A stretch of DNA of 64,000 bases, taken from the NCBI RefSeq assembly GCF_011045215.1, contig NZ_CP049201.1, one strand, 5' to 3'. Made by a program: the position numbers and the translations under genes. Shown here piece after piece: positions 1 through 64,000 of this stretch; positions within the stretch are counted from its first letter, which is position 1; every line of letters begins with the position of its first letter. The notes under the pieces are model-generated. The model had not been told where the DNA came from. It did not search any database and saw only the letters and a list, made by a program, of their open reading frames with translations. The stretch is from Escherichia coli. Its GTDB lineage: Bacteria; Pseudomonadota; Gammaproteobacteria; Enterobacterales; Enterobacteriaceae.

Positions 1-298
1 TCAAACAGGCGGCAATCCCCTTCTCTGGCGTTATCTCAACAAAATTGACGTTACGCGTATCTACAATTGTCTGATTCAGAACAATATCGACACGATAAAC
101 CCCTGGCGTTATTTTTTGTCCTTTTTCGAAACGAGACAAATCGGCCACCATTGAGGGATCATCTTTGAAAAAGGCTGGATCGAACCAGGTTTCAGCTTGT
201 GCATTGAACGCTGCCGACACAAACACCACCAGCCCACCAATAAACGATGGCACTCCACCAGAGCTTAACAGGCTGTGTTGTCGGTGAGTTCTATACAT
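1..298 (-). CDS. elfC: Fimbrial outer-membrane usher, N-terminal ~99 aa only (truncated by window edge)
   Basis: Hand translation of minus strand from ATG at 298..296 gives MYRTHRQHSLLSSGGVPSFIGGLVVFVSAAFNAQAETWFDPAFFKDDPSMVADLSRFEKGQ..., a typical usher signal peptide and N-terminal domain; sits downstream of the chaperone as in chaperone-usher operons. Not in ORF track because it runs off the window. Confidence 0.7.
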   Translation of the reverse strand, partial: MYRTHRQHSLLSSGGVPSFIGGLVVFVSAAFNAQAETWFDPAFFKDDPSMVADLSRFEKGQKITPGVYRVDIVLNQTIVDTRNVNFVEITPEKGIAACL

Positions 299-322
299 CT
301 CGCTCTCTTAACTGAAGACGAA

Positions 323-1024
323 TTACGATTTACAGTTGAGTTGCGGCGTTTCCGCCCCGTAGTCATTGATGGTTCGATACGTTACGCTGCTATTTTTGGC
401 ACCCTTTGGCAGAGAGAATTGGTATTTATCAAAGGGGGAAATCATTTGATTTTTAACTAACTTTCCACCTATTTTCAGGTCTGTCAGGGTAATGAAATAA
501 GGTGTTGGGTTACTGACCGTAACCATGTCAGCTGACGAAGTGCAACGCAGTTTCGCCGGAGCCTCGCCTAAGGGATACGCTAAACCTTTTGGTCGCCAGA
601 AAAGTTTGATGACGCTTTGTGTGGCAATCTTCAGGGTATTGCCTTCTTCCCGCTTCGTTGTTGAAGGGACTGCCCGTACGCTAGTGAAGAAAAGAGTTTC
701 TCTGTCTTTCGCCAACGGCGCGCCAATGTACATAATGCGTAACAGATTCTCGTTTGCCGGATTCAGCACAAATAGCGGTGGTGTAATAATAAAGTCCGCT
801 GATTTTTTATTATCTGGGGTCATCACCCATGACTGAATCAGATAAGGAACATCCGGACTGGTGTTACGTACACCCAGTGAAATTTGCTCTTCACCTTCCG
901 AATAAACAAGACGTGTTGCTGCAAGTCCAACCCCGCCTTTACCTGCCGCCCATGTGGACGAACAGCTGAGTAATATTGCCGTTAAACTTACGGTCACAAC
1001 TCCCTTTGTTATGCAAGTTTTCAT
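323..1024 (-). CDS. elfD: Periplasmic fimbrial chaperone (PapD-like), 233 aa
   Basis: ORF track 233 aa; signal peptide, PapD-like composition; position between fimbrial subunit and usher; length matches YcbR/ElfD as recalled. Confidence 0.85.
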   Translation of the reverse strand: MKTCITKGVVTVSLTAILLSCSSTWAAGKGGVGLAATRLVYSEGEEQISLGVRNTSPDVPYLIQSWVMTPDNKKSADFIITPPLFVLNPANENLLRIMYIGAPLAKDRETLFFTSVRAVPSTTKREEGNTLKIATQSVIKLFWRPKGLAYPLGEAPAKLRCTSSADMVTVSNPTPYFITLTDLKIGGKLVKNQMISPFDKYQFSLPKGAKNSSVTYRTINDYGAETPQLNCKS

Positions 1025-1053
1025 AAACAGTCACTCTTAAAAAATATGAATAT

Positions 1054-1076
1054 CCCCTCCAGAACACTGGAGGGGT
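1054..1076 (-). terminator. Stem-loop (cccctccag/ctggagggg) followed by T-rich tract on minus strand; possible intra-operon attenuator after fimbrial major subunit gene
   Basis: Inverted repeat read directly; T-run aaaaaa on plus strand at 1039-1044 lies downstream on the minus strand. Confidence 0.35.
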
Positions 1077-1106
1077 ACTAATTAATAAAACGATTAATGA
1101 GTTCTA

Positions 1107-1655
1107 TTAATAATAGTTAATATGGAAATTTGTTACCGCATTCACATTACCTGAAGTCGCTTTACCCGTAGCGATATAATGAACTTTAAAAGTCAACGTC
1201 TGATCTCCATCTTGCAACAAAATGTTCCCGGTTTCTGTGTCTGGCTTGATGGCCGTTGTACCATCATTCATATACATTTGCAGGGCCACGTTTGTAGCAG
1301 CATCAGATGAGGCCTGGTTAGCAAACGCTGTAATCTGAGTAGTATCCGCAGTGCCATTAAAGGTGAACGTTGCATTTTTTGTTACGGTAGTATCACAATC
1401 TTTTAATTCAATTGGCACATCAGTTTGCACGCCAGAAACCTGACCATTGGTTTGCAACTTCGTGGCACTAACATCTGGCAAAGTCACCACGGAATCTTTC
1501 GTCGCAGCTACCAGGGTACAAGCTGGAGCAATAACTTTACCATTAAATGTTACTGAGCCATCCGTGATAGCATTATCATCAGCAGCCATAACGCTGGACG
1601 TTGCACATACCACAGTTATAAACGCCGTCAATACACTTTTTTTCATCGTTATCAT
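1107..1655 (-). CDS. elfA: Fimbrial major subunit (true start probably MKKSV at 1646)
   Basis: ORF track 182 aa with signal peptide (..SSVMA/ADD), Cys pair, C-terminal aromatic residues typical of pilins; adjacent to chaperone/usher genes; directly beside ssuE as in K-12. Confidence 0.8.
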   Translation of the reverse strand: MITMKKSVLTAFITVVCATSSVMAADDNAITDGSVTFNGKVIAPACTLVAATKDSVVTLPDVSATKLQTNGQVSGVQTDVPIELKDCDTTVTKNATFTFNGTADTTQITAFANQASSDAATNVALQMYMNDGTTAIKPDTETGNILLQDGDQTLTFKVHYIATGKATSGNVNAVTNFHINYY

Positions 1656-2001
1656 CCTGATCTCTTCGTAAATATGATAATGCCTTTAAATGACATCAGA
1701 CTTAATAATAACAATAATTGTCCGCCATTTAAATCAAGCATACTAAATCCAATAAGTGACAAATCTTTAATTTATAGATTTCATGAATATTTAAATATTA
1801 ATTGAACGAGTAATTCATTGATTCAACATCTAATGACTATCCAATAAATAAATATGCGTGATATATAAAGCCCTTTCTTTAGTTTATTTTCAGAAAAAGA
1901 TACACAAAATTTATATTTGGCATTTTCTTGTCTCTCCGACAGACTGAGCGAATTGTTATCAATGTTAACAAAACAAGAACAATTGGTTATAAGGAGAGAG
2001 T

Positions 2002-2577
2002 ATGCGTGTCATCACCCTGGCGGGTAGTCCTCGCTTTCCTTCTCGCTCCAGCTCCTTGCTGGAATATGCGCGGGAAAAACTAAATGGCCTGGATGTTGAG
2101 GTTTATCACTGGAATCTGCAAAACTTCGCCGCGGAAGATCTGCTTTATGCTCGTTTCGATAGTCCGGCACTCCATACCTTCACCGAACAGTTGCAACAGG
2201 CTGACGGGCTGATTGTCGCCACGCCTGTATATAAAGCCGCCTATTCCGGTGCGCTGAAAACCCTGCTCGACCTGCTGCCAGAACGTGCGTTGCAAGGCAA
2301 AGTGGTGCTACCGCTGGCGACGGGCGGTTCGGTGGCCCATCTGCTGGCGGTCGATTATGCCCTTAAGCCAGTTTTAAGTGCGCTGAAAGCCCAGGAGATC
2401 CTGCACGGCGTGTTTGCCGATGACTCGCAGGTGATTGATTACCATCACAAACCCCAGTTCACGCCGAATTTACAAACCCGTCTTGATACCGCGCTAGAAA
2501 CTTTCTGGCAGGCATTGCACCGCCGCGATGTTCAGGTTCCTGATCTTCATTCTCTGCGAGGTAATGCCCATGCGTAA
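2002..2577 (+). CDS. ssuE: NADPH-dependent FMN reductase of the sulfonate-sulfur utilisation system, 191 aa
   Basis: ORF track 191 aa; first gene of the five-gene ssu operon with overlapping downstream genes; AT-rich promoter region upstream. Confidence 0.93.
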
Positions 2578-3529
2578 CATCATTAAACTGGCGCTGGTGG
2601 GATTGCTTAGCGTCTCTACACTCGCGGTTGCTGCAGAGTCTTCGCCAGAGGCGTTAAGGATTGGCTATCAGAAAAGCAACATCAGTTCGGTGCTGGCGAA
2701 AAATTACCAAATGCTGGAAAAACGCTATCCGCAAACAAAAATCTCGTGGGTGGAGTTCCCCGCTGGCCCGCAAATGCTTGAGGCGTTAAACGTTGGCAGT
2801 ATTGATCTCGGCAGTACCGGGGATATTCCGCCAATCTTCGCCCAGGCTGCCGGGGCTGATTTGCTGTACGTGGGCGTCGAGCCGCCGAAGCCAAAAGCCG
2901 AGGTGATTCTGGTGGCAGAAAACAGCCCGATCAAAACCGTAGCCGATCTTAAAGGCCACAAAGTTGCGTTCCAGAAAGGTTCCAGTTCACACAATCTTTT
3001 ACTGCGCGCACTACGCCAGGCCGGACTTAAGTTTACTGACATCCAGCCCACTTATCTGACGCCAGCTGATGCCCGCGCCGCGTTCCAGCAAGGTAACGTT
3101 GACGCCTGGGCTATCTGGGATCCCTACTACTCCGCTGCATTATTACAGGGCGGCGTGCGGGTGTTGAAAGACGGCACCGATCTCAATCAAACCGGATCGT
3201 TTTATCTGGCAGCTCGCCCCTATGCAGAAAAAAATGGCGCTTTTATTCAGGGTGTACTGGCAACCTTTAGTGAGGCCGATGCGTTAACCCGCAGCCAGCG
3301 CGAGCAAAGCATCGCTTTACTGGCAAAAACGATGGGCTTACCGGCACCGGTGATTGCCTCTTACTTAGATCATCGCCCTCCTACCACCATCAAACCGATT
3401 AACGCCGAGGTTGCCGCCTTACAGCAGCAAACGGCAGATCTGTTTTATGAAAACCGTCTGGTGCCGAAAAAAGTCGATATTCGCCAGCGCATCTGGCAGC
3501 CCACTCAACTGGAAGGAAAACAATTATGA
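2570..3529 (+). CDS. ssuA: Periplasmic aliphatic sulfonate-binding protein, 319 aa (start ATG at 2570, overlaps ssuE end)
   Basis: ORF track frame; N-terminus [21 protein letters not shown] is a signal peptide; substrate-binding protein fold composition. Confidence 0.93.
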
Positions 3530-4671
3530 GTCTGAATATGTTCTGGTTTTTACCGACCCATGGTGACGGGCATTATCTGGGAACGGAAGAAGGTTCACGC
3601 CCGGTTGATCACGGTTATCTGCAACAAATTGCGCAAGCGGCGGATCGTCTTGGCTATACCGGTGTGCTGATCCCAACGGGGCGCTCCTGCGAAGATGCGT
3701 GGCTGGTTGCCGCATCGATGATCCCGGTGACGCAGCGGCTGAAGTTTCTTGTCGCCCTGCGTCCCAGCGTAACCTCACCTACCGTTGCCGCCCGCCAGGC
3801 CGCCACGCTTGACCGTCTCTCAAATGGACGTGCGTTGTTTAACCTGGTCACAGGCAGCGATCCACAAGAACTGGCAGGCGACGGCGTGTTCCTTGATCAT
3901 AGTGAGCGCTACGAAGCCTCGGCGGAATTTACCCAGGTCTGGCGGCGTTTATTGCTGGGGGAAACCGTCGATTTCAACGGTAAACATATTCATGTGCGGG
4001 GAGCCAAACTGCTCTTCCCGCCGATTCAACAGCCGTATCCTCCGCTTTACTTTGGCGGATCGTCAGACGTCGCCCAGGAGCTGGCGGCAGAACAGGTTGA
4101 TCTCTACCTCACCTGGGGCGAACCGCCGGAACTGGTTAAAGAGAAAATCGAACAAGTGCGGGCGAAAGCTACCGCGCATGGACGCAAAATTCGTTTCGGC
4201 ATTCGTCTGCATGTGATTGTTCGTGAAACTAACGACGAAGCGTGGCAGGCCGCCGAGCGGTTAATCTCGCATCTTGATGATGAGACTATCGCCAAAGCAC
4301 AAGCCGCATTCGCCCGCACGGATTCCGTGGGGCAACAGCGAATGGCAGCGCTACATAACGGCAAGCGCGACAATCTGGAGATCAGCCCCAATTTATGGGC
4401 GGGCGTTGGCTTAGTGCGCGGCGGTGCCGGGACGGCGCTGGTGGGCGATGGTCCTACGGTCGCTGCGCGAATCAACGAATATGCCGCGCTTGGCATCGAC
4501 AGCTTTGTGCTTTCGGGCTATCCGCATCTGGAAGAAGCGTATCGGGTCGGCGAGTTGCTGTTCCCACATCTGGATGTCGCCATTCCGGAAATTCCCCAGC
4601 CGCAGCCGCTGAATCCGCAAGGCGAAGCGGTGGCGAATGATTTTATCCCCCGTAAAGTCGCGCAAAGCTAA
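3526..4671 (+). CDS. ssuD: FMNH2-dependent alkanesulfonate monooxygenase, 381 aa
   Basis: ORF track 381 aa; luciferase-like monooxygenase composition; ATGA overlap with ssuA stop. Confidence 0.93.
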
Positions 4672-4679
4672 GGAACACG

Positions 4680-5474
4680 ATGATGGCAACGCCAGTGAAG
4701 AAGTGGTTATTGCGCGTTGCCCCCTGGTTTTTACCGGTGGGCATCGTGGCGGTGTGGCAACTGGCCTCCTCAGTTGGCTGGCTGTCGACGCGTATTTTGC
4801 CTTCACCGGAAGGAGTGGTGACGGCGTTCTGGACGCTCTCCGCCAGCGGCGAACTGTGGCAGCATCTGGCGATCAGCTCCTGGCGGGCGCTGATTGGCTT
4901 TTCAATTGGCGGATCGCTGGGGTTGATTTTGGGACTGATTAGCGGGCTATCTCGCTGGGGAGAACGGCTGCTGGATACCTCAATTCAGATGTTGCGCAAC
5001 GTGCCGCATCTGGCGCTGATCCCGCTGGTGATTTTGTGGTTTGGCATTGATGAATCCGCAAAAATCTTTCTGGTGGCGCTCGGTACGCTATTCCCCATTT
5101 ATATCAACACCTGGCATGGCATCCGTAATATCGATCGCGGGTTGGTGGAAATGGCGCGTAGCTATGGATTATCCGGCATACCGCTGTTTATCCATGTGAT
5201 CCTGCCTGGTGCCCTGCCCTCAATTATGGTCGGCGTGCGTTTTGCGTTGGGCCTGATGTGGCTGACGCTGATTGTTGCCGAAACCATTTCTGCCAATTCA
5301 GGCATTGGTTATCTGGCGATGAATGCGCGGGAGTTTTTGCAAACGGACGTGGTGGTAGTCGCTATTATTCTTTACGCCCTGCTCGGCAAACTTGCTGACG
5401 TCAGCGCGCAGCTGTTAGAGCGGCTCTGGTTGCGCTGGAACCCGGCTTATCATTTGAAGGAGGCCACGGTATGA
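4680..5474 (+). CDS. ssuC: Aliphatic sulfonate ABC transporter permease
   Basis: ORF track 264 aa, hydrophobic; operon context. Confidence 0.93.
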
Positions 5475-6238
5475 ATACTGCTCGTCTGAACCAGGGCACA
5501 CCATTGTTGCTCAATGCAGTAAGCAAACATTACGCGGAAAATATCGTCCTGAACCACCTGGATTTACATATTCCGGCAGGTCAGTTTGTGGCGGTGGTGG
5601 GCCGCAGCGGTGGTGGCAAAAGTACCCTGCTGCGCCTGCTGGCAGGTCTGGAAACGCCAACCGCTGGCGATGTGTTAGCGGGCACCACACCGCTGGCTGA
5701 AATTCAGGAAGACACGCGAATGATGTTTCAGGATGCGCGTCTGCTACCGTGGAAATCGGTGATTGATAACGTTGGGTTAGGCCTTAAAGGTCAGTGGCGC
5801 AATGCCGCGCGTCGGGCGTTGGCTGCGGTAGGACTGGAGAATCGCGCAGGGGAATGGCCTGCCGCACTTTCAGGCGGGCAGAAACAGCGAGTGGCGCTGG
5901 CAAGAGCGTTGATTCATCGACCGGGTTTATTGTTGCTTGATGAACCGCTCGGGGCGCTGGACGCCTTAACGCGACTCGAGATGCAGGATTTGATTGTGTC
6001 ACTTTGGCAGGAGCACGGCTTTACCGTACTGTTGGTGACGCATGATGTGAGCGAAGCGGTAGCAATGGCTGACCGGGTGTTGTTAATTGAAGAGGGAAAA
6101 ATTGGTCTGGATTTGACAGTGGATATCCCTCGTCCGCGTCGATTAGGGTCGGTGCGATTAGCGGAGCTGGAAGCGGAAGTGTTGCAACGGGTAATGCAGC
6201 GAGGGCATTCTGAACAACCTATTCGGCGTCATGGTTAA
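5471..6238 (+). CDS. ssuB: Aliphatic sulfonate ABC transporter ATP-binding protein, 255 aa
   Basis: Walker [10 protein letters not shown] and ABC signature LSGGQKQR in translation; 4-bp overlap with ssuC. Confidence 0.95.
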
Positions 6239-6240
6239 TA

Positions 6241-6426
<186 letters not shown>

Positions 6427-6434
6427 TGTTTGTA

Positions 6435-9047
6435 TCAAGCCAGTGCTTTGGTGATCTTCTCGTACAGATCGCCAGAGAGATTTTCCAGCCCTTTCAACTG
6501 TTCAAGCGCCGCGCGCATTTTCTCCTGACGTTTGGCATCGTAACGTTTCAGGCGAATCAGCGGTTCAATCAGACGTGAAGCCACCTGCGGGTTACGGCTG
6601 TTGAGGTCGGTAAGCATTTCCACCAGGAACTGGTAACCGCTCCCATCTTCGGCATGGAACGCTGCCGGGTTGCTGCCCGCAAACGCACCAATCAACGAAC
6701 GAATACGGTTCGGGTTGCTCATGGTAAATGAGCGATGCTGCAACAGGCCGCGCACCGTCTCCAGCACATTCGCCGCCGGGCTGGTGGCTTGCAGGATAAA
6801 CCATTTATCCATCACCAGACCGTCCTGATGCCACTTGTCGTCGTACTCCTGCATCAGCGCGTCACGGCATGGCAGCTGCGCAGCAACCGCCGCCGAAAGC
6901 GCCGCCAGCGCATCGGTCATATTGTTTGCTTCATGGTATTGCTTGCTCACCAGCACGTCAGCCAGATGCGTTTCACCAAAAGCAAGGAAGCGCAGGCAGG
7001 CATTACGCAGAGTGCGTTTTGCAATATCTTCATGCTCAACACGGTACTCGCTCTGGTAATTCGCGTTGTAAATAGCCAGCAGCTCATCCGCCAGTTCAGT
7101 CGCCAGAGTACGAGTGAGTGCTTCGCGTACTTCGGCAATAGCAATCGGGTCGATGATATCGAACAGTTCAGCCATTTCATTGACAGAAGGCAGCGTCAGG
7201 ATTTCTGCCGCCAGCGCCGGATCAATCTTCTCATCGAGCAGCACCGCGCGGAAAGCGTCAGCCACATGTACCGGCAGAGACAGCGGCTGCCCTTGCTGAT
7301 GACGGGCGACGTTCAGCTTGATGTAGGTTGCCAGCAAACTTTGCGCCGCATCCCAACGGGAGAAATCATTACGCGCATGACGCATCAGAAAGGTCAGTTG
7401 CTGATCGCTCCACTTATATTCCAGTTTCACTGGCGCAGAGAATTCGCACAGCAGCGCAGGCACCGGCTGGAAGTAGACATTCTCAAAAACAAAGGTCTGT
7501 TCCGCCTGGGTGACGTTCAGCACGGAATTCACCGGATGACCGCCTTTCTGCAACGGGATCACTTTGCCTTCGTTGTCATACAATTCGATGGCAAACGGAA
7601 TATGCAGCGGCTGTTTTTCTGCCTGATCCGGCGTGGCTGGCGTGCGCTGGCTGATGGTCAGGGTGTACTGCTCGGTTTCCGGATTGTAGTCGTCTTTGAC
7701 GGTCACAACCGGCGTACCGGACTGGCTGTACCAACGGCGGAAATGGGAGAGATCGACATTCGACGCATCTTCCATCGCCTGTACAAAATCGTCACAGGTC
7801 GCTGCGCTACCATCATGACGCTCGAAATAGAGCTGCATCCCTTTCTGGAAATTTTCTTCGCCAAGCAGGGTGTGGATCATGCGAATCACCTCCGCGCCCT
7901 TCTCGTAAACGGTCAGGGTGTAGAAGTTGTTCATCTCAATGACCATATCCGGGCGGATCGGGTGCGCCATCGGGCTGGCGTCTTCCGCAAACTGCAATCC
8001 GCGCATGGTGCGCACATTATTGATACGGTTTACCGCGCGGGAACCAAGGTCAGAGCTGAACTCCTGATCGCGGAAGACGGTTAAACCTTCTTTCAGGCTG
8101 AGCTGGAACCAGTCGCGGCAGGTCACTCGGTTACCGGTCCAGTTATGGAAATATTCATGGCCGATAACGCGTTCAATATCGAGGTAATCTTTGTCGGTGG
8201 CGGTATCGGTGCGGGCCAGCACATATTTGGAGTTAAAGATATTCAGCCCCTTATTCTCCATTGCGCCCATATTGAAGAAATCCACCGCGACGATCATATA
8301 GATGTCGAGGTCATACTCCAGGCCGAAGCGTTCTTCATCCCATTTCATTGAGTTTTTCAGCGAGGTCATCGCCCACGGCGCGCGATCAAGGTTGCCGCGA
8401 TCGACGTACAGCTCCAGTGCTACTTCGCGACCAGAACGCGTGGTAAAGGTGTCGCGCAGTACATCAAAGTCGCCTGCCACCAGCGCAAACAGGTAGCATG
8501 GTTTCGGGAACGGGTCCTGCCACTGCACCCAATGACGTCCGTTTTCCAGTTCGCCTTGCGCAACGCGGTTACCGTTGGAAAGCAGGAAGGGATATTTGGT
8601 TTTATCGGCAATAATTTTGGTGGTAAAACGCGCCAGCACGTCCGGGCGGTCGAGATAATACGTAATATGGCGGAAACCTTCGGCTTCACACTGGGTGCAA
8701 AGCGCATCGCCTGACTGATAAAGCCCTTCCAGCGCCGTATTCGCCGCCGGGCTTATTTCATTAATGATCTTAAGCGTAAAACGCTCCGGCAAATTACTGA
8801 TGACCAGTGCGCCCTCTTCTTCTTTCCAGGCGGTCCACGGCTCATCATTAATATGAACAGAAACCAGTTTGAGGTCTTCGCCGTTGAGACGAAGCGGAGC
8901 ATCTGATGCACCATGACGGACAGCCTGGCTGACCGCGGTAACGACCGTCTTTTGCGCGTCGAGGTCAAAGGTCAAGTCAATATCAGTAATCTGGTAATCC
9001 GGCGCACGATAATCGTGACGGTATTTGGCTTGTGGCTGTTGAGTCAT
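6435..9047 (-). CDS. pepN: Aminopeptidase N (M1 family), 870 aa
   Basis: ORF track 870 aa; zinc-binding HEYFHNWTGN and GAMEN motifs present in translation. Confidence 0.96.
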   Translation of the reverse strand: MTQQPQAKYRHDYRAPDYQITDIDLTFDLDAQKTVVTAVSQAVRHGASDAPLRLNGEDLKLVSVHINDEPWTAWKEEEGALVISNLPERFTLKIINEISPAANTALEGLYQSGDALCTQCEAEGFRHITYYLDRPDVLARFTTKIIADKTKYPFLLSNGNRVAQGELENGRHWVQWQDPFPKPCYLFALVAGDFDVLRDTFTTRSGREVALELYVDRGNLDRAPWAMTSLKNSMKWDEERFGLEYDLDIYMIVAVDFFNMGAMENKGLNIFNSKYVLARTDTATDKDYLDIERVIGHEYFHNWTGNRVTCRDWFQLSLKEGLTVFRDQEFSSDLGSRAVNRINNVRTMRGLQFAEDASPMAHPIRPDMVIEMNNFYTLTVYEKGAEVIRMIHTLLGEENFQKGMQLYFERHDGSAATCDDFVQAMEDASNVDLSHFRRWYSQSGTPVVTVKDDYNPETEQYTLTISQRTPATPDQAEKQPLHIPFAIELYDNEGKVIPLQKGGHPVNSVLNVTQAEQTFVFENVYFQPVPALLCEFSAPVKLEYKWSDQQLTFLMRHARNDFSRWDAAQSLLATYIKLNVARHQQGQPLSLPVHVADAFRAVLLDEKIDPALAAEILTLPSVNEMAELFDIIDPIAIAEVREALTRTLATELADELLAIYNANYQSEYRVEHEDIAKRTLRNACLRFLAFGETHLADVLVSKQYHEANNMTDALAALSAAVAAQLPCRDALMQEYDDKWHQDGLVMDKWFILQATSPAANVLETVRGLLQHRSFTMSNPNRIRSLIGAFAGSNPAAFHAEDGSGYQFLVEMLTDLNSRNPQVASRLIEPLIRLKRYDAKRQEKMRAALEQLKGLENLSGDLYEKITKALA

Positions 9048-9265
9048 AAATAACCTTTAGCATCTTTTATAGAGTCTGGTGTTCAGTCTATTCCTGTTGC
9101 GTAAATCGCGCTATGCAGAATCTTCATCTTTTCAGGTACAAACGCCTTTATTGCTACATTTTTATAACATACACCGCGTAATGCCATCGACCAGAAAGGT
9201 GGCATATGGTGTGATCGGGGTTCAATAAATTGCGAAACAAGGTATACTCCAGCAGTTCCTGAAGA

Positions 9266-9283
9266 TGTTTATTGTACTAAACG
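9266..9283. promoter_or_regulatory. NadR-type operator (NAD box) palindrome TGTTTA-N6-TAAACg in pncB promoter region
   Basis: tgtttattgtactaaacg read directly about 30 bp upstream of pncB start; consensus recalled from NadR regulon. Confidence 0.6.
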
Positions 9284-9312
9284 CTCCTGTACGAGGACGC
9301 TACTGCGCACCT

Positions 9313-10515
9313 ATGACACAATTCGCTTCTCCTGTTCTGCACTCGTTGCTGGATACAGATGCTTATAAGTTGCATATGCAGCAAGCCGTGTTTCATCACT
9401 ATTACGATGTGCATGTCGCGGCGGAGTTTCGTTGCCGAGGTGACGATCTGCTGGGTATTTATGCCGATGCTATTCGTGAACAGGTTCAGGCGATGCAGCA
9501 CCTGCGCCTGCAGGATGATGAATATCAATGGCTCTCTGCGCTGCCTTTCTTTAAGGCCGACTATCTCAACTGGCTGCGTAATTTCCGCTTTAACCCGGAA
9601 CAAGTCACCGTGTCCAACGATAATGGCAAGCTGGATATTCGTTTAAGCGGCCCGTGGCGTGAAGTCATCCTCTGGGAAGTTCCTTTGCTGGCGGTTATCA
9701 GTGAAATGGTACATCGCTATCGCTCACCGCAGGCCGACGTTGCGCAAGCCCTCGACACGCTGGAAAGCAAATTAGTCGACTTCTCGGCATTAACCGCCGG
9801 TCTTGATATGTCGCGCTTCCATCTGATGGATTTTGGCACCCGTCGCCGTTTTTCTCGCGAAGTACAAGAAACCATCGTTAAGCGTCTGCAACAGGAATCC
9901 TGGTTCGTAGGCACCAGCAACTACGATCTGGCGCGTCGGCTTTCCCTCACGCCGATGGGAACACAGGCACACGAATGGTTCCAGGCGCATCAGCAAATCA
10001 GCCCGGATCTAGCCAACAGCCAGCGAGCTGCACTTGCTGCCTGGCTGGAAGAGTATCCCGACCAACTTGGCATTGCATTAACCGACTGCATCACTATGGA
10101 TGCTTTCCTGCGTGATTTCGGTGTCGAGTTCGCTAGTCGGTATCAGGGCCTGCGTCATGACTCTGGCGACCCGGTTGAATGGGGTGAAAAAGCCATTGCA
10201 CATTATGAAAAGCTGGGAATTGATCCACAGAGTAAAACGCTGGTTTTCTCTGACAATCTGGATTTACGCAAAGCGGTTGAGCTATACCGCCACTTCTCTT
10301 CCCGCGTGCAATTAAGTTTTGGTATTGGGACTCGCCTGACCTGCGATATCCCCCAGGTAAAACCCCTGAATATTGTGATTAAGTTGGTAGAGTGTAACGG
10401 TAAACCGGTGGCGAAACTTTCTGACAGCCCTGGCAAAACTATCTGCCATGATAAAGCGTTTGTTCGGGCGCTGCGCAAAGCGTTCGACCTTCCGCATATT
10501 AAAAAAGCCAGTTAA
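9313..10515 (+). CDS. pncB: Nicotinate phosphoribosyltransferase, 400 aa (start at internal [14 protein letters not shown])
   Basis: ORF track frame 9265..10515; N-terminus from M17 matches PncB as recalled. Confidence 0.93.
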
Positions 10516-10523
10516 TATCATCA

Positions 10524-10549
10524 GGGAGCTAATCGGCTCCCTTTTTTTA
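10524..10549 (+). terminator. Rho-independent terminator of pncB
   Basis: gggagctaatcggctccc hairpin followed by TTTTTTT. Confidence 0.8.
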
Positions 10550-10684
10550 CCTTTAATTCCGAAATCTTTCGCTGCATTTGCGAATTCTGCTTGTCTGATT
10601 GCAGATGCCAGGTAACATAGGTATCCCCCCCATTTACGGGTGGACAAGTGTTTATTTTTTCCGACTATTAACAGAGAGAATATT

Positions 10685-12085
10685 ATGAGCGTTGTGCCTG
10701 TAGCCGACGTACTCCAGGGCCGCGTAGCCGTTGACAGCGAAGTCACCGTACGCGGATGGGTACGTACCCGCCGAGATTCAAAAGCTGGCATCTCCTTCCT
10801 CGCCGTTTATGACGGTTCCTGCTTTGATCCTGTACAGGCTGTCATCAATAATTCTCTGCCCAATTACAATGAAGACGTCCTGCGTCTGACCACCGGTTGC
10901 TCGGTCATTGTGACGGGTAAAGTCGTGGCATCGCCGGGCCAGGGGCAACAATTTGAAATTCAGGCCAGCAAGGTTGAAGTTGCTGGTTGGGTTGAAGATC
11001 CAGACACTTACCCGATGGCGGCAAAACGCCACAGCATTGAGTATCTGCGTGAAGTCGCTCACCTGCGTCCGCGCACAAACCTGATTGGTGCCGTCGCGCG
11101 CGTTCGTCATACGCTGGCGCAGGCGCTGCATCGCTTCTTTAACGAGCAGGGATTCTTCTGGGTTTCAACGCCACTGATTACCGCATCTGATACCGAAGGT
11201 GCAGGCGAAATGTTCCGCGTTTCTACGCTGGATCTGGAAAACCTGCCGCGTAACGATCAGGGCAAAGTGGATTTCGACAAAGACTTCTTTGGTAAAGAGT
11301 CTTTCCTGACCGTATCTGGCCAGTTGAACGGCGAAACCTACGCTTGCGCATTGTCCAAAATTTATACCTTCGGCCCGACTTTCCGTGCTGAAAACTCCAA
11401 CACCAGCCGTCACCTGGCGGAATTCTGGATGCTGGAGCCGGAAGTGGCGTTTGCTAACCTGAACGATATCGCGGGTCTGGCTGAAGCCATGCTGAAATAT
11501 GTCTTCAAAGCGGTTCTTGAAGAACGCGCAGACGACATGAAATTCTTCGCTGAACGCGTAGATAAAGATGCCGTTTCACGTCTGGAACGCTTCATTGAGG
11601 CCGATTTCGCGCAGGTGGATTATACCGACGCAGTGACCATTCTCGAAAACTGCGGCAGGAAGTTTGAAAACCCGGTTTACTGGGGCGTTGATCTCTCTTC
11701 TGAGCATGAGCGTTATCTGGCGGAAGAACACTTTAAAGCACCGGTAGTGGTTAAAAACTATCCGAAAGATATTAAAGCGTTCTATATGCGCCTTAACGAA
11801 GACGGTAAAACCGTTGCGGCTATGGACGTTCTGGCTCCGGGCATCGGTGAGATCATTGGTGGCTCCCAGCGTGAAGAACGTCTGGACGTGCTGGACGAGC
11901 GTATGCTGGAAATGGGCCTGAATAAAGAAGATTACTGGTGGTATCGCGATCTGCGTCGCTACGGTACTGTTCCGCATTCAGGTTTCGGTCTTGGTTTTGA
12001 ACGTCTGATTGCTTACGTAACTGGTGTGCAAAACGTGCGTGATGTGATTCCGTTCCCACGTACTCCGCGTAACGCCAGCTTCTAA
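10685..12085 (+). CDS. asnS: Asparaginyl-tRNA synthetase, 466 aa (start [12 protein letters not shown])
   Basis: ORF track frame 10640..12085; class II aaRS motifs; length from M16 is 466 aa. Confidence 0.95.
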
Positions 12086-12098
12086 TTTAGCGTCTACA

Positions 12099-12126
12099 AG
12101 AGCCAGCACCCGCTGGCTCTTTTTTA
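12099..12126 (+). terminator. Rho-independent terminator of asnS
   Basis: agagccagcacccgctggctct hairpin plus TTTTTT. Confidence 0.85.
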
Positions 12127-12469
12127 TCCTTTCTGTCAAGTTATCTGTTTGTTAAGTCAATCAATCTATTTGCAACCCCGCCATAACGATCATCCTGTTA
12201 CGGAATATTACATTGCAACATTTACGCACAAAAAATAACCCGCATTCTTATTGCGGATTAGTTTTTTCTTAGCTGATAGCACAATTTTCATACTATTTTT
12301 TGGCATTCTGGATGTCTGAAAGAGGATTTTGTGCCAAGTCGATAAAGTTTCCATCAGAAACAAAATTTCCGTTTAGTTAATTTAAATATAAGGAAATCAT
12401 ATAAATAGATAAAAATTGCTGTAAATATCATCACGCCTCTATGGAAATATGACGGTGTTCACAAAGTTC

Positions 12470-12545
12470 CTTAATTTTTACTTTTAGTTACATATTTTTT
12501 CTTTTTGAGACTAAATCTTTATCTTTGTAGCACTTTCACGGTAGC
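12470..12545 (+). promoter_or_regulatory. ompF promoter-proximal OmpR binding region (F1-F3-like direct repeats)
   Basis: tttacttttagttacatatttt motif and AT-rich repeats about 150-210 bp upstream of ompF ATG; assignment from recalled OmpR site consensus. Confidence 0.55.
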
Positions 12546-12686
12546 GAAACGTTAGTTTGAATGGAAAGATGCCTGCAGACACATAAAGACACCAAACTCT
12601 CATCAATAGTTCCGTAAATTTTTATTGACAGAAATTATTGACGGCAGTGGCAGGTGTCATAAAAAAAACCATGAGGGTAATAAATA

Positions 12687-13775
12687 ATGATGAAGCGCAA
12701 TATTCTGGCAGTGATCGTCCCTGCTCTGTTAGTAGCAGGTACTGCAAACGCTGCAGAAATCTATAACAAAGATGGCAACAAAGTAGATCTGTACGGTAAA
12801 GCTGTCGGTCTGCATTATTTCTCCAAGGGTAACGGTGAAAACAGTTACGGTGGCAATGGCGACATGACCTATGCCCGTCTTGGTTTTAAAGGGGAAACTC
12901 AAATCAATTCCGATCTGACCGGTTATGGTCAGTGGGAATATAACTTCCAGGGTAACAACTCTGAAGGCGCTGACGCTCAAACTGGTAACAAAACGCGTCT
13001 GGCATTCGCGGGTCTTAAATACGCTGACGTTGGTTCTTTCGATTACGGCCGTAACTACGGTGTGGTTTATGATGCACTGGGTTACACCGATATGCTGCCA
13101 GAATTTGGTGGTGATACTGCATACAGCGATGACTTCTTCGTTGGTCGTGTTGGCGGCGTTGCTACCTATCGTAACTCCAACTTCTTTGGTCTGGTTGATG
13201 GCCTGAACTTCGCTGTTCAGTACCTGGGTAAAAACGAGCGTGACACTGCACGCCGTTCTAACGGCGACGGTGTTGGCGGTTCTATCAGCTACGAATACGA
13301 AGGCTTTGGTATCGTTGGTGCTTATGGTGCGGCTGACCGTACCAACCTGCAAGAAGCTCAACTTCTTGGCAACGGTAAAAAAGCTGAACAGTGGGCTACT
13401 GGTCTGAAGTATGATGCGAACAACATCTACCTGGCAGCGAACTACGGTGAAACGCGTAACGCTACGCCGATCACTAATAAATTTACAAACATCAGCGGCT
13501 TCGCCAACAAAACGCAAGACGTTCTGTTAGTTGCGCAATACCAGTTCGATTTCGGTCTGCGTCCGTCCATCGCTTACACCAAATCTAAAGCGAAAGACGT
13601 AGAAGGTATCGGTGATGTTGATCTGGTGAACTACTTTGAAGTGGGCGCAACCTACTACTTCAACAAAAACATGTCCACCTATGTTGACTACATCATCAAC
13701 CAGATCGATTCTGACAACAAACTGGGCGTAGGTTCTGACGACACCGTTGCTGTGGGTATCGTTTACCAGTTCTAA
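12687..13775 (+). CDS. ompF: Outer membrane porin F, 362 aa
   Basis: ORF track 362 aa; signal peptide ..[11 protein letters not shown]-terminal VYQF typical of porins. Confidence 0.96.
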
Positions 13776-13820
13776 TAGCACACCTCTTTGTTAAATGCCG
13801 AAAAAACAGGACTTTGGTCC

Positions 13821-13851
13821 TGTTTTTTTTATGCCTTCCAGAGCAATCTCA
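13821..13851 (+). terminator. Rho-independent terminator of ompF
   Basis: aacaggactttggtcctgtt hairpin followed by TTTTTTTT. Confidence 0.85.
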
Positions 13852-13959
13852 CGTCTTGCAAAAACAGCCTGAGTTTTCATCAGTAATAGTTGGAATTTTG
13901 TAAATCTCCCGTTACCCTGATAGCGGACTTCCCTTCTGTAACCATAATGGAACCTCGTC

Positions 13960-15150
13960 ATGTTTGAGAACATTACCGCCGCTCCTGCCGACCCGATTCT
14001 GGGCCTGGCCGATCTGTTTCGTGCCGATGAACGTCCCGGCAAAATTAACCTCGGGATTGGTGTCTATAAAGATGAGATGGGCAAAACCCCGGTACTGACC
14101 AGCGTGAAAAAGGCTGAACAGTATCTGCTCGAAAATGAAACCACCAAAAATTACCTCGGCATTGACGGCATCCCTGAATTTGGTCGCTGCACTCAGGAAC
14201 TGCTGTTTGGTAAAGGTAGCGCCCTGATCAATGACAAACGTGCTCGTACAGCACAGACTCCGGGTGGCACTGGCGCACTACGCGTGGCTGCCGATTTCCT
14301 GGCAAAAAATACCAGCGTTAAGCGTGTGTGGGTGAGCAACCCAAGCTGGCCGAACCATAAGAGCGTCTTTAACTCTGCAGGTCTGGAAGTTCGTGAATAC
14401 GCTTATTATGATGCGGAAAACCACACCCTTGACTTCGATGCACTGATTAACAGCCTGAACGAAGCTCAGGCTGGCGACGTAGTGCTGTTCCATGGCTGCT
14501 GCCACAACCCAACCGGTATCGACCCTACGCTGGAACAATGGCAGACACTGGCACAACTCTCCGTTGAGAAAGGCTGGTTACCGCTGTTTGACTTCGCTTA
14601 CCAGGGTTTTGCCCGTGGTCTGGAAGAAGATGCTGAAGGACTGCGCGCTTTCGCGGCTATGCATAAAGAGCTGATTGTTGCCAGTTCCTACTCTAAAAAC
14701 TTTGGCCTGTACAACGAGCGTGTTGGCGCTTGTACTCTGGTTGCTGCTGACAGTGAAACCGTTGATCGCGCATTCAGCCAAATGAAAGCGGCGATTCGCG
14801 CTAACTACTCTAACCCACCAGCACACGGCGCTTCTGTTGTTGCCACCATCCTGAGCAACGATGCGTTACGTGCGATTTGGGAACAAGAGCTGACTGATAT
14901 GCGCCAGCGTATTCAGCGTATGCGTCAGTTGTTCGTCAATACGCTGCAGGAAAAAGGCGCAAACCGTGACTTCAGCTTTATCATCAAACAGAACGGCATG
15001 TTCTCCTTCAGTGGTCTGACAAAAGAACAAGTGTTGCGTCTGCGCGAAGAGTTTGGCGTATATGCTGTTGCTTCTGGTCGCGTAAATGTGGCAGGGATGA
15101 CACCAGATAACATGGCTCCGCTGTGCGAAGCGATTGTGGCAGTGCTGTAA
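13960..15150 (+). CDS. aspC: Aspartate aminotransferase, 396 aa
   Basis: ORF track 396 aa; PLP-lysine motif [14 protein letters not shown] present. Confidence 0.96.
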
Positions 15151-15210
15151 GCGTTAAAAACAATGAAGCCCGCTGAAAAGCGGGCTGAGACTGATGACAA
15201 ACGCAACATT

Positions 15211-15309
15211 GCCTGATGCGCTACGCTTATCAGGCCTACGCGTCCCCTGCAATATTTTGAATTTGCACGATTTTGTAGGCCGGATAAGGCGCTCGTGCCG
15301 CATCCGGCA
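15211..15309. repeat. REP elements (two palindromic units) between aspC and ycbL
   Basis: gcctgatgcgctacgcttatcaggcctac and gtaggccggataaggcgctcgtgccgcatccggca. Confidence 0.8.
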
Positions 15310-15372
15310 TAAACAAAGCGCACTTTGCCAGAAATCCAGGCCCGCATTAAAAGTGGGCTTTTTTATGCGCCT

Positions 15373-16020
15373 TTACCAGACGGGCATTTCGTCTTGTAGG
15401 AAGGGATTATGCAGGCGTTCATAACCAAGTGTGGATAATGGTCCGTGACCCGGAATAAATGTCACGTCATCCCCCAGTGGCAGCAATTTATCTTTGATTG
15501 AAGAAATCAGTTGATTATGATCGCCACGCGGGAAGTCACTGCGCCCTACTCCGCCTTTGAAAATAACATCGCCAGAAATCAGCAGCTTTGCCCGATCATC
15601 AAAAAACACGACATGACCCGGCGTATGCCCAGGGCAATGTAACACCTGTAAAGTCACATTCCCTATGCTGATGGTATCGCCTTCGTTCAGCCAACGATCT
15701 GGCGTCAGCGGCTGGCACTCTTCCAGACCAAACATACGACTTTGCGCAGGCAAGCCTTGCAGCCAGAACTCATCTTCTTTTTCCGGACCAAAAACCGGCA
15801 CGCCGTAATGTTGCGCCAGTTCCGCCGCTGCGCCAACGTGGTCCAGATGACCATGCGTCAGCAGGATCTGCATCAGTGTCAGGCCGCTGTCATCAACTTC
15901 CTGTTTGATTTTTTCCGCATCGCCGCCAGGATCGACCAGTGCGGCCAGGCGGGTTTGTTCACACCAGATCAATGAACAGTTCTGGGAGAATGCGGTGACC
16001 GGAATAATACGATAGTTCAT
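15373..16020 (-). CDS. ycbL: Metallo-beta-lactamase-fold hydrolase (glyoxalase II-like), 215 aa
   Basis: ORF track 215 aa; HGHLDHVG metal-binding motif in translation. Confidence 0.9.
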
Positions 16021-16046
16021 ACTGCCCCTGTTTCGTTAAGCAATTA

Positions 16047-16595
16047 CTACCAGTGCCGTGCTGGCCCGGTATCAATATGCACAAAGTTACTACGTGGGTA
16101 ATATCCTACACCACCTGCGCGCATAGATAACGCGGCTTTGCGAATATTGCTTAACGCGATACCTTCAATATGGAAATCCATCGCCTGGCCTTTAGTGTGA
16201 TAGCTTTTCTTCGCTACTCCACGGCTGCGGGCGCGTAGTTCATTGTTGGTATCAATGGAACGATAACCGGAAATGAGTTGCACCGGTTTGCGCGTGCCTA
16301 ACAACCCTTGCAGGCGATACAACTGGTCGAATAATCCTGGGTCGATGGACTTTATTTTGTTCGCGCGGTAATCGCGGAAAAAATGGTTAAGTTTTGCCAA
16401 TTCTTCCTGAATATAGCCTCTGCCATCGAAAAACTCCGCTTTGATTGACTCTCCGGTATGAAGATTATTGAGTGTCAAAATGCGCGGGCGTGGGGTAGAG
16501 AGTGTTGCAAACGCAGGGGGCGGCAGGATGGCGGCACCGAGTGCAACGCCACCAAGCGCCAGCAATTTGCGGCGATTAGCGTCGAATTTGTCCAT
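16047..16595 (-). CDS. mepK: Murein endopeptidase MepK (YcbK), Tat-exported; start probably MDKFDANRRKLLALGG
   Basis: ORF track 185 aa; twin-arginine motif RRKLLALGG; peptidase M15-like composition. Confidence 0.88.
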   Translation of the reverse strand: MDKFDANRRKLLALGGVALGAAILPPPAFATLSTPRPRILTLNNLHTGESIKAEFFDGRGYIQEELAKLNHFFRDYRANKIKSIDPGLFDQLYRLQGLLGTRKPVQLISGYRSIDTNNELRARSRGVAKKSYHTKGQAMDFHIEGIALSNIRKAALSMRAGGVGYYPRSNFVHIDTGPARHW

Positions 16596-16775
16596 GATAA
16601 TCAAGTCTACAGGTCAATGTTATCGTTTATATGCACTTCTGGCGCACAAGAGGCACCTTAACCGCCCGTAAAGCAGACGTCAAGATGACTCAACCCCAGC
16701 ATTGACGGGGGCTGCAGAGAATCACCCCCAATCATGCTAATTATTACGACAACTGATTTCCCCGAACTACTTCAT

Positions 16776-18623
16776 TTACCTGATTAATTGTTCCGCTTTC
16801 GATACGATTTGCGAGCTGGATCGCGCAGGCAGATCATAATTGTAAATATCTGTACGATACTGGGTACGACCATCTGCACCAACAAAGGCCGTCAGGTAGT
16901 AGAGATTCACCGGAATCGACTGCCGAATATTGACGTAACGTGTATCACCCTGCTTCAGCGCATCAGAAATACGTTTGTCATTCCAGCCTGCATCCTGCAA
17001 CAGCATATTCGCCAGATCGGAAGCTTTATTCACTCGTACACAGCCTGAGCTCAATGCGCGTGTATCACGCTTGAACAGATTGTGGTTCGGCGTGTCATGC
17101 AAATAAATGGCCTCTGAACTCGGCATATTGAATTTATAGCGCCCCAGCGAGTTCCGTGGGCCTGGAGCCTGCTGGAAGCGGAACGGTAAATTCGAGGCCG
17201 TGATTGTAGACCAGTCAACCTGCCATGGGTCAATCGCTTCTCTGCTGTTCCAGCCGCGCATCACCGTATAGCCATGGCTTTCGAGATATCCCGGATCGTT
17301 GCGCACTTTCGGCAGAATATCTTTGCGTGCCAGAGTTGGTGGTACGTTCCACGGCGGGTTTACCACTACGTTGTTAAGGGCACTGCTCATCATCGGCGTT
17401 TTGCGATCGGGGCGACCGACAATGACTCGCGAATCCAGCACCTGATTGCCGTTCTGATAGTAGACCAGCGAATAGGCCGGAATGTTAACCATGATCCCGG
17501 TAGAAAGCTCTGTTGGCAGCAAGCGCAATCGCTGGATGTTGAGTGCCAACACGCCAGCGCGCTGGGCGGGCGTTACGTTTAACCAGTCCCGCGTTGCCGG
17601 GCCAATAGCACCATCTGCCCCCAATCCTTGCCATGCCTGAAAACGTTTAACGGCTTCCACCAGTTCATTATCGTAGGCGGCACGAACGGCAGGCGCAGGT
17701 TTACTACGAGACGTCGTTTGCTTGTCCATCGGCTTAGTTTCTGCTGTTTCAACAGTAACAGCGGATGGGCTGACTACCGCGTCAGTTGGCGTGTCATCGC
17801 CAGGTAGCGTAATTTTCGGTCCCCCGTTCAACATGCCTGTGCGTTGCAATATTTCGCGCAACGCCGGTACGTCGTTACTCCACTGCCCTGGGCGCAACGT
17901 TGCTTTGCCGGTCAGTTGGGGCCACGGTTTGGTGTCACTGAGTAAGGCCAGTAACGATTCATGCATCGCCGCATATTGCGGATGCTGCGGTGCCAGTCCT
18001 GCAACAAACGTAGGCAATTGACCTTTATCCAGCGCTAGCTGCCATTGGTTAATCACCGAAAGCGGCGGCGTTGAAAGCGCATAAGGTTTACTGCTATATA
18101 GCCAGCGAGTGCCTTTGACCGGAATATTTGCAATGAAATGGAGATAGCCCATCATCGCATCAGAGAGCACCACGTCACGTGCCATCCCGTTAACACCAGG
18201 ATCGGTCAGTAACTCTACCCATTTATTAAACTGCGGCTGGAAACCAGCAATCGCCACCTCTGCCAGCTGTTGCTGGAAGGCTTTAACAGCATCACGGTTT
18301 TCCCACATGGGTTGCATATCGCGTGCGGCATACAACAGTTGAAGCTGGTTAAGATAAACCGGCTTGTAACCTGCGGGTAATTGAGATTCGATTTGCGTGC
18401 GGGCTTTTTCTGCCGCACCTTCAGGCAATGGCTGGATCCCCGCCATTATTGCCGTGGCTTGCGCCTGCGGCAGTGCCTCGCCCTGTTCACTGACAGCCAC
18501 CGGGCTGTCGCCAGGGATTACTTCAGGCTCATCGGCCTGCGCATTGAACAGTGGAGCGAATGTTACGGCCAGGCACAAACTGATTGCCGACAGCCGACGA
18601 CCACACATCATATTAAGCAACAT
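16776..18623 (-). CDS. ldtD: L,D-transpeptidase LdtD (YcbB), 615 aa
   Basis: ORF track 615 aa; signal peptide; catalytic motif SSGCVRV (YkuD-type Cys). Confidence 0.92.
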
Positions 18624-18883
18624 CCCTTGCCCCCTGTTTTTATCATACTCTGAATAGCCAGGCTGTTATTTTACGACTTGCCTGTACAACGCCAATACTC
18701 ACGAAAGTATGACGAGCAAGCCTGTTACTCATCAGGCTTATCTTCAGTATATAAACGCCGATACGTTTTTACATAACCTAATGTAAAGAAGTTTAAAGAA
18801 AAGCGCGCCGTAATGTGCCACTTTTTTAGTGCAGAAACGGAGTTTTCGGAAAAAGAAAAGGCGGCATTGCTGCCGCCTTAATT

Positions 18884-21800
18884 TTAACTCGCCTGAGAAG
18901 GCGCTTCGTCACTTCCTGGAAGCGTTTCAGGGAGTTGCGGCGCAAATCCTCGCAGGCCGACGACGTGAACGTGTTCGGTATTCTGGAAGACTTTACGCAC
19001 CAGTTTATAGGTGGTGCCTTTCTCCGGGCTGATATTTTCCGGCGCTGCGATGATGAGCTGCATTTGCAAACGTTCACACAATTCAAACAGCGTGGCGATA
19101 GAACGAGCATCCAGTCGCGCTGCTTCATCGAGGAACAGCAGGCGGCAAGGAGAGATATCTTTACCGCGCAGGCGGCGAGATTCATCTTCCCAGCTTTGTA
19201 CCACCATCACCAGAATCGACATACCGGTACCAATCGCCTCACCGGTCGACAATGCACCAGACTCTGCGCGCAACCAGCCATCGGAACCACGGTTAACCTC
19301 AACTTCCATTTCCAGATAGTTGCGGTAATCCAGCAGTTCTTCGCCAATGGTCTGCGGCGTGCGCTGCCCCATATCAATCTGCGGATTAAGACGCTGATAC
19401 AATTTCGCCAGCGCTTCCGAGAAGGTCAGACGGTTGCTGTTAAACAGATCCTGATGCTGCTCGTGCTGTTCAGAGAGCACATCCAACAGCATGGCGTGGG
19501 TTTCACGCACGTTCACGTTGAGGCGCACGCTGTTCACCTGACCAAACGATACGTTCTGCAACCCCTGGTTGAGCATACGGATACGGTTCTGCTCGCGCTG
19601 AATGGTTTTACGAATGATGTTCGCCACGCTGCGGGAACTGATCGCCAGTTTCTGTTCGCGGGAGGTTAACTCTTCGGTCAGACGGCTAAGTTCGATCTCC
19701 ATCTGTTCGATAGCTTCCACCGGATCATCGGTACGAATAATATCCTGACGAATACGTTCACGCAGATGCTGATAAACCGCCACGAAGAACTGAATTTTAC
19801 GCTCCGGACGTTTCGGATCTTCCGACATGCGCAGCACGTCGCGCAGATGTTCGTTATCCGCCACCGCCAGACGCAGCGCACCTAACGCCTTATCCGACAT
19901 GGAACGCAAATCATCAGCGGAGAGATAAGCCAGCTCACGACGGTGTAAGCGGCGCTCAACGCCGTTATCTTTCACCATGCGCATCACCGCACACCAGCCC
20001 GCTTTCGCGGTCACTACCTGCTCGCGCATCTCAAAGTAATCACGCTCCAGCTTGCGCAGTTTGCGGGTCAGGTTGTCCATCTCCGCTTCGCAGAAGGTGA
20101 GCGCTTTTTCCAGTTGATTGCGGCGCGAACGGTTATTGCTCAGTTGTGCATGCAGCTCGTCACGGCGAATACGTGCCCGCTCTTCTGCCCCGCTATCAGC
20201 ACGCACGCCGATATCCTGCAATTCACGTTGCAGATCGTTGAGTAGCTCTTTTTTGGTGTCGTAAGAACTTTTCAGCGAAGCCAGCACCTGGTTGTACTGA
20301 CTCAACTGCGCTGCGTGACCGCGCAACGCTTCGCGAGCGCGGGTACGCTCCGCTTCCGCCTGTTCCAGACGTTCACGCAGTTTTTCGTTGAGATCGTTGT
20401 TACCGCTAAGCATTTCTGCCGAGTCAGAATAGCTAAAGTGCGCACGACGCTGCACCACTTCCGTCAGGGCAAACGCCTGCTGACGGGCATCGCGCTGCAT
20501 CTGCTGAGAGTACGCGTAATCTTCTTTTAACTGTTCGAACTGTTCCGGGTCGCTCTGCAATACCGAAACGATCGGTTCCAGTTTCGCCAGTTGATTGCCA
20601 AACTGCTGAACAAAACGCGCGGCTTCCTGGGCTTCATCCAGACGTTCGCGGATTTCATCGACGCGATCCGCCAGGCTGTCATCAGCCAACAGGTTGAGAC
20701 GCGGCAGAATGCGGTTCAGCGCCGTAACGCCTTCTTTCGCCTGCTCAAACTGAATACGCTGCTGCTGGTTATCATTTTCATGATTACTCAACGCCCGCTC
20801 CAGTTCGACGCGACGGCTGTTCAGTTGACGGATTTCTGCTTCCGGGTCAGACTCAAACGCCACCGCCAGATGACTGCCGATAAAGCGGCTGAACGCCTGA
20901 TGCAGACGCTGGGTTTTCTGTACGTCAAAGGAGAGCGTGGCGAAGCGTTCGGAAAGCACTTCACGCTCGGCATGGAGGCTTTCAATACGGCTTTCACGCG
21001 CAGCACGACCAAACAGCGGCACTTCCGGGAAACGTGAATAACGCCACTGACGATCGGCGATTTTCACCACTACCGCTTTTTCCAGCTCATCAACGCTGAA
21101 CACGCTGTCATCGAATGACTGCGGATCCCCTTCGATCAAATAGAGATCTTCCGGGCAATCGGTCAAGCCTTCCAGATGTTCGGTTACCTGTGACAGATCT
21201 GGCACCACGATGGCGTGGCGTGACGGGCCATACAGCGCTGAGAAGTACGGCGCATCTTCAAGGCTTACGTCGTCATAAATTTCTGACAGCAGCACGCCGC
21301 CAAAACGTTCCGCCAGCGCATTCAAACGCTGGTCTTCAGAACCACCTGGCTGGCTTAAACGTTCGATCTCTTCATCGACGGCGTTTTTGCGCGCGCCCAC
21401 TTCATCGCGTTCAACAATCGCTTCGCGCTCACGCTCAAGCAACTGTTGCAGATATTCGGTGACATCCTGGCTGGAGGAGAACTCTTCGCCGCACTGTTCG
21501 CTCAACTGATTGAGGCTGTTTTGCGCTGCCAGCCAAACCGGCGCGCGCTGCATCAAACTCTGAATGCGAGACTGCAGCTGTTCCTGCTCCTGACGCAGTG
21601 CCATACGCTCTTCGCGGGCGTTAGAAACGCTGTCGGAAAGAGAGGCAATGCGCGCTTCCAGTTCCTGATGCAGGGCTTCCAGTTCGTCGATATCAAAATT
21701 CTTGCCCTGACGTTTGCAGAAATCTGCCAGCAGGCGTTCGGCTTCTTGCTGCTCGCGCAAACGCTGTTCCAGTTCGCTTAAGCGCATCCGCAGCGGCTGA

Positions 21801-23344
21801 ACCTGCTCTGCCAGGTGACGCTGATCGACCCCTTCGCGCAGCAGTTCGCGGGCGACATCCCATGCTTCGTTACGCGCCAGCGGGCCGTTGATTGCCACCA
21901 CCAGCTGATAAGCCTGCTCAAACTGGCTGTGCGCCGTCTGCGCCATGCTCATTTTCTGCTCAAGAGAGAGCATTTTTTCGGTCGCTTCCAGCTCTTTCGC
22001 CTGGAAGGTTTCCAACCATTCGGCGGCGCTGTCGGCGGTTAAGTCCGGCAGATGACACAGTTCTTTGGCGCGATTAAGTGCAGCAATCGCCTGGTTATAC
22101 TGGATCGCGCGCGTTTGCTGGACGTCCAGCGCCTGCTGGTAGTCAGCAAGCTGGCTTTTCAGCTCGTCCACTTCCAGTTCGGCAGCTTCCGCACGAGCCT
22201 CATTCTCTTCCTGGCGTTCGATGGCTTCTGCCACCACTTCGTTTTGCTCTTCCAGACGGATCTGCAGCTCATCGAGATCCGCTTCGTAGCGTTCGATCTT
22301 CTCCTGCTGACGCAGTGCGGTTTGCACCAGGTTCAGGTGATCGCTGGCCGCCTGATAATCCGCTTCCAGATCGCCTTCGGCACCGTTGTGCTCTGCCAGC
22401 TCACGCGCCATATCGACGTGTTTGTACTGCTCAGCCGCCAGTTGCTGACGCGAAGTATGTAGCTCGCGACGAAACTCCAGCGCTTTGTCGAGATGGACAC
22501 GGCGCTCGTTGGCGTGACGCATGTAGTCCGCCGCCACGTAGTTGGTAGCTTCGCTGATCAGATGCTTAAACAGGTCACGGTCCGACTGGGTGACACGAAT
22601 CGCTTCCAGCGTCATGCGGTTTTCACGCAGCGCCGCTTCCATGTCCTGGAACGCTTTCCGCACGCCGCTGTTTTCCGGCAACAGGTAGTCGCGCAGAGAA
22701 CGGGTAATGGCACTGGAGATCCCGCCATACAGCGAAGCTTCGATCAGACGATAGAATTTGCTACGGTCAGATGCGGAGCGCAGACGACGCGCGATGATGC
22801 CCAGATCGAACATCAGCGAGTGGTAATCGGTAATGGAGTTGAACTGTTTAAACTGCACGCCTTCCATCGCCTCGAGCTTGTCTTTCAGCTCGTTAAGCGG
22901 CAGCACGCGCGCCTGGCGTTCGTTCAGAGTTTCGGTCACCAGCTGTGTCGGCTGCACCGACATCGGCAGTCCCTGAATGGCAAATGGTTTGATATCCACT
23001 TTACGATCGCGTCCGGCAACCTGTTGCAGACGCACACCGACCACCACGCGCTGGTGGCGCGAGTTAATGGTGTCGAGCATCGAATAACAGACACCCGCTT
23101 TCAGCTTACCGTGCAGACCTTTATCGCGCGAACCGCTGGTGGCCCCGGCTTCCGTAGTGTTACGGAAATGCAGCAGGGTCAGGTCGGGGATCAGCGCCGT
23201 AACGAACGCCGCCATGGTGGTGGATTTACCCGCCCCGTTACCGCCAGAAAGCGTCGTGACCAGCTCGTCAAGGTCAAAAGTTCGGGCAAAAAAGCCGTTC
23301 CAGTTAATCAGCGTCAGTGAGCGAAATTTACCGCGTTCAATCAT
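18884..23344 (-). CDS. mukB: Chromosome partition protein MukB (SMC-like condensin), 1486 aa
   Basis: ORF track 1486 aa; Walker [10 protein letters not shown] near N-terminus, long coiled coils. Confidence 0.97.
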
Positions 23345-24048
23345 TATTCTTCCTCTCCGCTATCTGGCTGACTCTCTTCGGTTTCATCGTTGAGTTGCAG
23401 ATGATTTTCAATCGGCATTGCTTCGCCATCACGAATCAGGCGACGCTGTGCTTCACGGGGATCGTCGCCAGCACGCACATCGGCTCCGAAGCGGAACACC
23501 GATTCGGTAATGCGAAACTTGCTGCTGTCGTGGCCCATAAACCACACCATGCCTAAACGACGCAGACGGTTGAGCGAAGAACGTACTTTCTCCTGCAACT
23601 TCTGACGGTCAACGTCTGAACCGGTTGAACGGTTGTTCACCAGTTTCAGCAGTTTTGCTTCATCGGCCAGGGTGAGCAGTTCGTCGTACAGTTCCTGCTG
23701 GGTGAAAATCCCCTCATTCGCCAGCCGTTCCGGGCTGAGATAGAGATAACAGAGGATTTTCCCGACCATCATATCCAGTTCCGACAAGACGGAACGAGGG
23801 ATCAGCGTGATGGAACGTGGACGTAAATAGAAGAACCCTTCCGGTGCACGAATAAGCTCAACGTTATAACGCGCGTAAAACTCTTCCAGATATTCCTGAA
23901 AATCCATCAGGAATGCATGATTATCCAGTTCGTCGAGGCCAATATGGCGGCCTGAACGTAAGGCGCTGTCCAGCGCCGGAAATAACGGATTCGCCAGCGC
24001 CTGCGCCAGCTTAACCGGCATCACTTGTTCAATATTTGTCGATGACAT
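23344..24048 (-). CDS. mukE: Chromosome partition protein MukE (start MSSTNIEQ; longer ORF extends to 24075)
   Basis: ORF track frame 23344..24075; overlaps mukF 3' end; 1-bp junction with mukB start. Confidence 0.9.
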
Positions 24049-25351
24049 GCGCCTGTACCTTGGCTCCGTAATCATTAATCGGCTGCCATTTCGCTGGCAG
24101 TCCGGTGAAATCTGCTTGCGCTACGCCAAGACGTACCGCCTGATCAATAACAATGCGCGCAACGTCAAAGTGACGTGCACGCGGATACTGTGACAGATAT
24201 TCGCGTACCACCAGACCAAGATCCAGCGGCACTTGTCTGGTTTTGTACACAGCAAGTTGTTCTTCGATGATCGCCGCCAGCTGTTCGCGGATCTCGTTAA
24301 ACTCTTCGTATTCCAAATCTGGCGGAAGTTCCCCAGTCACTTCTTCATCGCGCAGTGCCATCTCTTCGTCACGCATATCCAGCAGACGATCGGCATTGGC
24401 ATAAGTTAGCGCCCACGGCTCATCAAAATAGGTTTGTACCGACTGACGTAACCGCTGAGCAAAGACGCGGTTTTTATCCATATCGATCGCGGTACGAATA
24501 AATTTATGTACGTGGCGGTCGTAGCCAATCCACAAATCGATGGATTGCTGGCCCCAACTGATAATACGGTCGAGTTTGCTCTGCAGATCGAACACCAGAC
24601 GATCGACGAAATGCAGATCGTCATGGGTCATCGTCGCATCCTGAATGCGCAACAGATTAGCCTGCAATTTGTCGCCTGCCGCTTCCAGCGTATCCTGCAA
24701 TTCACGCAGCGTTCCGGAAGTTTCCGAAAGCAACAATTCACAGCTGGAAATCGCCGCCCGCCAGTCTTTGTTCAACAACTGGGCGATATCGTCCTTCACC
24801 TGCTGCTGCTGTTCGTCCATCAGACGTTGCGTCAGGTCGATACTGTCGAAAATTTCTGCTACCGAATATTTCAGTGGCGCATAAACATTACGGTGCCAGT
24901 GAAATTCATCACCGCCCTCTTCGGCGGCATCTGCTGCGCGTTTGAGCTCACCCGCCACAATCGACAACTGCATAGAGAGGCGCAGCGTAGAAAACTCGCG
25001 CTGACGGATGTAATAGTCAGTAATGCCGATGCCGAGCGGCGTCAGACGGTAAATTGCGTTCCCTTCTGCCTGCTCGCTGGTAAAGCGGTTCAGCAGACGT
25101 TGACGCACCATGTCGTTGATCGCGTTATTGGCGCGCACGCCGATGGTTTCGCTGGTTTGCTCAAACGCATCACTCACATGGCGGAATGCATCCACCAGCT
25201 CGCCTTCACTCATCTCACCATCCAGACGCTCGCCGTTCAGCGTGGCAACCGCCAGCAGAAAAGAGAGTCGGTCTACCGGCAGCGAAATGGAGAAGTCATT
25301 TTTTCTGGCCCAGGCAACCAGTTCGGGGACTGTCTGGGAAAATTCACTCAT
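24029..25351 (-). CDS. mukF: Chromosome partition protein MukF (kleisin), 440 aa
   Basis: ORF track 440 aa; operon context. Confidence 0.95.
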
Positions 25352-26133
25352 ACTTTATCCTTGCTCTGCGGTTTGCGAGCGGTGACATGAATATAACGCC
25401 CCAGGGTAATATACGGTTCATGACGGCAATAACGCGTTTCTAATTCAAGTAATGCTTCATAGCAGTCGCGCTGCTGGTGCTTCTCGCGCAGATAATCATG
25501 AAACACGCGAACGCCTGTCTTACCCATAATTTGCCAACCAGCTTCTTCCAGCCACAGATAAACCTGCGCCGGGTCGCGTGGATAATCTGGCGAAAGCGTC
25601 CGTTTTTTCTTTTTCGGCATTCCCGCCTGCACGTAATCAAAATTCCCGGCGACCATGTTATGCATCAACAAACCATGCGCATTGTAGAACATTAACGACA
25701 ACACGCCGCCTGGACGCAACACTGACCACAGGGTCTGCAATACGCTGCGGGGATCAGCCACCCACTCGAGCACCGCATGGAACAATATCAGATCAACGGG
25801 CGTTTCCAAATGCGAAGCAACATCCTGAGCGGCGCAATGTATAAATTGCATGTTGTCGCTCACACCTTTTGCTTCTGCCGCCTGTTTTGCGCGGTCGATC
25901 ATCTGCGCAGAAAGATCGCATAAAATGACCTGATGCCCGCGCTCGGCCATTTTGATTGCGGTCTGCCCTTCTCCACCGCCCGCATCCAGCACACGCAGTT
26001 TTTGCGGACCCATTTCCGCCAGCACGCGATCGAGATCCTGCCACAGAATAGCCTGTCGAAGCTGCCCTTTGGTGGTGCCGTAAATGTTACGGGAAAACTT
26101 TTCCGCAATATCATCAAAATTGCGATCCTGCAT
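25348..26133 (-). CDS. cmoM: SAM-dependent methyltransferase SmtA/CmoM, ~261 aa
   Basis: ORF track frame 25348..26145; motif VLDAGGGEG (SAM-binding); 4-bp overlap with mukF start. Confidence 0.9.
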
Positions 26134-26268
26134 TGCTTTCTCCACCGGTTGGCTAAGACGTTTTCTGATAAAGACGCTATTTTGTCACAGCCACGGCGAG
26201 AATGAACCCGTCTGGTGTAATATCGCTGGCGATCCCTTGCTATATGGTTAAAAAAGGAACCAGAAAGG

Positions 26269-27048
26269 ATGCTTTTTACACTGAAAAAAGTGATTGGCAA
26301 TATGTTGCTACCACTTCCGCTGATGTTGTTAATTATTGGCGCTGGCCTGGCGCTGCTGTGGTTTAGCCGTTTTCAAAAAACCGGGAAGATTTTTATTAGC
26401 ATTGGGTGGCTGGCACTCTTGTTATTGAGTTTGCAACCGGTAGCCGACCGCCTGCTGCGTCCCATCGAAAGCACCTATCCGACATGGAATAATTCGCAAA
26501 AAGTGGACTATATCGTGGTGCTCGGAGGTGGTTATACCTGGAACCCGCAGTGGGCACCGAGCTCTAATTTAATCAATAACAGTCTGCCACGCCTGAATGA
26601 GGGTATCCGTTTATGGCGCGAAAATCCGGGTTCAAAACTGATCTTCACGGGAGGCGTAGCAATAACCAATACGGTGAGTACAGCGGAAGTAGGTGCCAGA
26701 GTTGCGCAATCGCTGGGCGTGCCGCGCGAGCAAATTATCACCCTGGATTTGCCAAAAGATACCGAAGAAGAAGCTGCGGCAGTGAAACAGGCGATTGGTG
26801 ACGCCCCTTTCCTGCTGGTGACCTCCGCATCACATCTGCCGCGGGCGATGATCTTTTTTCAGCAGGAAGGGTTAAATCCGCTACCAGCCCCGGCGAATCA
26901 GTTGGCCATCGACTCGCCGCTTAACCCGTGGGAACGGGCAATCCCTTCTCCGGTCTGGTTGATGCATAGCGATCGTGTTGGCTATGAAACGCTTGGCCGC
27001 ATCTGGCAGTGGCTGAAAGGTCCGTCAGGCGAGCCACGGCAAGAGTGA
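26269..27048 (+). CDS. elyC: Envelope biogenesis factor ElyC (YcbC, DUF218), 259 aa
   Basis: ORF track 259 aa; N-terminal TM segments. Confidence 0.88.
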   Translation: MLFTLKKVIGNMLLPLPLMLLIIGAGLALLWFSRFQKTGKIFISIGWLALLLLSLQPVADRLLRPIESTYPTWNNSQKVDYIVVLGGGYTWNPQWAPSSNLINNSLPRLNEGIRLWRENPGSKLIFTGGVAITNTVSTAEVGARVAQSLGVPREQIITLDLPKDTEEEAAAVKQAIGDAPFLLVTSASHLPRAMIFFQQEGLNPLPAPANQLAIDSPLNPWERAIPSPVWLMHSDRVGYETLGRIWQWLKGPSGEPRQE

Positions 27049-27918
27049 TTTTGATGCCAGATCGAAGTTGCGCCGACTAAATCGTCCGGTATTAACCAGT
27101 TGCGCAACTTCATCCCATAACACATACAACCAACGCCGCCAGATGAACGACTCCGCCACTGGCGCGCGTTGCAGGTAACTCCAGAGCAAATCTTCCGCCA
27201 GAGAATTATCCATTAGTCGGAACAGTTCGTATTCCCGCGGTGCCCAAAGCATTAGTCCCGGCCCGACCATCGCCAGTAACTGATCGCTGCGCGAATCTTT
27301 CAGCATGCTGCGTAAACAGAAGTTACCGTGAATCAACACACAATTGTCGTTAAAGCCTTCAAATAATGCCGGGAGACATTCGCGAGTGCGAAACAGGATC
27401 CGCTTATCCTGCATCGTCAGACCGGTGTTATTGAACTGATTGAGCGTGGTCCATAGCACTTCAACATGTTGCCGGTACCATGAGGGCCAGAAATTTTCCT
27501 GAGTATTGTCGACCGCGCCGACGCAACCGCGACTGTCCTGACGGTGCCAGGCCAGTAAGGCTTCAACGATTTGGTCTTTGAGCTGTTCCCAGCGTTCTGG
27601 TGTTCGGGCTGGTGCCTCCACCGAAACACCACGCATCCGCTCCAGTAGCAGGACATCAGGGCCGGGGTGTTCTTCATGCGTCATCACACCATAAATAGTC
27701 GGCATACGGACAGTCCCACTTCTTGCCAGCATGGTGGTTTTCCATGCCAGTTGTCGGGCTTTTCCGGGCGTACTAAAGCTTCTTGCCATTAACGGCATTG
27801 GGTTTCCCTGGCTGTCATACAAAGCCCACAACGCCGTATCCGCTTTTTCATTGACGCACTCAATACGACTGAGTTTTTCGCCCAGTAAATGGCTTAATTC
27901 GGCACGCAGCTGTTCCAT
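27025..27918 (-). CDS. ycbJ: Putative phosphotransferase/kinase-like protein YcbJ, 297 aa
   Basis: ORF track 297 aa; aminoglycoside-phosphotransferase-like composition; length matches recalled YcbJ. Confidence 0.8.
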   Translation of the reverse strand: MEQLRAELSHLLGEKLSRIECVNEKADTALWALYDSQGNPMPLMARSFSTPGKARQLAWKTTMLARSGTVRMPTIYGVMTHEEHPGPDVLLLERMRGVSVEAPARTPERWEQLKDQIVEALLAWHRQDSRGCVGAVDNTQENFWPSWYRQHVEVLWTTLNQFNNTGLTMQDKRILFRTRECLPALFEGFNDNCVLIHGNFCLRSMLKDSRSDQLLAMVGPGLMLWAPREYELFRLMDNSLAEDLLWSYLQRAPVAESFIWRRWLYVLWDEVAQLVNTGRFSRRNFDLASKSLLPWLA

Positions 27919-28071
27919 TCAGATTACCCTCATAAAAGCTACTGCTTTCATAATGAGCGCCAATATAAAAGATGTCACCTGAATGAGATCAATTGTTGAA
28001 AAGAAAAATTGAGGAAAATCGTAACGGTACGACACTCCTCCCAAAATTGGCTGAAGTGTCGTGAAGTGAAA

Positions 28072-28997
<926 letters not shown>

Positions 28998-29048
28998 AGT
29001 TCCTCCAGATGGATCGGGTTATGAATGCATAAATCTTATCATAATCAT

Positions 29049-30281
29049 TTATGCGACGGGGTCTATTTCCCAGCCGGTGCGGCAATCCGTAAAGAGACCT
29101 TGCGGGCAGTGTCCTAATGTCACCCGCGTTGCCTGCTGCCAGTTAGCGAAATCAGTAATCGCCTGACGTAACCCTTTTTGCAGCGTTGTCGTTGGTTTAA
29201 TACCTTCCTGTAACCACAGAGAGATAACTTCAAGGATGCCTGTCTGGCGATGCATTTTGGCATCCATTCGCCCAACTAATTGCCCACGATGTAATAACGG
29301 CAGAACAAAATAGCCATACTGGCGTTTCGGCGCTGGGGTATAGCACTCCAGCCGGTAGCTAAAATCAAAAAGCTGCTCTGCGCGTTTGCGATCCCAGACA
29401 ACAGGATCAAAAGGCGAAAGTACCGCGCTGTGCGTTGCAGTGAGCTTTCCGGCCAGCGCTCGCTCGAGTAGCGGCAGCAAATCAGCATGCAGCCAAAGAT
29501 TGCCCAATTTTTCAACATGCACAGCAATGATTTGCTGCTGTTCAGCCCTCGCTTCACGCCACGCCGCCAGTGCCGGACGTTTCAGCCGATAGTAATCTGC
29601 CAGCCACTGTTCGCGGAATATTCCCAGGCTACGCGCACTATTATCCAGCATGATGATTTCTGCTTCTGTTTGCGAAACGAGATCGCGCTCATCATCCCAG
29701 TCAGGCATGACACGGTGGGTTAAATCATAAACGCGCTGGAAGTTGCGCCGTTCAATCACCATCACCTTTCCGGCAGTAAATAAACCTTCCAGATGCCGTT
29801 TATGCGGCTTCCATTCCCACCAGCCGCTTGCACCTTTACGAGGATGCTCAAAATCGGCTGAACGTACCGGCCCCTTATCATGAATATGCTGAATTAACTG
29901 TGCAATTTCCGCCTCATGTTCCTGCATCCAGGCGTCTTTGTATTTCCAGCCCATTTTTTCAGGTGCCAGCATGCGGTGGCGAATAAGACGAAAGTCGCTG
30001 CGTGGCATAAAGCAGGCTTCATGCGCCCAGTATTCCATTAATTCGCCACGCGCCAGAGACTCATCCAGCCACTGGGCAGGATAATTTCCCAGACGACTGA
30101 AAAGCACCAGATATGGGCTACGGGCAACAATATTGATGGTATCGATTTGCAGCAAGGACATGCGGGAGATCGTTGCCGGAATATCCTCCAACGACGCTCG
30201 ACGGCGTGGTTTGTTTAACAGGCCTTGCGCGGCAAGGTGAAGATTACGCGCATCAGCAAGGGAGAGGTGCGGCAGCGACAT
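29049..30281 (-). CDS. ycaQ: Winged-helix DNA glycosylase family protein YcaQ, 410 aa
   Basis: ORF track 410 aa; length and position match recalled YcaQ. Confidence 0.85.
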   Translation of the reverse strand: MSLPHLSLADARNLHLAAQGLLNKPRRRASLEDIPATISRMSLLQIDTINIVARSPYLVLFSRLGNYPAQWLDESLARGELMEYWAHEACFMPRSDFRLIRHRMLAPEKMGWKYKDAWMQEHEAEIAQLIQHIHDKGPVRSADFEHPRKGASGWWEWKPHKRHLEGLFTAGKVMVIERRNFQRVYDLTHRVMPDWDDERDLVSQTEAEIIMLDNSARSLGIFREQWLADYYRLKRPALAAWREARAEQQQIIAVHVEKLGNLWLHADLLPLLERALAGKLTATHSAVLSPFDPVVWDRKRAEQLFDFSYRLECYTPAPKRQYGYFVLPLLHRGQLVGRMDAKMHRQTGILEVISLWLQEGIKPTTTLQKGLRQAITDFANWQQATRVTLGHCPQGLFTDCRTGWEIDPVA

Positions 30282-30317
30282 TCATGACTCCATCAATCGA
30301 ACGCTGCCGCGGCGTAA

Positions 30318-31304
30318 CTAGTTGCCAGAAGCCAGCGAGGTTAGTTGCGCAAGCAGTTTCGCTGGTTCATCACCTGAAAGCTGTGCGTCTACAGGCAAAT
30401 ACCACCAATTTTCTTCTGCAAAGGCCCGGCATTTCACCGCATCTTTTTCAGTCATTACCAGCGTTTGCCCGGCGCTTACCAACGCACTGACATCCGCATG
30501 GTTCAAAGACTGATGATCGGCCAGCGGTACACATTTTTCCGGTTGTACGCCGCACATCTTCAGCGTGGCAAAAAAGCGCGGCGGATGCCCAATCCCTGCC
30601 ATCGCCACCACATGTTCAAGCTGAGCAACGTCACAACGCGTACCGGTACGTAAATTCACCGCCTGACCCGGCAGCAGATGCATGGGGATTTCACCGCTGC
30701 GGGGGACACCGCCGTTGACGATTACCGCATCAACTGACTTTAAGCGCCCCGCTCGCTCACGCATTGGCCCCGCCGGCAACCACCAGCCATTGCCAAAGCG
30801 ACGCACACCATCAATAACGACAATTTCCACATCACGCGCCAGACGGTAATGCTGTAAACCGTCGTCGGTTACGATGATCTGCACATCAGGGTGTTGCGCC
30901 AGAATGGCTTTTACCGCATCAGAACGAACGGGAGAAACCGCAACAGGCGCATCAGTGCGTTGATAAATCAACACAGGTTCATCACCCGCCTGTGCTGTGG
31001 TGGTATCTGCCGACAATAACAGCGGATAAGATTCAGCCTTACCACCATATCCCCGCGATACGACCCCCACGCGAATACCGCACTGTTGCAACTGTTCCAC
31101 CAGCCAGACAACGACCGGGGTTTTTCCGTTGCCGCCTGCGGTGAGATTACCAACCACGACAACCGGTACGGGGGCACGCCAGGCGCGCTTCAGTTTTAGT
31201 TTATAGCAAAGACGGATCGCGCCACTCACCAGGCCATACAACCAGGAGAGTGGCAGCAATAGCCGCCACAAAGGGGATTCACCAGACCAGATTTTTTCGA
31301 TCAT
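30318..31304 (-). CDS. lpxK: Tetraacyldisaccharide 4'-kinase, 328 aa
   Basis: ORF track 328 aa; P-loop [12 protein letters not shown]. Confidence 0.95.
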
Positions 31305-33049
31305 TGGCCAAACTGCATTTTGTGAAGTTGCGCGTAAACGCCGCGGTGCTCAAGCAAATCGTTATGCGTACCGCGTTCCACAATGACACCATCCTCAACG
31401 ACCACGATTTCGTCTGCCTTTTCAATGGTAGACAAGCGGTGGGCAATCACCAGAGAGGTACGGTTTTTCTGCAACTCATCCAGTGCCGCCTGAATCGCAC
31501 GTTCGGATTCGGTATCCAGAGCCGAGGTAGCTTCATCCAGAATCAGAATCGGGCTATCACGCAGCAAGGCTCGAGCGATAGCAATACGCTGACGCTGACC
31601 GCCAGAGAGCAGCACGCCGTTTTCACCAATCACTGTATCGAGACCGTTATCCATCTTATTGATGAAGTCCATGGCGTAGGCCATACGCGCCGCTTCTTCA
31701 ATTTGCTCACGGCTGTACTGTTCAGTCCGTGCGTACGCAATGTTGTTAGCAACCGTATCGTTAAACAGATGGACATTCTGCGACACCAGAGCAACCTGGT
31801 TACGTAACGACGCCAGGGTATACTCGCGCAGATCGTGACCATCCATCAGGATTTCGCCTTCATCAATATCGTAAAAACGCGTGATCAGGCTGGCGATGGT
31901 TGATTTACCTGAACCAGAGCGTCCAACCAGAGCAACCGTCTTCCCTGCCGGAATTTTCAGGTTGATGTTACGCAAGGCGGGTACGTCACGTCCCGGATAA
32001 GTAAAGGTGACATTGCGGAATTCCACGTCGCCAGTCGCACGCTCGAGCACGCGCTTACCTTCGTCTTTCTCCTGCTCACTGTCCAGAATGGTAAACAGCG
32101 TCTGACAAGCCGCCATACCGCGCTGGAACTGGGCGTTAACGTTGGTCAGCGATTTCAGCGGACGCATAAGTGCAATCATTGAAGAGAAAACAACGGTAAT
32201 CGTACCGGCAGTCAGGCTATCCATGACACTTGGGAAGCTCGCCGCATACAGAACAAACGCCAGCGCCAAAGAGGCGATCAACTGAATGATCGGATCAGAG
32301 ATGGAAGAGGCTGAAACCATTTTCATCCCCTGAAGACGCATTCGGTTACTGACTTTATCGAAGCGTTTCGTTTCCACTTCCTGACCACCGAAAATCAATA
32401 CTTCTTTGTGGCCCTTCAGCATTTGTTCTGCGCTGGTGGTCACCTGCCCCATGGTGTTCTGCATGTTTTTACTGATGTTGCGAAAACGCTTCGATACAAC
32501 GCGAATCGCAATCGAAACAATCGGTGCCAGCACAATCAAAATGATCGACAGTTGCCAACTGTAATAGAACATCATGATGAACAGGCCGATGATCGACGCA
32601 CCTTCACGCACAACAGTAATCAGTGCGCCGGAAGAAGAAGAAGCAACCTGTTCGGAATCGTAGGTAATACGTGACAACAGCGTACCCGTTGACTGTTTGT
32701 CAAAGAATGAAACTGGCATTCCCATCATGTGACCAAACAGGCGGCGACGCATGGTCATTACCACCTTTCCTGATACCCAGGAGATACAGTAGCTGGAGAC
32801 ATAGCTGGTGATACCACGTAAAATCATCAGTCCGATCACCACCAGCGGCATCCACACCAGCACGGAGCGATCTGTTTTACCAAAGCCATCATCAAGAAGT
32901 GGCTTAAGGAGCGATAACATGAAGGTATCGCTGGCTGCGTTGAGGATTAACGCTACGCCCGCCACGATCAGACCCGCTTTAAAAGGCGCAATGGTTGGCC
33001 ACAGTCGGCGGAACGTCTGCCACGTAGAGAGATCTTTGTCGTTATGCAT
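31301..33049 (-). CDS. msbA: Lipid A/LPS flippase ABC transporter MsbA, 582 aa
   Basis: ORF track 582 aa; Walker [10 protein letters not shown], signature LSGGQRQR; 4-bp overlap with lpxK. Confidence 0.96.
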
Positions 33050-33085
33050 TCAAAAAACCAGCATTTGTTGAAATAGCCGCATATT

Positions 33086-35350
33086 CTACCCGTTATCCAC
33101 TGGCACGCCAAACCACTGATGATACCAACGAGGTAAAATTTGCTCCCTGAGGCTGCTAATCCGCCAGCCTTGTGCTGAAAAATTGACCGTTAGTTGCCCC
33201 TGATGAGGAGTATCAAGCCACGTATAACCCTGTTGTTGATAGCGATGCTTAACTTTGTTAGAGGGCAGTCGCCATGCGTTATAGCGCGATGCCGATGCGA
33301 GTGCCACTTTTCCATTCACTCGCTGAATTAATGGCAACGATGATGAGGTATTACTGCCATGGTGAGGTACCTGAAGCAATGTTGCCTGCACTTGCTGCCA
33401 GTAACGGCTTAGCATCTTTTGTTCAGCGGGGACTTCAATATCACCGGTTAGAAGAATGCTATTCGTCCCGTCATCAACCTTAACCACACAGGAATGGTTA
33501 TTTCCTTTATCGTTGCTAGCTTGTAAAGGCCAGTGCACGCTGAAACGCAATCCTTGCCATTGCCACGCTTCGCCACGCACACAGGGCTGATGATGTTCCC
33601 AGTTTAACGGACTTCTGATCCATAACATCGGCCATGTGTGCAATATTGAGTCCAGCCCTCCCCGGTGATCCAGATGTTCATGACTCAGAATAACGCCTTC
33701 CGGTTCAAGATTATGCCAGTGGAGCCAGGGGATAATCAGTTGTTGCCCACTATCCCCTTCAGGCCAGGCCAGTCCCGTGTCATAGAGAATCGCTTTGCCG
33801 TTTCTGGCTATCACCATTGCCAGCCCTTGCCCGACATCAAGCATGTACACTTGCCACTCGTCAGGTCGAGGTTTTTGCCACAGCGGCCAGCACATCAGCA
33901 AGCCTACAGCCACACACATTGCTGGCAACGTTCGCCAGGCGTTTAATCGCCATACCACCAGTAAGAACCATGGGGAAAATGATAGCCATTGCCAACGTTC
34001 AGCAATGTTGATCCACCCTTCTGGCAAACTCTTTAACCCCCAGAAAAGTAAAGCCAAAGACCGGTCGGCAAGAAACCATAACCCTTGCTCCAGGATTAAC
34101 GGCCCGCTTGAATGCACAACCATCGCGGCGAGGATCAACGGAACCGTGATAAATGTCACCAAGGGAATTGCTAATAGATTTGCAATAAACGAGGTCAGAC
34201 TAATGCCATGAAATATGACGATTTGCACGGGCATAAGCAGAAGTGTGATTCCCAGTTGCAGATGGATGAGGGAAACAACTGCACGCAATACCGGCGGCAG
34301 TTGCCACTCAGGACAGGGAAACCACTGATACCAAAATATCAATGCCGCGACCGCAGCGGCAGAGAGCCATAAACTTTGCGAGAGAATGGCAACAGGATCC
34401 ATCAGCAAAATTGCCGCCAGACAACATATCCATACATCCCAGCCACTCCACTGTCGCCCACTTAACTTAAGCATTCCCCACGTAGCAAGCGCCACAACGG
34501 TACGCAATGCAGGAGGTTGCATTCCCGTCAGCCAGGCATAAAAAGCAGCACAGCAGATTCCGCCAATTAATGGCATTTGCCAGTGGATCCAGCGCCCAGG
34601 CAGAAAAATTTGTCCACTGCGAATGAGTCCGGCAGCCAGCAACGCCGCAAAAGCGATGTGCAATCCCGATATCGCCATTAAATGCGCCGTTCCAGTATCA
34701 CGCATGATATTTTTGATTTCTTTAGGGACGGATAACCGTTCCCCCATACCTAAACCAAGAATAACCGCATTCCACGGATAGGGTTGCAGCGTTGTTTGTA
34801 GTGACGCCAGATACTGTGCACGCAGGCTACAATTCGGTTCAATAACACTTGCCTGCAGAAAGCGGCCGGTGAGCGGCTGATGCTGGGCAATGGCATAACG
34901 CTGGCTATCAAAGCCGCCATCATTAAGTTGACCATGAACGGCACGAACTTTGAGTTTCATTGACCACAGTTGTCCGGCACAAACCGCTTGCGGAAGATAT
35001 TCGCCATACAGCACAAGGCCTGGCGCAGGGAATATACGTCGACCTTGTAGATGAGTAATTTGACCGTAATGAGTGGTCATGCCGTCAGTTGCAGTGATCT
35101 CAACAATTGCATCCTGCGTCGCGCCAGTTAAGGTTTCTCCTGCCCACAAAATTTGCTTTGCCGCTAATATACCCCAAATGAAAAACAGCAACGTCAGCGC
35201 GATATAACGTACGGTTTTAACAGGGATAAATGCCAGTACGCAGGCGAAGAGAGTCAGAAACGCAAGGGTTAATGTCCCAGGCAAATGGGGCAAAAGCAGC
35301 AACGGAAAAATTCCGCTAATTATGCATACGCCGACTGTCGTTATTTTCAT
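33086..35350 (-). CDS. ycaI: ComEC/Rec2-family inner-membrane protein with C-terminal metallo-beta-lactamase domain, ~754 aa
   Basis: ORF track frame 33086..35380; polytopic N-terminal region and motif SHEHLDHRGG near C-terminus. Confidence 0.9.
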   Translation of the reverse strand: MKITTVGVCIISGIFPLLLLPHLPGTLTLAFLTLFACVLAFIPVKTVRYIALTLLFFIWGILAAKQILWAGETLTGATQDAIVEITATDGMTTHYGQITHLQGRRIFPAPGLVLYGEYLPQAVCAGQLWSMKLKVRAVHGQLNDGGFDSQRYAIAQHQPLTGRFLQASVIEPNCSLRAQYLASLQTTLQPYPWNAVILGLGMGERLSVPKEIKNIMRDTGTAHLMAISGLHIAFAALLAAGLIRSGQIFLPGRWIHWQMPLIGGICCAAFYAWLTGMQPPALRTVVALATWGMLKLSGRQWSGWDVWICCLAAILLMDPVAILSQSLWLSAAAVAALIFWYQWFPCPEWQLPPVLRAVVSLIHLQLGITLLLMPVQIVIFHGISLTSFIANLLAIPLVTFITVPLILAAMVVHSSGPLILEQGLWFLADRSLALLFWGLKSLPEGWINIAERWQWLSFSPWFLLVVWRLNAWRTLPAMCVAVGLLMCWPLWQKPRPDEWQVYMLDVGQGLAMVIARNGKAILYDTGLAWPEGDSGQQLIIPWLHWHNLEPEGVILSHEHLDHRGGLDSILHTWPMLWIRSPLNWEHHQPCVRGEAWQWQGLRFSVHWPLQASNDKGNNHSCVVKVDDGTNSILLTGDIEVPAEQKMLSRYWQQVQATLLQVPHHGSNTSSSLPLIQRVNGKVALASASRYNAWRLPSNKVKHRYQQQGYTWLDTPHQGQLTVNFSAQGWRISSLREQILPRWYHQWFGVPVDNG

Positions 35351-35503
35351 GCACCCCTCCCTGTTTATGGAAGTGTGCAATTTTGTTGAGCGGTTGTCTG
35401 GTGGGAATTTTGCGTTCCCCGAGGCACGTTCAGAAGAATTTAACGAGAGGGTGAAAACTGCTCAAAACTCTGCGAGGCAGCTTCCAGTTCCAGATTAGAT
35501 AAA

Positions 35504-35531
35504 TGAAAAAAGCACCCGACAGGTGCTTTTC
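35504..35531 (-). terminator. Rho-independent terminator downstream of ihfB
   Basis: agcacccgacaggtgct hairpin flanked by A-run (plus) giving T-run on minus strand. Confidence 0.8.
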
Positions 35532-35555
35532 TCTCGTTCAAGTTTGAGTAAAAAC

Positions 35556-35840
35556 TTAACCGTAAATATTGGCGCGATCGCGCAGTTCTTTACCAGGTTT
35601 AAAGTGAGGAACGTATTTTCCTTCCAGTTCTACTTTATCGCCAGTCTTCGGATTACGTCCGGTACGTGGTGCGCGGTAGTGCAAAGAGAAACTGCCGAAA
35701 CCGCGGATTTCAATACGCTCGCCCTGCGCAAGAGTCGAGGCCATATGCTCCAGCATCTCTTTTACTGCATCTTCAACCGTCTTGGCGGGAATGTGCGATT
35801 GCTGGGTGGCAAGTCTTTCTATCAATTCTGACTTGGTCAT
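35556..35840 (-). CDS. ihfB: Integration host factor beta subunit, 94 aa
   Basis: ORF track 94 aa; sequence [94 protein letters not shown]. Confidence 0.98.
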
Positions 35841-35889
35841 GATTCCTCCGGTTCCTTAAAGGCAAATTAAGCGGCTGCTGTTGCTGCAT

Positions 35890-35920
35890 TGATTAAGGGC
35901 GGCCGTAGCCGCCCTTAGTG
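35890..35920 (-). terminator. Stem-loop after rpsA (weak terminator allowing read-through into ihfB)
   Basis: aagggcggccgtagccgccctt perfect hairpin; no strong T-run. Confidence 0.5.
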
Positions 35921-35999
35921 CTTGATTACAGGACGAAACCTGCAATCTGTCAAGTAAACTCAACAAACTTCGGAATAAAAATCCCGAAGAGTCAGAGAA

Positions 36000-37673
36000 T
36001 TACTCGCCTTTAGCTGCTTTGAAAGCTTCAGCCATTGCGTTGTTGGAGAAGTTTGCATCTTCCTGTTTGTTAACAGTTGCGATTGCATCTTTCTCGTCAG
36101 CTTCGTCTTTCGCACGAACAGACAGGCTGATTGCACGGTTTTTACGATCAACGCCGGTGAATTTAGCTTCAACTTCGTCGCCAACGCTCAGAACCAGGGT
36201 AGCGTCTTCAACGCGGTCACGGGATGCTTCAGAAGCACGCAGGTAACCTTCAACGCCGTCAGCCAGTTCTACGGTTGCGCCTTTAGCGTCAACTGCAGTT
36301 ACTTTACCGGTTACGATAGCGCCTTTCTTGTTCAGAGCAACCCAGTTGTTGAACGGATCTTCTGCGAGCTGTTTAACGCCCAGGGAGATACGTTCACGTT
36401 CTGCGTCAACCTGCAGAACAACTGCAGCGATTTCGTCGCCTTTTTTGTATTCACGAACTGCTTCTTCGCCTGCAACGTTCCAGGAGATGTCAGACAGGTG
36501 AACCAGGCCGTCGATGCCGCCGTCCAGGCCGATGAAGATACCGAAGTCAGTGATAGACTTGATTTTACCTTCAACACGGTCGCCCTTGTTGTGGGTTTCC
36601 GCGAACTGCTGCCACGGGTTAGCTTTGCACTGTTTCAGACCCAGGGAGATACGACGACGTTCTTCGTCGATATCCAGAACCATAACTTCCACTACATCGC
36701 CAACGTTAACAACTTTGGACGGGTGGATGTTTTTGTTGGTCCAATCCATTTCGGAAACGTGTACCAGGCCTTCAACGCCTTCTTCGATTTCAACGAAGCA
36801 GCCGTAGTCGGTCAGGTTGGTCACGCGACCAGTCAGTTTGGTACCTTCCGGATAACGTTTAGCGATAGCTACCCACGGATCTTCGCCCAGCTGTTTCAGG
36901 CCCAGGGATACACGGGTACGTTCGCGGTCGAACTTCAGCACTTTAACAGTGATTTCGTCGCCCACGTTGACGATTTCGCTCGGATGCTTAACGCGTTTCC
37001 AGGCCATGTCAGTGATGTGCAGCAGGCCGTCAACGCCGCCCAGATCAACGAATGCACCGTAGTCAGTGAGGTTCTTAACGATACCTTTAACTTCCATGCC
37101 TTCCTGCAGGTTTTCCAGCAGCTGATCGCGCTCTGCGCTGTTTTCGGATTCGATAACGGCACGACGAGAAACAACAACGTTGTTGCGCTTCTGATCCAGC
37201 TTGATTACTTTAAATTCAAGCTCTTTGCCTTCCAGGTGCAGAGTGTCACGCACCGGACGAACGTCTACCAGAGAACCTGGCAGGAACGCACGAATACCGT
37301 TCAGCTCAACAGTGAAGCCGCCCTTAACTTTGCCGTTGATAACACCGGTAACAGTTTCAGCATCTTCGTAAGCTTTTTCCAGCGTGATCCAGGCTTCGTG
37401 ACGTTTAGCTTTCTCACGGGACAGCAGAGTTTCACCGAAGCCGTCTTCTACTGCGTCCAGAGCAACGTCAACTTCGTCACCTACCTGGATTTCCAGCTCG
37501 CCCTGGGCGTTTTTGAACTGCTCAGCCGGGATGGCGGACTCAGATTTCAGACCAGCGTCAACCAGTACTACGTCTTTGTCGATAGCAACAACAACGCCAC
37601 GAACGATAGAACCCGGGCGGGTTTCGATTTCTTTTAAGGACTCTTCAAAGAGTTGAGCAAAAGATTCAGTCAT
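36000..37673 (-). CDS. rpsA: 30S ribosomal protein S1, 557 aa
   Basis: ORF track 557 aa; N-terminus [26 protein letters not shown]; six S1 repeats. Confidence 0.98.
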
Positions 37674-37783
37674 GTTTAATCTTCAGGTTTATATTTAACG
37701 TCCACCTGGCTCCATGCCGGATGGGGTTGTTTAACATACCCGCTGTCATTCCATTGCAACGGGGGTACTGCAAATTCGGTCGC
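37674..37783 (-). promoter_or_regulatory. rpsA leader / translational autoregulatory region (no canonical Shine-Dalgarno)
   Basis: Region immediately upstream of rpsA ATG lacks GGAGG-like SD and is AU-rich with short GC stems; assignment from known S1 autoregulation. Confidence 0.45.
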
Positions 37784-38467
37784 TTATGCGAGAGCCAATT
37801 TCTGGCGCGCGTATTGTAGCGCTTTTTCAATCACTTGCTCAATGCTTAAGGTGGTGGAATCCAACACTAAAGCATCGGCTGCCGGAACCAGTGGCGCTAC
37901 CGCTCGGTTACGATCGCGGTCGTCGCGTTCTTTGATCTCGGCCAAAAGGCGCTCAAAGTTAACACTAAAGCCCTTCTCCTGCAACTGTAGCATGCGGCGA
38001 TGCGCACGTTCTTCCGAGGAGGCGTCAAGGAAAATTTTCACTGGCGCATCAGGGAATACCACCGTTCCCATGTCGCGGCCATCGGCAATCAGGCCTGGTA
38101 ATTCGCGAAACGCGCGTTGGCGACGCAATAATGCTTCACGAACGCGTGGGAATGCCGCGACTTGTGAAGCTGCATTCGCCACTTCCTGAGTACGAATTTC
38201 GCCGCTGACATCTTCCCCTTCGAGGATCACTTCCAGATTGCCATTGGTTGACACAAAACGTACATCCAGATGGGATGCCAGCGGCACCAGCGCATCTTCC
38301 GATGCAACATCAACATGGTGATGTAATGCCGCTAGTGCCAGTACGCGATAAATTGCACCCGAATCCAGCAGATGCCATTGCAACGCTTCCGCCATAGCCT
38401 TACACAAGGTGCCTTTCCCTGCACCGCTTGGGCCATCAATGGTAATAACCGGGGCAATTGCCGTCAT
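37784..38467 (-). CDS. cmk: Cytidylate kinase, 227 aa
   Basis: ORF track 227 aa; P-loop GPSGAGKGT. Confidence 0.96.
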
Positions 38468-38639
38468 CTTTATCTCCTTAAAACAGGCGTACCGTTAACA
38501 TAACCGCGCGCATTATACGCGCCGACGCCACAAATCGTTAACGTTGTGTGCAAAAACCAGTTTTGTCTGTATTCAGATGGGGATTTATTGCGCAATTATA
38601 GCGGGCTGGCAGAAGACCAGCCCGAAAGATGACAATGAT

Positions 38640-39404
38640 TTACTTACCAGAGGCGATACGATCACGGATGTGTTGCGCACGCTCTGTTGATGGTGGGTGA
38701 GAGTCAAACATGGACTGGGTGCGACCGCCATCCAGGCTAGCCAGTTTTTCAAAGCTGCCAACCAGCCCCTGGGTGCTGATGCCACGTTTCTTCAACAGAT
38801 CAAAGGAGAAATCATCTGCTTCGGACTCTTTATCGCGGGAGTATTTCGCATTGATAGCGCCTTCTGCGATATCACCCAATTGTGAGCGGGAAAGCTGGGA
38901 AGCCACACCGCTGGTAGCTGAAATGGCATCGCGTGCGGCAACGATCGCATAAGAAGCTTTCATTTCAGCCAGCGAGTGACCCAACGCGACGTGGCCCAGT
39001 TCATGGCCCAGAACGCCTTCAATTTCGTTATCGTTCATCATGTCCATCAGGCCACTGTAAACACGAACACAGCCGTTCGCCATCGCCCATGCGTTGACGT
39101 CGCTGGTCATATAAACCTTATAGTTGACCGGCGTGCCATTAATATTGTTACCCAATGCTTTGGCGATTTTTGCCAGACGTTTACCGTACTTGCTGGATTT
39201 ACTTGCGACTTGATTGCCGCTGTCCATTTCGGCACAGCCCTGATTGGCAATCGCTTTTGCATCGGCATCGCTTAATGTTGCTGCTTTATAGGCATTTAAA
39301 CCGGAGCTGATAGCCATATTGGTATCAATACCGTGGGTATTTTGACACCCCGACAGTAATGCTGCAGAGGTCACAATCGCCAGCAGTAATTTAGTATTCT
39401 TCAT
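38640..39404 (-). CDS. loiP: Outer-membrane M48 metalloprotease LoiP (YcaL), lipoprotein
   Basis: ORF track frame 38640..39428; lipobox LLSGC and zinc motif HELGH in translation. Confidence 0.9.
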   Translation of the reverse strand: MKNTKLLLAIVTSAALLSGCQNTHGIDTNMAISSGLNAYKAATLSDADAKAIANQGCAEMDSGNQVASKSSKYGKRLAKIAKALGNNINGTPVNYKVYMTSDVNAWAMANGCVRVYSGLMDMMNDNEIEGVLGHELGHVALGHSLAEMKASYAIVAARDAISATSGVASQLSRSQLGDIAEGAINAKYSRDKESEADDFSFDLLKKRGISTQGLVGSFEKLASLDGGRTQSMFDSHPPSTERAQHIRDRIASGK

Positions 39405-39572
39405 GTGAATCATCCGTTGATTAATCATATATAAATATTATGTATCAACAACTTACATTGACAACTGACGCTACCATTAATCAAAATGACTCACAAGGTC
39501 CGAAAAAAAACGCCGGCAATGTGCCGACGTTTTGATAAAGAAAGTTTTGGCTATTTATTGGACGTTATTCAT

Positions 39573-40856
39573 TCAGGCTGCCTGGCTAATCCGCGCCAGC
39601 TGCTCGAAATAATCCGGAAATGTTTTGGCCGTACATTTGGGATCAAGAATCGTCACTGGTGTATCTGACAACGCCACCAGCGAAAAACACATCGCCATCC
39701 GGTGATCATTGTATGTCGCGATCTCGGCAAAGTTCAGTTTTTCCGGTGGAGTGATACGAATGTAATCGTGCCCCTCTTCTACTTCCGCACCGACTTTACG
39801 CAGTTCTGTTGCCATCGCAAACAGGCGATCGGTTTCTTTAACACGCCAGTTATAGATATTGCGCAGCGTGGTGGTGCCTTTTGCAAATAACGCCGCCGTG
39901 GCAATGGTCATCGCCGCATCAGGAATATGGTTCATATCCATATCAATAGCGTTCAGTTCACCACGCGTGCAGGAAATATAATCATCGCCCCAGCAAATGG
40001 TCGCGCCCATTTTTTCCAGCACATCAGCAAAGCGAATATCACCCTGCATACTGTTACGTCCAATACCGGTCACTTTTACAGTGCCGCCTTTGATTGCTGC
40101 TGCTGCCAGAAAGTAAGAAGCCGAAGATGCATCGCCTTCGACCAAATAAGTACCCGGAGACTGATAAGACTGCCCGCCTTTTACGACAAATTGTTGATAG
40201 TGCTGATTTTCAATTTCAACACCAAACGTCTTCATCAGATTGAGTGTGATGTCGATATAAGGTTTAGAAACCAGATCGCCTTTAATACGAATCACCGTAT
40301 CTTCCGGCGCAAGAGGCGCAGTCATTAACAGTGAGGTGAGGAATTGGCTGGAAACGGAGCCATCAACGTCAACGTTGCCGCCAGTAAAGCCGCCCTGTAA
40401 ACGCAACGGCGGATAATTTTCTTGTTCCAGGTAAGTGATCTTCGCCCCGCCCAGGCGCAGCGCATCCACCAGATGACCAATCGGGCGCTCTTTCATACGC
40501 GGCTCACCGGTCAGCACAATATCATTGCTACCCAGACAAAGAGCTGCCGCCAGCGGACGCATCGCCGTTCCGGCGTTACCGAGGAACAACTCCAGGGCAC
40601 CTTCTGCGTGTAATGGACCGCCGTTACCGATAATTTCGCAACGTGTACGATCGGCTGAAAGCGTATAGCTTACCCCTAACGCTGTTAATGCATTCAGCAT
40701 ATGGCGCACGTCATCGCTATCCAGCAGATTGGTTAATACTGTTTTGCCGTGTGCTAATGCCGCCAGCAATAAAGCGCGGTTAGAAACGCTCTTGGAACCG
40801 GGCAGATTAATAGTGCCATCGACACGAGCGATGGGTTGTAACGTCAGGGATTCCAT
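39573..40856 (-). CDS. aroA: 3-phosphoshikimate 1-carboxyvinyltransferase (EPSP synthase), 427 aa
   Basis: ORF track 427 aa; N-terminus [35 protein letters not shown]. Confidence 0.97.
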
Positions 40857-40879
40857 GAACTCAACTCTCTACAACAGAA

Positions 40880-40907
40880 ATAAAAACCCCACAGGCTGGC
40901 TGTGGGG
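40880..40907 (-). terminator. Intercistronic stem-loop/attenuator between serC and aroA
   Basis: ccccacag...ctgtgggg hairpin followed on minus strand by T-rich tract. Confidence 0.55.
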
Positions 40908-40926
40908 ATTAAGCAAAATTTCGGCA

Positions 40927-42015
40927 TTAACCGTGACGGCGTTCGAACTCAACCATGAAGTCTGTCAGCGCTTTAACGCCTTCCAGCGGCATGGCATTAT
41001 AAATAGACGCGCGCATTCCGCCGACCACACGGTGACCTTTCAGTGCATGAAGGCCTGCAGCAAAAGACTCTTCAAGGAACAATTTGTCAAGCGCACTGTC
41101 AGCCAACTGGAACGGCACGTTCATCCGCGAACGGTTAGCTTTCGCCACGTCATTGCGGTAGAAATCGCTGTTATCAATCACCCCATATAGCAGTTCTGCT
41201 TTTTGCTGATTGATTTTATCCATTTCAGCTACACCGCCGTTCGCTTTCAGCCATTTAAAGACCAGACCAGATAGATACCAGGCAAATGTCGGCGGCGTGT
41301 TAAACATGGAGCCGTTATCGTTGAGGATGGAATAATCCAGAATCGACGGACACGCGACATTCGCTTTGCCCAGCAAATCTTCACGGACGATGACGATTGT
41401 CAGGCCTGCCGGGCCGATATTTTTCTGCGCGCCAGCGTAAATTACACCATAACGGCTGACGTCAATCGGACGGGAAAGAATGGTTGAAGAGAAGTCGGCG
41501 GCGACCACCACATCTTTGCCGAAGTCTGGCGTTTCGTCGATGGCGATACCGTCGATGGTTTCATTCGGGCAGTAATGCATATAAGCAGCATTATCAGAGA
41601 GTTGCCATTCACGCATTGGCTTAACCGCGCGCAGACCATCAACAGTCACTTTGGCGTCAAAGACATTAGGCGTGCAGTATTTTTTCGCTTCTTTAATGGC
41701 ACTTGCCGCCCAGTAACCGGCATCAACATAATCTGCGGTGGTTTTATCACCGAGAATATTCAGCGGTACCGCAGCAAACTGACCGCGACCACCGCCATGG
41801 CAGAATAATACCTTGTAGTTGGAGGGGACATTAAGAAGATCGCGAAAATCCTTCTCGGCTTCCTCTGCAACCTGAATGAACTCTTTGCCACGGTGACTCA
41901 CTTCCATCACCGACGTACCAAGACCGTTCCAGTCGCGCAGTTCCTGTTGAGCCTGTTTAAGCACCTCTGCCGGTAGCATTGCCGGACCAGAACTAAAATT
42001 GAAGATTTGAGCCAT
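40927..42015 (-). CDS. serC: Phosphoserine aminotransferase, 362 aa
   Basis: ORF track 362 aa; N-terminus [15 protein letters not shown]. Confidence 0.97.
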
Positions 42016-42213
42016 TTCCCCTCACCACGTTGCGTTGCTATTAACCCGCGGTCAATCGATTGCGACCACAGGTAATACATTATTCCTGTGGCTATCGGTT
42101 TTATCATTCAGTGACACACATCGCAATGAGTAAAACCGTTGAGGGCAAAAATGTGGCTTGCATCACACAAAAGAATCTCTCGGATTATTAGCAAAAAGCC
42201 GATGTTTTTACTG

Positions 42214-42906
42214 TCAGGTCACCCGTTTTGCCCGACTTGCCTTCGTCCATTCTGGGTTTGCACAGCGCGGACATAATTGTTTTTCCCCCGCTTTCATATG
42301 AATGATTTCACTACAACGAATACAGGCATAGTCCGCCGACTCCGGCACCACTTTGTAACGCTGCGTACAATCACTGGGTAAAATAAGTAAACCCGATTTC
42401 ACCTTGTCATCTTCAAAGAAATAGACACTGATTTGCCCGTTGGTTTCGAGAATCGCCAGACGTACCTGCCCCAGCTGCTCCACGCCACGCAATCGTAGCT
42501 CCATAAAGAACTCAAATTCCGTCATGTTGGAGTTATTGAGTTTCGACCAGGCCAGCTCGCCATCTTCAATAATGACAACTGGCTTGCCTTCCAGAAGATC
42601 TTCCAGTTTTTCACTGTGCGCCATCAACCACATTACCAGGCGGTATAACAACGCCAGAGTAATAAAGACGATAAGTACCGGGACCATCGGCACATCATCA
42701 TAAAACGCCACATCTCCCGCCGCTGATCCCAGCGTCAGAATGATTAAAACTTCAAACAGCGACATCTGCCGCACACCGCGTCTTCCGGTCATTTTGAGGA
42801 ACAAAAAGACCAGTACAAAGGTATAAAGACTACGTAGTGCAACTTCGCCAAGGAAATCAAAAGGCACTTTATCAAATGCCATACGGTGGAGATCGAACGC
42901 CTTCAT
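42214..42906 (-). CDS. ycaP: Inner-membrane protein YcaP (DUF421), 230 aa
   Basis: ORF track 230 aa; two N-terminal TM segments. Confidence 0.85.
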   Translation of the reverse strand: MKAFDLHRMAFDKVPFDFLGEVALRSLYTFVLVFLFLKMTGRRGVRQMSLFEVLIILTLGSAAGDVAFYDDVPMVPVLIVFITLALLYRLVMWLMAHSEKLEDLLEGKPVVIIEDGELAWSKLNNSNMTEFEFFMELRLRGVEQLGQVRLAILETNGQISVYFFEDDKVKSGLLILPSDCTQRYKVVPESADYACIRCSEIIHMKAGEKQLCPRCANPEWTKASRAKRVT

Positions 42907-43035
42907 TTTTATGCTCTTAACGTGGTTTATCCGCTAAAAGCATAGTCAACAGTTCATCGGCATGGCGGCGGTGATAGCGCCTTTGAGATAAAACCCGTAT
43001 TATTGCGCGCTTTCCGTACGACTAAAGTGATTTTC

Positions 43036-44796
43036 ATGACGCAAACATTTATCCCCGGCAAAGATGCCGCACTGGAAGATTCCATCGCTCGCTTCCAGCA
43101 AAAACTTTCAGACCTCGGCTTTCAGATTGAAGAGGCCTCCTGGCTGAATCCCGTGCCTAACGTCTGGTCTGTACATATTCGCGACAAAGAGTGCGCACTG
43201 TGTTTTACCAACGGTAAAGGCGCAACCAAGAAAGCGGCGCTGGCTTCTGCACTCGGTGAATATTTCGAGCGTCTCTCAACCAACTACTTTTTTGCTGATT
43301 TCTGGCTGGGCGAAACCATCGCCAACGGTCCATTTGTGCATTATCCCAACGAAAAATGGTTCCCACTGACCGAAAATGACGATGTGCCAGAAGGGCTGCT
43401 CGATGAACGTCTGCGCGCATTTTACGATCCGGAGAATGAATTGACCGGCAGTATGCTGATTGACCTACAATCCGGTAACGAAGATCGTGGTATTTGCGGT
43501 CTGCCGTTTACACGTCAGTCTGATAATCAGACCGTTTATATTCCGATGAATATCATTGGTAACTTGTACGTTTCTAACGGTATGTCTGCTGGCAATACCC
43601 GTAACGAAGCACGCGTTCAGGGGTTGTCCGAAGTTTTCGAACGCTACGTGAAAAACCGCATTATTGCTGAAAGCATCAGCTTGCCGGAAATCCCGGCAGA
43701 CGTGCTGGCACGTTATCCAGCAGTAGTTGAAGCGATCGAAACACTGGAAGCAGAAGGTTTCCCGATCTTCGCATATGATGGTTCCCTTGGCGGCCAGTAT
43801 CCGGTGATTTGCGTGGTACTGTTTAATCCTGCTAACGGCACCTGCTTTGCCTCTTTCGGTGCGCATCCTGATTTTGGCGTAGCACTGGAACGTACCGTGA
43901 CCGAGCTGCTGCAAGGTCGTGGCCTGAAAGATTTGGATGTGTTTACTCCGCCAACCTTCGATGATGAAGAAGTCGCTGAACATACCAACCTCGAAACGCA
44001 CTTTATCGATTCCAGCGGTTTAATCTCCTGGGACCTGTTCAAGCAGGATGCCGATTATCCGTTTGTGGACTGGAATTTCTCCGGCACCACGGGAGAAGAG
44101 TTTGCTACGCTGATGGCTATCTTCAACAAAGAAGATAAAGAAGTTTATATTGCCGATTACGAGCATCTGGGCGTTTATGCTTGCCGTATTATCGTGCCTG
44201 GCATGTCCGATATTTATCCGGCTGAAGATCTGTGGCTCGCGAATAACAGTATGGGCAGCCATTTACGTGAAACGATTCTTTCGCTACCAGGCAGCGAGTG
44301 GGAAAAAGAAGATTACCTGAACCTCATCGAGCAACTGGATGAAGAAGGTTTTGATGACTTTACCCGCGTGCGTGAGCTGTTGGGTCTGGCGACCGGGTCG
44401 GATAACGGTTGGTACACCCTGCGTATCGGTGAATTAAAAGCCATGCTGGCGCTGGCTGGTGGCGATCTGGAACAGGCTCTGGTCTGGACCGAATGGACGA
44501 TGGAGTTTAACTCATCGGTATTCAGCCCGGAACGCGCCAACTATTATCGCTGCCTGCAAACGTTGTTATTACTGGCACAGGAAGAAGATCGCCAGCCGCT
44601 GCAATATCTGAATGCGTTTGTTCGCATGTACGGCGCAGATGCCGTGGAAGCCGCCAGTGCGGCAATGAGCGGCGAAGCGGCGTTTTATGGCTTGCAACCA
44701 GTAGATAGCGATCTGCACGCGTTTGCTGCACATCAGTCACTGTTGAAGGCCTACGAAAAGCTGCAGCGCGCCAAAGCAGCATTCTGGGCAAAATAA
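43036..44796 (+). CDS. ycaO: YcaO-domain protein (ATP-dependent amide-activating family), 586 aa
   Basis: ORF track frame 43003..44796; start at MTQTFIPGKD; length matches recalled YcaO. Confidence 0.92.
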   Translation: MTQTFIPGKDAALEDSIARFQQKLSDLGFQIEEASWLNPVPNVWSVHIRDKECALCFTNGKGATKKAALASALGEYFERLSTNYFFADFWLGETIANGPFVHYPNEKWFPLTENDDVPEGLLDERLRAFYDPENELTGSMLIDLQSGNEDRGICGLPFTRQSDNQTVYIPMNIIGNLYVSNGMSAGNTRNEARVQGLSEVFERYVKNRIIAESISLPEIPADVLARYPAVVEAIETLEAEGFPIFAYDGSLGGQYPVICVVLFNPANGTCFASFGAHPDFGVALERTVTELLQGRGLKDLDVFTPPTFDDEEVAEHTNLETHFIDSSGLISWDLFKQDADYPFVDWNFSGTTGEEFATLMAIFNKEDKEVYIADYEHLGVYACRIIVPGMSDIYPAEDLWLANNSMGSHLRETILSLPGSEWEKEDYLNLIEQLDEEGFDDFTRVRELLGLATGSDNGWYTLRIGELKAMLALAGGDLEQALVWTEWTMEFNSSVFSPERANYYRCLQTLLLLAQEEDRQPLQYLNAFVRMYGADAVEAASAAMSGEAAFYGLQPVDSDLHAFAAHQSLLKAYEKLQRAKAAFWAK

Positions 44797-45127
44797 AATC
44801 AAATAGCCTACGCAATGTAGGCTTAATGATTCGTCTGAGTTATATTACGGGGCGTTTTTTTAATGCCCCGCTTTACATATATTTGCATTAATAAAATAAT
44901 TGTAATTATAAGGTTAAATATCGGTAATTTGTATTTAATAAATACGATCGATATTGTTACTTTATTCGCCTGGTGCTCCCTTTTAATTAACTGTTTTAGC
45001 GGAGGATGCGGAAAAAATTCAACTCATTTGTTAATTTTTAAAATTTATTTTTATTTGGATAATCAAATATTTACTCCGTATTTGCATAAAAACCATGCGA
45101 GTTACGGGCCTATAAGCCAGGCGAGAT

Positions 45128-45141
45128 ATGATCTATATCAA
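45128..45141. promoter_or_regulatory. FNR-type site (aTGAT-N4-ATCAA) in focA-pflB promoter region
   Basis: atgatctatatcaa palindrome read directly, followed by tataat at 45151-45156. Confidence 0.6.
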
Positions 45142-45201
45142 TTTCTCATCTATAATGCTTTGTTAGTATCTCGTCGCCGACTTAATAAAGAGAGAGTTAG
45201 T

Positions 45202-46059
45202 GTGAAAGCTGACAACCCTTTTGATCTTTTACTTCCTGCTGCAATGGCCAAAGTGGCCGAAGAGGCGGGTGTCTATAAAGCAACGAAACATCCGCTTAAG
45301 ACTTTCTATCTGGCGATTACCGCCGGTGTTTTCATCTCAATCGCATTCGTCTTCTATATCACAGCAACCACTGGCACAGGCACAATGCCCTTCGGCATGG
45401 CAAAACTGGTTGGCGGCATTTGTTTCTCTCTGGGGCTGATTCTTTGTGTTGTCTGCGGAGCCGATCTCTTTACTTCCACAGTGTTGATTGTTGTTGCTAA
45501 GGCGAGTGGGCGCATCACCTGGGGTCAGTTGGCTAAAAACTGGCTAAATGTCTATTTTGGCAACCTGGTCGGCGCACTGCTGTTTGTACTTTTAATGTGG
45601 CTTTCCGGCGAGTATATGACCGCAAATGGTCAATGGGGACTAAACGTCCTACAAACCGCCGACCACAAAGTGCACCATACTTTTATTGAGGCCGTCTGCC
45701 TTGGTATCCTGGCAAACCTGATGGTATGTCTGGCAGTATGGATGAGTTATTCTGGCCGCAGCCTGATGGACAAAGCGTTTATCATGGTGCTGCCGGTCGC
45801 GATGTTTGTTGCCAGCGGTTTTGAGCACAGTATCGCAAACATGTTTATGATCCCGATGGGTATTGTAATCCGCGACTTCGCATCTCCGGAATTCTGGACC
45901 GCTGTCGGTTCTGCACCGGAAAATTTTTCTCACCTGACCGTGATGAACTTCATCACTGATAACCTGATTCCGGTTACGATCGGTAATATTATCGGCGGTG
46001 GTTTGTTGGTTGGGTTGACATACTGGGTCATTTACCTGCGTGAAAACGATCACCATTAA
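45202..46059 (+). CDS. focA: Formate channel FocA, 285 aa, GTG start
   Basis: In-frame GTG at 45202 preceded by AAAGAGAGAG; N-terminus (V/M)KADNPFDLLLPAAMAKVAEEAG; the longer track ORF 44863..46059 runs through the AT-rich promoter region. Confidence 0.9.
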   Translation: MKADNPFDLLLPAAMAKVAEEAGVYKATKHPLKTFYLAITAGVFISIAFVFYITATTGTGTMPFGMAKLVGGICFSLGLILCVVCGADLFTSTVLIVVAKASGRITWGQLAKNWLNVYFGNLVGALLFVLLMWLSGEYMTANGQWGLNVLQTADHKVHHTFIEAVCLGILANLMVCLAVWMSYSGRSLMDKAFIMVLPVAMFVASGFEHSIANMFMIPMGIVIRDFASPEFWTAVGSAPENFSHLTVMNFITDNLIPVTIGNIIGGGLLVGLTYWVIYLRENDHH

Positions 46060-46113
46060 TGGTTGTCGAAGTACGCAGTAAATAAAAAATCCACTTAAGA
46101 AGGTAGGTGTTAC

Positions 46114-48396
<2,283 letters not shown>

Positions 48397-48437
48397 TTAG
48401 ATTTGACTGAAATCGTACAGTAAAAAGCGTACAATAA

Positions 48438-48466
48438 AGGCTCCACGAAAGTGGGGCCTTTTTTAG
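48438..48466 (+). terminator. Rho-independent terminator after pflB
   Basis: aggctccacgaaagtggggcct hairpin followed by TTTTTT. Confidence 0.8.
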
Positions 48467-48587
48467 CACGTGAGCCTTTTTTGTCAGCTATCTATACTTT
48501 AAGGTGACTGCCAAAACAGACTCGACGTAGCCTTCGAGCTGCGCACCAACACGGCCTCAGATGGGCCACATCTGGAGAAACACCGCA

Positions 48588-49328
48588 ATGTCAGTTATTG
48601 GTCGCATTCACTCCTTTGAATCCTGTGGAACCGTAGACGGCCCAGGTATTCGCTTTATCACCTTTTTCCAGGGCTGCCTGATGCGCTGCCTGTATTGTCA
48701 TAACCGCGACACCTGGGACACGCATGGCGGTAAAGAAGTTACCGTTGAAGATTTGATGAAGGAAGTGGTGACCTATCGCCACTTTATGAACGCTTCCGGC
48801 GGCGGCGTTACCGCATCCGGCGGTGAAGCAATCCTGCAAGCTGAGTTTGTTCGTGACTGGTTCCGCGCCTGCAAAAAAGAAGGCATTCATACCTGTCTGG
48901 ACACCAACGGTTTTGTTCGTCGTTACGATCCGGTGATTGATGAACTGCTGGAAGTAACCGACCTGGTAATGCTCGATCTCAAACAGATGAACGACGAGAT
49001 CCACCAAAATCTGGTTGGAGTTTCCAACCACCGCACGCTGGAGTTCGCCAAATATCTGGCGAATAAAAATGTGAAGGTGTGGATCCGCTACGTTGTTGTC
49101 CCAGGCTGGTCTGACGATGACGATTCAGCGCATCGCCTCGGTGAATTTACCCGTGATATGGGTAACGTTGAGAAAATCGAACTTCTCCCCTACCACGAAC
49201 TGGGCAAACACAAATGGGTGGCGATGGGTGAAGAATACAAACTCGATGGTGTTAAACCACCGAAGAAAGAAACCATGGAACGCGTGAAAGGTATTCTTGA
49301 GCAGTACGGTCATAAGGTAATGTTCTAA
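48588..49328 (+). CDS. pflA: Pyruvate formate-lyase activating enzyme (radical SAM), 246 aa
   Basis: ORF track frame 48561..49328; start [20 protein letters not shown]; radical-SAM CxxxCxxC motif CLMRCLYC. Confidence 0.96.
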
Positions 49329-49337
49329 TTTCCCCGT

Positions 49338-49372
49338 AAAGCGGCAACTTTATTGAGTTGCCGCTTTTTTAT
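49338..49372 (+). terminator. Rho-independent terminator of pflA
   Basis: aaagcggcaactttattgagttgccgcttt hairpin followed by TTTTTT. Confidence 0.8.
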
Positions 49373-49537
49373 TCCGCGCTGCATAAATAATTCAGAGCTC
49401 TATTTCTAACGCCCTTACAGCACAGCTTCCAAATGTATTACCCAAACCGCCAGTATATGTCCTGCGGCTTGCGCGCATTTCTCGATTATGTAAAAACGGG
49501 TCAGATCTGCCAGAGTCAGCGTCACCGACCACAATAA

Positions 49538-50968
49538 TTATTTACTATTCGCTTTACGCGCCAGCAGCGGGAATATCAGTCCTAATCCTACCAGCACAAA
49601 CGGCGTTGCAACATTCAGCGCCAACTGGAAGGTCCACTCTGCAGTGAAGGCTTCCATTTTCGGGAAGATCCCCGTCAAACAGGCAAAGGCAGTAAAGGCA
49701 AAACACCAAATCCCGACGGTCATTGCCAGAGGCTTATTACGAATAAAGACATACTCTGGTGTATATTTCTGCGCCAGGCGAACGACTGCAATAAATGCAA
49801 CAAATACCCATAAATAACGCAGCGGCATCACTACCGAGTTAAGATTCAACAGCCATTTATAGAGATTGTTCATATCACCGATGCCGAGAGTCGGCAGCAT
49901 AATCAGGATCGCCACCAGCACCAGGGTCAGAAAATAGCCATTAACGGGCGTACCAGAAGCGTTGGTACGACATAAACTGGCTGGAATATATTTGCTGTCA
50001 GCATCGCCTAATAGCACTTTAAGCGGGGCATCAATCGAGAATACCAGCGCAGCTACTTGTCCCAGGGTATTCGCAATGGCGTAAATCACCATTAAAGTAT
50101 TACCCATGTTGTAATACTCGCCCAGCTTCTGAAAGGCGTAATACTGACCGTTAGTCATTAAGTCATCCGGGATATTACGCGAGTCAAACATCATCCCCAT
50201 CGCCAGTGAGCCCAGAATGGCACAAACCGCAACCATCACCGCCAGGCATAACATCCCTTTTGGAAATTCTTTTCCTGGGTTGCGCGTTTGATTAACGTAA
50301 GGAGAAATCTTCTCAGCTCCGCCAACCGCGAAAACCAGCATTGAAATAGTGGTAATGTAGGTAAAGTCGATATGAGGAATGAACGTTTCCCAGGTAATGT
50401 TTGTGGTCGCAATATGCACTTCAGTAATCGCAGGCGCGGTTACCGCCATCGCCACATACAGGAGCGACATAACAAACATCGCAATCCCTGCCACAGAACC
50501 GACGATTTTCAGCGATTTCATACCGCGTGAAGCAACCCACATAAAGAAGATAAACAGCACCAGCGTTAACCCCTGTAACGCTACGACTGAATATTCTTTG
50601 ATTAGCGAACCGTCGCCTTTCATCGCCCAACCGAGCGCAATCAGTATTGCCTGGGGTTTTTGTGCCAGATAGGGAATATGCACCACCCAGTAGGTCCACG
50701 CGGCGAGGTAAGCCAATCCGGGTCCCATCGTGTGTTTAATCCAGGTACTGACCCCGCCCTTCCCATCTTTGAAGGTCGAGCCTAACTGACCAACAATTAG
50801 TGCATAAGGTGTGAAATAGAGCGCAAAGATAAACACCCATGAAAAAACAACCACCAGCCCCTGGTTGGCATAGTTATTAACAACGTTGCCAAAACCCCAG
50901 ACAGTGATAAAAGACATCAGCGCAATGTTGTACCATCGCAGCTGTTTTTCCTGAACATTCCCAGCCAT
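49538..50968 (-). CDS. ycaM: APC-family amino acid/polyamine transporter YcaM, 476 aa (start MAGNVQEKQ)
   Basis: ORF track frame 49538..51160; polytopic membrane protein; start chosen at internal ATG by length match to recalled YcaM. Confidence 0.85.
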   Translation of the reverse strand: MAGNVQEKQLRWYNIALMSFITVWGFGNVVNNYANQGLVVVFSWVFIFALYFTPYALIVGQLGSTFKDGKGGVSTWIKHTMGPGLAYLAAWTYWVVHIPYLAQKPQAILIALGWAMKGDGSLIKEYSVVALQGLTLVLFIFFMWVASRGMKSLKIVGSVAGIAMFVMSLLYVAMAVTAPAITEVHIATTNITWETFIPHIDFTYITTISMLVFAVGGAEKISPYVNQTRNPGKEFPKGMLCLAVMVAVCAILGSLAMGMMFDSRNIPDDLMTNGQYYAFQKLGEYYNMGNTLMVIYAIANTLGQVAALVFSIDAPLKVLLGDADSKYIPASLCRTNASGTPVNGYFLTLVLVAILIMLPTLGIGDMNNLYKWLLNLNSVVMPLRYLWVFVAFIAVVRLAQKYTPEYVFIRNKPLAMTVGIWCFAFTAFACLTGIFPKMEAFTAEWTFQLALNVATPFVLVGLGLIFPLLARKANSK

Positions 50969-51177
50969 AGACAAATCCTTCGCCAAAATTAAAGGGGCAT
51001 CTGTAAAACGAGGGATTATGCGCGGCAAATAAGAAGTGCGGAAATAGCGAAATGCAAAATTATAACCTGCTGCACATTTTATTTTTAAACGAATAAAATT
51101 TGGAAAAAAGCAAGTCAGATAGAAGAAACAAAAAAGCAGAGTGTGAAACAGTAAGTTCACACTTTGCTTGAATTCAT

Positions 51178-52326
51178 TTACACGTGAGCAACGGGTTTCG
51201 GAGTATGACCGGCGTTGCGAAGCAGCATCAGCAAATAGATAAACGATACGCTGGCGATCATGATAAACAATAAATTATCGGAGAAATTCTGCATTAGCAT
51301 AGCGGTAAATGACGGGCCAAGCAGACTTCCCACGGTATAGCTCAACAGTAAGGCCTGGTTCATCGCCACCAGTTGATGATGTTCAACTTTCTCGCAAGCC
51401 CAGGCCATCGCCACCGGATATAGCGTAAAGCCAGCGGCACCGAGGATGAATAACGCTGGGGCCATCGCCGCCTGGCTAAGCATCGCGATACTGCCGAGAA
51501 TGACGACAAAGACCTGAACACGCAACACCAGCAGTCGACCAAACTTATCCGCCAGACGTCCAATCGGCCATTGTCCGAGGATACCCGCACTGACCAGTAC
51601 CGCCATCCAGAAACCAATGCTGGCATTGCTCACCCCTTTGTGATTGAGGTACAGCGGCATCAGGCCATATAGAGATCCCAGCACGATTCCTGAGATAATG
51701 CAGCCATTCACGCCAAGCCGCGCCTGACGGAGTTTTAGCATTGACGTAATTGACGTCGAATCATGGTTTTCAGCCTGCTGATTCAGGACACGCGTAAACA
51801 ACAGCGGTAAGATCCCTGCCAACGTCAAACCTGTAACCCACGGCAATACGCTCATCAGCTCGGTTGAGACTTTGCTGACCAGTAACTGGCCTAAAAATGT
51901 TCCCACGTAATAAACCATCATATACGCAGCAAGCAAACGCCCACGGTTACGTGACGTCCCACTGCACATCAGCGCGCTCTCAACGACTACCCAAATCATG
52001 GCACAGCCGACGCCCGCGACAAAACGCCACGCCAACCAGCTCCAGAAACCAATCATCAGGCCAAGGCCGGCACAGCCAGCGGCAAAAATGAAGGAGGCCA
52101 GATAATAGCTGCGGTTAAAGCCAATGCGTTTAATGACATACCCTGTCAGCAATGTACCGACAAGGTTGCCGGTAAAATAGGATGAGCTGACAACGCCTAC
52201 CTGCCATGTGGACATGTGTTCCTGGGCGAGCCAAAGCGGCACGAGTGTATTTAACACCGCGATCGCCAGAGTCAACAAAAGCAGGCCAGACAGCAAAAGC
52301 ATGACAGGCCGGGTATACGTGGACAT
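51178..52326 (-). CDS. ycaD: MFS transporter YcaD, 382 aa
   Basis: ORF track 382 aa; 12-TM MFS-like hydrophobicity. Confidence 0.88.
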
Positions 52327-52640
52327 GAATTAAAACCGTGAGGAAGTTCAAATTTCATGCGCATCATGCCACCGCAAAAAACATTGTCAATGGGTGAAAA
52401 TACGCGCATATCGCAGCGGCGGTATTATCGATTTATATTACTCATTCATAACGCTAATGCTGAAGAGATGATTAATCTCATCTGATTGTTTTTATTGATC
52501 TAACACAAATTTCATACGCTTCGTTCAGTCGAAAAATTTCATGGTCACAGCAAACTCATATTTCCCGTCTATGCTTTCAGAGCAATGCATCGCGTCTGAC
52601 CGATTTCAGACGTACCACTGACTCTCGAAAGGAGAAGAGG

Positions 52641-53267
52641 ATGACCAAACCGTATGTTCGTCTTGATAAAAATGATGCTGCCGTTTTGCTTGTTGATCAC
52701 CAGGCTGGTTTACTTTCCCTTGTACGGGATATCGAACCCGATAAGTTTAAAAATAACGTGCTGGCGCTGGGTGACCTGGCTAAGTATTTCAACTTACCAA
52801 CTATTCTTACCACCAGTTTTGAAACCGGTCCTAACGGCCCATTAGTTCCAGAGCTGAAAGCACAATTCCCCGATGCACCTTACATTGCTCGCCCTGGCAA
52901 TATTAACGCCTGGGATAACGAAGATTTTGTAAAAGCAGTCAAAGCGACAGGTAAAAAACAGTTAATTATTGCCGGTGTGGTAACCGAAGTTTGCGTGGCA
53001 TTCCCGGCGCTTTCAGCCATTGAAGAAGGGTTTGATGTCTTTGTTGTGACTGACGCGTCAGGGACCTTTAATGAAATTACCCGGCATTCGGCATGGGATC
53101 GCATGTCGCAAGCAGGTGCGCAATTGATGACATGGTTCGGCGTGGCTTGCGAGCTGCACCGTGACTGGCGTAATGATATTGAAGGACTGGCGACGTTGTT
53201 CTCTAACCACATTCCTGATTATCGTAATTTGATGACCAGTTATGACACGTTAACGAAGCAGAAATAA
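52641..53267 (+). CDS. ycaC: Isochorismatase-family hydrolase YcaC, 208 aa
   Basis: ORF track 208 aa; catalytic Cys context GVVTEVCV. Confidence 0.88.
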   Translation: MTKPYVRLDKNDAAVLLVDHQAGLLSLVRDIEPDKFKNNVLALGDLAKYFNLPTILTTSFETGPNGPLVPELKAQFPDAPYIARPGNINAWDNEDFVKAVKATGKKQLIIAGVVTEVCVAFPALSAIEEGFDVFVVTDASGTFNEITRHSAWDRMSQAGAQLMTWFGVACELHRDWRNDIEGLATLFSNHIPDYRNLMTSYDTLTKQK

Positions 53268-53272
53268 AAGAG

Positions 53273-53293
53273 AACCGGGGCCGAAACCCCGGT
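53273..53293. terminator. Bidirectional terminator hairpin between convergent ycaC and dmsC
   Basis: aaccggggccgaaaccccggtt perfect palindrome in the 35-bp gap. Confidence 0.65.
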
Positions 53294-53302
53294 TGTTACT
53301 GA

Positions 53303-54166
53303 TTAGCTTGCGACGGCCATCCCCACGGTCATATGCAAACCATAGAATACGCCGCGACCGATTAATTCCCCTGCCAGAAGCAGAATGAATGAGACGGATA
53401 GTAGCGGAACCGCAGGCTGATAACCTTTTAGCTGTGGTGCAATCCACAAGCACAGGGCAACGGCCAAAAGCACGATTCGCCAGGACATCAGCGCACCATA
53501 GTCCGGCACCAGCGCTGCGGCCTGCTGCACAGAACTATGAATAGTTGCCAGCTCTGTGCCCTGCATCACTGACATCACGCCACTCACCACCAGTGCCAGT
53601 ACAGAAATGGCTGGCAGCAGACGCATCGCCCAGCCATCGACGCCAGCCAGACTCAGCAACAGGTAACCCAGTAACGGGCCGCCCATGAACATCGTCAGGA
53701 AGAAGCCCATCGGCGTCCAGATGCTGTACCAGGTCGGAACGGTATCAATGCTGTTATACACACGCACCATCATCCAGACAAAGACGACGCCAAGAACCAT
53801 CGTCACCACCAGCCATAGCGTACGCAATGCAGGTGACAGCTTTTTCAGCGTTGCCAGCAACCAGCCGATGCCGCCTACAGCAAAAAAGATCGAACCGCTG
53901 GCGATTTCGTTACTGAGTGCTGAAGCCCCTACCCGGTTGAGCGAGTTAAAGGCGCGCATCGGTGAACCAAGATGGAGCATAGAGGCGATAAAGCCAATGC
54001 CCATCAGCACCCATAAGCCAAACATGCAGGCGATAACACGCTGCTGGGCTTCTGCTCGCTGGTCGCCTTTGAGCAGCGCCAAAGCCAGAACGATAAAACC
54101 ACCCGCCACACATTGCCCGAAGACCGTGAAGATCATCAGCGGCCATTCATGCCATCCACTTCCCAT
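53303..54166 (-). CDS. dmsC: DMSO reductase membrane anchor subunit, 287 aa (start MGSGWHEW)
   Basis: ORF track frame 53303..54229; hydrophobic; overlaps dmsB stop. Confidence 0.9.
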   Translation of the reverse strand: MGSGWHEWPLMIFTVFGQCVAGGFIVLALALLKGDQRAEAQQRVIACMFGLWVLMGIGFIASMLHLGSPMRAFNSLNRVGASALSNEIASGSIFFAVGGIGWLLATLKKLSPALRTLWLVVTMVLGVVFVWMMVRVYNSIDTVPTWYSIWTPMGFFLTMFMGGPLLGYLLLSLAGVDGWAMRLLPAISVLALVVSGVMSVMQGTELATIHSSVQQAAALVPDYGALMSWRIVLLAVALCLWIAPQLKGYQPAVPLLSVSFILLLAGELIGRGVFYGLHMTVGMAVAS

Positions 54167-54167
54167 C

Positions 54168-54785
54168 TCACACCTCATTCGGGTTTGCCAGATAGCCAGT
54201 GGTATCCCCGGTCGGGCGGCTATTGGCATTGGGTTTGATCACAATATTCGGTTTGGTAAAGTGAGCTCGCGGCAACGGCGCAACGGCCGCCAGATCGCCA
54301 TGTTTTTTACGCAGCTCGTCGATAGGGCCGAAATCCAGCGCCCGCAGCGGACAAGATTCAACACAGATCGGCTTTTTACCCTCCGCAACACGGTCATAAC
54401 AACCATCGCATTTGGTCATATGGCCTTTCGTTTCGTTATATTGCGGTGCGCCATACGGGCAAGCCATATGGCAGTAGCGGCAGCCAATGCACACATCCTC
54501 ATCGACCACAACAAAACCATCTTCACGTTTATGCATCGCACCGCTCGGGCAGACTTTAGTACAAGCCGGATCTTCGCAGTGGTTGCACGAAATCGACAGA
54601 TAGTAGGCAAACACGTTCTGGTGCCAGACACCGTTATCTTCCTGCCAGTCGCCACCAGCATATTCATAAATGCGGCGGAAGCTGACTTCTGGCGTCAAAT
54701 CTTTGTAGTCTTTACAAGCCAGCTCGCAGGTTTTGCAACCGGTGCAACGGCTGGAATCAATAAAAAATCCATACTGGGTTGTCAT
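54168..54785 (-). CDS. dmsB: DMSO reductase iron-sulfur subunit, 205 aa
   Basis: ORF track 205 aa; four ferredoxin-type Cys clusters (CTGCKTCELAC, CNHCEDPAC, CIGCRYCHMAC, CDGCYDRV). Confidence 0.96.
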   Translation of the reverse strand: MTTQYGFFIDSSRCTGCKTCELACKDYKDLTPEVSFRRIYEYAGGDWQEDNGVWHQNVFAYYLSISCNHCEDPACTKVCPSGAMHKREDGFVVVDEDVCIGCRYCHMACPYGAPQYNETKGHMTKCDGCYDRVAEGKKPICVESCPLRALDFGPIDELRKKHGDLAAVAPLPRAHFTKPNIVIKPNANSRPTGDTTGYLANPNEV

Positions 54786-54795
54786 CGGTTACTCC

Positions 54796-57240
54796 TTACA
54801 CCTTTTCAACCTGAACAAGGTTTGTATGTGACGGATTCCCCTTAGCGAGAGGAGACGGACGTTGAGTGGTCAGTACGTTAATACAACCACCCTTATCGAC
54901 ACGTTTTGCATCCGGGTCATACCAGGCACCTTCACCCAGTGCGACCACACCCGGCATCATTCGTGGCGTCACTTTCGCCTCAATATGAACCTCACCACGA
55001 TCGTTAAAGATCCTGACTTTATCGCCGTTGTGGATACCGCGTTTTTGGGCATCAAGCGGGTTGATCCACATTTCCTGACGGCAAGCCGCTTTCAGCACAT
55101 CAACGTTGCCGTAAGTTGAGTGAACGCGAGATTTATAGTGGAAACCTGTAAGCTGCAGCGGATACTGTTTGTTCAGCGGATCCTGATAACTTTCAAAGCC
55201 CGGCGTGTAGATCGGCAGTGGATCGATCACATCGCCTTCTGGCAATTCCCAGGTAGCGGCAATGTCAGCCAGCGCCTGCGAATAAATCTCAATTTTGCCC
55301 GATGGCGTAGTCAGTGGGTTTGCCTGCGGATCTTCACGGAAGGCTTTATAAGCAACGTGATGCCCTTGTGGGTCGCGCTTTTTAAAGATCCCCTGCTTGC
55401 GGAACTCTTCAAACGTTGGCAGTTCAGGAATCGCTTCCCGCGACTGGGCATACAGATGCCGCATCCACTCTTCCTGGGTACGGCCTTCAGTAAACTGTTG
55501 CTCAACGCCAAGACGTTTTGCCAGTTCGCTGGTCATTTCATAGATGGTCTTACATTCAAAGCGCGGTTTAATCACCTGATCGTTGAAAATCACGTAAGAC
55601 ATATTCCCGCAGGATGCATCCAGTGCAAAGTCCATCTGTTCGGAAGCGGTACAGTCAGGCAGCAGGATGTCAGCATATTTCGCCGATGAAGTCATGTGGC
55701 AGTCGATAACCACAATCAGCTCGCACTTCTTATCATCCTGGAGGATTTCATGGGTACGGTTGATTTCAGAATGCTGGTTAATCAGGCAGTTACCGGCATA
55801 GTTCCAGATCATTTTGATCGGCACATCCAGCTTATCTTTCCCGCGCACACCATCACGCAGCGCCGTCATTTCCGGGCCACGTTCAATGGCATCGGTCCAC
55901 ATAAACATAGAAATGCTGGTCTGGATCGGGTTTTCCAGAGTCGGCATACGGACAAACGGTAAGCTGTATGAACCTTCACGCGCGCCGCTGTTCCCTCCAT
56001 TAATACCAACGTTACCGGTCAGAATCGCCAGCATCGAGATAGCACGGGTTGCGATTTCACCGTTAGCGTGACGCTGCGGGCCCCATCCCTGGCTGATAAA
56101 CGCCGGTTTGGTACTGCCGATTTCACGAGCCAGTTTGATGATTTTGTCTGCCGGAACACCGGTGATTTGCGAGGCCCATTCCGGTGTTTTAGCCACGCCA
56201 TCTGGCCCTTCACCCAGAATATAAGCTTTATAGTGGCCATTTTTCGGCGCACTGGCTGGCAGGGTTTTCTCGTCATAGCCAACGCAATATTTATCGAGGA
56301 ATGCCTGATCCACCAGGTTTTCGGTGATCATGACATACGCCAGACCGTTAACCAGTGCGGCATCTGTTCCTGGACGAATAGGGATCCACTCATCTTCGCG
56401 CCCGGCACCGGTGTCGGTATAGCGCGGATCGATGATGATCATGCGGGCATTAGATTTCTGACGCGCCTGTTCAAGATAGTAAGTCACCCCACCGCCACTC
56501 ATTCGCGTTTCGCCAGGGTTATTACCAAACAGCACTACCAGCTTACTGTTTTCGATATCCGACGGGCTGTTGCCATCTGCCCAGCCGCCCTAGGTATAGT
56601 TCAGACCTTCCGCAATTTGCGCGGAAGAGTAGTCACCGTAATGGTTCAGATAACCGCCGCAGCAGTTCATCAGCCGCGCGACCAGGGTATTTCCCGGCGG
56701 CCAGGAGCGGGTCATGGTGCCACCCAGCGTACCGGTGCCATAGTTAAGATAGATGGATTCGTTGCCGTACTCTTTGATCAGGCGCTGCATATTGGTCGCG
56801 ATGATGTCGTAGGCTTCTTCCCAGCTAATGCGCTCGAATTTGCCTTCACCGCGCGCCCCGACTCGTTTCATCGGATATTTCAGGCGGTCCGGATTATAGA
56901 CACGGCGACGCATGGAACGCCCACGCAAACAGGCGCGAACCTGGTGCAGGCCGTCGTAATTGTCATCGCCGGTATTGTCCGTTTCGACATATTTGATTTC
57001 ACCGTCCACGACGTGCATACGTAGCGGGCAGCGACTACCACAGTTAACTGTACAGGCGCTCCAGATAACCTTTTCGTCTGATTTTGTTGGAATGGCGCTA
57101 TCGACAGCGTGCGCAATCCGACTAAAAGGTAATGTTAATGCGCTGCTGGCCATTGCCAGGCCGCCGATCGCTGTCGTTTTTACCAAACCACGGCGACTCA
57201 CCTCAGCAGCCAATACCGCATCAGGGATTTTCGTTTTCAT
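54796..57240 (-). pseudogene. dmsA: DMSO reductase catalytic subunit dmsA interrupted by an in-frame TAG (amber) at 56590-56592
   Basis: Two same-frame ORFs (56590..57240, 216 aa with Tat signal SRRGLVKTTAIGGLAMA; 54796..56535, 579 aa) are separated only by a TAG; hand translation gives ...AEGLNYT*GGWADGNSPSDIENSKLVVLFGNNPGE, which is continuous DmsA sequence with a stop where Tyr is expected. Confidence 0.75.
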
Positions 57241-57410
57241 AATGGCTCACTCAAGCTTGCTCACGATTGATTCCAGTAACAAACCGTATTGTGTAATTAT
57301 TTCTATAGCAGATCGCTATATAGGCTTGTATACATCGAATAATTTGAAAATCAAAGAGATAGGTAGATTTTCACTCGAAAGTAGTATTACGTGTAAGTGA
57401 GGAGTAATTA

Positions 57411-57424
57411 TTGTTCGGTATCAA
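57411..57424 (-). promoter_or_regulatory. FNR site TTGATACCGAACAA in dmsA promoter
   Basis: Minus-strand reading of ttgttcggtatcaa gives TTGAT-ACCG-AACAA; about 170 bp upstream of dmsA start codon. Confidence 0.65.
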
Positions 57425-57436
57425 AGGGAGACAAAA

Positions 57437-57458
57437 AAAGCGCCCGCAGGCGCTTTTT
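57437..57458 (-). terminator. Rho-independent (bidirectional-looking) terminator after serS
   Basis: aagcgcccgcaggcgctt hairpin flanked by A-run and T-run. Confidence 0.85.
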
Positions 57459-57478
57459 AGATTCAGAAAAATTAGGTA

Positions 57479-58792
<1,314 letters not shown>

Positions 58793-58861
58793 TTAAATGG
58801 GAGATGTGGCCACAGCCTGCGACCACAGGGATACAGTAACAACATTACCGCAACGATAACA

Positions 58862-60205
58862 TTAACGGTAGCGTTTTATGGGGCTATTTTGATCCTGTTC
58901 AGCCAGCCAGGCGAGCTTTTCGCCAATCTTGCCTTCAAGGCCCCTGTTTGACGGGAAATAATAGCGTGTTTGTGCTATTTCCGGCGGGAAGTAAACCTCA
59001 CCGGCAGCATAAGCGTTTGCTTCATCATGAGCGTAACGATATTCCTGCCCATAGCCCATTTCCTTCATTAATTTCGTCGGCGCATTACGCAAATGAACCG
59101 GTACGTCATAATCCGGACGTTCGCGAGCATCGGCCAACGCGGCTTTAAACGCAGTGTAGACAGCGTTACTTTTTGGCGCGCAGGCCAGGTAAACAATCGC
59201 CTGAGCAATGGCGCGTTCACCTTCCGCCGGGCCAACGCGAGTAAAGCAATCCCAGGCTGCAATTGCCACCTGCATCGCTCGTGGATCAGCATTACCCACA
59301 TCTTCAGACGCAATCGCCAGACAGCGACGCGCAACATATAACGGATCGCCACCGGCAGTAATAATTCGCGCATACCAGTACAGCGCCGCATCGGGTGCGC
59401 TACCACGTACCGATTTATGCAGTGCGGAAATGAGATCGTAAAAGCGATCACCTTTGTTATCAAAGCGGGCACTACGTTCACCTGCGATTTCGGTCAGTAA
59501 TTCAGGCTTCAGGACCCGCTTACCGCTATCATCGACTTCGGCCATATCCGCCATCATTTCCAGCGTATTTAACGCCCGGCGCGCGTCGCCATTCACCAGT
59601 TCAGCAATGGCGCGTCGTGTTTCATCTGGCAGAACAATATCCTGACCACCATAGCCACGGGTTTTGTCTTCCATCGCCTGAGTTAGTACTTGCTGAATAT
59701 CCTCTGTACTCAGGGATTTCAACAGATAGACACGGGCACGGGAAAGCAGTGCCGAATTAAGCTCAAACGACGGGTTTTCAGTGGTTGCGCCAATAAAAGT
59801 GATGGTGCCGTCTTCAATATGTGGCAGAAATGCATCCTGCTGGCTTTTGTTGAAACGGTGAACTTCGTCAACAAAAAGAATAGTGCGGCGACCTGCATTG
59901 CGGTTTTGCCGGGCGCGCTCGATCGCCTCGCGAATCTCTTTCACGCCAGAGGTGACGGCAGAAATACGTTCCACATCAGCGTTCGCATAGCGGGCAATCA
60001 CTTCAGCGAGGGTTGTTTTGCCGGTACCCGGTGGCCCCCAGAGGATCATAGAATGTAAATGCCCGGCTTCGATAGCGCGCGGCAACGGCTTCCCCGCAGC
60101 CAGCAAATGTTGCTGGCCGATATACTGTGCTAAATTTTCTGGCCGCATACGCGCGGCCAGAGGTTGAAAAGTATTATCCGAAAAATCGAGCGACAGATTG
60201 CTCAC
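58862..60205 (-). CDS. rarA: Replication-associated recombination protein A (AAA+ ATPase, MgsA/YcaJ), 447 aa
   Basis: ORF track 447 aa; Walker [12 protein letters not shown]. Confidence 0.95.
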
Positions 60206-60215
60206 TCAGGTGCCT

Positions 60216-60827
60216 CTACTTACGTTGATCATCTACCGTGACGCCTTGCGGCGGGGTGAAGGTAAATTTCGCTGCATCCACAGCCCCATTTTGCTGGGAT
60301 TTCAGTTGATAACTGCTGCGCTGATCGTCCTGCTCCACCGCGCTAAACTGATGGATTGTGCCATCACGTCCCACGTTAATGGTGAACTGCTTCAGATTGC
60401 CATTGCTGGCTTTCGGCGTCAGGACAAAGTCATCGCCATTCTGTTTGATATTGTACTGCTGCCAGTCGCTGGACTGGTTGCGGGCAATCAGCATAAACGG
60501 CGTATTACCGGTGGCATCTTTCAGCCAGGTTGCCGTAGCTTGCTCAACGAACGGGTTATAGAACCACAGTGTTTTACCGTCAGAAACCAGAATGCTTTCA
60601 TCAGGTTGTGTCATATGCCAGTTGAATAAGTTTGGACGTTTCACCCACAGATCGCCCTGACCTTCCTGCACCGCCGCGCCGCTACCATCAGTCACTTTTT
60701 GTGTGAAGCTGGCGTGGAAGCTGCTGACTTTATCCAGGCGGCTTTTCAGATCGCTTGCGGCATCAGCCCAAACGCTGCTTGCTACTAAGCTTGAGAGTAA
60801 TGCACAGGTGATGGCAATTTTTTTCAT
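60216..60827 (-). CDS. lolA: Periplasmic lipoprotein carrier LolA, 203 aa
   Basis: ORF track frame 60216..60830; signal peptide [21 protein letters not shown]. Confidence 0.95.
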
Positions 60828-60939
60828 CATTATTCCTCAAATTACGTCACTCCCGATCGGGAGTTCCCTCTACTCTCTATTCCAGGCTAATAATCAGCTT
60901 GAGGAAAGAAGAAAATACTGAATTTTCAGTTGATAGAGT

Positions 60940-60972
60940 GCCGGATGCGACGCTACCGCGCCTTATCCGGCA
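60940..60972. repeat. REP-like palindrome between lolA and ftsK
   Basis: gccggatgcgacgctaccgcgccttatccggca. Confidence 0.6.
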
Positions 60973-60981
60973 ATGCATTAA

Positions 60982-63900
60982 TTAGTCAAACGGCGGTGGG
61001 GCCAGCACTTCACGATTACCGTTGTGCCCCTGTTCGCTGACAATCCCCTGCGCTTCCATCTGTTCGATAATACGCGCTGCACGGTTATAACCAATGCGGA
61101 ACTGACGCTGTACGCCAGAAATTGACGCTTTGCGTTTTTCAGTGACAAACTGCACCGCCTGATCGAACAACGGATCCAGTTCTTCAGCGCCATCGAAACC
61201 GCCCGCGCCACCTTCGCTTTCACTGTCGGAAGTGATGCCATCAACATACTGTGGGCGACCACGCGCTTTCCAGTCCTGCACCACGGCATGAACTTCCTGA
61301 TCGCGAACAAAAGCACCATGGACACGTACCGGCAACGTGGAGTTCGGCCCAGAGTAGAGCATATCCCCCATACCCAGCAGTGATTCCGCGCCAGCCTGAT
61401 CAAGAATGGTACGTGAGTCAATCTTACTGGATACGGTAAAGGCGATACGGGTCGGAATATTCGCTTTAATCAGACCAGTAATAACATCAACCGATGGACG
61501 CTGAGTTGCCAGTACGAGGTGGATACCCGCGGCACGGGCTTTTTGCGCCAGACGTGCTATCAGCTCTTCCACTTTTTTACCTACCGTCATCATCAGGTCG
61601 GCAAATTCGTCAACCAACACCACAATGTATGGTTCTTTTTTCAGCACCGGATGCTGGGCATCCATACTGTCACCCGGCTTCCAGTACGGGTCTGGAATCG
61701 GACGCATCATGCGATCGGCTTCAGCAATTTTTTCGTTATAACCCGCCAGATTACGCACACCCAGCGCAGACATCAGTTTATACCGACGCTCCATCTCGTT
61801 AACACACCAGCGCAGCGCGTTGGCGGCATCTTTCATATCAGTAACGACTTCCGTTAACAGATGCGGAATGCCTTCATAAACCGAAAGCTCCAGCATTTTC
61901 GGGTCGATCATGATGAAACGCACATCTTCTGGCTGTGCTTTATAAAGCATGCTCAGGATCATCGCGTTCACACCGACAGATTTACCGGAACCGGTAGTCC
62001 CCGCAACCAACAAGTGCGGCATTTTCGCCAGATCGGCAACCACCGGCTCACCGGCGATATCTTTACCCAGCACCACGGTTAATGGCGACGGATTATCGCG
62101 GAATTTGGCGTTATCCAAAACTTCGCGCAGATAAACGGTTTGTCGTTTTTTATTCGGTAACTCCAGACCTACATAGGGTTTGCCAGGAATAACTTCAACG
62201 ACACGCACCGCCACCGTCGAAAGTGAACGGGCAAGGTCCCGTGACAAGTTAGAAATGCGCGCCGCTTTTACGCCCGGTGCCAGGTTCAATTCAAAGCGAG
62301 TGATAACCGGCCCCGGAGAGTAATTGACGACATCGGCTTTAATACGGAAATCAGCCAGACGCGCTTCCACCAGGCGAGCCATTTGTTCAAGCGCAAAGGT
62401 ATCTACCGGCTCCACTTCGCTCGGCGGCGGTGTCAGCAAATCCAGAGAAGGCAGCGGCGTCGTCGGTTTATGCAACGGACGGCTGTCGCCATTACGCATC
62501 AACAGCGGATGAAGCAGGGTATCCTGCTGCTGCGGTGCAACCGGTTGTTGCGGCTGCTGTACAGGTTCAACAATTGGCGTAAACAACGGTTCGTGTGGAC
62601 CATCATCCAGCAACGCTTTCATTGGCGAAAATTCAAAATCATCCAGCGAGAACGGATTCGCCCCAGCCGGTTGTTCGCCGGAATAACGTTGTTGTTGAGT
62701 TTGCGCAAACTGACGAGCCAGTTCAGCCTCTGCCGCAGCATCTGCATCTTCTGCGTTTACGGGCACATCATGTTGATACTGTTCGCCATAGCGTTGCTGC
62801 TGTGTCTGGGCGAACTGACGTGCCAGTTCATCCTGCTGCATCGCATCGATTTCATCATCGTTGTACTGATCGCCAGAATCGTACTGATTGCGCTGGGCTT
62901 CACGGGCTTTTTCTTCCGCCGCACGCTGTGAGGGCAGCTTAATACCGTAAGACGCCAGTTCACGACGAGTTGGCACGCGGATACGTTTCGGTCGTGGCAA
63001 CTGCGGGCCAATCCCCTCTTTGACCTGCGGACGCGGTCCACCGCTATTTGCCAGACTGAAGACTGGCGCGGCAACGGTTGCGGCAGCCCCCGTCGCCAGT
63101 GTCGCTTTTTTCACGCCAGATGCCAGCGGAGAAACAGCGGCAGCGGTTTCTACTGGAGGTACTGCTGCAACAGAAAGTGCTTTCAGCGAAGATTTGATCG
63201 GTTCTGGTTCTTTAACCGGTTCTGGAATCGGTTGATACCAGGCCGCAAGTTGTTCACGTTCACGGGCTCGCTTCTCTTCCACTTCTTCAAAGTAGTAAAG
63301 CGGCGGACGCGCGGGTTTTGTCTCTTCTACAACGGGTTCAGGCTCCACAACAGGCTGCTGTTCAACAGGTTGCGGCTGTTGGTACAACGGCTCCTGAGCG
63401 GCTGGCTGCTGATAAGTTTGCTCAGTCTGGTATGTAGACTGTGGAGCAAAAGTGGATTGCTGCTCTTCGGCTTGCCAGGCGTTACCTGCCACCGGTTGTT
63501 CTGGCGCAGGGGCATAATACGGCTGTTGCGCAGGCTGTTCCGGCGCAGTTGCGTAATACGGTTGCTGAACAGGTTGTTCCGCCGCAGGAGCGTAGTAAGG
63601 TTGTTGCGCAGGTTGTTCAGCTGCAGGTGCATAATACGGCTGCTGCGGCTGTACTGGTTGTTGCAGCGGCTCATTATATTGCACTGCAGGCTGCGCATAT
63701 TGTGACTGCTGTGGGTAACCTTCCGGTGCAGGAGCAATAACCGGCTCTCCCGTTTGTGGACCCGGTACAGGCTGCCAGGCTACTGTAGGTTGCGAAGGTG
63801 GAACATCAACAGAGGCAACAGGCGGCGTCTGAGTCACAGGTTCAACCGGCGCAGCCCAGCTTTGTGTCGCCGTGGTAGCAGCAGCTGCCACAGCGACAGG

Positions 63901-64000
63901 TTCGGTAATTGGCGCACCGTTTAATAATGGATCGTATTCGTCATATTCTGGCTGCGTTGCACGATTGCCCGAAAATAGGACGTCGTCCGGGTCGGCAGCC
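60982..64000 (-). CDS. ftsK: DNA translocase FtsK, C-terminal ~1005 aa (N-terminal membrane domain lies beyond the window)
   Basis: Minus-strand frame open from 60982 to the window edge (I checked there is no stop between 63891 and 63999); Walker A GTTGSGKS and Pro/Gln-rich linker present. Confidence 0.95.
63490..63645 (-). repeat. Four imperfect 39-bp tandem repeats encoding [13 protein letters not shown] in the FtsK linker
   Basis: Translation [13 protein letters not shown] / [13 protein letters not shown] / [13 protein letters not shown] / [13 protein letters not shown]; both DNA strands are open in several frames here. Confidence 0.8.

Follow-up and report, generated by a model that had tools for sequence, protein, structure and literature searches.

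The Escherichia coli locus analysed here, part of a 64,000-nt stretch of contig NZ_CP049201.1 (the window), carries the peptidoglycan synthase gene ldtD beside the hydrolase gene mepK. Sequence and published expression data together favour, with a probability of about 0.8, adjacent transcription units in the order mukB, ldtD and mepK-gloC, with ldtD under Cpx and mepK-gloC under sigma-E control, and not one operon. Motifs, conservation and published array or ChIP data are the basis on which promoters and termination are inferred throughout. The original prediction had proposed that the three genes form one coordinately expressed unit. A conserved promoter-like block and a hairpin in the ldtD-mepK spacer, together with the different regulons (sigma-E versus Cpx), argue against this, and independent promoters, which that prediction had itself named as the refuting result, are where motif, conservation and literature evidence points. 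Its other central idea, a genomic coupling of opposing activities on 3-3 cross-links, is upheld by published MepK/LdtD genetics and by an ldtD-mepK adjacency reaching far beyond E. coli. Pairing and function of the two genes are already published; our addition to the known K-12 locus is the comparative anatomy of both intergenic regions and the depth of gene-pair conservation.

Genes, proteins and conservation of the pair

The locus is that of E. coli K-12 ldtD (ycbB, b0925), mepK (ycbK, b0926) and gloC (ycbL, b0927). It belongs to the E. coli core chromosome: 5425 of 5426 complete genomes carry it with 95-99.5% identity, annotated as ldtD / mepK / gloC. Pfam domains, RefSeq names and a match to the YcbB structure agree with the gene identities first proposed, and ldtD, mepK and gloC do lie co-oriented on the minus strand, downstream of mukB (Table 1). 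gloC is indeed third in the row, although it falls outside the interval 16047-18623 to which the trio had been assigned. The predicted 26-bp gap between mepK and gloC stands; the 170 bp given for ldtD-mepK (171 bp by the coordinates) result only from counting the longest mepK ORF from a TTG at 16604, and the distance from the RefSeq start, ATG 16595, is 180 bp. This ATG is conserved in all 76 relatives, and the TTG position reads CTG in most genera.

LdtD contains a YkuD domain (PF03734, residues 376-542, E = 4.6e-26, 92.6 bits versus a cut-off of 23.4) in addition to Scaffold (PF20142) and PG_binding_1 (PF01471) domains. YkuD enzymes share a family motif in which the catalytic Cys lies within SxGCxR and is preceded by a conserved His. 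Both elements are found in LdtD, with the SSGCVRV noticed earlier located at residues 525-531 and Cys528 (codon 17042..17040) as the catalytic residue. Residues 31-615 cover the YcbB structure 6NTW_A over its full length (E = 0, 1325.7 bits); domain architecture and identity to the solved protein thus mark this LdtD as a YcbB-type L,D-transpeptidase. LdtD is reported to be a periplasmic YkuD-type enzyme making mDAP3-mDAP3 (3-3) peptidoglycan cross-links (PMC12729407; 10.1101/2021.02.12.430937; PMC4791840).

MepK matches PF05951 (Peptidase_M15_2/DUF882; E = 3e-61, 206 bits versus a cut-off of 27) and also PF08291 (M15_3; 5.8e-13). The RRKLLALGG motif attributed to it is part of the Tat signal MDKFDANRRKLLALGGVALGAAILPPPAFA, in which R8 and R9 are the twin arginines. 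Among 40 homologues of 40-66% identity, R9, H133, D140, H173 and D175 never vary and R8 hardly ever does. The LAS pattern H-x6-D ... H is present as H133-x6-D140 plus H173, and these residues, together with D175, may serve as Zn ligands. Sequence searches found no MepK structure; the profile of its family can be aligned to 1LBU, a zinc D-Ala-D-Ala carboxypeptidase (E = 4.6e-4). MepK homologues of 550-730 aa, considered as a DUF882-YkuD "Rosetta stone" fusion, were discarded as such: no YkuD domain occurs in them, just a linker rich in Ala and Pro and a C-terminal tail that is unassigned. Published work describes MepK as a Tat substrate, with experimentally demonstrated Tat dependence and a Zn cofactor (PMC8262268), that cleaves 3-3 (mDAP-mDAP) cross-links (10.1101/2021.02.12.430937 citing Chodisetti & Reddy 2019; PMC8262268; PMC12729407). 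Voedts et al. report dual 4-3/3-3 activity of purified Mep enzymes (10.1101/2021.02.12.430937), and ycbB/ldtD expression is reported as lethal upon mepK deletion (10.1101/2021.02.12.430937; PMC8262268). A rise in LdtD activity makes MepK essential, so that synthase and hydrolase form a pair. GloC, with a Lactamase_B domain (PF00753, E = 1.1e-40) and the HxHxDH metal motif as THGHLDH, is a metallo-beta-lactamase-fold protein of predicted glyoxalase II type, and its RefSeq product name is hydroxyacylglutathione hydrolase GloC.

Wherever the flank is long enough, in 76 Enterobacteriaceae loci in all, ldtD lies directly upstream of mepK and co-oriented with it, and the adjacency extends to Yersinia, Serratia and Erwinia. 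Farther away, ldtD is found beside MepK homologues of 66, 56, 48 and 42% identity (loci L085, L086, L087 and L091, respectively). The L086 genes look like a true operon, with an ldtD-mepK gap of only 35 bp and an overlap of mepK with gloC. L087 and L091 contain neither mukB nor an adjacent gloC, the pair being flanked by Peptidase_M75/DUF1513 and acyltransferase genes in the former and by spermidine synthase/TANGO2 and PEP-utilising enzyme genes in the latter. An ldtD gene placed directly before mepK is an old gene order maintained by selection.

Table 1 Genes and sequence elements at the ldtD-mepK-gloC locus, in window coordinates
Feature	Coordinates	Strand	Basis or details
mukB intrinsic terminator, AAGGCGGCAGCAATGCCGCCTT + TTCTTTTT	18850..18879	-	Terminator scan: 9-bp stem, 6 GC pairs, T-run
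CpxR-box-like direct repeat GTAAAGAAGTTTAAA	18783..18797	+ (opposite ldtD)	1 mismatch to GTAAA-N5-GTAAA
-10-like hexamer TATACT of a putative ldtD promoter, inside TTTATATACTGA	18746..18751	-	Block conserved at >=90%, mukB-ldtD spacer alignment
ldtD (ycbB), L,D-transpeptidase, 615 aa	16776..18623	-	ORF list, Pfam domains, RefSeq annotation
sigma-E-like GGAACTC-N17-TCAAT inside ldtD	17127..17155	-	Heuristic scan; 532 nt upstream of mepK ATG
E. coli equivalent of the Salmonella ycbK ChIP-qPCR amplicon, ldtD 3' coding end	16823..16889	-	Primer mapping
Block A, two-part element AGTAGTTC-N12-TGTCGTAA	16744..16771	-	Directly after ldtD stop codon
Hairpin B, 41 nt, contains the G5/C5 stem-loop	16698..16738	-	-18.3 kcal/mol as minus-strand RNA
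Block C, putative sigma-70-type promoter, TTGACG (16683..16678)-17 nt-TAAGGT (16660..16655)	16655..16683	-	Conservation
Hairpin D, UGUGCGC-CAGAA-GUGCAUA	16630..16648	-	Near predicted 5' end of block C transcript
Block E, TGTAGACTTGATTATC, before mepK ATG (16595..16593)	16593..16611	-	Alignment
mepK (ycbK), 182 aa, Tat-exported zinc M15/LAS endopeptidase (DUF882)	16047..16595	-	ORF, Pfam, RefSeq
mepK-gloC junction, 26 bp, TAATTGCTTAACGAAACAGGGGCAGT	16021..16046	-	GGGG ribosome-binding site; sequence read directly
gloC (ycbL), 215 aa, metallo-beta-lactamase-fold hydrolase	15373..16020	-	ORF, Pfam, RefSeq

Intergenic elements and stress regulons

The terminator following mukB, whose GC-stem and T-run are partly conserved in the upstream alignment, would isolate ldtD from mukB transcription. 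The CpxR consensus is GTAAA-N5-GTAAA, and a box with at most one mismatch to it occurs upstream of ldtD in 24 of 24 sampled genera, in E. coli 159 bp ahead of the ATG. The TATACT hexamer might be the corresponding -10 element. At the other end of the locus, terminator and promoter scans found neither element in the mepK-gloC junction, which is of a kind typical of operons; together with published expression data this suggests cotranscription of mepK and gloC.

The ldtD-mepK spacer measures 167-188 bp in all Enterobacteriaceae loci compared except Salmonella. As a yardstick for selection we used a neutral baseline of 9% of 4-fold sites conserved. In block A, columns conserved at >=90% number 9/12 and 4/8 in the two halves versus 1/11 in the gap between them, with no indel across 52 genera. 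Its -35 (AGTAGTT) matches GGAACTT poorly, and its -10, GTCGTAA, is a good ECF type, with GTCAAA, TCTAA and GGTCAGAA as variants among relatives; an ECF/sigma-E-like promoter and an ldtD 3'-UTR element are both candidate identities. Block C has the features of a sigma-70 promoter, with TTGACG agreeing at 5/6 positions, a 17-nt spacer, and T1, A2 and T6 present in TAAGGT and retained in the variants TAATGT and TATGGT. Throughout the 52 genera CTTGAC is invariant and TA..GT conserved, the intervening spacer being fixed in length and variable in sequence, and Yersinia, Serratia and Erwinia keep TTGACT-N17-TA(A/T)GGT. Block C is therefore our putative housekeeping promoter of mepK-gloC. An RNA stem across it, CCUUGAC/GUUAAGG, was rejected in favour of the promoter reading: in 23 of 52 sequences pair 130-149 does not form and nothing compensates for it, and Yersinia, Serratia and Erwinia have G.G in place of the outer C-G pairs.

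The G5/C5 stem-loop predicted at 16706..16729 can be read directly in the sequence (CGGGGGCTGCAGAGAATCACCCCC on the plus strand; G5 at 16707-16711, C5 at 16725-16729), and the stem of the enclosing hairpin B comprises these five consecutive G-C pairs plus an extension. The E. coli region alone is marginally above chance (z = -2.0, 4/100 shuffles as stable), and it is because of the comparative data that we count hairpin B as real: a hairpin occupies this position in 52/52 Enterobacteriaceae genera, GC-rich in nearly all and with 44 different central helices, at a mean z of -3.4 (41/52 below -2). The 8 nt after the stem contain at least four T in 31 and at least five in 20 of the 52 genera. The E. 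coli tail, GTCAATGC, has 2 T of 8, so that the stem comes without the U-tract of an intrinsic terminator; a U-tail is likewise absent in Salmonella, and a terminator scan had no hit in the spacer of E. coli. By comparative sequence, hairpin B is a terminator-like structure following ldtD that is conserved in structure and not in sequence, and the E. coli copy has lost its U-tract and is probably leaky. With no U-tract and no scan hit, read-through from ldtD into mepK is possible and could be substantial.

The remaining spacer elements lie toward mepK. Hairpin D is nearly invariant and is the sole helix of the RNAalifold consensus, with 4 pairs and no covariation. Block E has 15 of 18 columns conserved at >=90%, and no Shine-Dalgarno sequence is recognisable in it before the mepK ATG. 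The whole E. coli spacer folds better than shuffles (z = -3.99). No Rfam family matches it at E <= 1, and RNAalifold consensus and pair counts versus shuffles revealed no conserved long-range RNA structure. Pairing of the ldtD 3' end (AAUCAGGU) with the mepK start, seen in the minimum-energy fold of E. coli, was dismissed on these grounds: it is absent from the consensus and yields 87.6% paired versus 87.1% in shuffles, with many unpaired cells. A mini-ORF after the ldtD stop codon, UAAAUG AAG UAG, was also set aside; it differs in length from genus to genus and is missing from some. A "minigene" paper in which ycbK is mentioned deals with a Bacillus gene unrelated to it.

Published expression data separate the two sides of the spacer. 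ycbK-ycbL are sigma-E-induced 9.7x and 6.6x, and within a study of five pathways they appear in the sigma-E table only (PMC2731931). The main text of that paper nowhere names ldtD (b0925), although absence from one sigma-E table is weak as negative evidence. ldtD is reported as a Cpx-induced member of the Cpx regulon (PMC4791840; PMC12729407), the toxicity of strong Cpx activation depends on ldtD (PMC4791840), and rpoE is repressed by Cpx (PMC6737893). In Salmonella, a sigma-E ChIP peak has been assigned to ycbK (PMC4577112), and we mapped the ChIP-qPCR primers from its supplementary file 3 on the Salmonella loci L018/L023 and on the window. A Salmonella GAACAT-N18-TCTGA motif ends just before the amplicon. 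It was rejected for E. coli, which reads GTCGAT...CCTGA there, synonymous positions varying freely among genera. Sigma-E promoters were scored with a consensus heuristic and not with a published weight matrix, requiring 15-19 nt spacing, against GGAACTT-N16-TCAAA (PMC1312014). The best match near mepK in E. coli, at 17155..17127, is one candidate for the sigma-E start of mepK; comparable matches turn up in the window roughly every 4.5 kb. As a conserved sigma-E promoter it was discarded: its CGG/AAC/TCG codon choice drifts like neutral sites, and neither the other genera nor a divergent genome of the E. coli clade retain it. In the literature collection searched, no paper names both mepK and rpoE, and the sigma-E link, made under the old name ycbK, therefore seems rarely tied to MepK function.

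Transcription of the locus and rival readings

In the arrangement that we favour, mukB transcription would stop at its strong terminator and ldtD would be transcribed from its own Cpx-induced promoter with the CpxR-like box. The ldtD transcript would run into hairpin B, which has the look of an intrinsic terminator in many relatives and is probably leaky in E. coli. Transcription of mepK-gloC would start from the sigma-70-type block C and from a sigma-E-dependent start lying between mid-ldtD and the hairpin, and the two genes, separated by 26 bp without a terminator, would be cotranscribed. From such separate units, making and cutting of cross-links would be coordinated via two envelope-stress regulons, possibly with some read-through, and not by an obligatory cotranscript.

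Were ldtD-mepK-gloC instead one operon, most mepK/gloC mRNA would be read-through from the Cpx-controlled ldtD promoter, so that making and cutting of 3-3 links would be induced stoichiometrically. Co-orientation, a deeply conserved gene order, the tight L086 arrangement and an E. coli spacer with no canonical terminator, its hairpin followed by so few T, are all compatible with this. A single operon should nevertheless lack internal promoters, and here block C, the sigma-E data and the Salmonella ChIP peak all point to one; as for an internal terminator, a GC-rich conserved hairpin is present, with its 2/8 T tail and no scan hit; and of the two junctions only that between mepK and gloC is short, the ldtD-mepK spacer being kept at about 180 bp with a conserved TTGACG-N17-TAAGGT and a structure-conserved hairpin inside it. 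In addition, sigma-E raises ycbK-ycbL with ldtD unlisted (PMC2731931), ldtD is assigned to Cpx (PMC4791840; PMC12729407) with ycbK-ycbL only in the sigma-E table, and ldtD-dependent Cpx toxicity (PMC4791840) is not what one would expect of a MepK level rising together with that of LdtD. We thus consider a single operon quite unlikely. Even less credit, to the point of being highly improbable, goes to an adjacency that is functionally meaningless and reflects inherited enterobacterial gene order only: synteny of the whole mukB-ldtD-mepK-gloC-aspC-ompF block across Enterobacterales means that conservation inside it proves little by itself, but the pair persists in the changed surroundings of L087 and L091, and reported genetics tie LdtD and MepK activities together (10.1101/2021.02.12.430937).

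Block A and hairpin B (16771..16698) could also act as an RNA element, whether an ldtD 3'-UTR sRNA, a short sigma-E transcript or a leaky attenuator into mepK. Block A is strongly conserved directly 5' of a structure-conserved hairpin that has a T-run in many genera, the spacer folds well beyond shuffles, and a sigma-E start about 6 nt past GTCGTAA would hit the first hairpin base. Yet an Rfam match is lacking, the exact, indel-free spacing of block A in 52 genera is the habit of promoters or protein sites and not of a seed, and E. coli and Salmonella are without the U-tail that termination and Hfq binding require. A block A transcript would span only ~45 nt with no conserved unpaired region, and literature on mepK together with ldtD or a UTR yielded no report of one; such an element appears unlikely. 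More speculatively, the ~180-bp junction might be a device setting the LdtD:MepK ratio, in which Cpx would drive ldtD while also repressing rpoE (PMC6737893), sigma-E and a housekeeping promoter would drive mepK-gloC, and the hairpin would be a leaky stop, an idea we hold as tentative. The hairpin might then also be a 5' or 3' stabiliser and block A a sigma-E or regulatory entry point; ldtD-dependent Cpx toxicity (PMC4791840) would arise because LdtD is induced without a matching rise of MepK, and more mepK should suppress the toxicity of Cpx over-activation.

LdtD 3-3 cross-linking bypasses penicillin-binding proteins and confers resistance to most beta-lactams, and as this bypass needs MepK, the LdtD/MepK balance bears on resistance and on envelope-stress physiology. 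It is modestly useful to know that the pair is conserved well beyond enterics and would answer to two stress regulons, Cpx for ldtD and sigma-E, rarely tied to MepK, for mepK-gloC.

Comparison with known systems

Relative to E. coli K-12 ldtD-mepK-gloC, the present locus is the same in kind, with Tat export, function, and Cpx and sigma-E regulation as published. Among LAS/M15 zinc peptidases (Streptomyces albus 1LBU; VanX; MepA), 1LBU aligns with MepK over the H-x6-D and C-terminal His region, whereas MepK is remote in sequence and differs by its Tat signal and its reported mDAP-mDAP preference.

CpxQ is an sRNA derived from the 3' UTR of cpxP, in which a conserved, unpaired seed precedes the terminator of the parent gene, and MicL is a short sigma-E-dependent transcript inside cutC. 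The ldtD-mepK junction would resemble both in having a conserved segment just 5' of a terminator hairpin, with a Cpx-controlled gene beside a sigma-E unit. It differs in that the E. coli hairpin B has no U-tail, block A has promoter-like spacing and Rfam gives no match, the element being known here from sequence alone.

To our knowledge, the genes of the MepM, MepS and MepH endopeptidases do not neighbour their synthases. As in sacculus growth of E. coli by PBPs with these enzymes, a given cross-linking enzyme can drive growth only if cross-links are also cleaved; the 4-3 and 3-3 modes are both reported to depend on MepM, and the 3-3 mode on MepK (10.1101/2021.02.12.430937). In the text of that source such couplings are discussed as enzymatic and genetic; the words operon, locus and upstream are absent from it, and a lone "adjacent" and "downstream" refer to glycan strands and a plasmid promoter. 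In contrast to the MepM, MepS and MepH couplings, that of ldtD and mepK is also one of gene neighbours, across distant Proteobacteria.

The ldtD–mepK–gloC locus and its conservation

Gene identities and motifs of ldtD (ycbB), mepK (ycbK) and gloC (ycbL) were established in this analysis, in line with the original prediction; gene calls, Pfam matches, the SSGCVRV motif, the gaps and the stem-loop are all present. LdtD combines YkuD, Scaffold and PG_binding_1 domains, carries SSGCVRV at residues 525-531 including Cys528, and covers the solved YcbB chain 6NTW_A at full length with residues 31-615 (E = 0). MepK matches Peptidase_M15_2 (DUF882) at 3e-61 and its N-terminus reads MDKFDANRRKLLALGG, while GloC matches Lactamase_B. 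Several details required correction: the genes lie on the minus strand, gloC falls outside the interval first assigned to the three genes, and mepK starts at the conserved, annotated ATG downstream of TTG 16604, where its longest ORF begins. The predicted mepK–gloC gap of 26 bp is exact, whereas the 170 bp given for ldtD–mepK fits the TTG (171 bp) and becomes 180 bp from the ATG. The stretch 15300-18900 is shared by 5425 of the 5426 complete E. coli genomes, with identities of 95-99.5%, and is annotated there as ldtD, mepK (“YcbK family protein”), gloC and mukB.

Features of the locus, with positions in the window
Feature	Position	Strand	Description
mukB terminator	18879..18850	minus	strong; terminator scan
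CpxR-box-like repeat	18783..18797		GTAAAGAAGTTTAAA; one mismatch to GTAAA-N5-GTAAA
ldtD	18623..16776	minus	615 aa
Best sigma-E match near mepK	17155..17127	minus	GGAACTC-N17-TCAAT, within ldtD
Block A	16771..16744	minus	AGTAGTTC-N12-TGTCGTAA, directly 3' of ldtD stop codon
Hairpin B	16738..16698	minus	41 nt, -18.3 kcal/mol
Block C	16683..16678 and 16660..16655	minus	TTGACG, 17 nt, TAAGGT
Hairpin D	16648..16630	minus	nearly invariant
Block E	16611..16593	minus	15 of 18 columns conserved up to mepK ATG
mepK	ATG 16595, end 16047	minus	182 aa
gloC/ycbL	16020..15373	minus	215 aa

A MepK scan of species-representative genomes yielded 80 Enterobacteriaceae loci. Seventy-six of these had sufficient flanking sequence, and every one places ldtD immediately upstream of mepK and co-oriented with it, inside a conserved mukB-ldtD-mepK-gloC/aspC block; the same adjacency is seen in Yersinia, Serratia and Erwinia. 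Distant homologues, drawn from 50%-identity cluster representatives, are more telling on adjacency than enterobacterial synteny. A YcbB-type gene (Scaffold + PG_binding_1 + YkuD) lies immediately upstream of the homologue with 66% MepK identity (L085), and such a gene likewise lies immediately upstream at 56% (L086; gap of only 35 bp, mepK overlapping a Lactamase_B gene), at 48% (L087; mukB absent, Lactamase_B gene 3 kb away) and at 42% identity (L091; completely different neighbours). At 45% identity (L088) a YkuD neighbour is absent, and two more contigs lacked the length needed to judge. Recurrence in such differing surroundings shows that the ldtD–mepK pair is kept independently of them; gloC linkage is narrower across these loci.

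Among the best 150 cluster representatives, 26 MepK homologues are 480-730 aa long. Long homologues (P0148, P0151, P0162, P0172, P0177, P0184, P0190, P0202) display an N-terminal DUF882 followed by an Ala/Pro-rich low-complexity region. A C-terminal tail of ~70-100 aa (LAKLTFAYGP..MAHFAHMKQ..TATFARLSRP), conserved in three of the four examined, has no Pfam match. These proteins are not L,D-transpeptidase fusions.

Conserved elements of the ldtD–mepK spacer

The spacer was aligned for 52 non-redundant Enterobacteriaceae, in which its length is 167-188 bp throughout, except in Salmonella (258-259 bp). The neutral level was gauged from 4-fold synonymous sites in the neighbouring 3' third of ldtD, where the majority base averages a frequency of 0.60 and only 9% of sites reach at least 90% conservation. 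Five features exceed this baseline, in 5' to 3' order on the minus strand block A, hairpin B, block C, hairpin D and block E.

Block A is free of indels; 9 of 12 and 4 of 8 columns of its two halves are at least 90% conserved, compared with 1 of 11 in the intervening gap. It contains a good ECF-type -10 (GTCGTAA; in relatives GTCAAA, TCTAA or GGTCAGAA) but a poor -35, and is promoter-like, yet located upstream of the terminator-like hairpin B. The predicted G5/C5 stem-loop at 16706..16729, CGGGGGCTGCAGAGAATCACCCCC, is the core of hairpin B. A hairpin, nearly always GC-rich, forms at this position in every genus, with 44 distinct central helices among 52 sequences and a mean z of -3.4 against dinucleotide shuffles (41 of 52 below -2). 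The 8 nt following the stem hold at least four T in 31 and at least five in 20 of the 52 sequences, compared with two in E. coli (tail GTCAATGC), and the Salmonella tail GTCGTTGC is likewise T-poor, whereas T-tracts accompany the hairpin in Atlantibacter and Citrobacter; a terminator scan of the E. coli spacer gave zero hits. By this comparison, the stem-loop represents, in E. coli, a terminator-like element of conserved structure whose U-tract has been lost there.

In block C, CTTGAC is invariant and TA..GT conserved, with -10 variants TAATGT and TATGGT preserving T1, A2 and T6, and the stretch between them is fixed in length but variable in sequence. Yersinia, Serratia and Erwinia retain TTGACT-N17-TA(A/T)GGT. 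This pattern is the signature of a putative sigma-70 promoter. The rival reading as an RNA stem, CCUUGAC/GUUAAGG, was rejected, with one pair unpaired and uncompensated in 23 of 52 sequences and the outer pairs broken in Yersinia, Serratia and Erwinia.

Hairpin D is the sole helix kept by RNAalifold, with covariation absent. In block E, the 16 nt before the mepK ATG are almost invariant across Enterobacteriaceae, and no Shine-Dalgarno-like sequence was found there. One paper reports elevated MepK protein in an sdsR mutant and lists mepK mRNA in the SdsR regulon (PMC10954441), so block E might be where a small RNA or translational control acts. Shuffled sequences fold less well than the E. coli spacer as a whole (z = -3.99), a signal arising from local hairpins; long-range pairing of the minimum-energy structure was discarded for want of comparative support, and the spacer matches no Rfam family. 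Salmonella carries an ~80-bp insertion after hairpin D in the mepK leader with all blocks intact; in S. enterica subsp. diarizonae (L018, about 5860..5945) and arizonae (L023) it includes a partial duplication, AGAAGTGCATATAC... / AGAAGTGTATTAAC...

Candidate Cpx and sigma-E control

The CpxR box consensus is GTAAA-N5-GTAAA. All 24 genera sampled have a box-like repeat upstream of ldtD, and after it comes a conserved TTTATATACTGA with a -10-like TATACT. Together with the mukB terminator, these elements fit a putative independent, Cpx-controlled ldtD promoter. The distance from box to ldtD ATG is 148-177 bp in E. coli, Salmonella and Citrobacter and 79-97 bp elsewhere among the genera sampled, resulting in ~70 extra ldtD-leader bases in these three (window 18624..18782).

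A sigma-E-induced unit ycbK-ycbL has been reported (9.7x and 6.6x), with ycbK also among the finds of Kabir and of Rhodius; b0925/ldtD is nowhere named in the main text of that paper (PMC2731931). For sigma-E, the published consensus GGAACTT-N16-TCAAA tolerates spacings of 15-19 nt, and promoter searches extended as far as 1,100-2,000 nt ahead of genes (PMC1312014). By a simple consensus score, the window contains roughly one match per 4.5 kb that is as good as the best one near mepK. This best motif overlies codons of a conserved 11-residue stretch of LdtD, yet the codons themselves are unconserved in other genera, and its GG derives from a CGG codon that neither other genera nor a divergent genome of the E. 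coli clade use. The motif could be a chance match or an internal promoter specific to E. coli. In Salmonella, a sigma-E ChIP-seq peak was assigned to ycbK, and the ChIP-qPCR primers (PMC4577112) map within the ldtD 3' end (equivalent to window 16889..16823). In Salmonella a GAACAT-N18-TCTGA motif ends just before this amplicon; it is absent from E. coli, and synonymous positions of the motif vary freely among genera. A sigma-E start upstream of hairpin B would offer a rationale for the U-tract being lost in E. coli and Salmonella.

The mepK–gloC junction contains a GGGG ribosome-binding site, and scanning found no terminator in it. Both genes share the sigma-E response (PMC2731931), and RNA polymerase occupancy was measured in both, flanking a PhoB site in gloC (PMC10294691). 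We take mepK-gloC to be an operon. The reported intragenic PhoB ChIP-seq site corresponds to TGTCAGGCCGCTGTCATC (15877..15894, plus strand), and gloC expression is higher upon phoB deletion (PMC10294691). The gloC–aspC intergenic region (15160..15360) harbors REP-type repeat elements, terminator-like hairpins facing both convergent genes, an Rfam ES036 (CssrF) match above gathering score (15232..15274, minus, 53 bits) and a sub-threshold naRNA4 match (15278..15314).

One transcript or two stress regulons

Coordinated expression of the co-oriented genes had been predicted, an interpretation that holds in part. ldtD and mepK, with their opposing activities, are genuinely coupled, and this coupling is conserved; the evidence does not best fit a single coordinated transcript. 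Independent promoters, which the original prediction had named as counter-evidence, are favored by block C and by the assignment of ldtD to Cpx versus mepK to sigma-E. Transcripts from any of the sigma-E candidates would begin past most or all of ldtD, and MepK and GloC induction would hence be uncoupled from LdtD synthesis. We infer that block C may serve as a housekeeping promoter, that hairpin B may be a terminator which leaks in E. coli, and that LdtD and MepK would be coordinated via two stress regulons, Cpx and sigma-E, rather than one transcript.

The ldtD gene is Cpx-induced, and the toxicity of Cpx over-activation depends on it (PMC4791840). Since rpoE-rseABC is under negative Cpx control (PMC6737893), strong Cpx activation could raise LdtD without MepK, a testable explanation for this toxicity. 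The terms “mepK” and “rpoE” co-occur in no paper of the literature searched, and sigma-E control, established when the gene was called ycbK, is apparently seldom tied to the role of MepK in 3-3 cross-link turnover.

MepK, which is exported by the Tat pathway and has Zn as cofactor (PMC8262268), is described as the mDAP-mDAP (3-3) endopeptidase in bioRxiv 10.1101/2021.02.12.430937, the review PMC12729407 and PMC8262268. The preprint, confirming Chodisetti & Reddy 2019, reports mepK deletion combined with YcbB/LdtD production as lethal, and PMC12729407 and PMC8262268 agree on both 3-3 activity and YcbB lethality without mepK. The functional LdtD/MepK pairing highlighted by the original prediction is therefore already published.

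Follow-up and report, generated by a model that had tools for sequence, protein, structure and literature searches.

Conservation, origin and transcript ends of the 24-bp convergent coding overlap between elyC and ycbJ in Escherichia coli

The elyC/ycbJ locus

The DNA analyzed is a stretch of 64,000 nucleotides of an Escherichia coli genome (NCBI RefSeq assembly GCF_011045215.1, contig NZ_CP049201.1), hereafter called the window. From left to right the region of interest carries mukF, cmoM, elyC, ycbJ, kdsB, ycaR and ycaQ, all on the minus strand except elyC. Being alone on the plus strand, elyC is convergent with ycbJ. ElyC is a factor of envelope biogenesis located in the inner membrane and carries a DUF218 domain (residues 80-231), and YcbJ is a putative phosphotransferase of the YcbJ family with an APH-type domain. 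The features of the junction are as follows:

26269..27048, plus strand: elyC (ycbC) coding sequence, from the ORF list and RefSeq; 259 amino acids, TGA stop at 27046-27048
27918..27025, minus strand: ycbJ coding sequence, from the ORF list and RefSeq; 297 amino acids, TGA stop at 27025-27027 (TCA on the plus strand)
27025..27048, both strands: elyC/ycbJ overlap, 24 bp, codons in register (phase 123:321)
27046..27048, plus strand: elyC stop TGA, which doubles as the YcbJ Ser291 codon TCA
27025..27027, minus strand: ycbJ stop TGA, which doubles as the ElyC Ser253 codon TCA and is invariant in every overlapping locus

On the plus strand the shared segment reads TCA GGC GAG CCA CGG CAA GAG TGA and encodes ElyC S253-E259 (S-G-E-P-R-Q-E) and the stop; on the minus strand it reads TCA CTC TTG CCG TGG CTC GCC TGA and encodes YcbJ S291-A297 (S-L-L-P-W-L-A) and the stop. 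Each TGA stop is therefore a TCA serine codon for the partner gene. A first-pass annotation of the window had reported a 24-bp overlap between the 3' ends of elyC (plus) and ycbJ (minus), and the sequence, the ORF list and the RefSeq annotation all agree with it. The same annotation considered that an earlier genuine stop in one of the genes would overturn the observation; neither frame stops earlier, and both annotated stops hold. It had also concluded that each transcript must extend into the other gene. This is correct: there is no intergenic DNA, so that any mRNA with a complete elyC or ycbJ frame runs at least 24 nt into the partner.

The RefSeq/PGAP annotation of MG1655 (ycbJ 971752-972645, elyC 972622-973401) gives an identical 24-bp overlap, and so does the RefSeq annotation of a K-12 derivative. 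The elyC/ycbJ locus was found in 5425 of 5426 complete E. coli genomes.

Persistence of the overlap across Enterobacteriaceae

The overlap is a matter of gene geometry rather than a statistical pattern; chance is not the issue, and the relevant measure is its persistence across genomes. A search with ElyC gave 80 species-level loci of Enterobacteriaceae, and we determined the position of both stops in all of them. ElyC and YcbJ are full-length and 73-97% identical across these loci, and the overlap is retained in 77 of the 80. The loci are distributed as follows:

24-bp overlap: 69 loci, about 25 genera
21-bp overlap: 8 loci, in Buttiauxella, Cedecea, Yokenella, Entomohabitans, one Enterobacter sp. 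and S. enterica subsp. arizonae
Genes separated by 58-117 bp: 3 loci, in Citrobacter youngae ATCC 29220, C. werkmanii and Citrobacter sp. wls619

In the 21-bp class the elyC stop comes one codon sooner, as TAA or TAG, the mirror of a TTA or CTA leucine codon of YcbJ. As expected for a convergent overlapping pair, both genes are real, each stop lies inside the coding sequence of the partner and the arrangement is kept in related genomes.

Separation by REP elements in Citrobacter

All three separated Citrobacter loci carry a REP-type palindromic element exactly at the elyC/ycbJ junction. ElyC ends there with ...WLKG[A/R/S]EH before its stop, YcbJ is unaltered and both genes are intact. The 18-mer GCGTCTTATCAGGCCTAC of this element is found elsewhere in the window in two exact copies and one copy with 2 mismatches, compared to 0.01 expected by chance. 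The positions of the inserts and of the window copies are:

L010:3766-3858: REP-type insert, Citrobacter locus
L016:3766-3823: REP-type insert, Citrobacter locus
L024:3766-3882: REP-type insert, Citrobacter locus
6282-6299, window: copy of the REP 18-mer
6390-6407, window: copy of the REP 18-mer
15275-15292, window: copy of the REP 18-mer

Insertion of the REP element has re-separated two genes that previously overlapped.

Distant relatives and the origin of the overlap

An ordinary homologue search with YcbJ was uninformative for outgroups: it gave at least 120 matches, and those listed were all close relatives with at least 86% identity. An exhaustive search of 1.84 billion representative proteins yielded a few clusters of full-length YcbJ, whose contigs we compared. 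Three of them are described below:

L085, Plesiomonas-type: YcbJ 42% identical to that of E. coli; ycbJ and a DUF218 gene convergent with a 30-bp spacer; YcbJ ends with ...LIPWLE and ElyC with ...LTLKGKH
L086: YcbJ 33% identical; genes convergent with a 107-bp spacer; YcbJ ends with ...LTPWLAY and ElyC with an unrelated tail of 13 residues
L083: YcbJ 44% identical; elyC absent at this position; YcbJ ends with ...LKPWLES

The PWL motif of YcbJ is kept in these homologues of 33-44% identity. The distant ElyC homologues end 2 or 13 residues past the position equivalent to LKG, with unrelated sequence. As the genes of the distant relatives are convergent and do not overlap, we consider that convergence and the PWL tail of YcbJ are old and that the overlap arose later, when the spacer was lost.

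The 30-bp spacer of the Plesiomonas-type locus is filled by a hairpin of 11-12 bp (GAATAACCGC...GCGGTTATTC, L085:2030-2066) which takes in the ycbJ stop codon. Its folding energy is -21 kcal/mol (z = -3.5 and -2.8 for the two strands), with no U-tract on either side; this hairpin may represent an ancestral stop for both directions, or a stabiliser. The comparative series offers a textbook example of an overlap that is born, frozen and undone, from the hairpin spacer of the Plesiomonas type to the 21/24-bp overlap and on to re-separation by REP in Citrobacter. In the third relative (L083:3001-4787, 61% G+C), lpxK-ycaR-kdsB-ycbJ directly adjoins cmoM-mukFEB and elyC is missing between them, so elyC is not a constant member of the neighbourhood.

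Constraint on the shared codons

Conservation of the YcbJ tail (K-S-L-L-P-W-L-A) is strong: its P and W never vary, and L-L-P-W-L as a whole hardly does. The conserved core of ElyC ends with W-Q-W-L-K-G, and the residues beyond it mirror the YcbJ tail. The fixed residues of the ElyC tail (S, G, P, G) face the stop, Ala, Trp and Pro of YcbJ, and its variable residues switch among E, K and Q exactly at synonymous changes of YcbJ leucines (CTC, CTT, CTG). The last 7 residues of ElyC, which some lineages do without, thus appear to be a variable and dispensable by-product of overprinting rather than a functional module.

We also compared codon use in conserved YcbJ columns over 79 loci; these loci are phylogenetically related, so that the counts serve as internal comparisons and not as probabilities. 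Ser291 is TCA in 70 of the 72 loci with a serine at this position, and the exceptions, TCG and TCT, belong to two of the three Citrobacter loci where this site is no longer read by elyC. Ala297 is GCC in 62 of 62 loci (27028-27036 holds codons 295-297). Pro294 (27037-27039) is CCC, a rare codon in E. coli, in 72 of 79. Conserved alanine and proline columns elsewhere in YcbJ show a codon entropy of 0.9-2 bits, and the three leucine codons of the overlap (292, 293 and 296) are free to vary, with 1.1-1.9 bits. The frozen synonymous sites at Ala297 and Pro294 suggest mild selection on ElyC tail residues (Gly), on the RNA or on something else; given these sites, to call the ElyC tail a pure by-product may be an overstatement.

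Without its stop, ElyC would gain a median of 34 codons in the species compared. Since any indel would also harm the YcbJ tail, the arrangement stays frozen. Purifying selection on the YcbJ tail and on the ElyC stop, perhaps with mild selection on the ElyC tail, appears sufficient to account for the conservation of the overlap.

Published 3' ends and Rho-dependent termination

In the Term-seq data of Adams et al. 2021 (PMC7815308), which cover three growth conditions, a 3' end is listed for neither ycbJ nor elyC. The 3' end of kdsB lies at MG1655 position 971644, i.e. position 28026 of the window (PMC7815308). A terminator-like hairpin covers the kdsB stop codon (28074-28097, minus strand), and the 3' end follows 46 nt downstream. 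Hairpin and 3' end together indicate that most kdsB transcripts do not reach ycbJ, which is probably expressed from a weak promoter of its own or by read-through.

On the ycbJ strand the same authors report a Rho termination region at MG1655 972120 (plus), equivalent to 27550 on the minus strand of the window, which they class as "internal ycbJ" (PMC7815308). Its Rho score is 5.47 (p = 5e-12), with upstream/downstream reads of 135/18 in untreated cells and 192/140 with bicyclomycin, counted in 800-nt windows. These 800-nt windows take in the highly expressed kdsB, so the score means that Rho curbs transcription of the ycbJ strand and does not give the position at which ycbJ mRNA ends. The peak is inside ycbJ, 525 nt ahead of its stop. 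It could reflect Rho-dependent polarity in a poorly translated ycbJ, or simply the lower expression of ycbJ compared to kdsB.

On the elyC strand, the RNA past the stop (27049..27350, plus strand) is untranslated, C-rich and G-poor, with a C/G ratio of 1.5-2.08 over positions +1 to +130. The peak of 2.08, at +27 to +104, is beyond the 97.5th percentile of the window. A C-rich, G-poor untranslated stretch of about 80 nt after the stop, as used to recognize Rho terminators, is thus present on this strand. RNA past the ycbJ stop is less C-rich (C/G 1.44, in the first 78 nt only). By its composition, the segment downstream of the elyC stop could plausibly serve for Rho loading.

Antisense and double-stranded RNA

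The ycbJ-elyC pair is among the 165 convergent excludons of E. coli catalogued with ExcludonFinder (NAR 2025, PMC12288877) in at least 50% of 58 RNA-seq samples. The criterion is an overlap of the transcript boundaries of neighbouring genes, and an expressed pair with overlapping coding sequences qualifies for it almost automatically, so the listing shows overlap of transcripts and not regulation. Read counts of both strands are available for the wild type, in RPM (Huang et al. 2020, Table S1c):

ycbJ: sense 36.4, antisense 5.4
elyC (ycbC): sense 20.5, antisense 7.1
kdsB: sense 106, antisense 1.7
smtA (cmoM): sense 91.6, antisense 2.4

The antisense/sense ratio is 0.15 for ycbJ and 0.35 for elyC, compared to about 0.02 for the neighbouring genes (Huang et al. 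2020). Antisense reads are thus raised over both genes, which indicates that convergent read-through is real. The first-pass annotation had proposed strand-specific RNA-seq as a check on overlapping transcripts; the published data, i.e. the excludon listing and the raised antisense signal, agree with its expectation. In the same study, dsRNA captured with p19 amounts to 8-19 RPM for ycbJ and elyC, which is ordinary, as 13.5% of genes exceed 100 RPM (Huang et al. 2020). The sense RNA of the two genes does not rise in rnc-14 and rnc-38 mutants (Huang et al. 2020). The dsRNA and mutant values are single measurements on genes of low expression.

These data bear on the possibility that the pair is a functional convergent excludon, in which polymerase collision and/or cleavage of the duplex by RNase III would make expression mutually exclusive between ElyC, with its role in the use of cell-wall and envelope precursors, and YcbJ, a putative kinase downstream of kdsB. 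Such repression of one gene by transcription of the other would then be what maintains the overlap. Membership in the catalogue speaks for it, together with antisense/sense ratios 5-20 times those of the neighbours, conservation of the overlap over about 25 genera and the lack of a terminator that would block read-through. However, the conservation is explained without regulation by the constraint on the YcbJ tail and the ElyC stop, and the two genes are naturally uncoupled by REP in three Citrobacter and by spacers in distant relatives. The dsRNA level is no hot spot, sense RNA does not rise in either rnc mutant, Rho limits transcription of the ycbJ strand, and reciprocal expression of elyC and ycbJ is unreported in the literature. 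We consider a functional excludon rather unlikely. The antisense interference that the first-pass annotation had allowed for stays a possibility which the data do not support: dsRNA is low, sense RNA shows no rise in the RNase III mutants, and the genes of the uncoupled Citrobacter loci are intact.

Terminators and RNA structure

The first-pass annotation had further stated that there is no room for a terminator on either strand. This holds for intergenic space, of which there is none; it does not hold in general, since the coding sequence of the partner may itself harbour a terminator. Of the genes in the 58 convergent overlaps of E. coli, 20% have a predicted intrinsic terminator according to Lillo & Krakauer (PMC2174442). 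We therefore have to consider a cryptic terminator in the coding sequence as what sets the 3' ends, with two candidates:

27002..27044 (arms 27002-27014/27032-27044): weak inverted repeat across the overlap, 13-nt arms, 85% complementary, 17-nt loop
27064..27111, plus strand: perfect 10-bp inverted repeat GAAGTTGCGC / GCGCAACTTC with a 28-nt loop, in the 3' part of ycbJ and 16-63 nt downstream of the elyC stop

The first repeat is followed on the plus strand by GUGAUUUUG, and a TTTT run comes after the elyC stop. The repeat nevertheless folds no better than shuffled sequences (z = -1.29 on the plus strand and +0.23 on the minus strand). In a consensus fold of 78 loci only a 5-bp stem, TGGCT/AGCCA, is conserved (-4.8 kcal/mol, 0 compensatory pairs), and this core is due to the Trp-Leu codons of both proteins. 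With U-tract and covariation absent, the repeat is ruled out as a terminator or as a conserved RNA structure. The segment 27049-27130, which holds the second repeat, folds at -21.4 kcal/mol (z = -3.85 against shuffled sequences). However, this hairpin lacks a U-tract and occurs in E. coli only: it is missing in other genera and in one divergent locus labelled E. coli (L002). We therefore rejected it as a general feature; in E. coli it may stabilise the elyC 3' end or cause a pause.

A consensus scan for promoters and terminators over 25300-29000 found nothing downstream of the elyC or ycbJ stop, with counts similar to those of shuffled sequence, and an Rfam search of the same interval at E <= 1 gave zero matches. 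A bidirectional intrinsic terminator, i.e. a G+C-rich hairpin with a U-tract on both strands, was sought near and across the gene ends and none was found. Taken with the absence of both genes from the listed Term-seq 3' ends (PMC7815308), these results make a cryptic terminator very unlikely, in spite of the inverted repeats and of the share of genes in E. coli convergent overlaps with terminators predicted in the partner.

Interpretation

We favour as the probable explanation an ordinary overlap that arose from a lost spacer, is conserved through constraint on the proteins, and has transcripts that terminate diffusely within the partner gene, probably through Rho. The ancestor of the core Enterobacteriaceae would have lost the short spacer of an already convergent ycbJ/elyC pair. 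YcbJ has kept its ancient C-terminus, ...LLPWLA followed by the stop. The ElyC frame continues past ...WQWLKG across the antisense of the last seven codons of YcbJ, to end where the TCA codon of YcbJ Ser291 reads TGA on the opposite strand. Every full-length mRNA of either gene would enter the partner and, as an intrinsic terminator is absent, the 3' ends would most likely be diffuse and lie inside it. The likely agent would be Rho acting on untranslated, C-rich RNA past each stop, perhaps aided by collisions of polymerases. Some antisense RNA and a little dsRNA would be side-effects which these two weakly expressed genes tolerate, and not a regulatory switch.

A bolder proposal is that the frozen overlap is a cis-antisense coupling, in which read-through from ycaR-kdsB into ycbJ tunes ElyC and Rho sets the strength. 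If this were true, the frozen GCC, CCC and TCA sites would be due to selection acting on the RNA duplex in addition to the proteins, and the coupling would join Kdo activation for LPS (ycaR-kdsB) to ElyC, a factor in the use of undecaprenyl-phosphate and peptidoglycan precursors. We give this proposal a slim chance. That one stop or one gene is an artefact of annotation has practically no chance: the only point in its favour is the general one, made in the title of a paper, that long overlaps are sometimes mispredictions, and we reject it on comparative evidence, i.e. unambiguous stops with no earlier in-frame stop, full-length domain-bearing proteins 73-97% identical over 80 species, and a YcbJ end that is its best-conserved tail motif.

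The pair can be compared with several known systems. One is the class of convergent prokaryotic overlaps of phase 123:321, a phase that accounts for 33% of convergent overlaps of at least 5 nt (Lillo & Krakauer 2007, PMC2174442). The likeness extends to shared 3' ends, short length, conservation among species, a stop within the coding sequence of the partner and an origin by loss of a spacer or stop, after which the frame extends as far as the following in-frame stop. There are no essential differences; 24 bp is longer than the very common 4-bp class and within the usual range.

Rho-dependent termination of untranslated or antisense RNA (PMC7815308) is similar in the bicyclomycin-sensitive read-through of the ycbJ strand, the C-rich RNA past the elyC stop and the absence of sharp 3' ends. 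It differs in that the published peak is within ycbJ, in windows that include kdsB, and in that the elyC strand is judged by composition.

Bidirectional termination at convergent pairs (Wang, Watters, Ju & Liu, bioRxiv 10.1101/2022.10.23.513370) also concerns convergent genes without a spacer, for which head-on collisions are a plausible contributor. However, the mechanism requires that a stem-loop located between the two gene ends position the collisions; elyC/ycbJ has no conserved one, whereas the Plesiomonas-type relative has it.

With excludons (PMC12288877) the pair shares convergent genes and transcripts overlapping at the 3' end, and it is itself catalogued as one. Their defining outcome is mutually exclusive expression through interference or RNase III, whereas elyC/ycbJ is known for transcript overlap only. 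In excludons it is long 3' UTRs or UTR terminators that overlap; in elyC/ycbJ it is the coding sequences, dsRNA is low and sense RNA does not rise in rnc mutants.

Prior knowledge and practical consequences

The elyC/ycbJ overlap is already known: it is annotated, stated in print and catalogued as a transcriptional overlap. A 2025 preprint on a phenotypic screen mentions that ycbJ overlaps elyC in the opposite orientation and that deletion of ycbJ inactivates elyC. Our literature search on ycbJ together with ycbC returned only an unrelated Bacillus paper. The scientific weight of the overlap is small, as it is one among several dozen convergent coding overlaps of E. coli.

Its practical weight comes from a caveat: a clean deletion of elyC or ycbJ alone is impossible. 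The design of the Keio collection reportedly retains just the last 21 nt of a deleted gene. With 21 nt retained against an overlap of 24 nt, each deletion should remove the stop codon of the partner. As deletion of ycbJ affects elyC, envelope phenotypes assigned to ycbJ need clean alleles.

The flanking genes show overlaps of another kind. ATGA-type 4-bp overlaps on the same strand are present between cmoM and mukF (25348-25351) and between ycaR and kdsB (28815-28818), which suggests translational coupling in both pairs. The mechanical ORF of cmoM begins at a GTG at 26145 (265 amino acids), and its RefSeq gene is 786 nt long.

Follow-up and report, generated by a model that had tools for sequence, protein, structure and literature searches.

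Crosslink-repair gene ycaQ between the msbA-lpxK and ycaR-kdsB units of Escherichia coli: a probable promoter-less passenger in a variable slot

In the 64,000-nt stretch of Escherichia coli DNA that was analyzed (the window), six co-oriented genes, ycaI, msbA, lpxK, ycaQ, ycaR and kdsB, are found on the minus strand (Table 1), and in the closest genome ycbJ also lies on this strand. The ycaI and msbA genes are separated by 36 nt, msbA and lpxK overlap by 4 nt, lpxK and ycaQ are separated by 36 nt, ycaQ and ycaR by 51 nt, and ycaR and kdsB overlap again by 4 nt. A first-pass annotation, made from the sequence alone, had placed ycaQ between the kdsB-ycaR and lpxK-msbA pairs, co-oriented with them and with short gaps, and the ORF list, the Pfam searches and the annotation agreed with this description. 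The 3.5-kb region around ycaQ was found in 5425 of 5426 complete E. coli genomes (best identity 99.3%), so that the arrangement is a fixed feature of the species, and neither chance nor an assembly artefact. The start codon of ycaI is uncertain, with 764 aa from a TTG codon in the ORF list and 754 aa in RefSeq. An Rfam scan of positions 26000-36500 detected no RNA family.

Table 1. Genes and sequence elements of the ycaQ region, in window coordinates and in the order of transcription
Feature	Position	Strand	Description	Basis
ycaI	33086-35380	-	Inner-membrane protein of the ComEC family; opens the upstream operon	Pfam Competence, Lactamase_B, DUF4131
msbA	31301-33049	-	Essential lipid A/LPS flippase (ABC transporter)	Pfam ABC_membrane and ABC_tran
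lpxK	30318-31304	-	Essential tetraacyldisaccharide 4'-kinase, stop codon TAG	PF02606, E 4.9e-115
lpxK-ycaQ spacer	30282-30317	-	Carries Shine-Dalgarno GGAG at 30291-30288
Candidate rut site/attenuator	30133-30300	-	C-rich, G-poor stretch up to the published Rho termination region	C/G scan and Adams 2021 bicyclomycin data
ycaQ	29049-30281	-	Crosslink-repair DNA glycosylase, 410 aa	ATG-started ORF; Pfam PF06224
YcaQ catalytic motif	30149-30141	-	Codons of Q45-I46-D47	LLQIDTIN, residues 43-50
Possible -35	29065-29060	-	TAGACC, within the ycaQ 3' end	Predicted
Extended -10	29041-29033	-	TGaTAAGAT	Predicted
ycaQ-ycaR spacer	28998-29048	-	Candidate ycaR-kdsB promoter	Consensus scan and cross-species motif
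ycaR	28815-28997	-	Trm112p-like protein, 60 aa, first gene of the ycaR-kdsB unit	Pfam, ORF list
kdsB	28072-28818	-	Essential CMP-Kdo synthetase	PF02348 (CTP_transf_3), E 1.3e-79
Hairpin downstream of kdsB	28061-28030 (element 28026-28061)	-	CGACACTTC...GGAGTGTCG	Fold

The YcaQ protein matched the AlkZ-like Pfam family (PF06224) with an E-value of 2.7e-79, residues 38-381 covering profile positions 1-329 of 329, and the gene is annotated as 'crosslink repair DNA glycosylase YcaQ' in the closest E. coli genome (99.3% DNA identity over 3.5 kb). The product was 99-100% identical to E. coli proteins named YcaQ. It corresponds to E. coli K-12 YcaQ (b0916; YQL subfamily, HTH_42/AlkZ-like, PMC7367128), i.e., it is the same gene, with the same 410 codons, the same Q45-I46-D47 motif and the same flanks, and it differs from the K-12 copy by strain-level substitutions only. 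The Q-aliphatic-D motif, represented by Q45 and D47 in E. coli YcaQ, has been defined previously (PMC9040887), and the QID residues were invariant across 50 YcaQ orthologues. The K-12 enzyme unhooks nitrogen-mustard and azinomycin interstrand crosslinks and excises 7-methylguanine (PMC7367128, PMC9040887); its substrates are N7-alkylguanine interstrand crosslinks, as assayed in vitro with this near-identical protein, and it backs up the UvrA-dependent pathway (nucleotide excision repair), the K-12 mutant being sensitive to mechlorethamine (PMC7367128). The label 'DNA-repair-like', which the gene had received from the first-pass annotation, was hence too modest, because the near-identical K-12 protein has been biochemically characterized: ycaQ encodes an already characterized interstrand-crosslink repair enzyme, and publications exist on the gene as well as on its enzymology and operon membership.

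The dN/dS ratio of ycaQ was 0.05-0.08, compared with 0.05-0.07 for the essential lpxK gene, and ycaQ is thus under purifying selection of a strength similar to that acting on lpxK. In the tree comparison YcaQ evolved at 1.5 to 3 times the rate of its neighbours. Among the 120 matches listed, the homologue search with YcaQ returned E. coli proteins throughout, with at least 99% identity; since such a listing is of no use for diversity, a search against 50%-representatives was used to find the relatives of YcaQ. The YQL subfamily is characterized by a C-shaped fold for DNA binding that is built from three tandem winged-helix motifs. When YcaQ was compared with the PDB sequences, the sole relative was 9zd6_A, which is labelled 'Cytoplasmic protein' (E 1.5e-50).

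Acinetobacter baumannii AlkX (PMC11228520) is likewise a YQL-type crosslink glycosylase, with the same type of motif (Q39/D41) and 32% identity to YcaQ. However, alkX, which by prediction forms a unit of one gene under its own promoter, was found to respond to mechlorethamine by induction, whereas the operon gene ycaQ has no separate promoter and is not inducible. Streptomyces sahachiroi AlkZ and the AZL proteins (PMC9040887) share with YcaQ both the Pfam family PF06224 and the unhooking chemistry, but the AZL proteins carry QxQ or HxQ motifs and are toxin-specific self-resistance enzymes encoded in or near biosynthetic clusters. In contrast, YcaQ has the QID motif and a broad specificity, and its gene has housekeeping neighbours; with msbA, lpxK, ycaR, kdsB, ycaI and ycbJ around it, ycaQ lies outside a biosynthetic gene cluster, which is one of the marks of the YQL subfamily.

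A ycaI-msbA-lpxK-ycaQ operon is listed by EcoCyc and was used in PMC10328246, PMC7367128 and PMC11228520, and the window shares with this unit the gene order, the orientation, the spacing and the lack of a promoter before ycaQ. In the lpxK-ycaQ gap, where a 3-codon mini-ORF (ATGGAGTCATGA, 30293-30282) abuts the ATG of ycaQ, the consensus scan, which is a weak kind of evidence, revealed neither a promoter-like nor a terminator-like site. When CRISPRi was directed at lpxK, the ycaQ mRNA decreased 11-fold as measured by qRT-PCR, and when it was directed at msbA, ycaQ decreased 3.6-fold and lpxK 15-fold (PMC10328246). The Term-seq tables of Adams 2021 hold no 3′ end under lpxK, ycaQ or ycaR, and among the rows listed there is none between the ihfB terminator (window ~35505) and the hairpin that follows kdsB. 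No entry for the genes of the ycaQ region was present in the SMRT-Cappable-seq supplements, and neither PMC8151780 nor PMC3001078 contained msbA promoter data. That ycaQ is transcribed with envelope genes, as had been proposed from the sequence, was therefore supported by the site-free gap, by the polarity of the lpxK and msbA knock-downs and by the Term-seq tables, and neither the consensus scan, nor the CRISPRi polarity, nor Term-seq pointed to a promoter and a terminator belonging to ycaQ. The membership of ycaQ in this operon and the constitutive, non-inducible expression that results from it have been discussed before (PMC7367128, PMC9040887, PMC11228520), and the low level of this expression had also been noted by the authors of the YcaQ and AlkX studies (PMC7367128, PMC11228520). 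A putative sigma-32 promoter and up-regulation by both heat and cold shock have been described as well (Bradley 2020, PMC7367128).

The stretch from 30300 to 30150 is the most C-rich and G-poor one of the msbA-to-kdsB mRNA, with a modest C/G ratio of ~1.4. In supplementary file 2 of Adams 2021, a Rho termination region is reported inside ycaQ at MG1655 position 969537 (Rho score 4.17, p 2e-10), which maps to window position ~30133, i.e., ~148 nt into ycaQ and immediately after the C-rich stretch. The reads at this region amounted to 104 upstream and 33 downstream in the absence of bicyclomycin (BCM), and to 121 and 160 in its presence, these values coming from a single genome-wide data set scored in 800-nt windows. 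Rho termination at the C-rich lpxK-ycaQ junction and in the first ~150 nt of ycaQ would then lower ycaQ relative to lpxK, and we infer that the Rho site could be a cause of the low abundance of YcaQ.

At the other end of ycaQ, the consensus scan gave a sole promoter-like match, which overlaps the ycaQ stop codon, and no terminator-like match. The ycaQ-ycaR spacer held no terminator-like hairpin; it was rejected as a terminator, as it can form only a weak A/U hairpin and its fold was no better than those of shuffled sequences (z = -0.10). Upstream of the ycaR ATG, at a distance of 25-70 nt, an extended -10-like motif, TGNTANNNT, was found in 67 of 78 Enterobacterales loci, compared with 4.0 ± 1.9 in shuffled sequences, although the count is inflated by the relatedness of the loci. 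In the position counts the TG, the TA and the final T are invariant by construction, and a T two bases before the TG and a C before the last T were also conserved. The hexamer selected by the consensus scan, TATGAT, was discarded as the -10 of ycaR in favour of the overlapping TGnTAnnnT, because the A at its second position is not conserved across species. With the extended -10, transcription of ycaR-kdsB is predicted to start near 29026.

A CRISPRi screen and a Northern study both treated ycaR-kdsB as a separate two-gene unit (PMC5954155, bioRxiv 10.1101/2021.11.18.469045), and the extended -10-like motif was present both in the loci with ycaQ and in those without it, so that ycaR-kdsB appears to keep its own promoter whether or not ycaQ is there. 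Judged from this conservation, the ycaR promoter is probably active and probably predates the arrival of ycaQ. The first-pass annotation had assumed one envelope transcription unit; this holds for ycaQ together with msbA-lpxK, but not for ycaR-kdsB, which both the literature and the conserved -10-like motif set apart. Transcription that passes ycaQ would meet no terminator before ycaR-kdsB, which would also be driven from the promoter in the 51-nt gap. A 3′ end is reported downstream of kdsB in two growth conditions (MG1655 position 971644; supplementary file 1 of Adams 2021); it maps to window position ~28026 and is, among the rows listed, the first one after the ihfB terminator. Taken together, the scans and the published CRISPRi, Term-seq and bicyclomycin data suggest that ycaQ is co-transcribed with msbA-lpxK and damped by Rho, and that read-through into ycaR-kdsB is not blocked. 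The four-gene unit of EcoCyc would thus be a simplification, since the data suggest that it is leaky at both ends of ycaQ, i.e., transcription drops in a Rho-dependent manner ~150 nt into the gene and meets no terminator before ycaR-kdsB.

The content of the interval between lpxK and ycaR was compared by scanning a single genome of each species with KdsB as the seed, which gave 80 loci from the Enterobacteriaceae, Erwiniaceae, Pectobacteriaceae, Yersiniaceae, Hafniaceae, Morganellaceae and Budviciaceae, and onto these loci seven proteins of the window were mapped. Both lpxK and ycaR are present in 78 of the Enterobacterales loci, and for these the interval was scored with the help of ORF lists and Pfam searches. 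In the sampled Enterobacterales msbA-lpxK and ycaR-kdsB were always neighbours, and what lies between them varied. In all 35 Enterobacteriaceae species and in most Erwiniaceae the interval held ycaQ alone, 21-62 nt behind lpxK. It was empty (39-293 nt) in Dickeya, Pectobacterium, Brenneria, Budvicia, Xenorhabdus, Tatumella, Izhakiella and three Pantoea, and in Erwinia endophytica it contained an IS1 InsA remnant. One cold-shock-domain gene was present in Photorhabdus, Moellerella and Providencia, two such genes in Edwardsiella, and two of them together with a reverse-strand HGLS (PF07063) gene in Yersinia. In Serratia the same three genes were accompanied by ycaQ at a distance of 2.7 kb from lpxK, and this distance was 1.1 kb in both Rahnella (two cold-shock genes and ycaQ) and Hafnia (two cold-shock genes, ycaQ and reverse xanthine-dehydrogenase-like genes).

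In 25 of the 78 loci ycaQ was absent from the slot, a count that refers to the slot only. In Izhakiella the 272-nt slot still contained a degenerate ycaQ remnant that includes a stop codon (46 nt at 78% identity, E 7e-6), which is direct evidence of ycaQ loss; a sensitive search of the 25 slots without ycaQ gave no other credible relic, the remaining matches having E > 0.01 and being noise. None of six distant YcaQ homologues (42-49% identity) had an LpxK, MsbA, KdsB or Trm112p neighbour. In Vibrio, Pseudomonas and Haemophilus, lpxK, ycaR and kdsB are adjacent.

The YcaQ tree contained the same family-level clades as the tree of MsbA, LpxK and KdsB (neighbour-joining trees with no support values), and the pairwise distances of YcaQ and of the three flanking proteins correlated with a Spearman coefficient of 0.80-0.87. 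The GC content of ycaQ (~0.51) was like that of its neighbours, and in the ORF list and the annotation no integrase, tRNA gene or repeats were found beside it. From these sequence comparisons, ycaI-msbA-lpxK and ycaR-kdsB would be ancestral neighbour units whose junction is a variable slot that received different cargo in different lineages. The ycaQ gene would have entered this slot once, early in the Enterobacterales, and would then have descended vertically and been lost in several lineages; a single gain followed by losses, rather than repeated homologous replacement, is what the trees suggest. In the lineage of the Enterobacteriaceae and Erwiniaceae the other cargo may have been lost, so that ycaQ came to lie directly behind lpxK. 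Given this tight placement and the lack of a promoter of its own, ycaQ is probably the final gene in the transcript of the msbA-lpxK operon, and read-through from this operon would provide a constitutive, damage-independent and low-level expression of ycaQ.

The presence of ycaQ among lipid A and Kdo genes is thus, with a probability of about 0.75, a matter of genome history, i.e., ycaQ is a promoter-less passenger that shares no function with the envelope genes. We infer the absence of functional coupling from the comparative data, and the best reading is that of genomic hitch-hiking, in which the non-essential ycaQ sits between two essential units, at a place where insertions are tolerated. 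The association had been called unexplained from the sequence alone; it is real, but it has already been discussed (PMC7367128, PMC9040887, PMC11228520) and is largely explained by the comparative data. In the alternative, crosslink repair would be co-regulated with the synthesis of lipid A and Kdo, and this would keep ycaQ in the envelope operon. For example, envelope or heat stress might admit alkylating or aldehyde crosslinkers, and a sigma-32 or envelope-linked control would raise the repair capacity at the same time. The tight arrangement in 35 of 35 Enterobacteriaceae and most of the Erwiniaceae species sampled, the strong purifying selection on ycaQ, the putative sigma-32 promoter with the heat- and cold-shock response (Bradley 2020, PMC7367128), and the position of ycaQ after cold-shock genes in Yersiniaceae and Hafniaceae would all fit such coupling. 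However, linkage kept across lineages and recurring in distant taxa, which would mark a coupled pathway cluster, was not seen: the envelope genes are adjacent without ycaQ in Pectobacteriaceae, Morganellaceae, Budviciaceae, Yersinia, Edwardsiella, Tatumella and several Pantoea, ycaQ is 1.1-2.7 kb away from lpxK in Serratia, Rahnella and Hafnia, with a divergent gene in between in Serratia, and neither the six distant homologues nor AlkX show such a linkage. In addition, the cited papers describe no LPS phenotype of ycaQ mutants, and we consider functional coupling unlikely. Even so, the exact placement of ycaQ may have some selective value, as the tight linkage to lpxK in every Enterobacteriaceae species sampled goes together with purifying selection as strong as that on lpxK.

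Two further explanations leave less room. If ycaQ formed an isolated transcription unit between a promoter and a terminator of its own, its position would have no effect on its expression; the spacers on both of its sides (36 and 51 nt) do exceed the 4-nt overlaps of msbA/lpxK and ycaR/kdsB, and the msbA knock-down, which lowers ycaQ 3.6-fold and lpxK 15-fold, leaves room for some independent transcription. However, the 11-fold decrease of ycaQ upon the lpxK knock-down, the lack of a promoter-like match upstream and of a terminator-like match downstream of ycaQ, the fold of the ycaQ-ycaR gap, which does not exceed that of shuffles, and the lack of a Term-seq 3′ end at the 3′ end of ycaQ make this isolation highly improbable. 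A recent horizontal insertion of ycaQ in E. coli, e.g., as part of a small genomic island, would be in line with the foreign cargo that the slot takes elsewhere (the IS1 remnant, the HGLS gene and the xanthine-dehydrogenase-like genes) and with the fact that the family is commonest in Actinobacteria (PMC9040887). But the GC content of ~0.51 does not deviate from that of the flanks, 5425 of 5426 E. coli genomes carry the region, YcaQ and the flanking genes group into the same family-level clades, and no integrase, tRNA gene or repeats were seen next to ycaQ. An insertion of this kind is scarcely credible, and recent horizontal transfer was rejected on account of the composition, the species-wide presence and the tree agreement.

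With ycaQ taken as a passenger of the msbA-lpxK operon, its operon placement explains why the E. coli gene is constitutive and its product of low abundance, and why the Acinetobacter homologue is inducible. When msbA or lpxK is knocked down or carries an insertion, a DNA-repair enzyme is lowered as well, and insertions in ycaQ may disturb the read-through into the essential kdsB. Furthermore, an adjacency that extends over a whole family (35 of 35 Enterobacteriaceae) need not mean a shared function, which calls for caution in guilt-by-association annotation. The finding on ycaQ itself was already known and has little weight as a discovery; what is new here is the comparison of the lpxK-to-ycaR interval across the Enterobacterales.

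The Rho-dependent drop might also be a regulated valve instead of a passive attenuation, with the lpxK-ycaR junction as a long-lived slot for read-through cargo, but this is a speculation to which we assign little likelihood. If it were true, titration of Rho or uncoupling of translation, triggered by cold or heat shock or by envelope or translation stress, would raise the YcaQ glycosylase and an extra ycaR-kdsB transcript together, and genome protection would be conditionally linked to Kdo activation. A role in stress of this kind would be in keeping with the cold-shock-domain genes that occupied the slot earlier.

The interval between lpxK and ycaR, which in Enterobacteriaceae is occupied by ycaQ alone, has lost this gene in parts of the Erwiniaceae. 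The Izhakiella capsodis interval retains a decayed ycaQ relic, with 78% identity to Pantoea ycaQ over 46 nt, which in translation reads CEC*TLATKCQHDYFLPP (versus LECYTPAPKRQYGYFVLP); therefore, the gene was lost in that Erwiniaceae lineage. In Erwinia endophytica an IS1 InsA-like ORF stands in place of ycaQ, and the deletion may have been mediated by an IS element. The coordinates of these and other features are listed below.

Features of the lpxK-ycaR interval and of YcaQ-like loci (L numbers denote loci of other genomes compared with the window)
Feature	Locus	Position	Strand	Remark
Decayed ycaQ relic	L063	9550-9821		position of the whole I. capsodis lpxK-ycaR interval
IS1 InsA-like zinc-ribbon ORF (PF03811)	L045	9027-9200		E. 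endophytica lpxK-ycaR interval, replaces ycaQ
Cold-shock-gene set	L071, L076, L043, L049, L050, L062, L067, L079, L086			lpxK-ycaR intervals
YcaQ-like genes beside xanthine-dehydrogenase or urate-catabolism genes	L062; L002; L087	5682-9374; 7508-11201; 6303-11200		
Inverted repeat GCATAAAT-N12-ATTTATGC	window	29028-29055	minus	
Rho termination region and preceding C-rich stretch	window	30133-30300	minus	Adams 2021 data mapped to window
Three-codon mini-ORF, ATG GAG TCA TGA	window	30282-30293	minus	sequence
lpxK stop codon TAG (rare amber)	window	30318-30320		lpxK essential gene

Other cargo was found in the same interval: one or two cold-shock-domain genes (PF00313) are present in Morganellaceae, Hafniaceae and Yersiniaceae, and the Yersinia and Serratia intervals carry an additional reverse-strand HGLS gene (2-oxoadipate dioxygenase/decarboxylase, PF07063). 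Genes for xanthine dehydrogenase or urate catabolism adjoin YcaQ-like genes in two unrelated settings, i.e., the Hafnia interval and a metagenome homologue (45% identity); this proximity may be a coincidence, or may hint at a tie to purine salvage or catabolism.

One record titled Escherichia coli (strain SCPM-O-B-8794, locus L007) is probably a member of one of the cryptic clades of Escherichia, because its divergence from the window (dS 0.2-0.7 across its genes, and only 90% identity in YcaQ) far exceeds the spread within E. coli proper.

At the ycaQ-ycaR junction, the inverted repeat, which is conserved in Escherichia and absent from Citrobacter and Enterobacter, flanks the candidate ycaR -10 element (29041-29033) on both sides, and the ycaQ stop codon lies inside its span. 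Within ycaQ, the bicyclomycin data of Adams 2021 place a Rho termination region ~148 nt from the gene start after mapping to the window, and it is directly preceded by the C-richest, G-poorest part of the msbA-to-kdsB mRNA. Other Rho regions of that data set lie within ycaI (~35199) and ycbJ (~27550).

Upstream of ycaQ, the mini-ORF is in frame with the gene, overlaps the Shine-Dalgarno GGAG, and its stop directly abuts the ycaQ ATG. As for the lpxK stop codon, only seven essential E. coli genes, lpxK among them, end in amber TAG (PMC3001078).

Follow-up and report, generated by a model that had tools for sequence, protein, structure and literature searches.

ComEC/Rec2 is the DNA transporter of naturally competent species of Haemophilus, Aggregatibacter and Vibrio. 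Chains described as 'Rec2/ComEC' (9vc9, 9vcb and 9vcf), the ComEC protein of N. carbonis and domains from M. glycerini (9ic4) serve here as comparators for this family. The N. carbonis protein, solved by cryo-EM, possesses three transmembrane helices ahead of an OB fold. In contrast to the naturally transformable hosts of ComEC/Rec2, Escherichia coli is not naturally transformable under known conditions. The homology of its YcaI protein to competence genes has nevertheless been under discussion since 2006 or earlier. Induction of sxy in E. coli leads to a low, hofQ-dependent DNA uptake that is detectable only with lambda Red, and direct DNA uptake in sxy-induced cells lies below the detection limit. 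[quoted passage not shown] These plasmid-transformation and deletion results do not bear on classical ssDNA uptake. In a 2026 study, a ycaI nonsense mutant exhibited somewhat lower artificial transformation, for which polar effects on msbA are possible. The initial annotation had called the role of the gene in this species poorly defined, in agreement with this literature.

In the present work, we discuss ycaI as found in a window of E. coli DNA, meaning the whole stretch of 64,000 nucleotides that was analyzed and to which all positions refer. The gene is already annotated as a ComEC family member in essentially every E. coli genome and is nothing new as such; earlier work had already established the family to which it belongs, its operon context and the presence of the msbA promoter within it. 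What the present comparison contributes is that YcaI has lost none of the family-invariant residues and is subject to purifying selection.

The ycaI gene and the architecture of its product

The reading frame proposed initially turned out to be real and the following features were assigned to it.

33086–35350, minus strand: ycaI coding sequence, ComEC/Rec2 family, 754 aa followed by a TAG stop (ORF list and translation)
35354–35360, minus strand: Shine-Dalgarno-like GGAGGGG of ycaI, 3 nt from the ATG (read from the sequence)
35129–35350, minus strand: three N-terminal transmembrane helices before the OB fold, residues 1–74 (AlphaFold2 model; layout of N. carbonis ComEC)
34838–35119, minus strand: periplasmic OB-fold domain (DUF4131 region), residues 78–171, including the invariant N143 in LNDGGFD
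33950–34750, minus strand: Competence domain PF03772, the polytopic channel part, residues 201–467 (Pfam and TIGR00360; HLMAISGLH motif)
33137–33856, minus strand: metallo-beta-lactamase-fold nuclease domain, residues 499–738 (Pfam match to residues 505–686 at 33293–33838)
33656–33685, minus strand: metal-binding motif 2, SHEHLDHRGG, residues 556–565 (translation)

Positions 33086–35380 of the minus strand form a single long ORF, in which the ATG at 35350, with GGAGGGG ahead of it, is the likely ycaI start; the GGAGG element is kept 5' of the gene in enterobacterial orthologues. The TAG stop occupies 33086–33088. The gene is the same as E. coli K-12 ycaI (b0913), which encodes an inner membrane ComEC family protein also of 754 aa and whose neighbours are identical (ihfB-ycaI-msbA-lpxK-ycaQ); the window allele differs from the K-12-type allele at 21 of 754 residues, none of them at a family-invariant position. 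The segment 33000–35500 matches the chromosome of E. coli PapM-32-1 with 100% identity, and ycaI is annotated there as a 'ComEC family protein'. Of 5426 complete E. coli genomes, 5425 contain the ycaI segment, and just 33 of these (33/5425) share at least 99% identity over it. An Rfam scan returned no match within or beside ycaI. Two clusters of short YcaI-like proteins (P0042 and P0044) were considered as lineage-wide pseudogenes, and this was rejected as their members are heterogeneous fragments of 152–753 aa. Such short proteins are mostly partial calls, with a few genuine sporadic truncations on megabase contigs.

The ComEC architecture recognized by the initial annotation was recovered far beyond chance. 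YcaI exceeded the cut-offs of both full-length equivalog models for ComEC/Rec2 in NCBIfam, namely NF008580 (PRK11539; 1312 bits against 969, residues 1–754) and TIGR00361 ComEC_Rec2 (1106.5 bits against 190, residues 65–718). The ComEC-type channel domain, whose absence would have spoken against this assignment, was found by Pfam (PF03772, 5.5e-53) and the same region matched TIGR00360 (4.9e-62). Its motif HLMAISGLH (residues 223–231) corresponds to the conserved HLxAISGLH. Lactamase_B (PF00753) was detected at 3.3e-23, and SHEHLDHRGG is indeed encoded within this C-terminal metallo-beta-lactamase domain. DUF4131, which the initial annotation had suggested for a domain search, remained below threshold in Pfam (22.1 bits against a cut-off of 31.6); the corresponding OB fold was confirmed by structure prediction. 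In a sequence search of the PDB, residues 95–747 matched the solved full-length ComEC/Rec2 chain 9vc9 at 5.1e-78, followed by 9vcb (1.2e-75), 9vcf (1.5e-75) and 30bt (2.3e-22), and the isolated ComEC nuclease domain 9ic4 was recovered as well.

AlphaFold2, supplied with an alignment of 134 diverse full-length relatives, produced a model of high confidence (pLDDT 95, pTM 0.93). Its N-terminal part (residues 3–74) is made of helices 3–18, 26–40 and 45–74 (pLDDT above 94), an N-terminal layout identical to that of N. carbonis ComEC with three transmembrane helices and then the OB fold. Residues 78–171 form a five-stranded beta domain in which a short helix separates strands 4 and 5; structural matches identify this domain as an OB fold of the nucleic-acid-binding type. 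A large helical membrane domain extends over residues 176–491, with pLDDT above 90 in the Competence region, and an alpha/beta domain over residues 499–738. The top structural matches of the latter are the ComEC nuclease domain, phosphodiesterases and the RNase J/RNase Z/CPSF nucleases, and beta-lactamases appear with much lower scores only. RNase J, RNase Z, CPSF73 and Pce/CbpE are soluble proteins that, unlike YcaI, carry neither a membrane channel nor an N-terminal OB fold. The metal ligands of the YcaI nuclease domain are intact in a feature check against ComEC/Rec2. Taken together, the models passing their curated cut-offs, the matches to solved ComEC/Rec2 chains, the three-dimensional model and the structural matches of its nuclease and OB domains support ycaI as a ComEC/Rec2 gene encoding a large polytopic membrane protein with a C-terminal metallo-beta-lactamase domain.

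Linkage to msbA and the promoter at the 3' end of ycaI

The surroundings of ycaI comprise the following elements.

31301–33049, minus strand: msbA, lipid A ABC exporter, downstream neighbour of ycaI (annotation; ABC_membrane and ABC_tran)
30318–31304, minus strand: lpxK, tetraacyldisaccharide 4'-kinase, overlapping msbA by 4 nt (annotation; PF02606, 4.9e-115)
35556–35840, minus strand: ihfB, upstream neighbour of ycaI (annotation; Bac_DNA_binding, 4.1e-31)
33050–33085, minus strand: spacer of 36 bp between the ycaI stop and the msbA start, identical in seven E. coli lineages
33083–33111, minus strand: msbA promoter in the ycaI 3' end, with -35 TTGGCG (33106–33111), a 17-nt spacer and -10 TAGAAT (33083–33088)

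The initial annotation located ycaI 36 bp downstream of lpxK-msbA in the same orientation. The 36-bp gap and the shared orientation hold; the direction has to be reversed. All genes of this region are on the minus strand, in the transcriptional order serC, aroA, ycaL, cmk, rpsA, ihfB, ycaI, msbA, lpxK, ycaQ, ycaR, kdsB, so that ycaI lies 5' of msbA and merely has higher plus-strand coordinates. When linkage was scored as an msbA start at most 400 nt from the comEC stop in 80 organism-labelled gammaproteobacterial genomes, comEC-msbA-lpxK linkage was encountered in 72, including Haemophilus, Aggregatibacter, Vibrio, Photobacterium and Shewanella, with msbA usually followed by lpxK and kdsB. The comEC-msbA spacer measures 35–38 bp in most Enterobacterales, with exceptions in Budvicia (46), Arsenophonus (55) and Moellerella (33).

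The end of ycaI is shared with the msbA promoter to the point that the TAG stop codon doubles as the 5' half of the -10 box, and a promoter scan of positions 32900–36100 found no other sigma-70-like site than TTGGCG-17-TAGAAT. The seven E. coli lineages compared show no difference in the last 40 nt of ycaI or in the spacer. Among six Enterobacterales orthologues, down to 42% protein identity, the -35 and -10 boxes are invariant and the 35–38-nt spacing to msbA is conserved, whereas the codons between the boxes vary. An exact TAGAAT precedes msbA in 51 of the 72 syntenic loci, at a distance of 24–46 nt (108 nt in one Colwellia MAG), and most of the others carry TAAAAT or TACAAT at the equivalent place. 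The overlap of promoter and comEC end is thus conserved from Escherichia to Vibrio and Shewanella. In E. coli, this promoter (msbAp) was mapped by Cappable-seq; it overlaps recoded codons and recoding reduces its activity and is deleterious (PMC13287592). According to an earlier recoding study, the TAG codon of ycaI was the only one that resisted replacement by the usual procedure (PMC4434889), an obstacle that may be connected to its overlap with the msbA -10 box. In practice, the essential msbA gene can be disturbed when the ycaI 3' end is deleted, recoded or interrupted by an insertion.

Such a persistent neighbourhood could reflect an envelope role of YcaI, as a periplasmic phosphodiesterase or in lipid A/LPS export, instead of or besides DNA import. 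We regard this as improbable. The same synteny exists in genera with naturally competent species (Haemophilus, Aggregatibacter and Vibrio), the OB fold of YcaI is of the nucleic-acid-binding type, and the phenotypes of the ycaI nonsense mutant in the 2026 study are small and could result from polarity on msbA. Moreover, the embedded msbA promoter suffices to explain why comEC and msbA have stayed linked for so long and makes a shared function unnecessary. It is also unlikely, though slightly less so, that the overlap is more than an accident of gene packing. If it were, the embedded promoter might entrench comEC by physically holding it in genomes that no longer transform, or competence might be coupled to lipid A export, in which case read-through from an Sxy-induced comEC promoter could raise msbA-lpxK expression.

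Residue conservation and selection

Seven E. coli lineages were compared (this window, a K-12-type strain, EDL933, 536, 55989 and two others) and dN/dS was calculated according to Nei and Gojobori. The ycaI frame comprises 754 codons in all seven, with a normal CDS annotation, and the length of 754 aa is constant across Enterobacteriaceae. For the whole gene, dN/dS amounts to 0.17, with 0.24 in the N-terminal/OB part, 0.14 in the Competence domain and 0.155 in the metallo-beta-lactamase part. These values are comparable to those of lpxK (0.12) and ycaQ (0.13), msbA being at 0.016. YcaI is under purifying selection of a strength that is ordinary for a non-essential gene.

All 25 columns that are invariant across 134 diverse relatives are retained in YcaI. 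They include N143 in the OB domain, H231, R283 and N391 in the channel domain, and D505, D524, H557, D561, H562, C621, D637 and H663 in the nuclease domain. Among the same 134 relatives, residues H223, S228, G229, H231, R283, N391 and P404 of the Competence domain are invariant or nearly so. Of the 65 columns in which 132 non-Escherichia relatives have a 90% consensus, YcaI deviates at 3, for a family median of 2 and a range of 0–6.

These observations bear on the proposal that ycaI is a decaying relic, a gene for a functionless protein held in place by the promoter of the essential msbA-lpxK genes at its 3' end. The proposal accounts for several facts: the msbA -35 and -10 boxes lie within or at the end of ycaI and show much deeper conservation than the remainder of it, changes to msbAp by recoding are harmful, ycaI deletions have no obvious phenotype, natural transformation has not been observed in E. 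coli and sporadic truncated ycaI alleles exist. However, some 30 bp of 3' sequence are all that the promoter requires, and the whole 754-codon frame is intact in every lineage compared, at a length that does not vary across Enterobacteriaceae. Each domain of ycaI displays a dN/dS of 0.14–0.24, and the invariant catalytic and channel residues are all present. Since every family-invariant residue is kept and the gene is under purifying selection, we do not take ycaI for a relic and hold that reading to be very improbable.

The motif 2 of YcaI has the form HxHxDH (SHEHLDHRGG), as in Escherichia and most other Enterobacterales, whereas most other ComEC proteins carry HxDxDH. At position 559, enterics have H and most other relatives D; HxDxDH is found in 110 of the 134 relatives, Pasteurellaceae and Vibrionaceae included, and in a few genera of Enterobacterales such as Budvicia, Rahnella, Hafnia and Edwardsiella. 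The solved Rec2 chains that read SHGANAHAGG at this place were considered as a natural loss of the metal site. This was rejected since H-x-[DH]-x-D-H is kept in 80 of 80 natural orthologues; a more plausible explanation for these chains is deliberate inactivation by D-to-A substitution.

A Pfam Lactamase_B match combined with HxHxDH could also suggest that the C-terminal domain hydrolyses beta-lactams and confers antibiotic resistance, which is almost certainly not the case given that class B models score far under their cut-offs (bla_class_B_core, 18.7 against 100 bits; blaAHM, 17 against 590), that nucleases and phosphodiesterases are matched far better in structure than beta-lactamases and that the domain shares its polypeptide with a DNA channel and an OB fold.

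Upstream region and proposed role in DNA uptake

Two elements were delineated between ihfB and ycaI.

35505–35533, minus strand: intrinsic terminator after ihfB, a stem of 13 pairs followed by a T run
35471–35486, minus strand: candidate CRP-S (Sxy-dependent CRP) site TGGAAGCTGCCTCGCA, beginning 136 nt 5' of the ycaI ATG

The stem and T run are present in all six aligned ihfB-comEC spacers, with a different stem sequence in two of them (L013 and L015). This terminator insulates ycaI from rpsA-ihfB transcription and, being strong, implies that ycaI needs its own promoter. The scan of positions 32900–36100 yielded no sigma-70 promoter matching at least 9 of 12 positions for ycaI itself. The best pair found by hand, TTGAGC-17-TAAATT, reached 8/12, below this threshold, and was dropped.

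The candidate TGGAAGCTGCCTCGCA departs from TGCGA-N6-TCGCA by two mismatches and has a perfect TCGCA half-site. Its half-sites CTGGAA/TCGCA are kept, with a 6-nt spacer that varies, in E. coli and in Salmonella-like and Citrobacter orthologues (L010 and L012). In E. coli the site is marginal, as matches at least as good arose in 16 of 300 shuffles; Yersinia aldovae and Arsenophonus have sites with a single mismatch 5' of comEC (0/300 shuffles). Across the window, the pattern occurs no more often than expected (40 occurrences for 46 expected), and no CRP-S-like site was found in the comEC promoters of several Enterobacter and Klebsiella orthologues. CRP-S sites have been predicted at enterobacterial competence promoters (PMC1635313) and, according to a secondary statement, all competence-gene homologues of E. 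coli are induced when sxy is expressed (PMC3330819). The sequence upstream of ycaI agrees with both and is retained as a candidate CRP-S site.

We consider it likely that the ycaI product is an intact inner-membrane ComEC/Rec2 protein that, by homology, imports DNA, probably under the control of CRP and Sxy. By analogy with the described members of the family, the OB fold and the metallo-beta-lactamase nuclease domain would be positioned over the periplasmic mouth of the Competence-domain channel. Incoming dsDNA would be engaged at this mouth, one strand would be degraded by the nuclease domain and the remaining strand would pass along the channel to reach the cytoplasm. DNA transport and nuclease activity are thus presumed for YcaI on the model of its relatives. 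The competence machinery of E. coli would normally be almost silent, and CRP together with Sxy would probably switch on ycaI along with the other competence-gene homologues, resulting in a very low level of DNA uptake. What interest the locus retains comes from a long-standing puzzle, namely why E. coli, although not naturally transformable, has preserved a full set of DNA-uptake genes under selection.

Gene order around comEC

The order of genes around ycaI, the E. coli orthologue of comEC, was compared in 80 sampled genomes holding comEC (loci L017-L096), in most of which the comEC match lies at approximately 4001-6260 of the locus. In 72 of them msbA, lpxK and usually kdsB directly follow comEC, and this arrangement extends to Pasteurellaceae, Vibrionaceae, Shewanella and Alteromonadales. 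The upstream pair ihfB/rpsA is encountered in Enterobacterales only. Several loci depart from this pattern. In Xenorhabdus ehlersii, the comEC match stops at residue 678 and is not followed by msbA; in Pasteurella bettyae, comEC carries an internal stop; in Haemophilus sputorum, comEC does not adjoin msbA. The same separation from msbA is observed at an additional orthologue locus (L016, 3001-5295 and flanks; 39% identity), where the neighbours of comEC are ribA, a PAP2 phosphatase gene and lapA/lapB, that is, another envelope/LPS-assembly gene set.

The msbA promoter, a candidate CRP-S site and Rfam matches

The 3' end of ycaI contains the promoter of the essential gene msbA, which was located by a promoter scan and orthologue alignment:

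33083-33111, minus strand: msbA promoter, -35 box TTGGCG, 17-nt spacer, -10 box TAGAAT

The -35 box is embedded in the final ycaI codons, and the first three bases of the -10 box constitute the TAG stop codon of ycaI. Among the orthologues compared, this promoter is invariant throughout Enterobacterales, and an exact TAGAAT precedes msbA in 51 of the 72 syntenic gammaproteobacterial loci. The site matches the published msbAp, which is damaged by codon recoding (PMC13287592).

[quoted passage not shown]

35471-35486, minus strand: CRP-S-like site TGGAAGCTGCCTCGCA, starting 136 nt before the ATG of ycaI

An Rfam scan of the window returned three matches above the gathering score, all outside the ycaI region:

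57331-57465, plus strand: sRNA STnc130
6285-6363, minus strand: naRNA4 (CssrE)
15232-15274, minus strand: ES036 (CssrF)

The metal-binding motif in solved structures

In the Rec2/ComEC chains 9vc9 and 9vcb of the PDB, SHGANAHAGG aligns with the position of SHxDxDHxGG in natural orthologues, metal-binding motif 2 of the nuclease domain. These chains are probably engineered, inactive D-to-A variants; a natural loss of the metal site is less likely.

Alleles, copies and truncations of ycaI

The ycaI gene of the window is 100% identical to that of E. coli PapM-32-1, isolated from baboon stool in Gambia, and identity over ycaI plus msbA (31301-35555) is only 99.8%. The encoded protein differs from that of K-12 by 21 amino acids. 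Over the ycaI segment, an identity of 99% or more is reached in only 33 of 5425 genomes, so this allele is relatively uncommon. When 33000-35500 was compared with E. coli genomes, plasmid-classed records represented 4 of the 5435 matching places, and some genomes carried two copies of the segment. Genuine truncations of YcaI, to 452, 347 and 294 amino acids (P0282, P0288 and P0290, respectively), occur in a small number of E. coli genomes whose contigs are of megabase scale. These truncated proteins indicate a sporadic loss of ycaI in individual strains.

Follow-up and report, generated by a model that had tools for sequence, protein, structure and literature searches.

The ycaO gene and its product

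The gene considered here, ycaO, occupies positions 43036 to 44796 on the plus strand of the window, by which we mean the whole 64-kb stretch of Escherichia coli DNA that was analyzed. It runs from an ATG at 43036 to a TAA at 44794 to 44796 and encodes a protein of 586 amino acids that is strongly acidic, with a computed pI of 4.39 (91 aspartate and glutamate residues versus 42 lysine and arginine residues). Residues 59 to 391 (positions 43210 to 44208, plus strand) form the YcaO ATP/Mg2+-binding catalytic domain (Pfam PF02624; E = 6.4e-75), and the same region matches the NCBIfam model TIGR00702 with 570.9 bits. Residues 407 to 581 (positions 44254 to 44778, plus strand) form the TPR-like C-terminal domain YcaO_C (Pfam PF18381; E = 2.5e-65), which is a dimerization domain and may add to the binding of uL16 (PMC13063428). 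The codon for the ATP-binding residue Glu202 lies at positions 43639 to 43641 on the plus strand; the residue is present, and E202 and the residues surrounding it in the ATP site are the same as those in the structure PDB 4Q84. The protein matches the NCBIfam equivalog NF040716 over residues 4 to 577 with a score of 915 bits (cutoff, 700), and its alignment to the E. coli YcaO structures 4Q84, 4Q85, and 4Q86 spans the full length. The open reading frame, the Pfam domains, the NF040716 match, and the structural alignment agree exactly with the coordinates and the ycaO identity proposed in the first-pass annotation.

Comparison with E. coli K-12 showed that 51 of the 1,761 nucleotides of ycaO differ and that 49 of these differences are synonymous, such that 584 of 586 residues are identical and the only amino acid changes relative to K-12 are D124E and E353G. 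That 51 nucleotide changes should yield only two amino acid changes points to strong purifying selection on ycaO. A protein of identical sequence has already been recorded as E. coli YcaO, and the segment from 42000 to 46000, across which serC, ycaP, ycaO, and focA are annotated, was matched in 5,425 of 5,426 complete E. coli genomes, with the highest identity (99.7%) to O157-like strains. Judged by these comparisons, the gene is the intact, ordinary, and already known core ycaO of E. coli. The K-12 protein (UniProt P75838) shares with it the domains, the ATP-site residues, the acidic pI, the genome position, and the neighbors; unlike K-12, the O157-like background of the window lacks ycaN-ycaK downstream of pflA.

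Transcriptional organization of the ycaO region

As the first-pass annotation had described from the sequence, and as Pfam and the genome annotation bear out, ycaO is flanked by the divergent ycaP on one side and by focA-pflB on the other. ycaP (positions 42214 to 42906, minus strand) encodes a membrane protein of the DUF421/YetF type (Pfam) and is separated from ycaO by a spacer of 129 bp; we regard it as context and not as a partner. focA (positions 45202 to 46059) begins 405 bp past the ycaO stop codon, and pflB and pflA lie beyond it.

The spacer between ycaP and ycaO contains a conserved block at approximately 42985 to 43030, which holds a -10-like hexamer and, just before the ATG, the Shine-Dalgarno-like sequence AAGTGA. 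In an alignment of 81 Enterobacterales sequences, the motif AAAAcCCGTAT[T/C/G]AT was conserved to at least 90% at most of its positions, and the rest of the spacer was variable. Based on this conservation, the hexamer TATTAT at positions 42998 to 43003 (plus strand) is a candidate -10 element of a ycaO-specific promoter, and the conserved block can be read as the gene's own putative promoter. Past the stop codon lie two hairpins. The first, AGCCTAC-GCAAT-GTAGGCT, is found at positions 44805 to 44823 (no strand assigned), and the second, a GC-rich 9-bp hairpin at 44848 to 44870, is followed by a U-rich tract that extends to 44884 on the plus strand. The RNA fold predicted for positions 44790 to 44890 has a free energy of -31 kcal/mol (z = -4.41), and none of 200 shuffled sequences was as stable. 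The second hairpin and its U-rich tract (44848 to 44884) are thus a candidate intrinsic terminator for ycaO.

A sigma-70 promoter for focA-pflB, which is of interest here only as context, lies at positions 44872 to 44900 on the plus strand (TTTACA-17-AATAAT; 10 of 12 positions in a consensus scan). The same TTTACA/AATAAT pair has been assigned by genomic SELEX to a constitutive RpoD promoter in the focA/ycaO spacer that serves focA-pflB (Shimada et al.; PMC3946193). This promoter comes directly after the candidate ycaO terminator and is where the next transcription unit begins. In line with this, focA-pfl is transcribed independently according to Sawers 2005, as cited by Watson et al. (PMC7550191). 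The candidate terminator, the separate focA-pflB promoter, and the reported independent transcription of focA-pfl together make the view that ycaO is monocistronic well supported, its own promoter and terminator being predicted; the earlier description of the gene as monocistronic therefore appears to be correct. Transcription of ycaO alone would begin from the conserved -10 element approximately 35 nucleotides upstream of the gene and end at the hairpin terminator past its stop codon.

Conservation of ycaO and its neighbors

We compared the locus with the best 80 loci from a search with a six-sequence alignment, all of which come from Enterobacterales and which represent 80 species. Across these best 80 loci the order aroA-serC-(ycaP)-ycaO-focA-pflB-pflA is kept, with ycaP adjoining ycaO in just 33 of the 80. 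The ycaO-focA(-pflB-pflA) order is found in 75 of the 80, and most of the other five end short of focA. Over the same loci the median identity is 84.9% for YcaO, 84.3% for aroA, and 81.1% for serC. This conservation of YcaO at housekeeping level fits an enzyme that tracks an invariant housekeeping substrate. Seven contexts outside the Enterobacterales, including those of Pasteurellaceae and of the OsmC-fused form described below, had neighbors common neither to each other nor to E. coli, and TfuA, ThiS/MoaD, E1, and RRE genes were found in none of these seven.

The retained position of ycaO next to focA, together with the ycaO-focA linkage in Gammaproteobacteria noted by Watson et al. (PMC7550191), could be taken to mean that ycaO is tied functionally to anaerobic formate metabolism through the adjoining focA-pflB-pflA genes. 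We consider such a tie very unlikely. The ribosomes in which the thioamide discussed below was seen were derived from aerobic cultures (PMC7550191), focA-pfl is transcribed independently, and ycaO and focA-pflB have separate predicted promoters and terminators. Furthermore, the linkage to focA-pfl is missing in all seven of the non-enterobacterial contexts examined.

Search for partner genes and a precursor peptide

RiPP clusters are the setting in which the YcaO superfamily is most familiar. The first-pass annotation had remarked that neither a short precursor-like ORF nor a partner gene was visible within 2 kb of ycaO, and had suggested an HMM search of the flanking 2 kb for E1-like or Ocin-ThiF-like domains, together with a search for small ORFs. 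The search for partner domains was negative. Within the flanking 2 kb, Pfam detected no E1-like, TfuA, nitroreductase, or RRE domain in ycaP, serC, focA, or the start of pflB. Similarly, none of the 50 ORFs of at least 30 amino acids on both strands of approximately 2 kb matched a ThiF/E1, TfuA, nitroreductase, or RRE model in Pfam or NCBIfam, the best match among them having an E value of 0.0076, which is at chance level. A search of positions 40000 to 49000 against Rfam gave no match at E <= 1.

ORFs of 21 to 43 amino acids are present in both spacers when all ORFs of at least 20 amino acids are listed. Such ORFs, and the fact that the superfamily is known mostly from RiPP clusters, would be the grounds for viewing ycaO as a cryptic RiPP maturase (forming azolines or thioamides) whose precursor or partner had been overlooked. 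We analyzed spacer regions from the best 80 Enterobacterales loci and the window (67 regions to the left of ycaO and 73 to the right) and found no small ORF conserved as a coding unit. The largest cluster, and the only one that is widely shared, is that of a 43-amino-acid ORF at positions 42954 to 43085 on the minus strand (60 loci). We rejected it as noncoding because it covers, on the opposite strand, both the conserved 5' end of ycaO and the promoter block and because it ranges in length from 16 to 109 amino acids. A second ORF, AT-rich and 21 amino acids long, is shared by 34 loci; it was likewise rejected as noncoding, given its overlap with the focA promoter region and its spread of 15 to 40 amino acids.

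The protein itself also differs from YcaO enzymes of known RiPP and methanogen systems. The azoline cyclodehydratases SagD, McbD, TruD, and LynD (TIGR03604) have in common with E. coli YcaO the ATP-binding fold and the O-phosphorylation of an amide. However, they need an E1-like/RRE partner, an adjacent precursor, and a side-chain nucleophile, none of which is found at E. coli ycaO, and no SagD-type neighbor (an E1-like/Ocin-ThiF-like protein, an FMN dehydrogenase, or a precursor) was detected among the flanking genes or the 50 small ORFs. YcaO scores 42.9 bits with the TOMM SagD model TIGR03604, far below the cutoff of 219.25. Apart from E. coli YcaO itself, the nearest relatives with solved structures are the thioamide-forming YcaO proteins of methanogens, MJ1094 (6PE3) and 6CI7. 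The methanogen enzymes (MJ1094; the Methanopyrus kandleri protein 6CI7; TIGR03266) also form a backbone thioamide in an ATP-dependent manner, and their target is a protein (Gly465 of McrA) and not a RiPP. Their similarity to E. coli YcaO is nevertheless very distant (E of about 1e-3). They lack the TPR-like C-terminal domain, can use short peptides as substrates, and in many cases occur together with TfuA, whereas E. coli YcaO requires folded uL16 and TfuA is absent from E. coli (PMC13063428). With the McrA-type model TIGR03266, for which the cutoff is 365, the score is 38.6 bits, and no tfuA gene adjoins ycaO.

A cryptic RiPP role is thus excluded as far as analysis of the sequence allows, and we regard it as extremely improbable: E1/ThiF, RRE, TfuA, and dehydrogenase domains are absent from the flanking genes and small ORFs, the neighbors are wholly different in different lineages, and the housekeeping-level conservation of the protein is unlike what is seen for RiPP enzymes. 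The first-pass annotation would have reinterpreted the gene as part of a conventional RiPP locus had an adjacent precursor or partner been detected; neither was found within 2 kb, and its picture of a standalone gene holds.

YcaO and thioamidation of uL16 Met82

A thioamide at Met82 of uL16 was seen in a 2.0-Å map of the E. coli ribosome, and YcaO was proposed to be responsible (Watson et al. 2020; PMC7550191). Subsequent work by Rice et al. (2026; PMC13063428), which combined knockout, coexpression, and in vitro experiments, showed that E. coli YcaO thioamidates folded uL16 at this residue. In a proteome-wide AlphaFold3 screen, uL16 was the sole partner placed in the YcaO active site, and the two proteins bind with a Kd of 9.8 nM (PMC13063428). 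The thioamide is absent once ycaO is deleted, and the mass shift of +15.977 Da on uL16 Met82 depends on ycaO, as established with the K-12 protein (PMC13063428). Coexpression with YcaO led to full modification of uL16, whereas ATP-site mutants did not bring this about, thioamidation by the E202A protein being incomplete (PMC13063428). Purified YcaO modifies full-length uL16 solely with Na2S, ATP, and Mg2+, the sulfide being a nonphysiological sulfur source, and an 11-mer and a 21-mer from the loop and GluC fragments are not substrates (PMC13063428). The activity is not confined to E. coli, because the YcaO orthologues of Klebsiella pneumoniae and Pseudomonas aeruginosa thioamidate their own uL16 proteins (PMC13063428). 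Deletion of ycaO alone leaves growth normal in LB and M9, but in minimal medium it suppresses the slow-growth phenotype of a roxA deletion mutant (PMC13063428). The statement in the first-pass annotation that the biochemistry of YcaO is incompletely defined is therefore outdated, uL16 thioamidation having been shown in vivo and in vitro; indeed, the puzzle of a standalone ycaO has been solved in the literature since March 2026 (PMC13063428).

The sequence and locus traits of the uL16-thioamidating group are present in the case examined here: the NF040716 match, both domains, E202, a pI of 4.39, a locus devoid of partner genes, and the rplP loop. An acidic pI (approximately 4.4) that complements basic uL16 is one of the criteria by which this group was defined (PMC13063428), and across 28 full-length YcaO relatives, the OsmC fusion included, we calculated pI values of 4.4 to 5.7. 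The substrate gene, rplP, sits outside the 64-kb window. The 75-mer that codes for its loop (uL16 R81-M82-G83) was found in 5,425 of 5,426 complete E. coli genomes and is 100% identical in strains of O157:H7, the serotype of some of the closest matches to the window.

The name under which the gene is usually listed offers a different reading, in which YcaO would act mainly as an accessory factor for the RimO-dependent beta-methylthiolation of Asp88 in uS12. The first-pass annotation had mentioned this link, and RefSeq, NCBIfam, and PDB do carry the name S12 methylthiotransferase accessory factor. The name goes with the observations of Strader et al., as described in PMC13063428, that YcaO copurified with tagged uS12 and that loss of ycaO lowered the modification from 99% to 84%. 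The link therefore stands as a database name, but the effect is no more than this partial drop. According to the same account, RimO suffices in vitro to modify an analogue of a uS12 peptide, and deletion of rimO abolishes the modification entirely. Moreover, the AlphaFold3 ipTM values are low for YcaO with uS12 (0.31) and with RimO (0.16), whereas ATP-dependent activity directly on uL16 has been reconstituted (PMC13063428). Over the stretch corresponding to the window, the annotation of the closest complete genome lists neither rimO nor rpsL. The S12/RimO link is weak and probably indirect, and we think it unlikely that it reflects the main role of YcaO.

Overall, we conclude that the product of this ycaO gene is the backbone thioamidase of uL16 Met82, made from what appears to be its own transcription unit and in need of no partner, and we put the probability of this reading at about 0.9. 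The experiments were carried out with the K-12 protein; the product of the allele in the window, which differs from it by two residues out of 586, is assigned the same function from that work. In this reading, YcaO is a homodimeric and very acidic enzyme that uses ATP to exchange the backbone carbonyl oxygen of Met82, a residue adjoining the peptidyl transferase center, for sulfur. If the enzyme follows the general mechanism of the YcaO family, sulfide or its equivalent would attack the Met82 carbonyl, ATP would phosphorylate the resulting oxyanion, and departure of the phosphate would leave the thioamide. YcaO probably acts on free uL16, ahead of ribosome assembly. Folded uL16 is recognized directly through electrostatic complementarity between the acidic enzyme and its basic substrate, and this explains why no neighboring partner is needed. 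A locus without partner genes is therefore to be expected, uL16 being a folded housekeeping protein that is encoded far away by rplP.

OsmC-fused orthologues and the supply of sulfur

The NCBIfam model TIGR03549 describes fusions of an OsmC domain to a YcaO domain, and E. coli YcaO aligns to its positions 148 to 722. The fusions have an additional N-terminal OsmC-like domain of approximately 147 amino acids that E. coli YcaO lacks. In one full-length fusion of 729 amino acids (P0123), the part corresponding to YcaO and YcaO_C is 53 to 54% identical to E. coli YcaO and scores 866.6 bits with NF040716, above the cutoff. Fragments of such fusions were found in Pseudomonas (including P. aeruginosa), Acinetobacter, Halomonas, Marinobacter, Alcanivorax, and Pseudoalteromonas, and also in Massilia, Rhodocyclaceae, Bdellovibrionota, and others. 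The P. aeruginosa fragment starts with MEVKVNFL and the primer used to clone P. aeruginosa YcaO encodes MVEVKVNFL (PMC13063428 supplement), a match which indicates that the validated P. aeruginosa enzyme (Q9I2H8) is an OsmC fusion. OsmC is not mentioned in the main text of PMC13063428.

Two cysteines of the fused domain, equivalent to the catalytic pair of OsmC, are present in 120 and 118, respectively, of 121 fusion sequences. The fused domain falls outside the OsmC and Ohr peroxiredoxin subfamilies, the nearest assignment, which is below threshold, being "OsmC-related (seleno)protein". The fusion suggests that the OsmC-like domain may act in connection with thioamidation, either as a cysteine-based sulfur relay or in a protective role. 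If so, the domain could be a persulfide carrier or a peroxidase that guards the sulfide or the thioamide, and E. coli might supply the function in trans, through a SufE-like persulfide carrier or a YhfA-like protein, or might use free sulfide. In view of the fusion and its conserved cysteines, a cysteine-based relay can be put forward as the physiological sulfur supply to YcaO, albeit as a speculative idea against which the odds are considerable.

E. coli YcaO evidently manages without an OsmC-like domain. Two candidates for an equivalent of that domain in E. coli were considered and rejected. For E. coli OsmC acting in trans, BLASTP revealed no similarity and the reported AlphaFold3 ipTM is 0.15 (PMC13063428 supplement); for YhfA, the only match covered 17 residues (E = 0.011). 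The ipTM values reported for SufE, SufA, and NrdH with YcaO, 0.61 to 0.65, are weak (PMC13063428 supplement). A value of 0.85 for SufE in a rescan with the YcaO dimer is treated as nonspecific, because the YcaO-YcaO interface itself can raise the score of such a rescan, and it serves as a lead only.

Conclusions

The practical value of this analysis lies in a correction of annotation, from S12 methylthiotransferase accessory factor to uL16 Met82 backbone thioamidase. More generally, it means that a YcaO gene without partners can encode a protein-modifying housekeeping enzyme and need not be viewed as a degenerate RiPP cluster.

The ycaO neighborhood

Among the 80 Enterobacterales species loci compared, ycaP (42214-42906), which is divergent from ycaO, adjoins it in only 33, and its median identity of 77% is the lowest among the genes of the block; rather than being a fixed neighbor, ycaP is an insertion that comes and goes in the serC-ycaO gap. 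Upstream of ycaO itself (43036-44796, plus strand) lies a block at 42985-43030 that reads AAAAcCCGTAT[T/C/G]AT...AAGTGA and is very strongly conserved among 81 Enterobacterales sequences. Because this conservation exceeds what a plain -10 element would need, the block may, judging from the sequence, also contain a regulator binding site.

On the other side of ycaO, the region upstream of focA carries, at 45128-45157, an FNR-like half-site pair (aTGATctatATCAA) followed by TATAAT, both read from the sequence by eye, and we take these elements to resemble the FNR-dependent focA-pfl promoter P6. The adjoining pflB gene (46114-48396) is overlapped along nearly its entire length by an antisense ORF of 750 aa on the minus strand (46135-48387, TTG start); the codon usage of pflB probably explains this ORF. 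Further downstream, between pflA and ycaM, about 40 bp (49385-49424) take the place of approximately 1.5 kb found in K-12; the missing K-12 segment (948773-950283) spans ycaK and most of ycaN, and the sole annotation at this site in the closest complete genome is a 111-bp gene fragment. An in-frame TAG (56590-56592) was also observed at codon 217 of dmsA (54796-57240, minus strand), where the window translates as LNYT*GGWADG, and it cuts the gene into ORFs of 216 and 579 aa. Unlike the window copy, dmsA is annotated as intact in the closest complete genome, and the TAG is either a strain-specific nonsense mutation, making dmsA a pseudogene, or a sequencing error.

OsmC-fused YcaO orthologues

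Some orthologues of E. coli YcaO have a fused N-terminal OsmC-like domain carrying two conserved cysteines. They are represented here by P0123, a full-length fusion of 729 aa encoded at L003 8001-10190, and by the fragments P0292-P0411. The role of the OsmC-like domain is not discussed by Rice et al. (2026; PMC13063428). Such OsmC-like/YcaO fusions are widespread across the Pseudomonadota and Bdellovibrionota, and the Pseudomonas aeruginosa enzyme validated for uL16 thioamidation is one of them.

Follow-up and report, generated by a model that had tools for sequence, protein, structure and literature searches.

The window, by which we mean the whole stretch of E. coli chromosome that was analysed (64 kb), contains ycaO followed by focA, and the finding considered here is the spacer between the two genes, 44797..45201. 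RefSeq ends ycaO at 44796 and starts focA at 45202, which gives a spacer of 405 bp; these boundaries were checked in two records, those of strain CP53 and K-12 MG1655. The following features were placed in and beside the spacer, with the basis of each in brackets.

44797..45201, + strand: ycaO-focA intergenic control region (RefSeq boundaries, composition)
44848..44870, + strand: probable ycaO intrinsic terminator hairpin (fold and cross-genus hairpin)
44863..45201, + strand: upstream stretch open in the focA frame, 113 codons from an ATG, non-coding (ORF list)
44872..44900, + strand: candidate distal promoter (P7), TTTACA-17-AATAAT, sigma-70-like (promoter scan)
44889..44942, + strand: ArcA site, four direct repeats (PMC3798270 supplement)
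44983..44992, - strand: perfect ArcA-box-like decamer AGTTAATTAA (consensus match)
45001..45005, + strand: upstream Shine-Dalgarno GGAGG of the focA -213 30S site (bioRxiv 10.1101/2025.04.04.647229)
45061..45073, + strand: IHF consensus AATCAAATATTTA (WATCAANNNNTTR) (consensus match)
45128..45141, no strand assigned: FNR site ATGATCTATATCAA, centre 45134.5 (sequence, published ChIP-seq, conservation)
45151..45156, + strand: TATAAT, -10 of the overlapping proximal promoter with mapped start 45165 (transcription start site of PMC3415461)
45164..45169, + strand: TAGTAT, correctly spaced -10 of the class II FNR promoter (P6), start ~45175/45176 (geometry from the published -40.5)
45187..45196, + strand: AG-rich weak Shine-Dalgarno tract AAAGAGAGAG, 5 nt before the GTG (invariant in 79/79 loci)
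45202..46059, + strand: focA coding sequence, GTG start, 285 aa (RefSeq)

Published coordinates were brought onto the window by the relation that a window position x corresponds to 999668 - x in MG1655 U00096.3, with U00096.2 positions 777 lower. Of 5,426 complete E. coli genomes, 5,425 were matched by a 601-bp probe over the region, in most cases with an identity of at least 99%; the probe was also found at 5 plasmid places, and one genome held 21 places. Between the spacer and its K-12 MG1655 counterpart there were two SNPs only, at 44832 (C for A) and 44973 (G for A). An earlier note on this DNA, made from the sequence, had described the spacer as strongly AT-rich and about 400 bp long, which is borne out by a GC content of 31.4% versus 51.0% window-wide; equally AT-rich 405-bp segments made up 0.4% of the 64 kb. 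Other AT-rich islands, with a 405-bp GC content below 36%, occur in the window only at ~1432..2150 and ~12060..12800.

Conservation was assessed in a scan of species-representative genomes that yielded 80 loci, 79 of them usable, from Escherichia, Salmonella, Citrobacter, Klebsiella, Enterobacter, Kosakonia, Kluyvera, Atlantibacter, Mangrovibacter and other Enterobacteriaceae. The proximal ~100 bp of the region (45104..45204) was ~97% identical over ~75 species and tighter than the flanking coding DNA: identity to the window was 0.97 for the leader (45170..45201), compared with 0.75 for the last 37 nt of ycaO and 0.93 for the first 36 nt of focA. Further upstream, the conserved blocks fall on ArcA-type repeats. 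Several records stood out in these searches. An enterobacterial focA locus was present in a record labelled Chryseobacterium, and focA-leader fragments were labelled Staphylococcus aureus and Acinetobacter baumannii, all probably from contaminated or mislabelled assemblies. The GTDB representative labelled E. coli SCPM-O-B-8794 encodes an identical FocA, yet carries 23 differences in the upstream 450 bp, far above other E. coli.

At the distal end of the spacer, the putative ycaO terminator consists of a 9-bp stem (CGGGGCGUU/AAUGCCCCG) closed by a 5-nt loop. The fold of 44790..44890 had an energy of -31 kcal/mol (z = -4.4), and at the same position other genera have GGGGC...GCCCC followed by a T-run. 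The promoter scan returned a single hit, TTTACA-17-AATAAT, with 10/12 matches, and this sequence is listed for focA-pflB as a promoter selected by SELEX with the RpoD holoenzyme (PMC3946193). Conservation of its hexamers across genera is low (0.38-0.45), and it shares sequence with the ArcA site, an odd arrangement for an activator. An alternative distal -10 candidate is TATATT (44841..44846), which is invariant, immediately precedes the terminator hairpin and is nearer to the distal sigma-70 ChIP peak (~44859) than TTTACA-17-AATAAT is. The 5' edge of the hairpin, TATATTACGGGGC (44841..44853), is near-invariant across genera, while the hairpin loop and 3' flank vary; TATATTACGGGGC could be a -10 element that overlaps the terminator. 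A distal start near 44994 based on TTTAAT was also considered and discarded, given that the 5' edge of the published 30S footprint is at -213 (44989).

The upstream half of the spacer also carries elements for ArcA. A published ArcA ChIP peak lies at 953,962-967 (U00096.2), and the predicted site there, TAATAAAATAATTGTAATTATAAGGTTAAATATCGGTAATTTGTATTTAATAAA, spans 953,949-954,002 (PMC3798270, Park et al.). With TGTTA-type direct repeats at 10-11 bp spacing and published occupancy, the element has the features of an ArcA-regulated region, and its TGTAA, GTTAA and GGTAA repeats are conserved across genera. The ArcA-box consensus used for the scan was [AT]GTTAATTA[AT], which is matched only 3 times across the window; conservation of the block containing AGTTAATTAA was 95.5% among 76 species sequences. 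IHF acts at pfl, and its consensus was matched only 4 times in the 64-kb window, both strands included, the match at 45061..45073 being moderately conserved. Nine NarL heptamers have been recorded for focA and convert to 44887..45159 of the window; two of them overlap the right FNR half-site and TATAAT.

Between the ArcA and IHF elements lies the GGAGG motif at 45001..45005. Binding of 30S subunits at this upstream site, with a 5' end at -213, is independent of tRNAi, and mutation of the upstream Shine-Dalgarno sequence cuts focA-lacZ expression about 10-fold (bioRxiv 10.1101/2025.04.04.647229). The predicted anti-Shine-Dalgarno duplex was stronger at GGAGG than at the true start (-9.5 vs -4.9 kcal/mol). 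A Shine-Dalgarno core of at least 4 nt was found in 55/77 species loci, with exact GGAGG in 32/77 and weaker variants in 23 more. The element is thus a strong, distant Shine-Dalgarno-like motif with no functional start codon, as expected of an upstream ribosome-binding site. An ATG at 45006 abuts GGAGG and opens an 11-codon ORF, MRKKFNSFVNF (45006..45041). This uORF was rejected on its zero Shine-Dalgarno spacing, its being out of frame with focA and the lack of conservation of the ATG elsewhere. Rfam covariance models gave no match at E <= 1 on either strand of 44500..46300.

The earlier note had also reported an FNR-type palindrome at 45128..45141. The sequence there, ATGATCTATATCAA, departs from TTGAT-N4-ATCAA at one position. 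In the window, 43 FNR-like sites had two mismatches or fewer, versus 32.9 expected, and 6 had at most one mismatch; the chance of a site with at most one mismatch in 405 bp of the spacer's composition was P ~0.034. Since the FNR motif alone is not statistically exceptional, the reality of the site rests on experiment and conservation. FNR ChIP, which the earlier note had proposed as a check, is available from published work: a ChIP-seq peak at 953,741/953,746 (U00096.2) converts to ~45150/45145 of the window (PMC3688515, Myers et al.), about 10-15 bp from ATGATCTATATCAA. The same study predicts an FNR site TTGATATAGATCAT at 953,750, the reverse complement of the window site, lists the focA-pflB operon as directly activated by FNR, and places the top-scoring focA-pflB site at -40.5 from a known transcription start site (PMC3688515 Table 1). 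The operon is also among FNR ChIP-chip targets (PMC1802558). Across 76 species sequences, half-site identity was 1.0 and 0.995 versus 0.865 for the central N4, which occurs as CTAT, CTAC, CCAT, CGAT or CTGA. In the 79 usable loci the site lies 67.5-69.5 bp before the GTG, its half-sites constant and its central four bases variable. The motif, its position near -41.5, the constraint on its half-sites and published occupancy and activation are together those of a class II FNR-dependent promoter, the occupancy and FNR-dependent expression being literature data. FNR-like sites with up to 3 mismatches number five in the spacer. No convincing second FNR site was found there, every candidate having 3 mismatches, and none of the candidates lies at -41.5 from either distal start candidate. 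Elsewhere in the window, FNR-like sites with at most one mismatch occur at 419, 2435, 9515, 51373 and 57411, and a 2-mismatch site at 58889..58902 falls within ~40 bp of a published dmsA FNR ChIP peak after conversion.

As the FNR site is centred at 45134.5 and its published position is -40.5, the FNR-activated transcript should start at ~45175, which makes TAGTAT, at -11 to -6, the -10 element. The earlier note had read the FNR site as followed by a TATAAT hexamer. This hexamer is present at 45151..45156, but it is ill placed to be the -10 of the FNR promoter, because it lies 13 bp too near the FNR site for a class II arrangement, whereas TAGTAT fits the published -40.5. The FNR-activated -10 is TAGTAT, with its start at ~45175 taken from the published relative position, and TATAAT belongs to an overlapping promoter. 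Both hexamers are conserved, with identities to the window of 1.0 for TAGTAT and 0.998 for TATAAT. In cells grown in M9 glucose, with no anaerobic condition described, a start was mapped at minus-strand position 953,726, window position 45165, with a 5'UTR of 37 nt (PMC3415461, Kim et al.), while the Mendoza-Vargas supplement gives only the internal pflBp5 for the operon. Two published sigma-70 ChIP peaks, each higher under anaerobic conditions, fall at ~45196 and ~44859 of the window. Counted from the 45165 start, the FNR site is centred on -30.5, a position from which bound FNR would be expected to occlude the TATAAT promoter. The second promoter, named P6A, is reportedly repressed by FNR according to Kaiser and Sawers (1997).

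A simpler reading would make the FNR site and TATAAT a single promoter, with an FNR-activated start at ~45163-45165. TATAAT is a perfect and invariant -10, and the 45165 start is experimentally mapped; this reading, however, puts the FNR centre at -30.5, within the -35/spacer region. Among FNR-activated promoters with known starts, 19/23 have their site at -41.5 +/- 4 and another has it at -60.5 (PMC3688515). The published -40.5 for focA demands a start near 45175, and the 45165 start comes from a study that describes no anaerobic growth, so that we consider a single promoter improbable. More sweeping is the proposal that the AT-rich tract is H-NS-silenced or bent spacer DNA in which most motif matches are due to chance. 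Published H-NS ChIP regions, at ~44234-44916 and ~45038-45720 of the window, do overlap both spacer ends, and AT-rich DNA yields many weak matches, the five FNR-like sites above being an example. The near-invariant blocks in 76 species nevertheless coincide with FNR, ArcA and -10 elements, conservation in the proximal 100 bp exceeds that of the adjoining coding DNA, and ChIP data are available for FNR, ArcA and sigma-70. This makes a chance origin for most of the motifs highly improbable. Two overlapping proximal promoters within a control region used by several factors remain the preferred reading.

The position of the focA start was examined in the same way. GTG 45202 is preceded by AAAGAGAGAGTTAGT, and the GTG together with AAGAGAGAGTTAGT before it is present in 79/79 species loci. 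FocA is 100% identical to PDB 3KCU over residues 1-285. Toeprinting of 30S subunits at the GUG start requires tRNAi, and mutation of the Shine-Dalgarno sequence in the start region abolishes expression (bioRxiv 10.1101/2025.04.04.647229); focA is also counted among genes with a gtGTG start that lack a Shine-Dalgarno sequence of at least 4 nt (PMC9841429). The claim of a GTG start at 45202 behind an AG-rich ribosome-binding site thus agrees with RefSeq, the 30S toeprint and the conservation, with the qualification that the ribosome-binding site is weak (-4.9 kcal/mol). The start context is GTGTGA (45200..45205), in which an out-of-frame GTG at 45200, followed by TGA, overlaps the real GTG at 45202.

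Upstream of this start, the focA frame was said to stay open for a further 339 bp to 44863. It does, and it remains open beyond that point, for 363 nt in all, to a TGA at 44836..44838; 44863 is the first ATG, from which the extended ORF (44863..46059) would encode 398 aa. Of the stop codons in the spacer, 4 fall in the focA frame, every one of them before 44839, compared with 12-13 in the other + frames. Could FocA therefore begin upstream in this strain, at ATG 44863 or TTG 45028, with an N-terminal extension? In favour of this, an open frame of 363 nt is rare by chance (P ~1.5e-4 in dinucleotide shuffles, 1.4e-3 with the conserved core fixed), and a few database calls begin at TTG 45028. Codon 44971..44973, on the other hand, is TGG in the window and TGA in K-12, so the G at 44973 removes the in-frame stop of K-12 and lengthens the open frame. 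With an exact 61-nt probe against E. coli records, the TGA allele was found in 3,440/5,424 (at least 63%) and the TGG allele of the window in 495/5,424. In other genera the open length is 12-258 nt (median 120 nt), as expected once the invariant core is fixed. ATG 44863 sits within the 3' arm of the ycaO terminator hairpin and has no Shine-Dalgarno sequence, the proximal transcription starts (45165, 45175) lie downstream of all upstream in-frame start codons, and the 30S toeprint falls at the annotated GUG. Vibrio FocA aligns from residue 3, so a long N-terminal extension is not expected. The 113-residue extension, encoded at 31% GC, had 11 matches among 5.8 billion proteins searched, none of them a full-length homologue; of the four extension-bearing proteins retrieved, all were short fragments, one carried a frameshift and two bore foreign species labels. 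An upstream start for FocA is accordingly extremely unlikely, and the upstream open stretch is a non-coding, allele-specific accident whose openness is conserved neither between strains nor between genera. The earlier note had warned that this stretch could mislead automated callers into an over-long FocA: the extension does exist, but RefSeq uses the GTG in the records checked, and only the 11 proteins mentioned carry any part of it.

Two parts of the region drew attention for their conservation. A GC-rich block directly before the FNR site (45104..45127, ACGGGCCTATAAGCCAGGCGAGAT) is highly conserved amid the AT-rich spacer and contains the imperfect palindrome GGCCTATAAGCC. No factor was found assigned to this block or to the 27-37-nt leader. 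The second is the invariant TATATTAC (44841..44848), which adjoins the ycaO terminator. It is conceivable, though we think it unlikely, that the proximal ~100 bp holds an extra, undescribed control layer, either an RNA element acting on the weak GUG start or another protein site on the upstream side of the FNR site, and, separately, that TATATTAC marks a distal promoter overlapping the ycaO terminator.

Taken together, our analysis indicates that 44797..45201 is very probably the control region of the E. coli focA-pflB operon, with several promoters and several regulatory factors. In our model, FNR bound to ATGAT-N4-ATCAA in anaerobiosis would activate the class II promoter with -10 TAGTAT and a start at ~45175, and the overlapping TATAAT promoter, with its start at 45165, would be occluded when FNR is bound. 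The ArcA repeats (44889..44942 and 44983..44992), the IHF site and the NarL heptamers would contribute further control by redox state and nitrate. From a distal promoter immediately beyond the ycaO terminator would come a long AT-rich 5'UTR, on which the decoy-like GGAGG may capture 30S subunits and boost initiation at the weak start region. FocA itself would be translated from GTG 45202, which the weak AG-rich tract precedes.

The region is already known and has long been studied as oxygen-responsive; nothing new was found in it, and the account given in the earlier note is correct apart from the points amended above. The region governs the switch of pyruvate flux to formate in E. coli during anaerobiosis and is a textbook case of combined control by FNR, ArcA, IHF and NarL. 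For a genome scan its value is that of a clean negative, a real feature all of which is explained by existing work. In practical terms, the FNR-dependent -10 should be read as TAGTAT, not TATAAT, and the long upstream frame as an allele-specific accident that annotation pipelines already handle.

The closest known system is the focA-pflB (pfl) region of E. coli K-12, whose promoters we take to be the P6, P6A and P7 of Sawers and co-workers. Common to both are the FNR site, the two -10 hexamers, the GTG start and the motifs for ArcA, IHF and NarL, and the sole SNP with an effect here is the G at 44973. Like the class II FNR promoters of dmsA, narG and yfiD, the region has a TTGAT-N4-ATCAA-type site ~41 bp before the start, a poor -35 overlapped by that site, occupancy by FNR in vivo and sigma-70 occupancy that increases in anaerobiosis. 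It differs from them in having, 13 bp further upstream, a second -10 that is perfect and serves an overlapping promoter, and in its co-regulation from far upstream by ArcA and IHF. The GGAGG element resembles standby-like 30S sites, such as those found by 30S-seq and that of tisB, in being a strong Shine-Dalgarno sequence ~200 nt upstream with no usable start codon nearby, which binds 30S subunits and raises expression; unlike sites of the 30S-seq/tisB type, the focA site works only on the long distal transcript.

Follow-up and report, generated by a model that had tools for sequence, protein, structure and literature searches.

In the 64,000-bp stretch of Escherichia coli DNA analysed here (the window), the stop codons of the convergent genes pflA and ycaM lie 209 bp apart, and the question is what became of the genes that separate them in K-12, by which event and in which lineages. 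The window comes from E. coli O157:H7. O157:H7 genomes such as PV15-279 match a 1.1-kb query spanning the site at 100% identity, and the Sakai chromosome (NC_002695.2) matches a 91-bp junction query equally well (100%).

Structure of the pflA-ycaM interval

The original prediction, based on the K-12 gene order and a spacing of 210 bp between the stop codons, was that ycaN and ycaK are missing between pflA and ycaM. This was borne out, the MG1655 annotation giving precisely the expected order pflA-ycaK-ycaN-ycaM, with ycaK (591 bp) on the minus and ycaN (909 bp) on the plus strand in window orientation. The K-12 interval is not as short as that of the window and spans 1,680 bp from stop to stop. 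The segment missing relative to K-12 therefore amounts to about 1.47 kb; the initial estimate of about 2.3 kb was too large.

As had been claimed, both flanking genes are intact. The pflA gene (48588-49328, plus strand) encodes pyruvate formate-lyase 1 activating enzyme, a 246-aa protein 100% identical to K-12 PflA; its coordinates were transferred from an identical O157:H7 genome annotated in RefSeq. The ycaM gene (49538-50968, minus strand) encodes an APC-family permease of 476 aa (Pfam AA_permease_2) that is 99.8% identical to K-12 YcaM. It is followed by the intact MFS transporter gene ycaD (51178-52326, minus strand), the neighbor of pflA in genomes that also lack ycaM. The whole window is collinear with K-12 positions 933,302-998,737, and ycaK-ycaN is the sole difference in gene content within the 64 kb.

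The remaining differences from K-12 are a non-coding REP-element cluster and the ftsK repeat region. The former, in the ssuB-pepN intergenic region (6215-6432), is an expanded cluster of REP/BIME-type palindromic repeats of 218 bp, compared to 64 bp in K-12. The repetitive linker region of ftsK (62525-63650) differs in length from K-12; it contains a 39-nt (13-codon) tandem repeat in ~3.9 copies (63494-63647) and an indel of ~120-160 nt near 62525-62562.

The first element of the 209-bp gap is the intrinsic terminator of pflA, a plus-strand hairpin at 49338-49367 with a T-run to 49373, whose presence in the gap had already been noted. The terminator scan found a 13-bp stem with six G-C pairs, a 4-nt loop and TTTTTT directly after the stop codon, as required for a Rho-independent terminator. 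It is unchanged relative to K-12 and is conserved in ST131 as well.

After the terminator comes a diverged remnant of the spacer between pflA and ycaK (approximately 49374-49416), which runs to the relic of the ycaK stop codon and aligns with the spacers of K-12 and E57, E. albertii and three divergent Escherichia loci (L006, L007 and L008). In the megablast comparison, homology to K-12 stops at 49384 and restarts at 49425, leaving 40 nt (49385-49424) with no K-12 match. They can be aligned with the spacer between pflA and ycaK in other Escherichia genomes and, more weakly, in K-12; by these alignments they are not foreign DNA. The left and right sides of the junction were aligned locally and separately, as a global alignment with free gap extension strewed the 40 unmatched bases over spurious 4-8-nt blocks and was rejected.

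Beyond the junction zone (49417-49434), where the exact breakpoint is ambiguous within ~17 nt, lies a 3' pseudogene stub of ycaN (49427-49537, plus strand; 111 bp), convergent with ycaM. It consists of 36 codons and a stop, with neither a start codon nor a helix-turn-helix domain. In tblastn it corresponds to YcaN residues 267-302 at 97% amino acid identity, and 110 of 113 nucleotides are identical to the 3' end of K-12 ycaN. Its single-frame translation is SFQMYYPNRQYMSCGLRAFLDYVKTGQICQSQRHRPQ, ending in GLRAFLDYVKTGQICQSQRHRPQ and the original ycaN stop codon, which abuts ycaM. Identity, syntenic position and orientation, and the ancestral stop codon adjoining ycaM identify the stub as the orthologous 3' end of the K-12 gene for the LysR-type regulator YcaN (b0900). 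RefSeq/PGAP likewise labels it a pseudogene ('incomplete; missing N-terminus').

The claim that the gap holds no open reading frame with LysR or flavodoxin-like features was thus correct for the flavodoxin part, while LysR-derived codons are present. No ORF of at least 50 aa occurs in 49329-49537. The HTH_1 domain (PF00126), residues 7-63 of K-12 YcaN, is absent from the stub. The LysR_substrate domain (PF03466), residues 91-290 in K-12, is almost entirely gone and is not detected in the 36-aa stub, which gave no Pfam match even at E<=1. YcaK, the flavodoxin-like NAD(P)H oxidoreductase encoded by b0901 in K-12, has no tblastn match in the O157 locus, nor does the locus contain a Flavodoxin_2 (PF02525) coding sequence. 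At most a stop-codon relic (TTAC/TTAT) remains of ycaK, which is otherwise lost entirely.

We conclude, with a probability of about 0.9, that the segment 49329-49537 is the scar of an old deletion of ycaK and most of ycaN from a K-12-like arrangement. Such a deletion would have removed all of ycaK and the first ~260-266 codons of ycaN. The scar is real, and public annotation already flags the stub as a pseudogene; in kind it is an ordinary deletion scar associated with lineages. A 'clean deletion', one of the two options of the original prediction, describes it in part. It is a deletion, but it has left the 111-bp stub and ~40 bp of diverged spacer, and probably a secondary 10-nt loss.

Two readings of the breakpoint, which differ by ~17 nt, were obtained on the K-12 locus (L001). 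In the first, the break lies at position 2524 in what remains of the ycaK 3' end, and ycaN resumes at 4001, the two sides overlapping imperfectly (7/10). The second has CTTAT|AG (ycaK stop codon, ~2519-2521) fused to AGCACAG at codon 260 of ycaN (3985), with 10 nt lost afterwards in a secondary step; this reading has exact matches and also accounts for the E. albertii sequence, which retains CGTCC and lacks a different 8 nt. Under one ancient deletion followed by erosion, the intermediate junction would have read CTTAT joined to AGCACAGAGCGTCCAGGCTTCC.

Short direct repeats, proposed beforehand as the mark of a deletion mechanism, were not found. The O157 junction shows no IS homology and no direct repeat of at least 8 nt, only the 2-nt overlap AG or the imperfect 7/10 overlap, either of which would be too short to drive the deletion. 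The event would thus have proceeded by illegitimate (microhomology-poor) recombination or replication slippage rather than by an IS or site-specific recombination, and the small secondary loss of ~10 nt in the stub would represent pseudogene erosion.

Three alleles among E. coli genomes

A survey of 5,426 complete E. coli genomes, the kind of survey that had been proposed, found both presence and absence of ycaN-ycaK. The ycaK-ycaN segment is present in 3,341 genomes (nearly full length in 3,318), among them K-12, ATCC 11303, B7A and DEC9B. The O157-type junction occurs in 1,023 genomes (~19%), and the 1.1-kb query spanning it is covered in one piece in 1,022. The named strains with this scar include O157:H7, O145 RM12275-C1, APEC O78:H4 and O166:H15. 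The alternative offered at the outset, a lineage-specific difference, therefore holds insofar as the deletion is associated with lineages; it is not specific to O157.

A third allele, found in 1,047 of the 5,426 genomes, lacks ycaK, the ycaN stub and ycaM, so that pflA stands beside ycaD. It is represented by O25b:H4-ST131 and O2:H6, and apparently by one strain named O18, which matched pflA only. The pflA terminator is joined here to the ycaD terminator via an 8-nt filler, GTGCACAG (L003:6430-6525). This is another deletion at the same site; it begins immediately after the pflA terminator and also takes the stub and ycaM, a gene otherwise conserved between ycaD and pflA in the Enterobacteriaceae examined. 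Judged by serotype names, phylogroups A, B1 and C appear to be intact, E, D, F and G to carry the stub, and B2 to have the triple loss. The three alleles might be used as a simple marker of lineage.

A P2-like prophage (integrase, Cox, replication endonuclease) lies between pflB and pflA in the ST131 isolate NZ_OX637964.1 (L003:1-5600). In this genome pflA is annotated at 798 bp instead of 741 bp, with the prophage immediately upstream, and the 5' flank of pflA seems to be a phage attachment site.

The same genes are also inactivated by insertion sequences in individual strains. CUPS04 carries an IS1-associated deletion from ycaK into ycaM (L048:4026-5418), EC96 (H71) has two IS1B copies in ycaN, and an IS3-family element interrupts ycaN in a further locus (L053:5542-6776). 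These losses resemble that of O157 in disabling ycaK and/or ycaN, but differ from it in having IS1 or IS3-family elements at their breakpoints, whereas the O157 junction has none. In strain TB06052, an IS200C element is located between the pflA terminator and the ycaN stub (L004:2939-3397).

The 2001 comparisons of the EDL933 and Sakai genomes reportedly described K-12-specific segments absent from O157:H7 as 'K-islands'. The two genes ycaK and ycaN likewise form a short K-12 segment (~1.5 kb) that the O157:H7 backbone lacks between intact, collinear flanks. However, its loss is not O157-specific, being found in ~19% of complete E. coli genomes and with related scars in other Escherichia species.

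As a consequence of the deletion, O157:H7 has neither YcaN nor YcaK. For K-12, an effect of YcaN on the neighboring ycaC, ycaD and focA and on growth with formate has been reported (PMC9068703). Since YcaN, which is poorly characterized, and the divergently transcribed YcaK are lacking in O157:H7 and in about one-fifth of sequenced E. coli, the K-12 results on ycaC, ycaD and focA expression and on formate use are not transferable to these strains. A literature search for b0900/b0901 together with O157 returned irrelevant papers only, in which the b-numbers were reference labels.

Scars in other Escherichia and the age of the deleted allele

Stubs of the ycaN 3' end without ycaK were found in all four other Escherichia that have the pflA-ycaM interval, namely the E. 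albertii type strain (L009) and the divergent L006, L007 and L008. Their junctions vary. E. albertii has the O157-type structure, in L006 position ~2519 is joined to ~3957, and in L007 and L008 ~2530 is joined to ~4011. As L007 and L008 retain ycaK-proximal bases that are missing in L006 and O157, at least two independent large deletions are needed. Judged by these sequences, the loss of ycaK-ycaN is recurrent and has produced two or more distinct junctions. In the conserved part of the L007 stub, about six of seven changed codons are synonymous in our own reading of the alignments, which suggests that the L007 lineage may have kept an intact ycaN until fairly recently.

Several candidates for additional Escherichia alleles were discarded. 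The apparently divergent YcaN proteins P0016, P0111, P0107 and P0102, considered as intact alleles of other Escherichia species, come from error-ridden metagenome or long-read assemblies of E. coli or represent IS3-disrupted E. coli alleles. Strain E69, deposited as E. coli (CP089930.1; L023:8432-15428), gives no information on the junction, with unrelated DNA 3' of ycaM and no pflA within 7 kb. Its ycaM and ycaD have only ~88-90% nucleotide identity with those of E. coli and its terminator hairpin is different; E69 is, by this measure, a divergent Escherichia lineage.

The related scars in E. albertii mark the event as old. The age of the deleted allele was assessed on ~50 alignable bases of the spacer relic in a few genomes. 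On this scale, the O157-type relic (O157, AR_0077) shares only 59-67% identity with the intact E. coli allele (K-12, E57) and 77-79% with E. albertii, with which it has an 8-nt gap in common. The intact-allele spacer (K-12, E57) is closer to those of L007 and L008 (78-83%). The flanking pflA and ycaM genes are 98.3-98.7% identical between O157 and K-12 (1.3-1.7% difference), and the deep divergence is limited to positions ~49381-49441. As the relic is far more diverged than its flanks (1-2%), the deleted allele is ancient, and both alleles are much older than the surrounding E. coli backbone. The deleted allele would either predate the diversification of E. coli or have moved between Escherichia lineages, and recombination would since have homogenized the flanks and spared the ~60-nt core around the junction. 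The scars of E. coli and E. albertii may go back to one event or to parallel events.

A more elaborate reading, which we regard as rather unlikely, is that the intact and O157-type alleles represent two haplotypes of deep divergence, which either have existed side by side in Escherichia from a time before the diversification of E. coli or have been exchanged between species. The pfl locus would then carry a trans-specific presence/absence polymorphism, perhaps kept by niche-dependent selection on the regulation of formate/pyruvate metabolism, and ycaM would have kept the stub as its 3' end. Overall, the locus matters little; the one mildly surprising point is how old the allele is, together with its likeness across species to E. 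albertii.

The stub itself might have a role, whether in forming the 3' UTR or the terminator of ycaM or in giving rise to a small RNA (antisense or regulatory). Such a role, to which we give little credence, could explain why every Escherichia deletion ends 100-157 nt short of ycaM. In its favor, the endpoints of the three junction types cluster, the right ones within 55 nt (ycaN codons 251-269) and the left ones within ~12 nt, and a ~64-nt block is ~92% conserved between E. coli and E. albertii, compared with only 85% nucleotide identity for ycaM. However, former coding constraint on an intact YcaN protein would explain a conserved block with a variable tail behind it, and the mostly synonymous changes in L007 (~6/7 codons) suggest recent independent loss rather than RNA selection. 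Folding of the minus strand is more favorable than that of shuffled sequence (z = -4.1), but this score owes much to the pflA terminator hairpin, and the stub contains no consensus minus-strand terminator and matches no Rfam family. The pair ycaM-ycaN is listed among the convergent overlapping transcript pairs of K-12 (PMC12288877); on the other side, ST131-type genomes lose the stub along with ycaM. Considering the scar as a whole, no Rfam match above chance was obtained, and its single promoter-like match is no more than shuffled sequence yields. The scar thus appears to be without detectable function.

The locus outside Escherichia

To extend the comparison, 41 loci from species-representative genomes were collected using YcaM as an anchor and scanned with the K-12 proteins. 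Citrobacter, Salmonella arizonae and diarizonae, Kluyvera, Yokenella and Pluralibacter have the order ycaD-ycaM-pflA with no trace of ycaN or ycaK. Their ycaM-pflA spacer consists of a single 40-70-nt hairpin or holds unrelated cargo of ~1-6 kb. Spacer inserts were seen in several Citrobacter, Kluyvera and Salmonella arizonae loci, of ~5-6 kb in L011, L013, L033 and L042 and of ~0.7-1 kb in L015, L016, L021 and L034. Insertions appear to recur at the convergent ycaM-pflA junction in different genera.

The gene pair is nevertheless not confined to Escherichia, as YcaN homologs retrieved by a homolog search are patchy across Enterobacterales. Pseudocitrobacter corydidari has homologs of ycaK and ycaN (67% and 79% amino acid identity) between pflA and ycaD, with no ycaM (L049:3217-6930), and a short enterobacterial contig carries pflA-ycaK-ycaN-ycaM intact at ~77% nucleotide identity to K-12. 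The P. corydidari locus also contains an extra LysR gene and a gene of the choloylglycine hydrolase family (CBAH). In K-12, the G+C content of ycaK-ycaN is 41-46%, compared to ~50% in the flanks.

These observations bear on the opposite polarity, by which O157 would keep the ancestral state and K-12 would have gained ycaK-ycaN by insertion, with nothing deleted in the O157 lineage. The hairpin-only spacers of Citrobacter, S. arizonae/diarizonae, Kluyvera and Yokenella, the low G+C content of the pair and its patchy occurrence are all compatible with such a gain. However, O157 keeps an in-frame, startless 3' end of ycaN and a relic of the pflA-ycaK spacer, and such remnants cannot predate their source genes; E. 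albertii and L006-L008 all have ycaN stubs as well. With stubs in all these Escherichia spacers, an insertion is plausible only for the ancestor of Escherichia and not for the difference between K-12 and O157, for which we consider it very improbable. That the absence is an artefact of misassembly or of a mistaken K-12 order can practically be dismissed, since the K-12 annotation places both genes exactly as stated beforehand and 1,023 independent complete genomes, Sakai among them, show an identical or nearly identical junction.

We therefore retain a deletion in O157 as the preferred reading; the term 'deletion' holds only relative to an Escherichia ancestor that had ycaK-ycaN, the pair being absent without trace from Citrobacter, Salmonella, Kluyvera and Yokenella. 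The pair is a patchy accessory module at the 3' flank of pflA that has been repeatedly lost, and the locus offers a small worked example of the recurrent loss of such a two-gene module.

Two further observations concern ycaM, the anchor of this comparison. YcaM homologs at 62-66% amino acid identity, unusually high for such a distance, occur in Firmicutes (L035-L041; Clostridium, Pelosinus, Anaerospora and Sporomusaceae), which suggests that the permease may have been transferred between phyla. A 396-bp contig labelled Corallococcus aberystwythensis (L046), of very low coverage, is 98-99% identical to E. coli ycaM; almost certainly, this myxobacterial assembly is contaminated with E. coli DNA.
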